From contig CAXUUL010000077.1 of NCBI GenBank assembly GCA_964255285.1, positions 1 to 36,903 on the forward strand: a DNA stretch of 36,903 nucleotides, in the 5' to 3' direction. Position 1 is the first letter of the stretch. Each line of letters begins with the position of its first letter. Positions 1 to 36,903 of this stretch are shown piece by piece. The translations under genes and the position numbers were made by a program. A model generated the notes under the pieces. That model had not been told where the DNA came from. It saw only the letters and a list, made by a program, of their open reading frames with translations, and made no database searches. Source of the DNA: Ionaspis alba (lineage: Eukaryota).

Positions 1-283
1 AACGATAAGTCTGAAAGAAATCCGCTTTCCTAAACGAGAAAGACGCATACGCAGATTGAGAGGAATTCAAAGCAGTCAGAGTAAGCTGGGAAGAATCTTA
101 GCAACTCATCCACCGCGTAGTGTCATATTGGACAGGATTTCTTCGATTCTTCTGTAAGGAAAAACCTACTTGATCTCGGCGAGCTTCCAAGCCGATAGCG
201 TCACTGAATTTGGCGAGACAGAGCATAGCATCATGTATTCGAACCACACCCTCAGGGGCGAGCGTGAAGGCAAGAGTAGGCAT
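1..283 (-). CDS. rad9: DNA-damage checkpoint clamp subunit Rad9 (9-1-1 complex), 5' part only; runs off the window
   Basis: Exon 283-170 (MPTLAFTLAPEGVVRIHDAMLCLAKFSDAIGLEARRDQ), intron 169-86 (GTAGGT...CAG), exon 85-1 (LTLTALNSSQSAYASFSF). This matches the Rad9 N-terminal pattern (L.CL.KF...L.L.ALNSS.SAYASF). Confidence 0.85.
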
Positions 284-681
284 GGGTGGTGAAGATTTCC
301 TATCGATGAAGGAGGGTTGGTGATTGGGTTAGGGTTAAAGCTACAATTGTATATAGTGAAACCTTGATGAAATTGATTACTGACTGAGCGCAAAACATCT
401 GAAGGAGGCTCATCACAGGCTAGGGTTTAACGTAATGGCTCCTGTTTTGCGGTCCACCTGTTGCTGCTGTTGTTGTTGGTCGTGGTGGTAGTAGTAATTA
501 AGGGCAACACAGACGACAAACCAGCCCTCTGACCGCCAGGCGCGTTGGGAGATTTCCATGGAGTAACCGCGGACGCAGCGAGATGGGAATCTGCAGCAGA
601 TCCCAGCGGCATGTCTCCCAGGTGTAGTAAAGGTGGACTATCACGGTAGTCGGGAGGAAACCTCCACTCGCCGGAACCCCC

Positions 682-1370
682 TTGATTGATTGATTGATTG
701 ATTGATTGATTTATAGATAACCTAGACTGCCTTAATGGCGTGCTATATATCGAATAATTTAAAAAATAATAATTCAGATCCCCCCGTCCTAATAAATAAA
801 AAAAAAAAAAATTTAATTAAATATTTTTCCGAAAGCTTTTAAAAATACGTTTTAAATCTATATTTATTTTTTATTCTTCAGTTTATATTTGTAACCTTCG
901 GGTAATAGGGACCCCGGGGGCCAACTGGGCCAAAAGACCATTATAGTTACCCTTGACAAGGTAACTATCCCTATTCCCCCTATTATAGCTACGGCCTTAC
1001 AGATATAAAATATAAAACAAAAAAAAAGCGAATAACTACAATTAAATATTTATTTATATAATATTTAATTATTTTTAAATAATTCGTTGTGATTTTTTTA
1101 TTTTATCAACCGTTATATTTACTATTAGATTTATTATAAAAATAAATATTGAAGTTTTAGATATTGATCGCGATAATATTTCTCCGGCTGAATATTAATT
1201 AAAATAAGGTTTTTCCGGGTCCCGAGGTTCTTCCGGGGCCAAACCATGACAATTGTTCGCGATAACGTTCCTCCGATTAAATATTGGTTAAAATAAGGTT
1301 TTTCCGGGACCCGAGGTTCTCCCGAGGTCAAACCATAACATATTCTGACCCGTAATTAATAAGGTTTAGC
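682..1370. mobile_element. Degenerate AT-rich repeat/transposon relic (RIP-like) with a (TTGA)n tract; possible LINE 3' tail on the minus strand
   Basis: (TTGA)7 at 682-709, then very AT/TpA-rich DNA with surviving GGG/CCC blocks and an internal ~90-bp tandem duplication. No credible ORF. Confidence 0.55.
1199..1346. repeat. Imperfect direct repeat, period about 89 bp
   Basis: TAAAATAAGGTTTTTCCGGGTCCCGAGGTTCTTCCGGGGCCAAACCATGACA (from ~1200) versus TAAAATAAGGTTTTTCCGGGACCCGAGGTTCTCCCGAGGTCAAACCATAACA (from ~1289). Confidence 0.85.
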
Positions 1371-1490
1371 TACCTCTTGTTCGACCTTAACAAAAGTCGC
1401 TTATGGGGTTCATTTCTGTAATTTGCCGTTTAACCCAAACGACGTCGTATAACGCATGATGTGTCGATCAGAGATGTGCTCTCGTTATAC

Positions 1491-1585
1491 GGGAAGGTGG
1501 CCGAGTGGTTAAGGCGCTACGTTTAGGAATTTCTTGTTGAAATCCGTAGTGGGAAACCGCGTGGGTTCGAATCCCACCCTTCTCA
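1491..1585 (+). tRNA. tRNA-Leu(UAG) with a canonical 16-nt anticodon-loop intron (1528-1543)
   Basis: Acceptor GGGAAGG/CCTTCTC+A, A box TGGCCGAGTGG, anticodon stem CTACG/CGTAG with loop TT-TAG-G, long variable arm, T arm GTGGG-TTCGAAT-CCCAC, T-rich terminator downstream. Confidence 0.95.
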
Positions 1586-1788
1586 TTTTGCTTTTTGGTA
1601 CATTAAGTTTGCCCACAGGAAGGTATTGTGAGAAAAAATGGTGGAGAGTAAAGTGAGATCAATTCGCAACTAGTGGAACTGAGGTTAAGCGGAAATGACG
1701 CACAAACAAAGGCAGACATAGTACTTTGTTTGAACTCATGAAGTGATGGGTACGACATAAATAAACACTGGATTGCATTAAACCAAGG

Positions 1789-3092
1789 ATGTCTACAGTC
1801 AAGGAAGACAGTATTGCCCATGCATCAGGTGATCAAAACGATGATGACCCCACCGATGAGGTACAGGACTTTCGCTTCCTGCAGCAATGGTAAGTGCTGT
1901 CGTTCTTTGCGACTCTTCAACAATACTAACAGCACGCCAGTACCGTAGAGCATCCTACTCTTCCACGCCGTGGTGAGAAGGACTTTGAGTCTCACGGTAC
2001 AAGCTCACAACAAGATGTATTACGGAGTTCGCGAGCAGCGATGCATGAAGCTCTTTCGTCAATACGCATCCATACGCCAAAGTACAAGATCATTGGCCAG
2101 CTGGATGCTTTGGGTGGGGTCACCACTGTTGAAAACCATAAAGGGCAACATTTTCGCACAATGGGGAAAGCGGATGGATTGGGAAAGCAGCACTTGCTGC
2201 CCGAAGAAGCACTCTACCTCATGGAACGTGGCAACCTGGACATCAGGTGGCCTCAGGGTATTCATTATCCATGGCAGGGCCTGTCTCTGAGCCTTCAATC
2301 GGCCTACACGGCTCTGCTTGACGTGCTTGGCCTGACTTTGGAGCGATACACAGTATATACAGGGTTGAGAAGGAGTGGCTACATTGTGCAGAGGAGTTCG
2401 ACATGGTATCCTACCAACAACGACTACAATGGATCAAAGCCACCAAGTATGACACACGAGCAATCTCTTTCGATATTCCAACGACTATATAAGACATTGC
2501 GCTACCGCGAGACAGAACGAACTGCCCTAGGCCCGTTGGTCAGTTTAGGTCTTTATAGGAACTATGGTATAAGTTTGGTATCGATTCCTGTGCTACACGT
2601 CAATAACATGGTCTAGAACAGATATACAGCCGACTGTTGCTCGTTCCATTCGAAAAACCTGCAGCCGAATCCAAGGTCGTGGACTACTGTCCGTCGCAGA
2701 GCTCGACTTCGCAGCGTACCCAGCCTCTCATGTGTTGTTTCGACGTCTGGAAACCCTGTCCAGACTTCAAGAAGTCTGCGCCCGGATCTCCAGACTTTCG
2801 AATCGCGGTACTGGATGCAAGGAATGACGATTTTCCGGTGATTGAGGACCTCGATGGGCTTTTGCAAAGTAACCCGTTCCAGCCTCCGCCTCTGGAGATG
2901 GACGTGCATACCTATAAGAAGTTGAAGCACGGATGGAAAAGCACAATACTGGCAATCGTGGACCAAGGTGTGGTAAGCTATATCAGGGCAGCAGATTCGC
3001 GATTTGGTGGTGAGAAGCTGTTTACGCGCTCCAGCAAGGGACCGGGTACTAGCAAGGTTAGTAGAGGAAAGAAGGGAAGAGTCGTTGGGTAG
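1789..3092 (+). CDS. SEN54: tRNA-splicing endonuclease subunit Sen54
   Basis: Exons about 1789-1889, 1941-2566 and ~2620-3092. Motifs DEVQDFRFL, LPRRGEKDFE, G.HFRTMG, LLPEEALYLMERGNL, Y.VY..LRR.GY.V, FDVWKP...FKKS.PG.PDF, ILAIVDQGVVSY. Confidence 0.9.
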
Positions 3093-3362
3093 CCATGAAC
3101 GAAATATGTGATCAATTGTGCCTTCCGCCACTTTGTGATCTCTGCCAATCGAGAATGTGGCATCTCCAAAAGGGCCGAGACATTCTGTATGCCATCATCT
3201 ATAGACGCTCATCCCATAGAGAAGAAGGGCATGGTCGCATATGCTTCAGATGGGTCAACTAGGGAGTTTGGAAAGGCTCAAGATTTTTAGTATGCTGCAG
3301 ATTTCTGAGCACAAGGTGATGTACCGCTTTACAGGATGTCTCCTCTCGTAGTTGACTAAATC

Positions 3363-3517
3363 ACAACAACAACAACAACAACAACAACAANNNNNNNNNN
3401 NNNNNNNNNNNNNNNNNNNNNNNNNNNNNNNNNNNNNNNNNNNNNNNNNNNNNNNNNNNNNNNNNNNNNNNNNNNNNNNNNNNNNNNNNNATGTCTCCTC
3501 TCGTAGTTGACTAAATC

Positions 3518-3560
<43 letters not shown>
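3363..3560. repeat. (ACA)n microsatellite spanning a 100-N assembly gap; left flank duplicated across the gap
   Basis: ATGTCTCCTCTCGTAGTTGACTAAATC(ACA)n occurs at both 3336 and 3491. Confidence 0.9.
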
Positions 3561-3561
<1 letters not shown>

Positions 3562-3601
3562 TCGTCACCATTCTCTTCCCTTTCAAATTGATATCTCACG
3601 A

Positions 3602-4127
3602 CTAGACTGCGGCGGCATCAACATATGCTCAAACCACTAAGACTTGAAACTGACCGTCAAGATAATCCGCTGCCATGAGTAGCTCCAAGCACAGTTCTGG
3701 GGGAATGTCCATATCAGGCACTTCTTTGGCGTTCTTGTGTTTCTGATTGTAGTATAAATATTCGCAGACCTTCTCCAATACTATACCACTGAAGTCACGT
3801 CAATTGATGATAATTTGAAATCATGGATGATCAACGGCGTGCCAGATTCAGGGTAATATTAAGAAGGACTGATTAACGCACACGGCGACCGAGTGGTGGG
3901 GTCACTCACTTCATGTTCTCAAATACACAGCGCCCGCTCACAGCTTCGGCGAAATTGCCTAGGTTGATGATGAGCGACAATGCCGTAGTTTCGCCAAGTG
4001 AATACTGACTGGTAGGATCTAACATCTTCTTGATTGTTCCTGCAACGTAAGCGGTCTCGCGGCGTATGATGAATTCAAAGCCATCACATGACACCAAAGT
4101 CACAAACTCTGAAGGCTGAGTAGCCAT
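3602..4127 (-). CDS. ELC1: Elongin C (Skp1 family), multi-exon
   Basis: MATQPSEFVTLVSCDGFEFIIRRETAYVAGTIKKML...NFAEA..GRC.FENM...VLEKVCEYLYYN...DMDIPPELCLELLMAADYLDV*, reconstructed across short GT-AG introns. Confidence 0.92.
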
Positions 4128-5399
4128 CACTGGATATAGTTGAGGAATGGTCTCGTTCAGGACGTCTGTTTAAGTGACTGGCCGGGCGTGACAGATGCTT
4201 GGCGCTTTCGCAAGGCTCGTGGTTATACCACTTTTTAAATGGGTGACGCGACTGGTTGTTGTGTAATAGTCTGATTTGCCACCTGTCCCAGTCAACATTT
4301 AATACCGAAAGAATTGTTCGAACGAAGAGCTAAGTATTATCATTAGCTCACCGCGGTCAGATGTTATCAAATGAGCGAGAGGTTCCAACACTACGAAAAT
4401 GAAAAACAAGCTCTAGTCTATATCTTAGGCTAAGAAACCCTTCTCACCAATGCATTAAAGTGATCAGGTTTCGCAATTGCCGACTAGTTTGTGCCATAAG
4501 GTACATGGAGATTTGTCCTGGTGGGCTCCCGTACAATAAGCTCCGTCACTCTGTCGAGTCCACGGGCTGGGTTGATTTATGACAATAGCAGGAGGTGTAC
4601 AATCACGACCGTTCTAGAAACACCTTGGAAAGCATGGCATCAGTGTATTTAGAAAAAAGGAATAAGGCCTTATTGCAAATTCCAATACCCAATTCATTAG
4701 AAGAACATAGAGGTTCTAGTCAGTGCAGCTGGAATGGCGCGCTCATCTAAAATTGTCACCATGGACTTCTGATTGGTCCAGGACATCATTCATACAAATG
4801 TTAGTGTGGGGCTGTTAGATTATCGGTAAGGTCATGATGAGACGGTGAAGAAAGTCGGGCAATACTGCTTGTACCATCAGTATCACATCCTCGCTTGGTC
4901 TGATGGAAGGCATGGATCGGCGGTCATGCCGCCTCAAATGAGGGAATCTTTGGTAATCTGGCGTGTGTATTTCAAGTCGATGATATTGGTATGATAATAT
5001 CTGATGAGAGCTGTGGCCGCGGAGTAGAAATGGTTAATATATCGAGGTCACTGCGACTGTTCCTTGCTATGTAGATACACAGATGACACAGGGTACATCT
5101 TCCCGAACCAATCCTTCGGCCATGGTCCTCGAAGCCGTAATCCAATTCTCCATGTTATAGTCATTAATGCTGAAGCCCGCTTATCAGCTATTACTACAAT
5201 TACACAACGACCGTTTGGGACTCCATAAGAGGATGCTAATGCAGCAATTCTTTCTTGCTATCAATGCCTGTGTAATCATTCCTCTCCTGAACATTGATGG
5301 AAGTCCAAATGCCCACTTCGTGACGTCGGCTATTCGTAACGTCAAGGAATATCCACCGTGTCCAACAAGGATACACATGCAAGAGTGGTATCTGTAGGC

Positions 5400-7724
5400 T
5401 CAGTCATCCTCAATGACGATAGCTCCGTTACCGCTATCTACCACTAGGAGTGGTTCGTCGTCGTTGAAGGCTTCAGCTCGAAGCTTGCTTTTCTTGACCT
5501 TCCGACTGGATCCTATAGCTGGCTGTTCGAGGCTGCGCTTTCTCTTTGTGCTGATAGCCTCGTGAATTTGAGACCCACCACTAGTTACTCCGTTCGTTGC
5601 TGCGACCTTTTCGAGAGATTTGGATTTTCGCGCAATCTCAATTTTCTCAGGCAGTATGATTGGTTTAGAATCGTCGGGCAACGTTCTACTAGCGTCAGCA
5701 CGGCCCTGAGTAGTCAGGGAGCAGGGAAGGTCCTACTTCTCGGATATGGAAAGCAACAAATTGACGCGAGGATCTTCATCATCATCGTCAACCACAGTGA
5801 GGAACGTCTCCGCTTTGATGCCAAGATCACTCAACTTCTTGGCAAGATTATCATCCAATTCTGGATCAAAAAGAATTCCGACCTCGTTACTGATAGTCAG
5901 TTCCTCTCCATAGCCAAGCTGAAGTTTCAAAACATCCTCGACAAGGTCGTTCAGCGTAGCACGGTGAGTGTCGACGATCAAAGTGGATTGTGAAACACCG
6001 CACATGCTACAATCGGGATTTGGTGGCTTGAGAGTGTCCGAATTGATGACACGTGCGGTCGAGCGCTCGAGGAACACCTGGGACTCGTAAACACGCAATA
6101 CTCGCTATCGCGGAAGATTTCCGACGTACCATTCTGGCCTTTCCTAGGTCCCTACGCAGGACTTTGAAGGCTTGCAGTACACATAGACCAGCCGTCATGG
6201 CATTAGTTGTTGCAATTGCAGGTATTATATTACCAGCCATCTCTTTGCTGCAATGTCAGCCTCACAGCATAATCATTGAGAGTGAAAACTGACGCTTGAT
6301 GTCAAATTTTGACTTAGCCTCAATGCCAAATACGTAGGAACGCAAATTCGCAGTGGCAGCGACAAAATCTAGGCTGTCTTCATCATCTTTGTCGAATTCG
6401 AGGGCTGAGGTAACGGATTTAGCTTCCGCACGGTCAGACAAGCGTAGCAGACGTGCGCTGAGGCGTTGAAGACTAGTGTGGTTAGCAGATAGATTTGCTT
6501 TCTCATAGTCCTCCTACCTGTCCTTGAAGACGGCAAAACTTTCCATAACCGACCAAGGAGATTGACTCCGATGTTGAACTTGTAGAATTTGGGGTTTGAG
6601 ATCCTTCAGCATCTGGTCGAAGTCTAGCGGTGTTGGAGGTGGGCGCGATTTCCACATGTCATCCATGCTCCTGAGTCTGTTGATGTCTTCTTTAAATACC
6701 TTGTCGAAAATTAGGCGAGGAAATTCGTCTGAGTCCATGGATCGCCGCATTCGTTTCAGAGCCTGAGATTCAAGTCGTAGATTCTCAATTTCCTCCGCTA
6801 AAAGACCGTCAATTAGCCCAACATTGATAATGCCAGGACAATGGTTCATCTTACCATTCTGCAAATCTGCTGAATGGTCCAACTCTCCCACATCGTCTTC
6901 GCTCATGCCAAAGATTTCCCTGATCGATATCAGATATGAGGTTCAGGACAGAGATGTTGGCACGGACATGAACAGATAGCTCTTTGCCCATACAATGCAA
7001 TGTATCGGCTGAGACGGTGTACTGCGAATTGTACACACAGGAAAGCTCTTGGGTACCTCTTTTGTGTTGCAATCGTAGCACTCGGTGATTCCCTGCCAAT
7101 ATCAGCACATTTTCAGGGATCCCAATGGTGGTATCCAACTCTTTTGATGACTTGGACCTGTCCGTTGAAGCCAGTGGTACCGCTTTCGATTAGGGGCACG
7201 TCTGCAGCAAGGCACATTTTGTTGACATGCCTCCTTGCATCTAGGTTGTCCAAGGCATTGAACACGATATGAAATCCTTTGAACCAAGCGACAGTGAAGT
7301 GAGGATCTTTGATATTGGCATGGTGAGCTTCAAGCTTCACGCTTGGATTGAATTTTGAAGCGGTGTCCTTGGCGACCTGTAGAGATAGGTAAGCTTCCAT
7401 ATATCTTAATGAGAGATTGGAACCCAACCAATGCCTTTGCCTTCTTTATGTGTTCATGTCTGAACAAGAACTGGCGGTTGAGATTGCTGAGGTCGATGGT
7501 ATCAATATCAACGATGTGAACTTCTTCGAAACCGGTGAGAATGAGATTCTTGAGGAGCTCGCATCCGATGCCACCGGCGCCAATCATCAACACTCGCGTC
7601 TGTACGGTGAAATAGTTAGTTTTCAATCATGAAAGAAAGAGAGACTGGTCGGTAGAAGCCAGACCTTTTTGATCTGAGCCTGGAGAGTGCCCAGCGATTG
7701 CCGAGCAAAGCGCTCTCTCCCCAT
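5400..7724 (-). CDS. UBA2: SUMO-activating enzyme E1 subunit Uba2, multi-exon
   Basis: Start [12 protein letters not shown] (7724); [42 protein letters not shown], active-site region [33 protein letters not shown]-terminal ubiquitin-fold and IVIEDD. Confidence 0.95.
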
Positions 7725-8347
7725 ATTGGGGAGGCTCATCAGCCAGATTGAAGTTCAGTACAGAGGCTGCATACTTGCGAGAGAGTGTGTGAGAATGGGG
7801 AAGGAAAAACAAAAGAAGAAGCAACGATAGCTTCACTGTCGACAAGAAAGTTGAGCTGTTACATTCCACGCGACGGGAATTGCAAGTCAGCAAAATTAGG
7901 GTTTAGATCCCGCAGCTGCATGCAACTTTAATTAGCCGCACACGCAGGTCCCTGACCAATGACAGCAGCCCAGACAACGATTTCGACTTGACTCCTGGTT
8001 GATCGTACCTTGCTAGACCTGCTCTAGTCCTACTGCCCTACCTAGTATCTGATGCGCTCACCGCCTCTTCAGAAAGTTCCTATCATTGCGATTTTAGCCG
8101 CCTTGGTACGTAAATCTGGAGAAGTGTCAATAATACTAATACCACGAATTTCGAAAAGCTTTCGCAACGTGGCTCTGTTTTCGTCTGGCACACTAGTTTT
8201 CCAGCAGACGCATGTCTCTCTCATCTAGTTGAGATATTCAATCCCATCACAAGGGTAAATCGGTTCTGCTTGGTTGCTGAGAGCGTATAGCATCATATCT
8301 TATCCTTGTTTTTCTTGCAGAAGAATCGCATAAAAGATCGTTCTGAC

Positions 8348-9618
8348 ATGTTCGATGACGAAGTAGATGAGGAGTTGCTGGCTCTTCTGCGCAAAGCTCT
8401 TGGTAGAAATAGCTTGGAGACTCAAACCGTTGCCGATACAGGCGTCCTCGAGGATGCTCAATTTATCTACGATAACGCGATTGATGTTGCGATCGACTCA
8501 TCCGCCACAAAGGCAGCAGCAGCTTTAATTTGGGAAGCAATGCAAGAGAAAGGGTATTCTTTCAAAACGTGGTCAAGCCATGAACTCCATCCAAAGGGCA
8601 AGACCGAAGCGACTGTGGATTTCATCTTCACGATGGATCTACTGAATTTCTCGTTCTGGTCCGAGAACAGTGTTCGTGAAGGCTCGGTTGTTGAATATCG
8701 TGGGACGAAGTGGACCGGTTATTGGAGTCTCGTCGCTGCTTTGCAGCGCGCCATTGACGAAGGTGTGTAATGGTTGATCCGACTTCCCATCCCCTGATTT
8801 TGACCCTCCTGTGGAAGCTTAGGCATACCTATTACGGACTCGGACTTCTGGCAGGATGAAAATGAGTGTACCGACGATGTGTTACGATATGTGTTTAGAT
8901 GCAATACAGCCGAACAATTTCCACTAATGGAAGAAAGAATTTCCTGCTTGCGAGAAGCTGGAAGAGTCATGTATACTGTAAGTTTGCTGTTTCTTCGATT
9001 CTCAGTGAGTAGTATTCATGTATTGGCCCAGCGATTCGGTTGCAGCTTTTCAAATTGCATAAAGGAGGCCCGGGGATCCGCCCCTGCTCTTGTGAATCTG
9101 ATTGCCAATTGCTTCCCCTGCTTCAGAGACGAGAGTAAGTTTGAGGGTAAGGTCGTGCGTTTCTACAAACGAGCGCAGATATTGGTAGCAGACTTGTGGG
9201 CATGTTTTGAAGGAGAGGGATATGGACGGTTCGATGACATAGACAAAATCACAATGTTTGCTGGTCAGTCACGAATGTCTGTATCTGAAAGCTCCTCGTG
9301 AGCGACTAATCAATGTGATTAGACTATCGAATACCCCAGATGCTCTGCTCCCTAGGCTGTCTGCAATATAGCCCTTCGCTTGACCATCATATTAAGCAGC
9401 TCAAGCAGATCAGAGCCGGGCATTCATGGGAGGTTCAGCTGCGAGGCTGTAGCATCTGGTGCGTGGAGCTCTTGAAACGTCAAATAATACATCATGAGCC
9501 CGCTGCACCGGTGAACGCCATACTGATTGACTTCTTCCTCTACGACACCATCAAAGAGAGTGACAGGGATAGAGTTCCGTCGCAGCCTCACCATCGAACC
9601 CGCAGTATATGGTACTAA
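8348..9618 (+). CDS. QNG1: Queuosine salvage hydrolase (DUF2419 / QNG1 / C9orf64 family), multi-exon
   Basis: DFIFTMDLLNFSFW, GYWSLVAALQRA, FPCFRDE...FYKRAQILVADLW, ITMFADYRIPQML (across an intron), NAILIDFFL, HHRTRSIWY. Confidence 0.92.
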
Positions 9619-10066
9619 GACGTCCCTTCCAAGTAGCCTGGTCGTTCTCCATATCTTGGCCACGTCCTATCATTCCCATGTCATTCTCTGTTGTGGCATC
9701 GTATCTGTGATCTATCTATCCGGTACAATGGCACCGGTCTGTATGGATCTGTATTCAGGATGGATGATGTTTCATATCACGCATGACCGGCGCAGGTAGG
9801 GCTAGAGATTGTGGCGCGAGCAAGGTTCTCCACATTGGTCTCAGGGTGACAAAAAGTCAACAGCGAAAGCAGATTATCTCAAGGGAGGGACCTTTTCGTT
9901 GGGAGCAGCCACTCAGTATCTAGTTCCTCAATTCAGGATAGATTTCTCACACAAGCACTACCTTATCACCCAATACCAAACTGCTCATGACCCATACGAT
10001 TTTGCTCATACAAGATTAGAGGCTTATATTTGACTTCGACGAGTCAACAAATGTACGATCGTTGCT

Positions 10067-11835
10067 TCATCTGAATAGTCTTGCCCGCCCCCTCCCGCGA
10101 CCTCCTCGCGCTCCGTTTCTTCCGCTCCAAGGTTTGCCGCGGTGTCCTCCCAATGTCCCACGACTTGCAGCTTCTCTGGATTGGAAATCTGCTTGTCTCC
10201 TAGTTCGTTCTTCTTCACTGATATCAAAAGGATTTGGAATTTGCAACAATTCACAGAACGCTGACGTCTGAGGATTGGTATACTCCTTTGGCTGCTCTCT
10301 AGTCCCCGTATCATCAGTCGGATTGAAGGTCGGAGCCGATATGGAAAAGTTCTCCGGTATTATCATTTTATTACAAGCCACTAAGTGCTCCTCTACCCAT
10401 TGTTCTTCGGCAGCAATAAGGGGCCGATACACGGCTTCCCCTCGATTATGTGGTGTTGAAGATCTCCGATCTCCAAGTATAAGCTCGGAGGCAAAGGTCC
10501 TAGTAATAGCAAGCCACTCTTTATCGTAAGAGAGACGGTAGGGAGTACTCGAGGATGCCGACGTCTCGCTGACCGGATTGATCTCCAGAACCTGAAGAAA
10601 TTTTCGATTTGGCAAACATTTGTCTAGAGCAAGGAATTTGGTTGAACGGTTGACGATCGCTTGTGGGCACGGTAATGAAGTAGGTGTTGCCCGGTGTGAT
10701 TTTGGGGCAAAGGAAACGGGAAGTAGTGCTCGCACATCTGCAGACACGCCAGAGCCATCCGCATTGACAGCATCAGACCTCCCGCCGACGAATACTTCCG
10801 ATATGCCTGCGTTCACCAAATCGGAAGAGTGATCTGTATTGCTCTGGCTCCAGCTATGGTCTTTGGTCTGCTGTGATGAGGGACATTCTGGGGCTGGACC
10901 AGTATCAAAGTCATCGAGATCAAGATCGATTTCCTCTGTGTTAGTCGACTTGGTCATGGTGCTTTGAACTCCACGAGCGTTATGGGTAACTCTCATTGCA
11001 ACACCGTTTTCTTCTGTTAAATGATCGATGACTGAGGAATACTTGCAATGTAGGTGCGCAGAGAACCAATAAGGCGGACGCAGCCGATCCAAAACATACT
11101 TTGCTGCAGCACTACCAAGAGTGTTGGATCGAGCATCTGCTTCAAAAAGATCTTTCTTGGCGAAGAGGGTTTTCCAATCTCCCAGCCATTCCACTCCTCG
11201 CGGCCAATCGTGGCTAAGGCCAACATCGACCTGGGATTGTATATTGAGAAGCTTCCTAACATCCAGTTCACGAACATGGTAGACACTTTTGACGTCATCT
11301 TGGTCGTACGGTAGCCGCTCGTAATGAGGCTTGTTGTAAGAATAACCCTTCCATATTCCAGAAAGCCCGGCTATTCGTAGTGGACCTAACCCGACCACGT
11401 TCGCCGCTCCGAGGTAGTAGATATTTGGAGCCACCCAACCTCCGTAGTAAAGCTCGAAGAGGTGATTGCTTGCCTCGTGGTTACCTCCAATAAAGATAGT
11501 TAGATATGGCGCTTTCCGCACACCACTGTAGTACTCATGGAAATCTCCGATTTCTCGATACTTCATCGGCACAGACAGACAATTTAGGTCGTAGGAGTTT
11601 CGGACTGCCTTTAATATTCAGTTCACATCTGTCTAGGATTGCCTGGAATTACTAAGAGTACCTGAAAATCCCCTCCAATGATCAGAAGGTCAATGCCATT
11701 CCAGTGGTTTTTCTCGCAGGTCATCTCAATTGATGCATAAATGGCCTTCAAGGTGCCATGGCCCTGGAACTCCGGTAAGTCCATGCGAAATCAAACTTTG
11801 GAAATACTCACGCAGCCTTCGACTGCAATCCGCAT
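10067..11835 (-). CDS. DBR1: RNA lariat debranching enzyme
   Basis: MRIAVEGC|GHGTLKAIY...DLLIIGGDFQ|AVRN...FIGGNHEASN...SHDWP...WFSAHLHCKY...TKFLALDKCLP; metallophosphoesterase motifs plus the DBR1 C-terminal domain. Confidence 0.96.
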
Positions 11836-12200
11836 GTTTGGTGCAGGTTTTGGAAGACGCTATCAAAACATCGGGGTTGCCAGCACCTAGCCCTTGCCCA
11901 GGTTCGTGCATTCAGTACAGGGTGATTCTATACTTGGGTTTGGCTATTGGGCGAAAAGATCGTTGCCGCGAACAGTTGGTGTGGGTTGAGAAAGAAATGG
12001 TTACCACAAGCAAGAATGCGATCTCAAGCTCCCATACCATCCAACAGTCTGCCGAAAGGTCTCGGATTTTAATCGGATTTAGTGTAGATCATCTTATCTC
12101 TTAGCGAGCATCATTCTGCAAACGAGGATCCACCCATCACGTACCTGTTACTTGACTTTTGATGCCAGAGTCGAGTAGACTTACCGAGCCTGCGCTGATC

Positions 12201-12728
12201 ATGGCCTCCGACACCCGAGCACATTTCCTTAGGTCTGCTGGTCATCTACTCGCCGCCAGAGCACCGGCCACTTCGGCCTCCTTGATGTATCAAGCCATTC
12301 AAGTGACCAGTAACTCTTTACTCTCGAAGACTTTAGAAGAGGTCTGCCCGACCTGTGGAAGTGTATCCATTCGCGCTTGGAACTCAGCATCTCGGATCAT
12401 TATACCTCGTTCTGGGAAGCAAATGGTATCAGCTCAACGAGTCACAACCAACAACAGTAAGGCAAGCAAGAGTGTTACTTCTCACGTTCGAAGGTTGAAC
12501 ATCTCTTGCATGCTGTGTGGACGATTTAGGCCACAGACTCTATCAAGACTACGAATTGCGAATGCGTCCGACAATACTAGACCAGCACTCTCGTTACCCA
12601 CTTCCGCAACTCAAAAATCACTTCAATCCCGTATGAGAACAGGTATGGGAACCCCACTAGAAAGAGCCTCACCTAGGTCGGTGCCTCTGCCTTCAGACGA
12701 CTTGAATCTTATGGACCTACTGAAGTGA
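12201..12728 (+). CDS. RNase P/MRP Rpr2/Rpp21/Snm1-like zinc-ribbon protein
   Basis: N-terminal 'R.HFL..A.HLL...AP.TSA.L' helix, two CxxC pairs (CPTCG, CMLCG) and C-terminal LNLMDLLK, the layout typical of fungal Rpr2-domain proteins. Confidence 0.65.
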   Translation: MASDTRAHFLRSAGHLLAARAPATSASLMYQAIQVTSNSLLSKTLEEVCPTCGSVSIRAWNSASRIIIPRSGKQMVSAQRVTTNNSKASKSVTSHVRRLNISCMLCGRFRPQTLSRLRIANASDNTRPALSLPTSATQKSLQSRMRTGMGTPLERASPRSVPLPSDDLNLMDLLK

Positions 12729-13845
12729 CAGCCTTGCTGCGATGCAGCTGTGGAGGAATCTACCATATTTTACGTACATATCTCCGTGTGTGCATATTCA
12801 ATGGCTGGCTTCGTACTACGTACCCGGAGCTGAGTTCGACCACCACGATTTGTCCTTACCCTGTATGGTATCGCGAGCCACTACTTGAGGTATGTACGGC
12901 ACAGTCAGTTCTCTCGCCTTTTTTGTTTATAGAAATTAGACTGGGTACTGGCCTGCGGATTTGTCGAAAACAACGAGAGTATTCGCGTTTGGGCATGAAA
13001 ATCGAAGCTGCTCAATAGGATGCTGCTAGAGGCCTAGAACTACTTCTGTTGGGTTCTGGCCAGACAGGTCACCAAGGGTTGCCAACTAGGTATCACCACA
13101 ATCGACAAGGAGGATCGCTACCAACCACTATCCTCTGGGGGATTTGACTCAAGCTCTTCACCATCTAGCCCATAGACTTTGGAGAGGCCGAAGTCGGGCC
13201 CACGTCGTCTCGAATTAATAGCTACCAACAAGTTCGCTACCAACAAGATCTCAAAAGTCTGTAGGGAGGCTTTCATCGTTTCGTACAACATGTATGCATT
13301 ACTAACTACCAGATGAGCGCGAAATCAAGTCAAGTAGGCTTTTACCAGTAGTACCCGGGGCACACGTTAGAACGCGGACAGACCCACTTAAATCACCTAG
13401 GCGCTACCACCCAAACTTCTGATATTGTAGAGTATGGAGAATTTTGTCCCCGATCTCTCGTGAGTCCGATCACTATGGTGATCCACTAATCATACAAGGT
13501 TTTCCGTTGCCAAAGATTAGGATCAGGTAAGGCTAACGAGCTTATCCACCCCCATCCTAGGAGGGAATTACTGTAAATTTCAAACGTAAAAAAGGGAGGC
13601 CCGAACGCCTTTCCAGCCCTTTCCCTCCCTCATCTTTTAAATACTAGAAAATTCAAAACCATTGTAAATTGGTGAAATACAGTACTGTGATAATAGCTTA
13701 AGGATTCCTGCTACGTTGGTAGTCAGGAATGTGATGATTGCAAAGGATGATCTATCTACTACGTGCCAATAAGGCTCTAAGAACTATGGCGCTAGCATTT
13801 ACCCGCTAGCGCACCCACAGTTACGGGCTACGAACAATTCCAGTA

Positions 13846-14303
13846 CTGGGTGTGGATTGACAGTAGGATGCCTAATTAAGATTAGCCTCAGGGTTTGTTT
13901 ATAGTTTAAGGCTGCGTCAGGTATCTGGGCAGGCTACGGTGGATTTGATCACTGCGTAATAATAGTCAATTATTAGGAGATTCGCAATAGTATGAATTGC
14001 TGTTAATTATTAAAAGGCATTCGAGATGTGGGATTTTTTCCCCCGAAGACTGGTCGTCAATTCGCAAAAGGTTTAGTGGATTCGCGAATCTAATCAGTTC
14101 GCGATAGGTTTAGCTGCCTCGTGACTCTAATACTGCTAAAATAATAACTTAATCTAGACAATTGCCGATGGTATTGCTGGCGGAACGTATAGTACAAAAG
14201 TTGGTTAAATGGTTAAGATGGGAGCTATGCGAATATCTTCGACCTATAAACAAACCCCTGAGGTTAATTTTGATTAGGGGCCCTACGGTTAATCCACACT
14301 CAG
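13846..14303. mobile_element. Non-autonomous Tc1/mariner-type element (MITE), 458 bp
   Basis: About 60-bp imperfect terminal inverted repeats (CTGGGTGTGGATTGACAGTAGGATGCCTAATTAAGATTAGCCTCAGGGTTTGTTTATAG / CTATAAACAAACCCCTGAGGTTAATTTTGATTAGGGGCCCTACGGTTAATCCACACTCAG), flanked by TA at 13844-5 and 14304-5; no ORF. Confidence 0.8.
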
Positions 14304-14803
14304 TACTTTTAAGCTAGTATCACGGCACCGTATTTCAAACCTACTGCGGACGGTAACTCTGTACTGTCCGCAGGCAAGAGGCTTATCCGCCACTAAGCGC
14401 TTTACGACCTCACGAGCGACTCAGAAATCTCTTCGTAGAAACTCCGTACTTATACCTATGGTTTTTATCTTCAAATATCCTCTTTATCAAAACAAGCTCG
14501 CCTAGACTCGTTGAGTTGTTATCGGTTCGCCTGAGGCCTTCGAAAATCTTTACTCTTCTCTAACCGCATGTAATGCTAGGTAAGCATTGACGTGTTCTTA
14601 CTCCGTTGCATGCTCAACCCTTTTGTTCATACTCGAGAGTTACACTAGAGGATGTGGCCCCGCAACCTATACCTATGTCCTTTTGCTGCCGCTTGCTTTG
14701 ACTAACGAGCTGTAATGACAGCTAGGAAATCTCCGTCCCAGTCTATCAACCTGATTGATCCTGTCTGAGACGTCAACTACCCGATCCTACTGAGAGACGT
14801 GGA

Positions 14804-16372
14804 ATGGAGGACCGTCAGGAATCAGAGCGAGCCCAACTTTTTCCTCCGATTGGGAGTCATGTAGGCGGTATCGCCATCTCGGAGAATGCTGAAGATAGCT
14901 CTCCTGTTGTGGATGAGATTGAAAGCATGTGTATGAATTGTCACCAAGACGTTAGCAGATGTATTGACCCAGGAAACGTACGCATTTTGGCTGATTGTTT
15001 CATGTAGGGCGTTACACGTCTACTGCTTATTAAAATCCCGCACTTTCGGGAGGTTGTACTCATGTCTTTTCACTGCCAACACTGTCACTTCAAGAACAAT
15101 GAGATTCAGTCCGCCGGCGAAATTCAAGAACGTGGGTCAAGATACGTTCTCAGGGCAGAGCATCTGCCAGATATGGAACGGCAGGTGGTCAAGAGTGATA
15201 CAGCGACCTTCCGAATAGAAGATCTTGATCTCGAGATCCCCGCCGGTCGAGGAAGAATCACGAACATCGAAGGCGTGTTGGCGGAGATTCTTAAAGATCT
15301 TGAGCGTGATCAGGATCGCAGAAAGCGAGAAAATTCTGAAGTTTATCAGAAGATCGGCAGTATCATACAAGTTCTGCTTAAAATGGTCGACGGCACATCC
15401 TTTCCGTTCACAGTTACTCTGGATGATCCGGCTGGTAATTCTTGGATCGAGCCTTCGCCTACGGATGGTGGGAGTAAATACCTTCGTTTAGACTACCCCA
15501 GGGACCCTGAACAGAATGTAGCGCTTGGTCTCACAAACGATCAAGATCGTGTCGACTCTTTAGCCCAGCCGGTCTCGTCAGAACAGGCAATGCGCTCCCT
15601 CACCGCCAATGTATTTGTACCTACTGAAAGCCCGACGAGTAATATCTTGGACGATGTGGAAATACTGGACGGGCAAATGTACTCTTTGCCCTGCCATTGC
15701 CCGGGGTGTGCCAAGGCTGCGACAATGAATCTCCAGATGGTAAATGTGCCCTACTTCAAGCAGGTCATCATATCAGCTGTGACCTGTGTATATTGTGGTT
15801 ATCGCACAAATGATGTCAAGACTGGTGGCGACATTCCTGACAAAGGAAATCGTATCTGGCTTGATGTCAATCAACCCGTCGACCTCCGGCGGGACATTCT
15901 GAAATCGGAGACGTGCTGCCTGAAGATTCCGGCATGTAGCGTTGAAGTGCAACCAGGAACTATGGGCGGACGGTTCACGACCGTCGAGGGCTTATTGACA
16001 CAGATTCGCGATGATCTTCACGGCTCGATCTACGATGTCGATGACGTCCAGGGCTCAGGAGGTGACTCCATGCCCTTAGAGCGCAGAAAGGCTTGGGAAG
16101 ACTTCTTCGCTACGCTAGAGAAAGCAATTAAAGGGCAAATGACTTATACAATTTTACTGGAGGATCCTCTTGCCAATAGTTATGTTCAAAGTCTCACTGC
16201 TCCAGAACCAGACCCCCAACTGAAAATCGAAGAGTATCAACGAAGTAAGGACGAAGAAGAAGATTTGGGTTTGGCTGATATGCGGACTCGGTTGGATGAA
16301 ACTGGTCATTATGTCAAGGATGATGCGATGCAGCGGCCAAATCATCCTATAAACGAAAACAGCCTACAGTGA
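14804..16372 (+). CDS. ZPR1: Zinc-finger protein Zpr1 (eEF1A chaperone)
   Basis: Exon 14804-14950 (IESMCMNC), intron 14951-15007, then two Zpr1 repeats (CQHCHFKNNEIQ, LDDPAGNSWI, CPGC...CVYCGYRTNDVKTGG, GRFTTVEGLL, LEDPLANSY). Confidence 0.96.
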
Positions 16373-17004
16373 GCAACGAAACGCTTGCATACGAGCGTCG
16401 AAGCTGCAGTCTCGGGGACTGGTCCTATTAAGCGCTCAAGGATGATCACTTTTGCAGCCCACAACCCAGCTACAAGCAACTAAGAGGCTGTCACTACCTT
16501 CAATGGACAGATCAATATTCGAACGCGTGAGCCTTGTTTGGTCAGCAACGACCGTAATATTCGAGTGATGGGGAAAGTGAAGAAGAGGATCAAGGATTTC
16601 CGATGACTCCCGGCGTAATTCGGCGAACCTGACTGTACGTTGCGCTAGCGGCTAATACTTACGCGCCCATAAGGATTGGGGTGACAGTGTTGTTCAAATA
16701 TAGTTACTCAGACATCTCCAGAGAACATTACTGGAGGATTCCGGAGAGGAGAGCGCAACTAGTCTCGGATTACTTCAATATCAAGGCTGATCTTGGACCA
16801 TGCATGTTTATACTTCTATTTAGAGGACAAAAGGTACACTTCGAGGAATTCCCTTGGTGTCTTTAGGGCTTGACCATGGATAGCTCGAGTATATGAATGG
16901 TTGAGGTTGTGGCGCTGCAATTGTTTGTGACTGTATGAGCTGGTAATATGATGCTATGCGTCGTTGCTACTGTAATCAATGCATATTCTACATTGGACAA
17001 GGTA

Positions 17005-17736
17005 CTAGGCTGCCAAAGGGTTTGCATGCACTGTGACGTTCTTAATGGTGATTTTCTCTTTCGGCCGACCCTTTGCATCTACTGCTGCTACTTCCAATTT
17101 CTGCAGGACAGATTCGCTATCCAGTACTCGCCCGAAGATCGTATTCTTCCCGTCCAAATGGGGTGCTGGGGCGAAACAGACGAAGAACTGGCTGCCATTG
17201 GTCATCGGGCCCTTATTAGCCATACTGACTATGCCCCTGGCGTTATGGCGTAGCGCGGGGCGAATTTCATCCTCGAATGGTTCGTGCCAGATGGAAGTAG
17301 AGGTCTTGGTGGAGGATACAGCGGGCGATCCCGTCTGAAACATGAAGGAGGGGATCAAACGATGAATGGGAGAGGCATCGTAGAAGGAAGAAGCACAAAG
17401 AGCAAGGAAGTTCTGCACCGCGTTAGACTATGGACCTCAAAAAGCCTGCAAACTTGGGTTGTACAAACCTCAGCAGTTTTTGGTACGCTCTCACAGAACA
17501 CCTCGAGTTTGATGTCACCTAGATCTGTGTGGAGCTTCGAAGATCAGTCAGCCACATCTTTAGCAATGCTTATTACCAACTGCATTGCCTCAAGGTCATT
17601 CCCTATCGCCCACCGTGTCCACCCACAAAGACGGATGCGTAGGGACATAAAGCGAAAACCCCCATGCCGGTACTTTCGGAGCTTTCCCTCAATTCTATAG
17701 CCCATGGGAGGACTGGCCACTTACAGTGACAGACAT
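17005..17736 (-). CDS. CYP10: Cyclophilin-type PPIase Cyp10/PPIL3
   Basis: MSVT | intron 17724-17535 | LHTDLGDIKLEVFCESVPKTAE | intron 17468-17416 | NFLALCAS...HRLIPSFMFQTG...LRHNARGIVSMANKGPMTNGSQFF...VHANPLA. Confidence 0.92.
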
Positions 17737-18297
17737 GTTGAGTTTCTATGACCATGAATCACAATATATACCATTAGGAGTGAGACGTTTGAGTGCCTAC
17801 ACCAGCTTCCTACTGTGCTGCAATCTTGCCTTGACTACGATCGTTTCCTGCCTAACGGTGGTATGGAATAATCGTACTGGATGTAACTAAAACGAAATTT
17901 TGGCGGAGATGATGAGGCTTGAACGAGGTCGGGGCGGCACTACCATTATTGCGTCCAGAATTCAAGGGTATACGAGTACATAAGGCTATACATGGGCCTT
18001 GGCGTTTACGCAGCTGCGCTAAACTGGCAGCAATGTTTGGTCCGGAATCCTAGAGCTATAGGCACCAGATCCCAAGGTCCCTGACGGTCAATCGCACAGT
18101 ATACGCGCTACCATCACTCGAGATAGGCTGCATTCATAACCATCGGCATATCCATCAGCATCCAGCTTAATTCGACCCGACCTCAAGCGTAACCACAAAT
18201 CAACCCCCACTGCCTGCTCCTCGTTTGATGCTCTCCAACTTTCGAAGACTATCTGCGTGATGGGCGGGTTGAGTAAATATCAAGAGCTGTGCACACC

Positions 18298-19562
18298 ATG
18301 ACGGCGTTTGTCCGGATCGTGAGCCAGATCCCAAATCAACATATGCTGGTTGGGTTTCCTGGCATCAGCGCCACACTTCCGCGATTGGAGGGTAAGGTCG
18401 AGATTCGGCCGATAGCTGGGGTATCCGCACCAGTTTCGATATCTCTCGTCCGAATATCTCTACAACGGCGAGAGACCATTCATCCTTCGGCTGACTCGGT
18501 CACCAAAAAACACCTCGCGGCTCCGCGAAAGGAGATTACCGATATCGTGGGTAAAGAGATGCTGTTGTTCAAGTGCCCGGCCAACAAGGATTGCGAGGAA
18601 GTGTATGCCATGGACCTTCCGTTCGTGTTGTTCATTCCGTTCGGGAGAGGAGGCGAAGAAACTGCTCGCAGGGTGCCTCCGGCAAGCTTACAATTACCGA
18701 GTCGGACGGCTGAAACATACTATGAAATGGTCGTTATGGTGCAGCAAGGTCGTACGGAGCGGAAAGACTACCACTTCCCTGTACCTATCTCCAGATATGA
18801 TACACTATCTACGTTCGGCATGTACAACCGACCTGAATCGGCGGAGAGGATAACAGATCACCTCGTCACTCTTGGCATATCACTACCTCGGTGGTCTTAC
18901 GGTCCTCTTGATCCTGTCAGTGTATACATCAAGTTATCGCCCAACCCTGACTGGATCAGCAAAGCGAAGAAGGTGACGATACAGAAGATCACCATTGGAA
19001 TCGACGAAGAAGTCACATACAATCACGAAGGCGATGAGCCCCAGAAAAAGGTCAAAGCCATCGCCAAGCAAACACAGACGGTAGGGGTCAAGATGCCCGA
19101 AGCTGGCTACTTCACCAACCTTGGATTAGTCTTCCCGGCCAAAGATCTGCGAGACAACGACGGCGTGCTTCCACGGGGAAAGCAGGCCTTTCCAATGTAT
19201 GCAATCGGGGGCTTTACCACGACTGGGAGTTTATACAAGATAGAGTATTTTCTGACGGTGAAGGTTGGCACATCTCGATTGTTGGGTGCTTTTAGCAACG
19301 ATAGCTGATCTGGTTATAGGCCGCATTGACCGGCGCAAAAGATATACTGCTGCGACAATTGATCGTGGTATGTCCACTTGATCATGCTGGTTGTAAGGAA
19401 GAGATGGCCGCGATCGAGCAGGCAGCTAAGGATGCTGCACAAATCAATGCCGACAATCCCATGCTGCCTGCGCCGATGATAGTTCGCAAGAATGACTACA
19501 ACGCGCTACATGCACTTGGCATGACTATGGTGGGACACTTCAAGAAACCTTTGATTGAATAA
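18298..19562 (+). CDS. Arrestin-fold domain protein (fungal conserved)
   Basis: Long ORF 18298-19263, intron 19264-19319, last exon to 19562. Beta-rich sequence with VGFPGISATLPRLEG.V, DLPFVLFIP, PPASLQL and LYKIEYFLTVK, typical of arrestin N/C domains. Confidence 0.7.
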
Positions 19563-20300
19563 GTGCGGTGAAGAGGCGAATTGAGCCTGGTAATGACTGG
19601 ATGAGGTATGGTTGGCATCTTCGCACCAAACGCGAGGGCGTACGTAGCACAAGTCACGGGCATTTCATGGCGCATGTGATTGAAATCTGAGGTAAAGAGA
19701 TAAGGGTCTTCGTTTGGAGCATGTATTTTGCATTAGTGGTCACTACTCTTGGTGAGCAGAAGCCTTTAGCCAACCAGTGCCAATGTCTAACACCAATCTG
19801 CTCCAACCACACTGCAGCTGTAAATCTAACAATGTTCAGATATCTGCGTTGCAACTTCCGTCGATCAACTGGCTCCAGTGCTCATATCATGCTCTCATAA
19901 CCGAGACGCATTTCACGGCCGATGAACCGCATCTGCAGAGTGTATAAGCTTTGGCCCCAACACAAGAGTCATATCAGACAATACCGCTGCCGGGGCTTCG
20001 GCTGACCCGTGTTGAGGCTTTGAATACGCTCTATCCAAGCAATTCCCTGCAGCGCTGTCATGTACGGAGAAACGGAGGACGCTCGAGATCCAGGCGTAGA
20101 GTCTCTGTAAATTTACTGTATTTAGAACTCTGATAAGAAGTCCTCCTCATGTGGCCCCCAAGGCTTTTATCTCGACCTAGCACACGTCGGACGGAAAGAT
20201 GGGACAGTCTCACCGATCAGTCCTCTAGAATTTGCCAAGGTCATTTTAACATTTTCTTACCCCACTCAATGTTCAGGTAGTGAACTCATATGTTTCCGAA

Positions 20301-20306
20301 TATAAA
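20301..20306 (+). promoter_or_regulatory. TATA element upstream of tRNA-Leu(AAG)
   Basis: TATAAA starting 32 nt before the mature tRNA 5' end, the usual TBP/TFIIIB position for fungal tRNA genes. Confidence 0.55.
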
Positions 20307-20332
20307 GAAGTTTACGACTACAATGTAGCCAT

Positions 20333-20489
20333 GGTGGAATGGCCGAGTTGGTTATGTGAGTCCGTTTGTTGTCACAAGTTGCAACTTTCCTTTGCTAATT
20401 TGATGAAATAGGGCGCTAGGTTAAGGTCAGCTTAACATTTCTCTATCCTAGTTCCGAAAGGAGCGTGGGTTCGAGTCCCACTTCCATCA
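20333..20489 (+). tRNA. tRNA-Leu(AAG) with two introns: spliceosomal-type 20356-20411 (between nt 22/23) and canonical 20427-20445 (37/38)
   Basis: Spliced: GGTGGAA TG GCCGAGTTGGTTAT|GGC G CTAGG TTAAGG|T CCTAG TTCCGAAAGGAGC GTGGG TTCGAGT CCCAC TTCCATC A. All stems pair, A and B boxes are intact, and T7 follows at 20490-20496. Confidence 0.92.
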
Positions 20490-20766
20490 TTTTTTTAAGC
20501 CTCACATTGCATCTTATGATGTGGCCTGAGGTTCAAACCTTCGCCCCGTCAATCACCACAGCCGGTGTAAATGATAATACGTGCATTTTGGCTAGTTTGT
20601 ATTTCGGCTGTCGCGCCAGGCTCGTCTATGTAAAACGCACCAAAATGTTGTTGTCAGATATGGGATTTCCAAATAGATATGAAGGGAGCCAATGCGACAA
20701 CTACTCGTAGTACTTGTGATCAAGAAAAGAGCCGGATCCCTCTAGTATTACCTGCGTAGTACCGCT

Positions 20767-21217
20767 ATGTCGTCTTATGGGTTACGTGCAGTTGTGACTG
20801 GAAACGATGATTCTCTTGAGAAGACATACTTTGAGGAGCAGCGGACCACCTTGTTGGGTGAGATCGCCAACGTAAGGTCCACCAAAGTAGTGATCAGATT
20901 TTACTGCGGCTTGCTAATCTTCCTAGAGCCTTGAACACGTCTTGCAGAACATTAATAAGCTCAATCGCTCCCTCGAGGGCGTTATCGCGGTTTGTTTTTG
21001 ACAGTCTGTTTGTACTGATTGCAGAATTGACTAAAATGCTGGACACCAGGTCGGAAATGAGTTTGGATCCGTTGAAGCCCTATGGTCACAGTTTGAGAGC
21101 GTCATGGTAAAGGACTCGGGCGTTGACGACGAAGGAACGGATAGTGGAGGAGAAGGGGCGGATGGACGTGGTGACGGAGATGGTGGTGCTGCGAAGGACG
21201 CAAGCCAGAGTAAATAG
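20767..21217 (+). CDS. DAD1: DASH/Dam1 complex subunit Dad1 (absent from the ORF track)
   Basis: Exons 20767-20871, 20927-20989 and 21050-21217 give ...KTYFEEQRTTLLGEIAN|SLEHVLQNINKLNRSLEGVIA|VGNEFGSVEALWSQFESVM. Confidence 0.93.
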
Positions 21218-21543
21218 TTTATCACGATCCACTTTTTGGTGAGTGACTGAGCTAAGCACTCATATCTCTCGCTGACAGGAACTCAATGAGCAAGGTTCTA
21301 CGGATAGACAGGGTTGCATTACATGACAAGTCTAGACAAGTCGCCCAAGTGTACCAAAGCAGTTTCAGTCCGATGTTCTCATAACGCCCAAACCTCGCTA
21401 TCGCCAATGCAAGCACGAATGAAGCCGGGACTAACAACCCTGGAGAGTATAAAGCATCAAGGAAATGCCATACAAGTCAGCCGCGTAGTATCCTTCCAAC
21501 ACTATACAGTGGATGCCGGCTTTACACCAGCTCTATTAATGAC

Positions 21544-22497
21544 TCAGAGGATTTTACAAGATCTTTTTCTCGTCTTTTTGATGCTTGGGCCAACGTTCCC
21601 GGAGAAAGTTTGATCTCGGCTAGCAAAATCTTGGCCGACGGCAGTATTGATAGCGAGCTCGAAAACCTCCTCGACTCCGTTCATCTCTTTGCTGCTGCAT
21701 TCCATATATGTTGCACCCATACGCGCTGCCACTGTGTGTCCTTGTTGGGCAGTTATTGGCGTAAGGCCCTGCGTCTTCAGCAGATCGATGCACGTGCGCT
21801 TTGTTCGAAGATCTGATTTCAATCCGACAAGGATGATGGGAGTTGTGGGGCAGAAGTGGAGAACTTCCGGATACCACTACAAGATTATATTAGCGGTTTG
21901 AACTCCTCGGATATTTTCAAGTGTAATCGTACCTTGTCCATGACGTTCTCAAGAGAGTTTGGGCAATCTATCGCGAAGCAGACGAATAATAGGTCGGTCT
22001 CGGGGTAGGAGAGCGGTCGTAGACGATCGTATTCTTCCTGACCAGCAGTATCCCACAACGCTAGTTCGACTGATTTACCACTTGGTCGATGAGGCTTGTG
22101 TGTAATGTAATTTTCGAACACCGTGGGCACGTATTTCTGTCGCACATCAGCACAGTTTCTGCTGCGAGCTGCGTAAGCCACATACCTCGGGAAAATAGCC
22201 TTGGCTGTAGCTGATCAAAAGGCAAGTCTTTCCGCATCCACCGTCGCCTACCACGACGAACTTCTTAGAGAAGGATGGCATTTGTGAGCCGCTGGTGGCT
22301 GCTGTAATGTCTGATAGATGTCCGGTCGAACTGGTCATGGCCGTGTTTGTTGTGCCATTGCTGGTTCTCACGCTTTGTTGCCTCGTTGGCTTTCGACGTG
22401 GAGACACAGATACTGACACAGAGCCCGCCTTTTCGCTGAGGACTGACCCTTGGCGCCGCAGATAGTTGTAGCTGTCGCCGAATGCTTGGACCGACAT
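21544..22497 (-). CDS. RHO4: Rho-family GTPase Rho4
   Basis: N-terminal extension, [36 protein letters not shown]...[22 protein letters not shown]...|[10 protein letters not shown]..., polybasic plus CAAX end RKRSCKIL. Confidence 0.93.
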
Positions 22498-23004
22498 CTT
22501 CTCGGCTGTTGAGGAAAGACTGGCCAGGGAACGAATATCAATGAATTACGAAGAAATGACGGCGTGATGATACCGTTTCCGATTTCAATATGGTTCGCCG
22601 TGTAAGGCAATGGTGGGTTGAATTGGGGGGCAGGAAGATTTCTACTCATATGTGGGCTTACGAGATCAGAGACAAACAGAAAGTGTCGTCTGGGGCAACC
22701 GAGATCAGCCCTACCCGCCAAAACAGCGATTGGCTTTCGGAACGTCATAAACAATGGGCGGGGCGCGAAGCTTTGTAATGATTATCTCCAGAGTACGTTC
22801 ATGTAACAATGTGACTTCTAAACACGCACACCTGAACCTCAGCGCCTTATCTTCCTGTCACTAGGCAAGTATCTCGCTTTCCGCACGGCATCTTTTCACT
22901 ATGGTTACTCTACATCTGTAAAACACCGTGCTTTCTAGCATCTTCTGCCGACGCGTTGCTGTGCGCAAAAGTCGTTCCTGTCAGTCTTCGCCAGTCAAGG
23001 GACA

Positions 23005-26000
23005 ATGGACATGGTTTCTCCAGAATCGCTCCCCTCCGAGGATTGGATATCCCAGCCGCGGTCGTCAGCGCCTGCTTCGATTAATGATGGGTCTTCTGGC
23101 ATCATAAATTCCGGCAATGCTTCAATTAGCCGAATTCCGCGACCTATCTCTTGCATCTCACGAACTGCTTCCGAGTCCAGTGTGTCAAGGAACGATCCAT
23201 TAACAAGTTCGCCTCTGGGGAGCCGTTCCCATAGTGGGGAAATCTTGAACGAACGTACGGCATCGGCTCTCAATATATCGCACACACGCAACACCTTAAA
23301 GTCAGCGAAGACAGGCAAGCAAGATACAAGGCCTCGAGGGTCAGGAGAGACATCAGTGGAAGTACGACACAGTTCACTTCGCTCACCGGGGCCCGAACAG
23401 CAAGGGACGGTGCAGCAGAAAGCCCAGAAGCTAGCCTCTGGTGGCAAAGCCCGCTCGCAAGATGTACCCGAATGGCAAAGAAGAGTAATCAATGGCGGCA
23501 TCAAGAATCAGCAACAGGATCTCTTCAGTCCCATGGAACTCGAACATGTCTTCAGACCGCTGAGTACGGGGCAGCCTACAAAGGAGAAGTCGCCGAAAAG
23601 CAAAACTGATAGATTTGCTGTTACAGAGACTGGGAATTTCCCTTCGAGCCCCCCGCCGTTTTCGGTTTCACTCAGACTGGAAGATACAGCTATGTCTCAT
23701 AACTCTTTAGTGCGTCAAATGACCACGAGCATATCACCAATGCATGAGAATGCAGAAGATGCGCCGCTCCCAGTCTACCGGGTTACATCGAACGTTGAAA
23801 CGACCGATATCTCACCTCGGCCAATTGCAGCCCCTCACAGTAGAATCCAAAGCTCTCGAAGCGAGGCTCAACATGAGAGCATCAGTCCCGTCCCCTTTGC
23901 TGGTGTCAGAATCAATTCCGAATCACTGGACAGCCTGACTCTCCCTCAACGAGAAAGTCCAAAAGCGTTCACCTACAAAAGCAAGATTAGAGCGATGTCC
24001 CGATCCAGCGACAACGACGTTGACTACAGGAGTCCCAGCTTTACACAGAGCCAGGAGAAGAATGAAGAGGAGACCAACTGGACAGTCCAATCTCTTCCTG
24101 AGATTTTGTCGGCAGGCACTGAAGTTTTGGCACCTGTCAGCGACTTTGTAGCCATCCGTCGCGGAGGATACTCAATCGACGATTCCTTCCAACGGCGTCC
24201 ATTAAGTCCATCTTCCTTTCAGCAATCCCACGCAAGTTCGCTGGACACAAATACTGGGCCGAAGACCCATCTCGCAAAGTTAAGGACGCCTGTAGATGAA
24301 ATGTTCGAAGGGCATATACATTCCGATACTCCAAACACTCCAAGCAGAGATGTCAACAAAAGCAACACCCCAGAACGCCCAAGATCGTCCGGAAGCCCAT
24401 TAAAACTGTTTGATAAACATGACACATTCACCAATGACCGTCTCGCACGGAGAATGAGCCAATTCGAGGGAGTGGCAGCCAGCACACGATCTGGCTCTAA
24501 CCTCGAGGACTGCTCCCTTCTGTACAGCCCTTCACCTCGCAAACGGCGCCAAGCTAAGAAACACCAAAACGACCTCGATTTATCCACTCGATATCGTACA
24601 GCAAGAACTGGCAGTTTCGGAAATGGCTCCTTAAGTCGACACCATTTTCAACACTTGGTGACGAGTGAGTATTTGCGCAACGACGGAGATAGAAAAAATT
24701 TCATTCCTCTTCCGAAGGCCCGGCCTGGTGCAACGCACGCACGTCGGTACAGCAGTCGCAGCAAAGGGTCTGTACATGGAGGCAGAACTTTTTCATATGG
24801 AAGCTGCGGCGAAAGTCCGAATGATTATGACCCCTTGGATGCCACCCGTCTTGAGAGCATTACGGTCCAACAGAAACGCCTCTTATCTCTACCATCTCTC
24901 TCTTCGCAAAAACTTCAAGGCAAACGGTGTCGAAGGTCTCCGGTTCGATATCCTACTCCAAAACGTCGTCGGACGGTTTATAGTACAGTCGAGGTACCAA
25001 CCCATTCAGTATCGGAAGAATCGAGGTCACTGGCCCCTCCATGTCAATCAATTGTCAGTCGAAAGCGAAAGGATGCGCGATATGAAGAGCACGCCCAGAT
25101 AGTGGATCCACAAGTCATGGCGACACGTCACATACTGCGTCCCAGAAACTCTACGACTTCTCAAGCTCGAGCCCCACAAACAGAGTTGTCGAAACCGGCT
25201 GAGGGGCGTGGGTTTTCTGGCATCGGAGAGGGTGCGCTGCTAGGTGACAGACAACAGAACCTACCACTGGAGCCAACTGCCCCTCTGGAAGAAGCTCCAA
25301 TCAAGGTACTTGCTGGAGAGCTTGCTAATTTCGCTCTTGGCGTCGCACAAGACATTACGTATGGTGATCGAAAAGTGTCTGTGACGACCGCAGATTTCAC
25401 CAATGCAGCAAATCTAATAATGCAGAACATAAGGGCCCAAGCCCGTCCTGAATGCCGCACAAGCCTCCCCAATAGCCGCGAGGGAGGTCATCTTGGAGCT
25501 ATCGAAGAGTTCAATGACGAGGGGTCCACTGCGGAAGCACTGTCGCGCCCTCCCAGTAGAATCGGCCGCGATTTATGCGATCGGAGGGATCCCAAGCAAT
25601 TGGACCCTAGGATTATCAGTCATCTTCGAAAATATGAGGAAAAGCATGATATGTGTATCTCTCCCTCTTCATTGAGTCTCTTCGGTGCTAGCGAAAATCA
25701 TGTCACTCCTCCAGCTTTGTTTCAAGATAGCAGTCCGCCAAACATTCGTTTACTTGGTCGAAAAGAGTCCGAGACGAACAGTTCAGCCGACTCCATAACG
25801 TCTGGCTCTAGCGACGCGAAGGAGCGGTGTGGCCATTCTCACAATTCTTTACCGTCATCCAATGCTTGGTCAGAGCGCTCCTTACCTACAGGATCATCAA
25901 ACCATTCTGCCAATAAGGCCATTATTGCCCCCGAGAGAGTGTCACATCTCATTGCCGATCAAGTTGCAGGCATGACCTTCGACCGCTCGAGGCAGGCATG

Positions 26001-28651
26001 GATCAAGAAGAAGCCCACGGCGCAAGATAATCATGGTAATGATCCGATACGACTGGATAGTGACGCAACGGAGGAAGATCCTCTAAAAGGTATTCCAGAT
26101 CTCAGTGTTGATGAGATGGAGGAAATGCGACGAGTAAACGGTGCTGCCACTGTTCTTTGGCCGAGTTCCAGCGAAAATTGTACTGAACAACCAGCTGGAG
26201 AAAAAGCAGCAGCTTGTGCTCAAGCAGGTTCTGCTGTTCAATCAGTCATGCCGACCACACACGGCCATGAATCACCAACGCCGCATTTCGAGTCCTTGAT
26301 CCCGCCAAGTATCTCTAAGGTTGACCCAGTTGATGATGGATACGTGGAGGTGGAATGTCAGGTTAAAACACTCCAGACCGACGGTCCATTGATACATCCG
26401 TCGTTCGCTTTACAATCAAAGATCGGGGAGAGCTTACCAAGACTTGATCCCGAAGCTCATTTCTCCAACATTCAACCAAAGTCAACACCTACTGTTTTGA
26501 GCAGTCGCGCTCGTCAACCACGTGTCGTGACGGTAGCGTTTTCGTCGCCGCTCGTGAACCATGAGTCAGATTTGTCCTGCCATCCCAGACTGCAAGAGGA
26601 TGACGTTGGGGCTGCCCACGGTGATCTCGACCTAACGAGCTCTCCAGAGCACCGAGACCCCGAGAGGAACTACAAGGCTTACAAGGAAGCATCACAAAAA
26701 TCTCGGAAGCGGTCTGCTGTTCATTCTCAGCGTCGACTATCAGTTGGTAACCAAAATTATCTAATCCGATCCATTTCGAGAATTGATGAACACGAAGAAC
26801 TATCGATCATCGACTATCCAGCAGAGAAACGTGGTACAAGGCTTGCCGCTATGCTTCCGACTCCTCAAACTTCTCGCAATGCCTCTGAAAAGGTCTCCAT
26901 GCCACCATACACTACCAGTCGACAATCAGACTTTATGTTCCAGTTGAGTCCACTCTCTGATTTTACACTGAATCACAATGATGAGCCTTCGGCACTTGAA
27001 GTGCGCTGCATAGTTAACCGTCAGGGTTTCCTCTCCTCACAAGAACTCGAGGACAGGTTTTCTCTTGCAATTAGGAAACTTACTGCAAAGATCACCGACG
27101 TTGAGCCATACGAACCATACTGGGAACACCTTCGTAAACTGGATCTCCGCAATAAGGACTTGGGCACTCTCTACATGCTTGAGAACTTCTGCCAACGTAT
27201 TGAAGAGCTCGATGTGTCTCGGAACGAACTCGGTCAACTCCATGGAGTTCCTGCAACTGTCCGTGTTCTGCGAGCTCGCCGGAATCGCTTTTCGAGTATC
27301 ACGGCATGGGGGCATCTACAGAATCTTCAGTACCTTGACGTGTCTGGAAATCAGTTAGAGACTTTGAAAGGAATCGGATGTTTATTGCATCTGCGTGAAT
27401 TGAAAGCCGATGATAATCAGATTTGCAATCTAGATGGCATTGAAGGACTGACCGGTTTGATCAAGTTGAGATTACGAGGAAATAGCCTAACAAAAGTTGA
27501 TCTCGAAGCGCTCGACATGTAAGGAAGAAGCGTCTCGAGCAATGAGAGCTCGGTCGTTGCTGACTTCGTATCAGGAAAAGACTCGTTGAATTGGATCTTC
27601 AAACCAACCAAATCATGAATGTGTCTTGCCTGCATCATTTACCGGTCATAGCCAGCCTCAATCTTCGTAAGTTGCATGTGAAGGAGAATGTTGGCCATTC
27701 TAACCAGCTACAGGAGATAATAAGCTTGACGACTTTAGAGTGACGCCGACTTTCGAGTTGCTCTCTCTAACTGCGCTATATCTGGCAGACAATCGGCTAG
27801 CTTCCGTAGATGTGACAAACATTCCCAACCTTCGGATACTTGACGTTGATAGGAATCAAATCGTTGAAATCGCTGGTCTTGACCTACTGCGCGATATGCA
27901 ATTGATCTCGTGGCGGGATCAAAAGTTCGACGAGAAACTTGCCACATTGGCATATCAAGATTGCGGCGAGGCTCACAGTCTCTGTCTCTCACGTAACCTT
28001 CTTCCCTTCTTCGCCGCAAAACTACCTTTCCTCAATCTACAGCGCCTCGAGCTTGCATTTGCTGGTATTGAGAATCTCTCTTTAGATTTTGGGGTACAGA
28101 TGCCGAACTTGCGGTTTTTGAACCTAAATCACAACGGAATCAAGGACCTTCGACCCCTCTTAGGTATAGTGAAGCTCGTCGAGCTCCATGTCGCTGCAAA
28201 CCGCCTTGCCAGGCTGCGGAGGACGACTACAGTATTGGGTAAGCTAGGCAACGCTCTCAAAGTCTTGGACTGCAGGGTGAATCCTCTTACTGTTGGCTTC
28301 TACGACACATGCAGTCAATCGACTATTGTTGAGCAGCAGCTTATTCTGATGAAGAACGAGATCCACGAGGAAGACTGGGAAGATACTCGGGAGAGCCTGC
28401 CAGGCAAGGCATATATCATGCCAAACACAGATGGAGAGGCAGATCAGGACTTTTGTCACCGTTTAGACGAAGACACCGCGCTCAAGCGTCGAGTCTACGA
28501 GTTACTGATTTTAGGCGAATGTAACGTTTTGAGTCAACTTGATGGTCTATATGTCGATGGGTATATGAAAGAGCAGGATGACTCGGCTTGGAGCCGATTG
28601 CTTGAACTGGGAGTTCTGAGGGCGAAGCAAACGAATGCTCCGCAAGGCTAG
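23005..28651 (+). CDS. Septation-initiation-network / SPB scaffold, Cdc11/Nud1 (SepK)-like LRR protein
   Basis: Long Ser/Pro-rich N-terminus with the blocks PEWQRR, DLFSPMELE.VF, SPLKLF..HDTFTN, GMTFD....WIK and LTDVEPYEPYWE-like, then many leucine-rich repeats. Introns about 27519-27574 and 27668-27713. Confidence 0.85.
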
Positions 28652-29021
28652 GGTTCAGCAAAAGTTCAACGTGGTCATGTGTTGATGTTGCACGGCGTAT
28701 GCGTTCGAGGATATACCCAAGACTCTGCCCCATGGAGCCTTTCATGAAAATCCAATCGTACAGTAGATAAATCTCGGAACGAAATGCAAGACATCCACAA
28801 CGATCGCTTCTCCCATGTCAATGGATCGCTGAGCGAAAGCTTTCCACTTCAGTAGCATGCAGCCCGTGGCTGGTGAATTGTAGACTTGGCATTTTGTGCT
28901 GCACATGCCTTCCCAACCATGTCACAGTCCAGCTGCAACATTCCGCCAAACTTCTACCATGTTGGAGTTCGCACGTCTTGTGGAGCTGTTATGGTAGTAG
29001 CCACAAGGATTGTCGAACGCA

Positions 29022-30885
29022 ATGGTCAGCCCAGATGCAGGGCTCAAAAGCCTGGACCATTGTCAGTGGTTATTCCATTTACTCTCTACCTGACCATGGC
29101 TAACACAAAAGTCAGATAGGAACCGGTTGCCACTGTGGCGATACATTCCCCGGCAATACCTTCTGCCATTGATACGGTGGGAGACGCCCTACCTCGCCGC
29201 CTTCCAACATCGCATGCGCTCGCCGACACTCGACTCGTACTTCGCGGTCACTGCCAATCTGGGCACGCATACCTTCTTCATGATAGTCTTACCAATCCTC
29301 TTCTGGTGCGGATATACGCGATTGGGTAGAGCGTAGGCAGGATGCAGAAGATGTTTCTCACGACCTTTTGCTGACTGTTAGCACAGCATGATCCACATAC
29401 TTGCCTCGGGCGTCTTTTGGAGTGGTTTCATGAAAGATTTGCTATGTCTGCCACGTCCTCTATCTCCGCCTCTTCAGCGCATCACCATGTCTGGGTCGGC
29501 TGCATTAGAGTATGGTTTCCCTTCCACGCACTCGACCAATGCGGTCTCCGTGGCCGTCTATGCCCTCCTGGCGCTTAATTCTTCTTCCTCTACTATTTCA
29601 CCAGCTGCCAAGTCCATCTTAGAGGTACTCGCCTACTCTTATGCTACATCGATTGTCCTGGGTAGACTACACTGTGGCATGCATGGGTTCTTCGATGTAA
29701 TCGTGGGCAGCGTTCTAGGAGCCATGCTTTCGCTAATTGAGTACTTCTATGTGGAGGACTTCGACGACTTCATACAAGGGGGATCTTTCCAATCGCTCTC
29801 CATTGTAGTTCTTACTATTCTCGTCCTTGTCCGCATACATCCTGAGCCTGCCGACGACTGTCCTTGTTTTGATGATAGTGTTGCTTTCGCCGGCGTCATG
29901 TGCGGAGCGGAATTGGGCAATTGGCACTATGGCCAGTCTCAGTATTCGTGGGACGTTCCAGTTCCGGCAACAGTTCCCTTTCATTTGGGATCATTGGGAT
30001 GGTCAAAGGTCATTTTACGCATTCTCATAGGCGTTTTCTGCATCTTCGTGTGGCGAGGTGTCATGAAAGTCGCGTTACTGAAAGCTCTCCCGCCGATATA
30101 CCGAGTCGTTGAGCGCTTGGGTCTTAGTCTACCTCGAAGATTTTTTATGCAAGCCTCGTGAGTTATCTCGGCTCTCAAGTCGGATACAAATACTGAATGC
30201 AGCTTCAACAGTGAATACGACAAGGTTCCCAAGCATCTAAAAACTGACAACGTTATTCCGTCAGTAACGGATATACCCAACTTCATATCGTCTATTCGTC
30301 ATCCACAAAGAAGTCGTTCCATCTCTATCGGGCCACAATCCAAGGCAGATGCATATGAAATACTAGCATTTCGTCAAAAGCAACGAAGAGAGAGTCTATC
30401 TTCTCTTTCCGGAAGCCTTGTCAGCAATGATGAGAGGCGAAGAGTTCAAAGTTCCAACATTGATTGCGTTGCGGTATCCAAGTCTTCGGTTCGTCATGTT
30501 GATAGATTATACGACTCCAGTCTGTCACAAAAACAGACGACATGGAGTCCAGGATCGGCGGCCAGTTTCCTGGATACGGAAGGCTCTGCCGTATGGCAAA
30601 GCGACCTTGCGAAACATCATGTCGGCGTTGCTCGCACTCCAAGTCAAGACCGAAGGGAAAACGAGAAGGAGGAAAGGGAAATCTTCTCACAGCTAGAATT
30701 GCCCAGAGTACGATACGATGTCGAGGTCATTACAAAATTAATTGTCTATTCAGGTAAGACCGTTGCTTGGTGTAGAGGGCATTACTTACCTTTGGACAGG
30801 TATAGCGTGGATTGCGGTCGAAGGAAGTCCAATCCTCTTTCATCATCTCGGGCTCGGTGTGGACACTGAACCCGGCCTTGGCTGA
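29022..30885 (+). CDS. LCB3: Sphingoid long-chain-base phosphate phosphatase (PAP2 family)
   Basis: MVSPDAGLKSLDHY|RNRLP.WRY...ANLGTHTFF...KDLLCLPRPLSPP...EYGFPSTHSTNA...GRLHCGMHGFFD...HPEPADDCPCFDDS...RVRYDVEVITKLIVYSG|IAW. Confidence 0.92.
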
Positions 30886-31818
30886 AACTGTGGACTATTT
30901 TGAACTGTCCAGCATACCGATTGATCTGAACGAACAGAAATCCTTTATTAGAGCGGCACAGTCAAGGTCACCTCTGTCTCAAGCCGTCTTACAGATCCAG
31001 GTTCTGATTCAAGCGGCTTACAGAAGCTCCTTGCCTCGCTCACCTCCAAATACGTTGTGGTGCATCACAAACCGCCACGAGAACATTGGCCAGGTTCCGG
31101 CCGAGGCTTATCCGTTTTCACAGTATTCATTCTTTTCTGGTCAACCGGTGAGGTCATGATACTCGGATATCGATTGTCTGCAGTAGCCTACCTCTATTGT
31201 TTCATTGAAGCTCTTCTGTTGCTCAGATGATCTGGTGAACTCTCAAGAACGATTGGCAGTACAGATGCATCAACGGTAAGAGAGGCTGTACCAATCCTAC
31301 CCACGGAGACCGAGCTCATATTCAGGCGCTTTCCAACGTTTGACGCGTGCCCAACCCGAAGGCGGAATACACCGAGCTCAAAGATCAGATTGATCATATA
31401 GAGGGCAAGGATTCATCCGCAAGCAGGAGATCAGCTAATCACTGCCAAATCACTGTGTCGCGCCCAAAGCGTCTAAGCAGTAGTGATGCGGAGATTATCA
31501 AGTTCAAATTGGATCAACTATTCCTTCGGATGATGCTTGATCACTGTAATTGTGGAGCCTGCACCCTCGTTGCAGTATATCTAGGACAAGGCATATAAAA
31601 ACACCGTAGAGGACATAAGGAACGATTTGTTCTTCCCTCGAGACAATTCGAAACAGATCTAAGAGTCACAAACGGCACAATCATATGTCTTTTAGGCCGT
31701 GTAGTGGAAAAATTCGGAGCCGAACAATGCAATTATCGAACAACGCTCAACACCTTGTGCGTATTACCTTATTCCACCAGTAGTGAATCTCACTCGTAGG
31801 CCGAAAACTTTGTGGGAT

Positions 31819-33324
31819 ATGCATACCACCAATATACATATCCTAGCGCCAAAATCCCTAGTCAGAATCATCAAAGTGAATCTAGAGTCTCGAAAGAAGT
31901 TAGACAAGAGGAGGAACATCACGAATGTGGATAGCGTTCAAGACTTGGAGTCCTATGTTGTAGTACCCAAGATTGCGGCAACATCGGTGGGTAAATTGAT
32001 ACCCACCACTCATCCACTAGATATCCGAGAAGATACTCCTCTTGAAGATATTTTGAAAGCTCGAATCGACGAACTCGTCATTGGCTTTGGGGTCACAAGT
32101 CATTCCTCGCAACTTTCCTTTGCTATTTCAAAGGACTCACCATGCAGCAATTCTACTTTGTCTACGGATCTTTCGAAGGGCCATCTTGTCCCGGTCATCC
32201 AACGATGGTTTATGGATTTGCCTCTTGAAATCAGAGCAACATTTCCTCTGCCGGAGCCAGATTTTCTGGCCCTCGGTGCCTCGCCGTACACGATCTATCC
32301 TCCTCTTCTGCTTCTATCAACGAACGCACGGAAGGTAGAACGGTGGCAACTTCTTTTACGGCGATCATCAGACCTGCACCTCGGCGATCTGTATGATCGG
32401 ATATGCAAGCAGCTGAAGGTCACGCATGTCGCTCTTAATGGGCCCATACCACTCGTCTGCCCTTCTTCTGATTTCCAAAATATTCTCCGCTCCCCAATGT
32501 CCTTGATACCTCTTCACGGAGATTTTGGCCCCGTAGGAGCTCAGTTTAGCCAAGCATATGAGGCGGCATTGTGGGTGTCAACACGCCAGTATGGTGTCGT
32601 TCAAACGTGGGCCCCGCTTCACACAATGTTCTCACGTGGCAATATCTCCGAGAAAGCTCGCATCCTCACCGACATGCCGGGACTGACAGCGGGACATCAG
32701 GATAGAAACTCCACAGAATGTAGCGCCGTCGATCTCTATGCCGGAATAGGGTACTTTGCGTTCTACTATGCGAAGGTCGGAGTGAAAAAGGTCTTGTGCT
32801 GGGAGATCAATCCTTGGAGTGTGGAAGCGCTCGGCAGGGGGGCAACGTTGAACGGTTGGCAAGCCGTTCGTGCGAGCGAATCCGATTTCACAGGGGAGAA
32901 AGCGGATATTGGGGATGAGGAGTTCTTGGTCTTCGAGGAAGACAATCAGAATGCTTCCCGCAGAATTGAGAAGATAAGGACACAATTGCCGCCGATTAGA
33001 CATGTCAACTGTGGATTCTTACCAAGCTCGGAGAGGAGCTGGAAGACCGCTGTGGAGGTTCTCGATCCACTGCAAGGAGGGTGGATACATGCACACGAGA
33101 ACATCGCCATGACGGAAATTGACAGCAGAAAAGCACATATCGTGCAGATTTTCGACAACTTGGTGAATCTCGGTCCACAAAAGCCGCAGCGTAATGTACA
33201 GTGCCAGCACCTCGAACGCGTCAAATCATATGCTCCAGGCATCATGCATTGTGTCCTGGATATCCAGATCAACCCGCTACCCGACACAATGCCTATGAAA
33301 TCATGGCCACAACCATCCAGCTAA
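31819..33324 (+). CDS. TYW2: tRNA wybutosine-synthesizing protein 2 (SAM-dependent aminocarboxypropyltransferase)
   Basis: YTIYPPLLL, NILRSP, WV...Q.GV.QTWAP.HTMFSRGNISEK.R, VDLYAGIGYF, RHVNCGFLPSS, WIHAHENI, HLERVKSYAPGIMHCVLD. Confidence 0.9.
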   Translation: MHTTNIHILAPKSLVRIIKVNLESRKKLDKRRNITNVDSVQDLESYVVVPKIAATSVGKLIPTTHPLDIREDTPLEDILKARIDELVIGFGVTSHSSQLSFAISKDSPCSNSTLSTDLSKGHLVPVIQRWFMDLPLEIRATFPLPEPDFLALGASPYTIYPPLLLLSTNARKVERWQLLLRRSSDLHLGDLYDRICKQLKVTHVALNGPIPLVCPSSDFQNILRSPMSLIPLHGDFGPVGAQFSQAYEAALWVSTRQYGVVQTWAPLHTMFSRGNISEKARILTDMPGLTAGHQDRNSTECSAVDLYAGIGYFAFYYAKVGVKKVLCWEINPWSVEALGRGATLNGWQAVRASESDFTGEKADIGDEEFLVFEEDNQNASRRIEKIRTQLPPIRHVNCGFLPSSERSWKTAVEVLDPLQGGWIHAHENIAMTEIDSRKAHIVQIFDNLVNLGPQKPQRNVQCQHLERVKSYAPGIMHCVLDIQINPLPDTMPMKSWPQPSS

Positions 33325-33455
33325 TATACAGGACGTAATATGTCAAGTGGTAGCAGCCTTCAAATTCGATGCCGGCAAAGTGCCAGAATTTGAGCCAGCA
33401 GAGGATGGTCATGATGTAAAAGAAAGTGCGGGAATGTCGAGGTTGCGATCTAGTA

Positions 33456-34279
33456 TCATGGGTGCCGCCGAAATTTCTGAGGGATGTTGGCTTCGTTTAT
33501 GGGTAGCTTATTTAGCTGTTCTTGACGCTCAGCTTCTGCTTCCTCGCGGTCGTGCTTAGCAAAGTGGGCGATGTCTTCGGGATGGGTAAGGTCTTCTTCT
33601 TTCGTGTCTGGTCATGGGCATCAGCGTACATCACTTGTATCATATGGTAGATGTCAAGCATACTTTCATCATGGAACTTCTCAAAGTGATGGATCTCGTA
33701 CTCGTACTCGTCGTCGCCATGGTGTCCAGGTCCTAACTGCAGACCACTCAAGTCAACACTCCAACCTATAAGAGAGTCGACCACACATGAACTGCACCGT
33801 GTGCTTTGTGGAAGCAAAAGAGACAGGACGAACCCCAAAATCCGGCAATCTGACCCCTTCCATGCATTTGTGCATCCACTCCTCCTTCTCCACAACACCA
33901 TTCCTATCTTCGTCGAACAGGCGGAAGACCTCCCGTGTTACTTCCTCCCTTTTTTGACTCGTCACGTCTTTCGTACTCTCGTCGTCCAGACCGTAGGTTC
34001 GCCGCACTTCGTCTGGCGTCCAGCCTCCCGAGGAATCGAAATCATGTAGGGAGAAGAAGGCACCGGGGTCGAAGTTCGCGATATGATGCTCATCTGGCGA
34101 GAGGTTATTATTTTAGCCAGAGTTTGAGCTGACGACGCCTGCAGAGGTAATCACAACGGACCTGCCATATGCCTCGTTGCCCAATCTGTTTCATGTAAAG
34201 GCACTTCAGCATGACCGCCCCGGTGCGCCAGCGCCGTTGATGTCAAGGCAAAGGTCGTCAATAGAATGTTGAGGCGCAT
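33456..34279 (-). CDS. SSP120: Ssp120 (secreted EF-hand, nucleobindin-like), multi-exon
   Basis: Signal peptide MRLNILLTTFALTSTALA, DWATRHMA|..HHIANFDPGAFFSLHDFD, EF-hand DEDRNGVVEKEE, LPDFG|LGPGHHGDDEYEYEIHHFEKFH, THPEDIAHF, NIPQKF. Confidence 0.92.
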
Positions 34280-34589
34280 CGTGATTATGTCTTGCTAATG
34301 TGGTGCAGAAGTAGAAACTTTACGACTTTACATGTGAGCATCAAAGGTTGTTGATATTATAAGATAATGAGTGCCAAGAAAAGGGTAACTTTCACCGTCT
34401 TCAGGGGCAGTTCTGAGATCAATGCAATGGTGTCGTTATTACGACAATCTTCACGATGAGATATGTGGTTTTTAAGCCTCGAAAATCGTGTAGCGGCTAC
34501 AGAAGTTTACCACTTGTAAGAGAATGTATTTGGATTTATTTATAAGCAGCGGTAGCAAATTCAAGCAGATGGTTACGGGGAACAACTCT

Positions 34590-36513
34590 CTAGATGTCCA
34601 TCAGAGAGGGGTCGGCTTCCATAAAGATTCTGTATAACCTCTTACTCAGAGCAGGTCCGATCCTCATGTTAGTGACAGAACCGTTCTGATTCGCAGATTT
34701 CTGGTACAAAGGTCAGCCACCATCTGCTAAATGCGCTATAGGTGGAAATACCTTGATATCCTCCAGAACGAGAGGTCCGTACTGCTTCATTGCCCCCAAT
34801 AAGCTAATCGCTGTAGGATACCTAGCTGCGATGCCATAAGCAACTGGTGCGGTGACTCTGACAATTTCTTGAAGCATCTTGATATAGGTATCCTCTTTGT
34901 CCTCTCCACTCTTAATCTGACCAACATCCATACAGAAGGACACTTCGACGTTCGTCCTCTCCCTCCTGTTTCTAGTGTCAGCACATACAGTGTTCTCGAT
35001 GCAGGGCGTGATTCAGAAGAGTACCTGTAAGGTATGGTGGATATATGCTGTGTAAAACTTGCTATCCACTCGGCCGTCTCCACAGTCATTGCACTCTGTT
35101 GCACTAAGCATTTATGCGCGACCTGTAACCACAGCAATGCATCTTCCACCACGTCTTCGTCAACAAGTGCCTCTACTACGTTCTTCTGAGACGGGTTTGA
35201 GACATGATCTCCGCAATGCAAATGGCGGACTTCGTCTTCAGCGGGATTAAGAGCCGCAGCCTGGTATGCCCTATTCCTCATGCTTTTGTGCTTCTTCAAC
35301 CATACATCTAGGCCTTCGATGATGTAAATCAGAGTGTAACCTGGAAAAACGCTCTTCATCTTCATAACATGAGTTTCAACGTCCACCCCGTCTGAATTGG
35401 CTGGATCAGATACCAACATCGCCGTGAATTCTCTGGCGGTTAGTAAACACAATACATGCTTTTCCGTACGAATAGTTTCTGGTACTCTTTCCCAATGTCC
35501 CAAGGATTCATTGAAGATGGCAGCTACCTTTCGCCTCCAACTAATGACGTTCGGTACTGGGCCACTATAAGATGTTGTCTGAATCTGTAAATTCTGCAGG
35601 TACTCCCGAATCTGTGTACCTGTGCTTGAGTTCTCAATTGAGAATGGAAGGTCGACAATCATCTCTAGAGTGGATAATTTCTTGTCCGTCTTGAGTTTGT
35701 TGACCTCAGCCAGATCGGCAGCAAGCCGTTTCTGTCGCGCTTTCTCATCTCGTTCCACCTTCTTTCTCGCTTTTAGATCCTCTCTCTCCTTTGCCTTATA
35801 GATCATTGAATCTTCTCGTTCTTTTTGCTTCATACTTATTTCAGCGCTTGATGGACAAGGTCTCTTGCTAGGAACGCTAGCGTTGGTAGGATTCATAGAA
35901 GATGCCCTAGGTACAGCTTTGACGAACCTATTACGGCTCTTCTTCATCTCATTGGCCGTGCTTAATGTCTTGTTAAATCCGGCCAGGATTCTTTTGCGAG
36001 GCGGACGTTCATTGCCACTTATATCTGCAAGTAGGGCTGCTGTTCGAGCGGATACTGGAGCTGTGGCAGTGGTAGCAACAGCGGGCTGATTGACTGTAAT
36101 AGAGCCTGAAATATCGTTGAACCGTGAGACCGGATCGAGAGGTTTCCCGATACTGCGAGACAGTCGAGGGAAGCCATGAGGAGAGAGAATGGAAGCAAGA
36201 AGATCCACATCACTGGCGACGCTCTGCTTTCCTTTCTCTGGTGAAAGGTGCTGTGGTGGGGTAGAGGGATTTTCTTTGAGAGGCTGCTCTGTGGTCAGTA
36301 TTCGTCTTGTCCTCTCAATGAGCCAGTTCTCACACTAGTCGAGAACCACGAAGGTAATGTTGGAGCACCGCTTTCCTCGTCATTGGTTAAATGAATCAAG
36401 GCCTTCTGCTGATGCAGGGTATCCCCAACCCCCTTCAGCAGAGGGAGACCTTCCTTACAGCTTTCGTCGTCAGTACTGTGACTCAGATCAATGATGATAG
36501 CATCAGAGGGCAT
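34590..36513 (-). CDS. EME1: Crossover-junction endonuclease subunit Eme1/Mms4 (ERCC4 domain), multi-exon
   Basis: ADLAEVNKLKTDKK.ST.EMIVDLP, WRRKV.A, IYIIEGL, VEDALLWLQV, FTQHISTIPY, FCMDVGQIKSG, RIGPALSKRLY. The first exon/intron (about 36334-36290) is inferred. Confidence 0.88.
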
Positions 36514-36903
36514 GATCAAGAGACTTTGGTAGAGTCGAGTCGCGAGTAAGTCGTCGGTACGAGGCACCTCAATCAAAACGTGCCGACTGTTGACTACTCA
36601 TTATAGCGCACGAACTAGCCATTAGAGTAGTGCTTAAGACTTCCGACTGTAGAAAACCCGGCCTCTATCGAGAGAGCGCGCAGCTACTCGTATAGCAACT
36701 ATTAGCAATACATTCATGTGGGAGGCAGTTCCTGTTTGTTGACTTGGATCCGTCGGCCCAACACATGAATGATTCTAAAATGGACTGCCAAGCCTCAAGA
36801 CGCGTCCGCCTCGGTTCGTCACGTCATGAAGGTGAGGGATCGTCGCCCGGCGGGGCACAGTATGTTTTGGCGAGAAATGCTGGCGAGACCGGAAGCATGC
36901 ACT

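Follow-up and report, generated by a model that had tools for sequence, protein, structure and literature searches.

Can the spliceosome serve a tRNA gene? Spliceosomal introns are known outside mRNA genes, both in rRNA genes and in the genes for the snRNAs U6, U2, U5 and U1 (PMC5855946), where the passages on such introns do not mention tRNA. The question is raised by one locus in a 36.9-kb stretch of DNA (the window), where the D arm of a tRNA-Leu(AAG) gene is interrupted by 56 nt with the signals of an mRNA intron. An earlier note, made from the letters of this DNA, had proposed that the spliceosome removes this insert. Here we consider what the gene is, what the insert resembles, where it came from, and which explanation fits it best.

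A tRNA-Leu(AAG) gene in three pieces

The locus at 20333-20489, on the forward strand like all features of the gene described here, is a class II tRNA-Leu(AAG) gene in three pieces, 157 nt long with its two intervening sequences. Exon 1 (20333-20355, nt 1-22) comprises the 5' strand of the acceptor stem, the 5' strand of the D-stem and the D loop, and contains the A box TGGCCGAGTTGG (20340-20351). It is followed by the 56-nt insert with spliceosomal-intron signals (20356-20411), which separates nt 22 from nt 23. Exon 2 (20412-20426) supplies the 3' strand of the D-stem, the 5' strand of the anticodon stem and the anticodon AAG through G37. An ordinary anticodon-loop intron of 19 nt at 37/38 (20427-20445) pairs with the anticodon loop. 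Exon 3 (20446-20489) contains the 3' strand of the anticodon stem, a long variable arm, the T arm with the B box GGGTTCGAGTCC (20467-20478), the 3' strand of the acceptor stem and the discriminator A. A run of seven T, the Pol III terminator, follows at 20490-20496, and TATAAA at 20301-20306, 27-32 nt 5' of the tRNA start, may serve Pol III as an upstream promoter element. The two boxes were assigned by what we take to be their consensus forms; their spacing is widened to about 127 nt. The coordinates proposed earlier for the tRNA, the insert and its branch motif were confirmed on the window sequence, as were the anticodon intron, the T7 run and TATAAA.

A separate repeat was noted 186 nt upstream of the anticodon region. 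The segment 20237-20257 resembles the anticodon together with the start of the anticodon intron (20423-20444), with 16 of 18 bases identical, and the extended alignment score of 27 was attained by 1 of 500 shuffles. The repeat could be what is left of an older tRNA fragment, or be due to chance.

As the earlier note had expected, standard finders miss the gene in genomic sequence. ARAGORN called no tRNA in the raw 36.9-kb window, and Rfam at its gathering threshold reported nothing but tRNA-Leu(TAG) at 1491-1585. With laxer settings Rfam gave a misaligned match spanning 20402-20489, which at 28.6 bits stays below the cut-off of 29; the 3' end of the insert, which mimics the tRNA's own 5' end, was taken here as a false acceptor strand. 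When 20356-20411 was deleted in silico, ARAGORN did find a tRNA, and with both intervening sequences deleted it called tRNA-Leu(aag). In intron mode, with the D-arm insert alone deleted, the program chose another placement for the anticodon intron and reported Arg(tct); we regard this as a quirk of ARAGORN. These calls are no proof of the exact boundaries of the insert, since 162 of 169 neighbouring deletions in a grid were also called as tRNA. The whole precursor folds with z = -1.95. Within it, the end of the insert, GATGAAA followed by TAG (20402-20411), can pair with six of the seven bases of the acceptor 3' strand (20483-20489), and could compete with the true acceptor stem.

The boundaries were established by comparison with uninterrupted relatives. 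A metagenome scan with a pattern of the anticodon arm and the T arm returned seven loci, representing four distinct uninterrupted tRNA-Leu(AAG) genes. Three of these (L001, L004 and L005) scored 46.8 bits in Rfam and were called Leu(aag) by ARAGORN; L002, which is cut by a contig end, scored 29.4 bits in Rfam and was not called by ARAGORN. Their anticodon introns of 16-18 nt resemble the 19-nt intron of the split gene. The exons of the split gene align collinearly with these relatives, and where the acceptor stem and the variable arm differ, a change on one strand is matched by a compensating change on the other. Together with the Leu(aag) call after the removals, this bears out the earlier identification, and we conclude from its structure that the split locus is a genuine tRNA-Leu(AAG) gene.

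The D arm of the relatives reads GGTTAT/GGCG, the same junction that in-silico removal of the insert gives. Compared with the relatives, no tRNA base was lost or duplicated by the insertion, apart from a one-base ambiguity at G. The placement exactly between nt 22 and 23, which had been claimed before, thus stands, and the exactness of these boundaries rests on the four distinct metagenome genes. Because the uninterrupted relatives have an identical D-arm junction, the insert is seamless, derived and lineage-specific. Insertion of a DNA transposon or MITE was considered and rejected, as there are no terminal inverted repeats and no target-site duplication, and the junction is seamless relative to the relatives.

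The relatives also count against a working intron. The insert was absent from all four distinct related genes at the seven metagenome loci. One metagenome sample, Ga0265780, contains three different Leu(AAG) loci, so the organism probably has spare Leu(AAG) copies and a dead copy could persist. Both observations favour a different explanation, in which the gene is a recently disabled copy: one tRNA-Leu(AAG) gene among several was broken by a templated insertion, its transcripts stay unspliced and undergo degradation, the likeness to intron signals is a rare coincidence brought up by a large scan, and the exons are perfect only because the event is young.

The earlier note had further suggested that split tRNA genes of this kind could form a hidden class. 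This suggestion found no support. A B-box scan of the window gave no further split tRNA, only the two known genes and three one-mismatch matches, fewer in total than expected by chance. Besides the four relatives, a closely similar tRNA with the same acceptor arm was present at a different locus, on a 12,890-nt contig from run X2 (organism B); this tRNA counts 50 letters against 89 in the window, and therefore lacks the full 56-nt insert. No contig of run X3 (organism C) could be placed on the window. A further X2 contig, of 151 nt and a depth of 2.6, is identical to the window over 19953-20103. This contig probably accounts for much of the 0.40 word share of X2 as carry-over from organism A of the same study, and not as the sign of a close relative.

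Sequencing data support the insert itself. In an independent assembly of the public run X1, which is probably the source sample of the window, a single 377-nt contig corresponding to 20326-20702 spans the insert at a depth of 101 (neighbours 95-133) and is identical to the window across it. No joint that skips the insert was found in X1. An assembly or amplification artefact, i.e., a chimeric patch formed by template switching during library preparation, is in our judgment extremely improbable. The insert combines both strands of one nearby locus (see below), as amplification chimeras do, and X1, the only strong holder of the sequence, may be the very sample behind the window assembly. However, a chimera would neither sit seamlessly in a tRNA gene nor diverge from its template by indels.

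Run X1 also contains a minor form of the region 19700-21200, at a depth of about 28-35 against 93-106. It is 7-12% different in three blocks (19943-20008, 20166-20325 and 20703-20807) and identical in the intervening ones, including the tRNA and both DAD1 introns. Over 20166-20325 there are 17 differing positions and two indels, with differences at 20305-20307, in or adjoining TATAAA, while 20326-20702 is identical. This mosaic pattern could reflect a second strain, an allele or a hybrid. Identity of the two haplotypes across the insert was considered as a sign of constraint and rejected; it is uninformative because 20808-21200, with both DAD1 introns, is just as invariant. The 213 nt from the terminator on (20490-20702) are likewise invariant between the two forms and include a stretch able to form a hairpin, as well as a weak match to a B box at 20530-20540. 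Nothing in Rfam matches this segment, which is probably DAD1 promoter sequence.

Intron signals of the insert

The insert starts with GTGAGT (20356-20361), which fits the 5' splice site GTRNGT. It contains the branch motif GCTAAT (20394-20399), whose branch A (20398) lies 13 nt from the end, and it terminates with TAG (20409-20411), which fits YAG and is the first AG after the branch. To obtain mRNA introns for comparison, genes in the window were identified by Pfam on open frames, and eight introns were kept whose exon ends fitted Pfam coordinates or a clear protein reading; an ORF-flank heuristic and a listing of frame-compatible GT-AG pairs were too noisy to define the set alone. The queuosine-salvage, Ras-like and DAD1 genes contribute two introns each, and the LRR and PAP2/LCB3-like genes one each.

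The eight introns are 47-60 nt long, and all start with GTNNG and end with YAG. A CTRAY-type motif lies 9-25 nt from the end in all eight, although in DAD1 intron 2 it occurs only as ACTAAAA, 15 nt from the end. The length of the insert is the modal length of the local introns. One intron of the Ras-like gene has exactly the geometry of the tRNA insert: it is 56 nt long, with GCTAAT 13 nt before the TAG end. The earlier observation that the insert resembles the mRNA introns of the window in length, 5' splice site, branch and 3' splice site is thus upheld.

How often such a combination arises was counted with a strict signature, defined as a GTRNGT start, CTRAY 9-25 nt from the end and a YAG end. 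Among all 73,696 segments of 56 nt on both strands of the window, the only one with this signature is the insert itself; a looser signature is present in nine. When lengths of 45-62 nt were allowed, six of 1,326,276 segments had the strict signature. These are the insert and five others, which lie at four mRNA-intron sites, in SEN54 (two alternative ends), queuosine salvage, Ras and LRR. The signals of the insert exceed chance.

These results stand against the recently disabled copy, for which at most about 1 in 70,000 of the 56-nt window segments would offer the strict signature, the more so since the insertion spared every tRNA base and the insert has the modal intron length. Nevertheless, the rarity of the signature cannot separate a working intron from a dead intron-like sequence, because both need the same rare insertion. 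The insert also avoids T4 runs, having no run of four or more T, which again counts against a disabled copy. However, 43% of shuffled inserts are T4-free as well, making this weak evidence. By itself the insert has an ordinary fold (z = -0.65), which 49 of 200 shuffles match.

An intron of another kind would be a non-spliceosomal tRNA intron at an unusual position, cut by the endonuclease at a bulge-helix-bulge (BHB) motif as in Cyanidioschyzon merolae, nucleomorphs and archaea. Ectopic tRNA introns of this type have indeed been reported in a eukaryotic nucleus (PMC3728597). The junctions were examined for two 3-nt bulges with the cut sites, a 4-bp helix between them, and flanking helices. The insert junctions form three of the four central pairs, with one pair in the outer and two in the inner helix; the second of the two equivalent cut placements gives only one of four, with two and zero. 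At least three central pairs were also found in 3133 of 20,000 random site pairs (16%), and the 3' junction lies inside a helix in the minimum-energy fold. In contrast, the intron of tRNA-Leu(TAG) at 1527/1543, used as positive control, scored the full motif (4, 4, 2). The claim that the insert lacks junctions of the BHB/Sen type is therefore confirmed by a strict test that the control intron passed, and we consider an endonuclease-cut intron at this position very improbable. The signals of the insert are spliceosomal.

The window also contains several genes for RNA processing, identified by Pfam: SEN54 (1930-2613), which adjoins tRNA-Leu(TAG), DBR1 (10070-11617), the Rpr2 subunit of RNase P (12156-12725), a queuosine-salvage gene (8291-9615) and TYW2 (31705-33321). 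SEN54 is a subunit of the tRNA splicing endonuclease, and DBR1 acts in lariat debranching. The clustering of these genes is taken as coincidence.

A nearby exon as donor

A short-word BLAST search with the insert against the window returned a 17-nt exact match at 32109-32125, together with three more matches within 50 nt. The donor is a 55-bp segment of the TYW2 coding exon (32086-32140, forward strand), 11.7 kb downstream of the insert. Positions 10-46 of the insert align with 32086-32128 in the forward direction, with 34 identities, two mismatches and gaps of 6, 1 and 1. The 5' end (positions 1-13) is the reverse complement of 32129-32140, matching 12 of 12 bases with one extra base, and the 3' end (positions 49-56) is the reverse complement of 32123-32130. 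In this way 53 of the 56 insert bases are traceable to one 55-bp stretch, from both of its strands, in three patches of which two are inverted. The patches have TTTG in common at the first switch.

A 17-nt exact match was attained by 2 of 5000 dinucleotide shuffles, and the local alignment score of 37 by none of 300 (mean 24, maximum 35). The 8-mers at the two ends of the insert occur at just two and three other places in the window. BLAST of the insert found similar sequence elsewhere in the 36.9-kb window only in the TYW2 exon, and no family of sister introns. Two other features were seen along the way. Trinucleotide repeat tracts at 3363-3389 and 3518-3559 gave serial 9-nt BLAST matches at 3-nt spacing, and the insert contains a perfect 12-nt palindrome, AAGTTGCAACTT (20376-20387), made by a 7-nt deletion relative to the donor exon.

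The donor lies in an open frame of 539 codons with homology to tRNA wybutosine-synthesizing protein 2 (TYW2). Every named homologue among the best 120 matches comes from lichen-forming Lecanoromycetes or allied fungi, and identities are 38-57%. When 14 TYW2 homologues were aligned, the peptide that the matching bases encode coincided with a conserved motif. The direction of copying follows from this: because the donor stretch encodes a conserved peptide, the TYW2 exon is the donor and the insert the copy.

As a rearranged copy of the TYW2 exon, the insert is a young insertion of local DNA, and not an old or transposed intron. This donor is the point that the earlier reading of the sequence missed. 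We infer that the insertion arose by template switching in break repair or replication, a mechanism suggested by the patches from both strands of one nearby locus and by TTTG at the first switch. PMC3443670 includes intron gain by filler DNA among the mechanisms that it reviews. That the insert is young filler DNA taken from an exon close by, with 34 identities and two mismatches in its core, also counts in favour of a recently disabled gene copy.

Insert and donor differ at few places, and one of these is the branch motif, which is CTAAT in the insert and CTATT in the donor. In the TYW2 alignment, the donor codon at this site specifies a conserved isoleucine-or-valine position. When the base of the donor is restored in the insert, no consensus branch motif is left. 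Among all 444 single-nucleotide changes, four create a branch motif in the right zone. Since insert and donor differ at about six to eight places, such a gain would occur by coincidence in about 5-7% of cases. That the motif was gained through one of so few differences counts against a disabled copy, and it is a hint of adaptation, though suggestive only. In summary, seamless position, traceable source and splice signals indicate that the insert is a young, templated, intron-like insertion.

A candidate spliceosomal intron in a Pol III gene

How would a tRNA be made from this gene? In the scenario that we prefer, a tRNA-Leu(AAG) gene of a lichen-type ascomycete gained 56 bp seamlessly between nt 22 and 23, probably when break repair or replication switched templates and copied a patch of the TYW2 exon. 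Pol III would transcribe all 157 nt, directed by A and B boxes that are intact and continuing to the T7 run; the insert contains no T4. In the resulting precursor the disrupted D arm would prevent folding of the tRNA body, and for this reason the Sen endonuclease presumably could not measure its cut sites. The spliceosome would then excise the insert at GTGAGT and TAG. This would allow the D arm to form, after which Sen and tRNA ligase would excise the 19-nt anticodon intron.

Removal of the insert by the spliceosome is plausible, and the chance that the insert is a working spliceosomal tRNA intron is, in our estimate, a little short of even. Besides the uninterrupted relatives and the probable spare copies, the stretched distance of about 127 nt between the A and B boxes speaks against it. 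The prior is also low, because a search of the full-text literature, whose coverage leaves out most papers in subscription journals, found no spliceosomal intron in a tRNA gene. A preprint on Mesodinium was rejected as a precedent, as the matched phrase, 'non-spliceosomal tRNA introns', is not relevant here. The same missing precedent favours the recently disabled copy, to which we assign a considerable probability that still does not amount to an even chance. The fuller version of the preferred scenario combines several steps, namely that this is the first spliceosomal intron found in a tRNA gene, caught near its birth, built from a patch of a neighbouring exon, provided with a branch site by a one-base gain, and removed before Sen acts. 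We advance it tentatively, as possible rather than probable.

If the insert is spliced, maturation of one tRNA would depend on two unrelated splicing machineries acting in a set order, and the range of non-mRNA genes with spliceosomal introns, which in PMC5855946 comprises snRNA and rRNA genes, would extend to tRNA. It would then be clear that functional genes escape standard tRNA annotation, and split genes of this kind would be overlooked systematically by tRNA finders. The spliceosome in lichen-type fungi would serve transcripts of all three nuclear polymerases. The locus is of interest whether spliced or not, as an intron-like sequence of consensus quality that can be traced base by base to both strands of a nearby exon. 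With a branch motif created by one difference from the donor, it is an unusually clear case of intron origin. How new introns come about has long been an open question, and few recent gains have a source that can be identified (PMC3443670).

The closest parallels are found in other non-coding RNA genes. The U6 snRNA introns of Schizosaccharomyces pombe and other fungi resemble the insert in having GT...AG ends and a branch site within a structured non-coding RNA gene (PMC5855946). U6 is a Pol III transcript and is nevertheless spliced by the spliceosome, and many U6 introns are species-specific insertions (PMC5855946). Two differences are apparent. Unlike the snRNA introns, the insert has a host RNA that also needs the Sen endonuclease pathway, and whereas the snRNA introns are thought to originate from reverse splicing near the catalytic centre (PMC5855946), the insert is a DNA copy of a coding exon.

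The rDNA introns of lichen-forming ascomycetes (PMC8527467) belong to the same fungal group as the insert, judging by the named protein matches. A spliceosomal intron from lichen rDNA, 57 bp long compared with the 56 nt of the insert, is removed from Pol I transcripts in yeast (PMC8527467), and in both cases the host gene is not transcribed by Pol II. For the rDNA introns removal from the Pol I transcript was shown experimentally, whereas for the tRNA insert removal from a Pol III transcript is a prediction.

Like the insert, the BHB introns of C. merolae interrupt nuclear tRNA genes outside 37/38 and add a second intron (PMC3728597). They rely on the tRNA splicing endonuclease, whereas the insert fails the BHB test and carries spliceosomal signals. 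Intron gains in coding genes, on the other hand, share with the insert a seamless junction, the lack of a target-site duplication and an origin from other genomic DNA. The insert differs from these gains in having a tRNA gene as host and an identifiable donor, a nearby exon copied from both strands. Compared in this way, the insert may belong with the ectopic spliceosomal introns of non-mRNA genes, as a member whose origin is unusually transparent.
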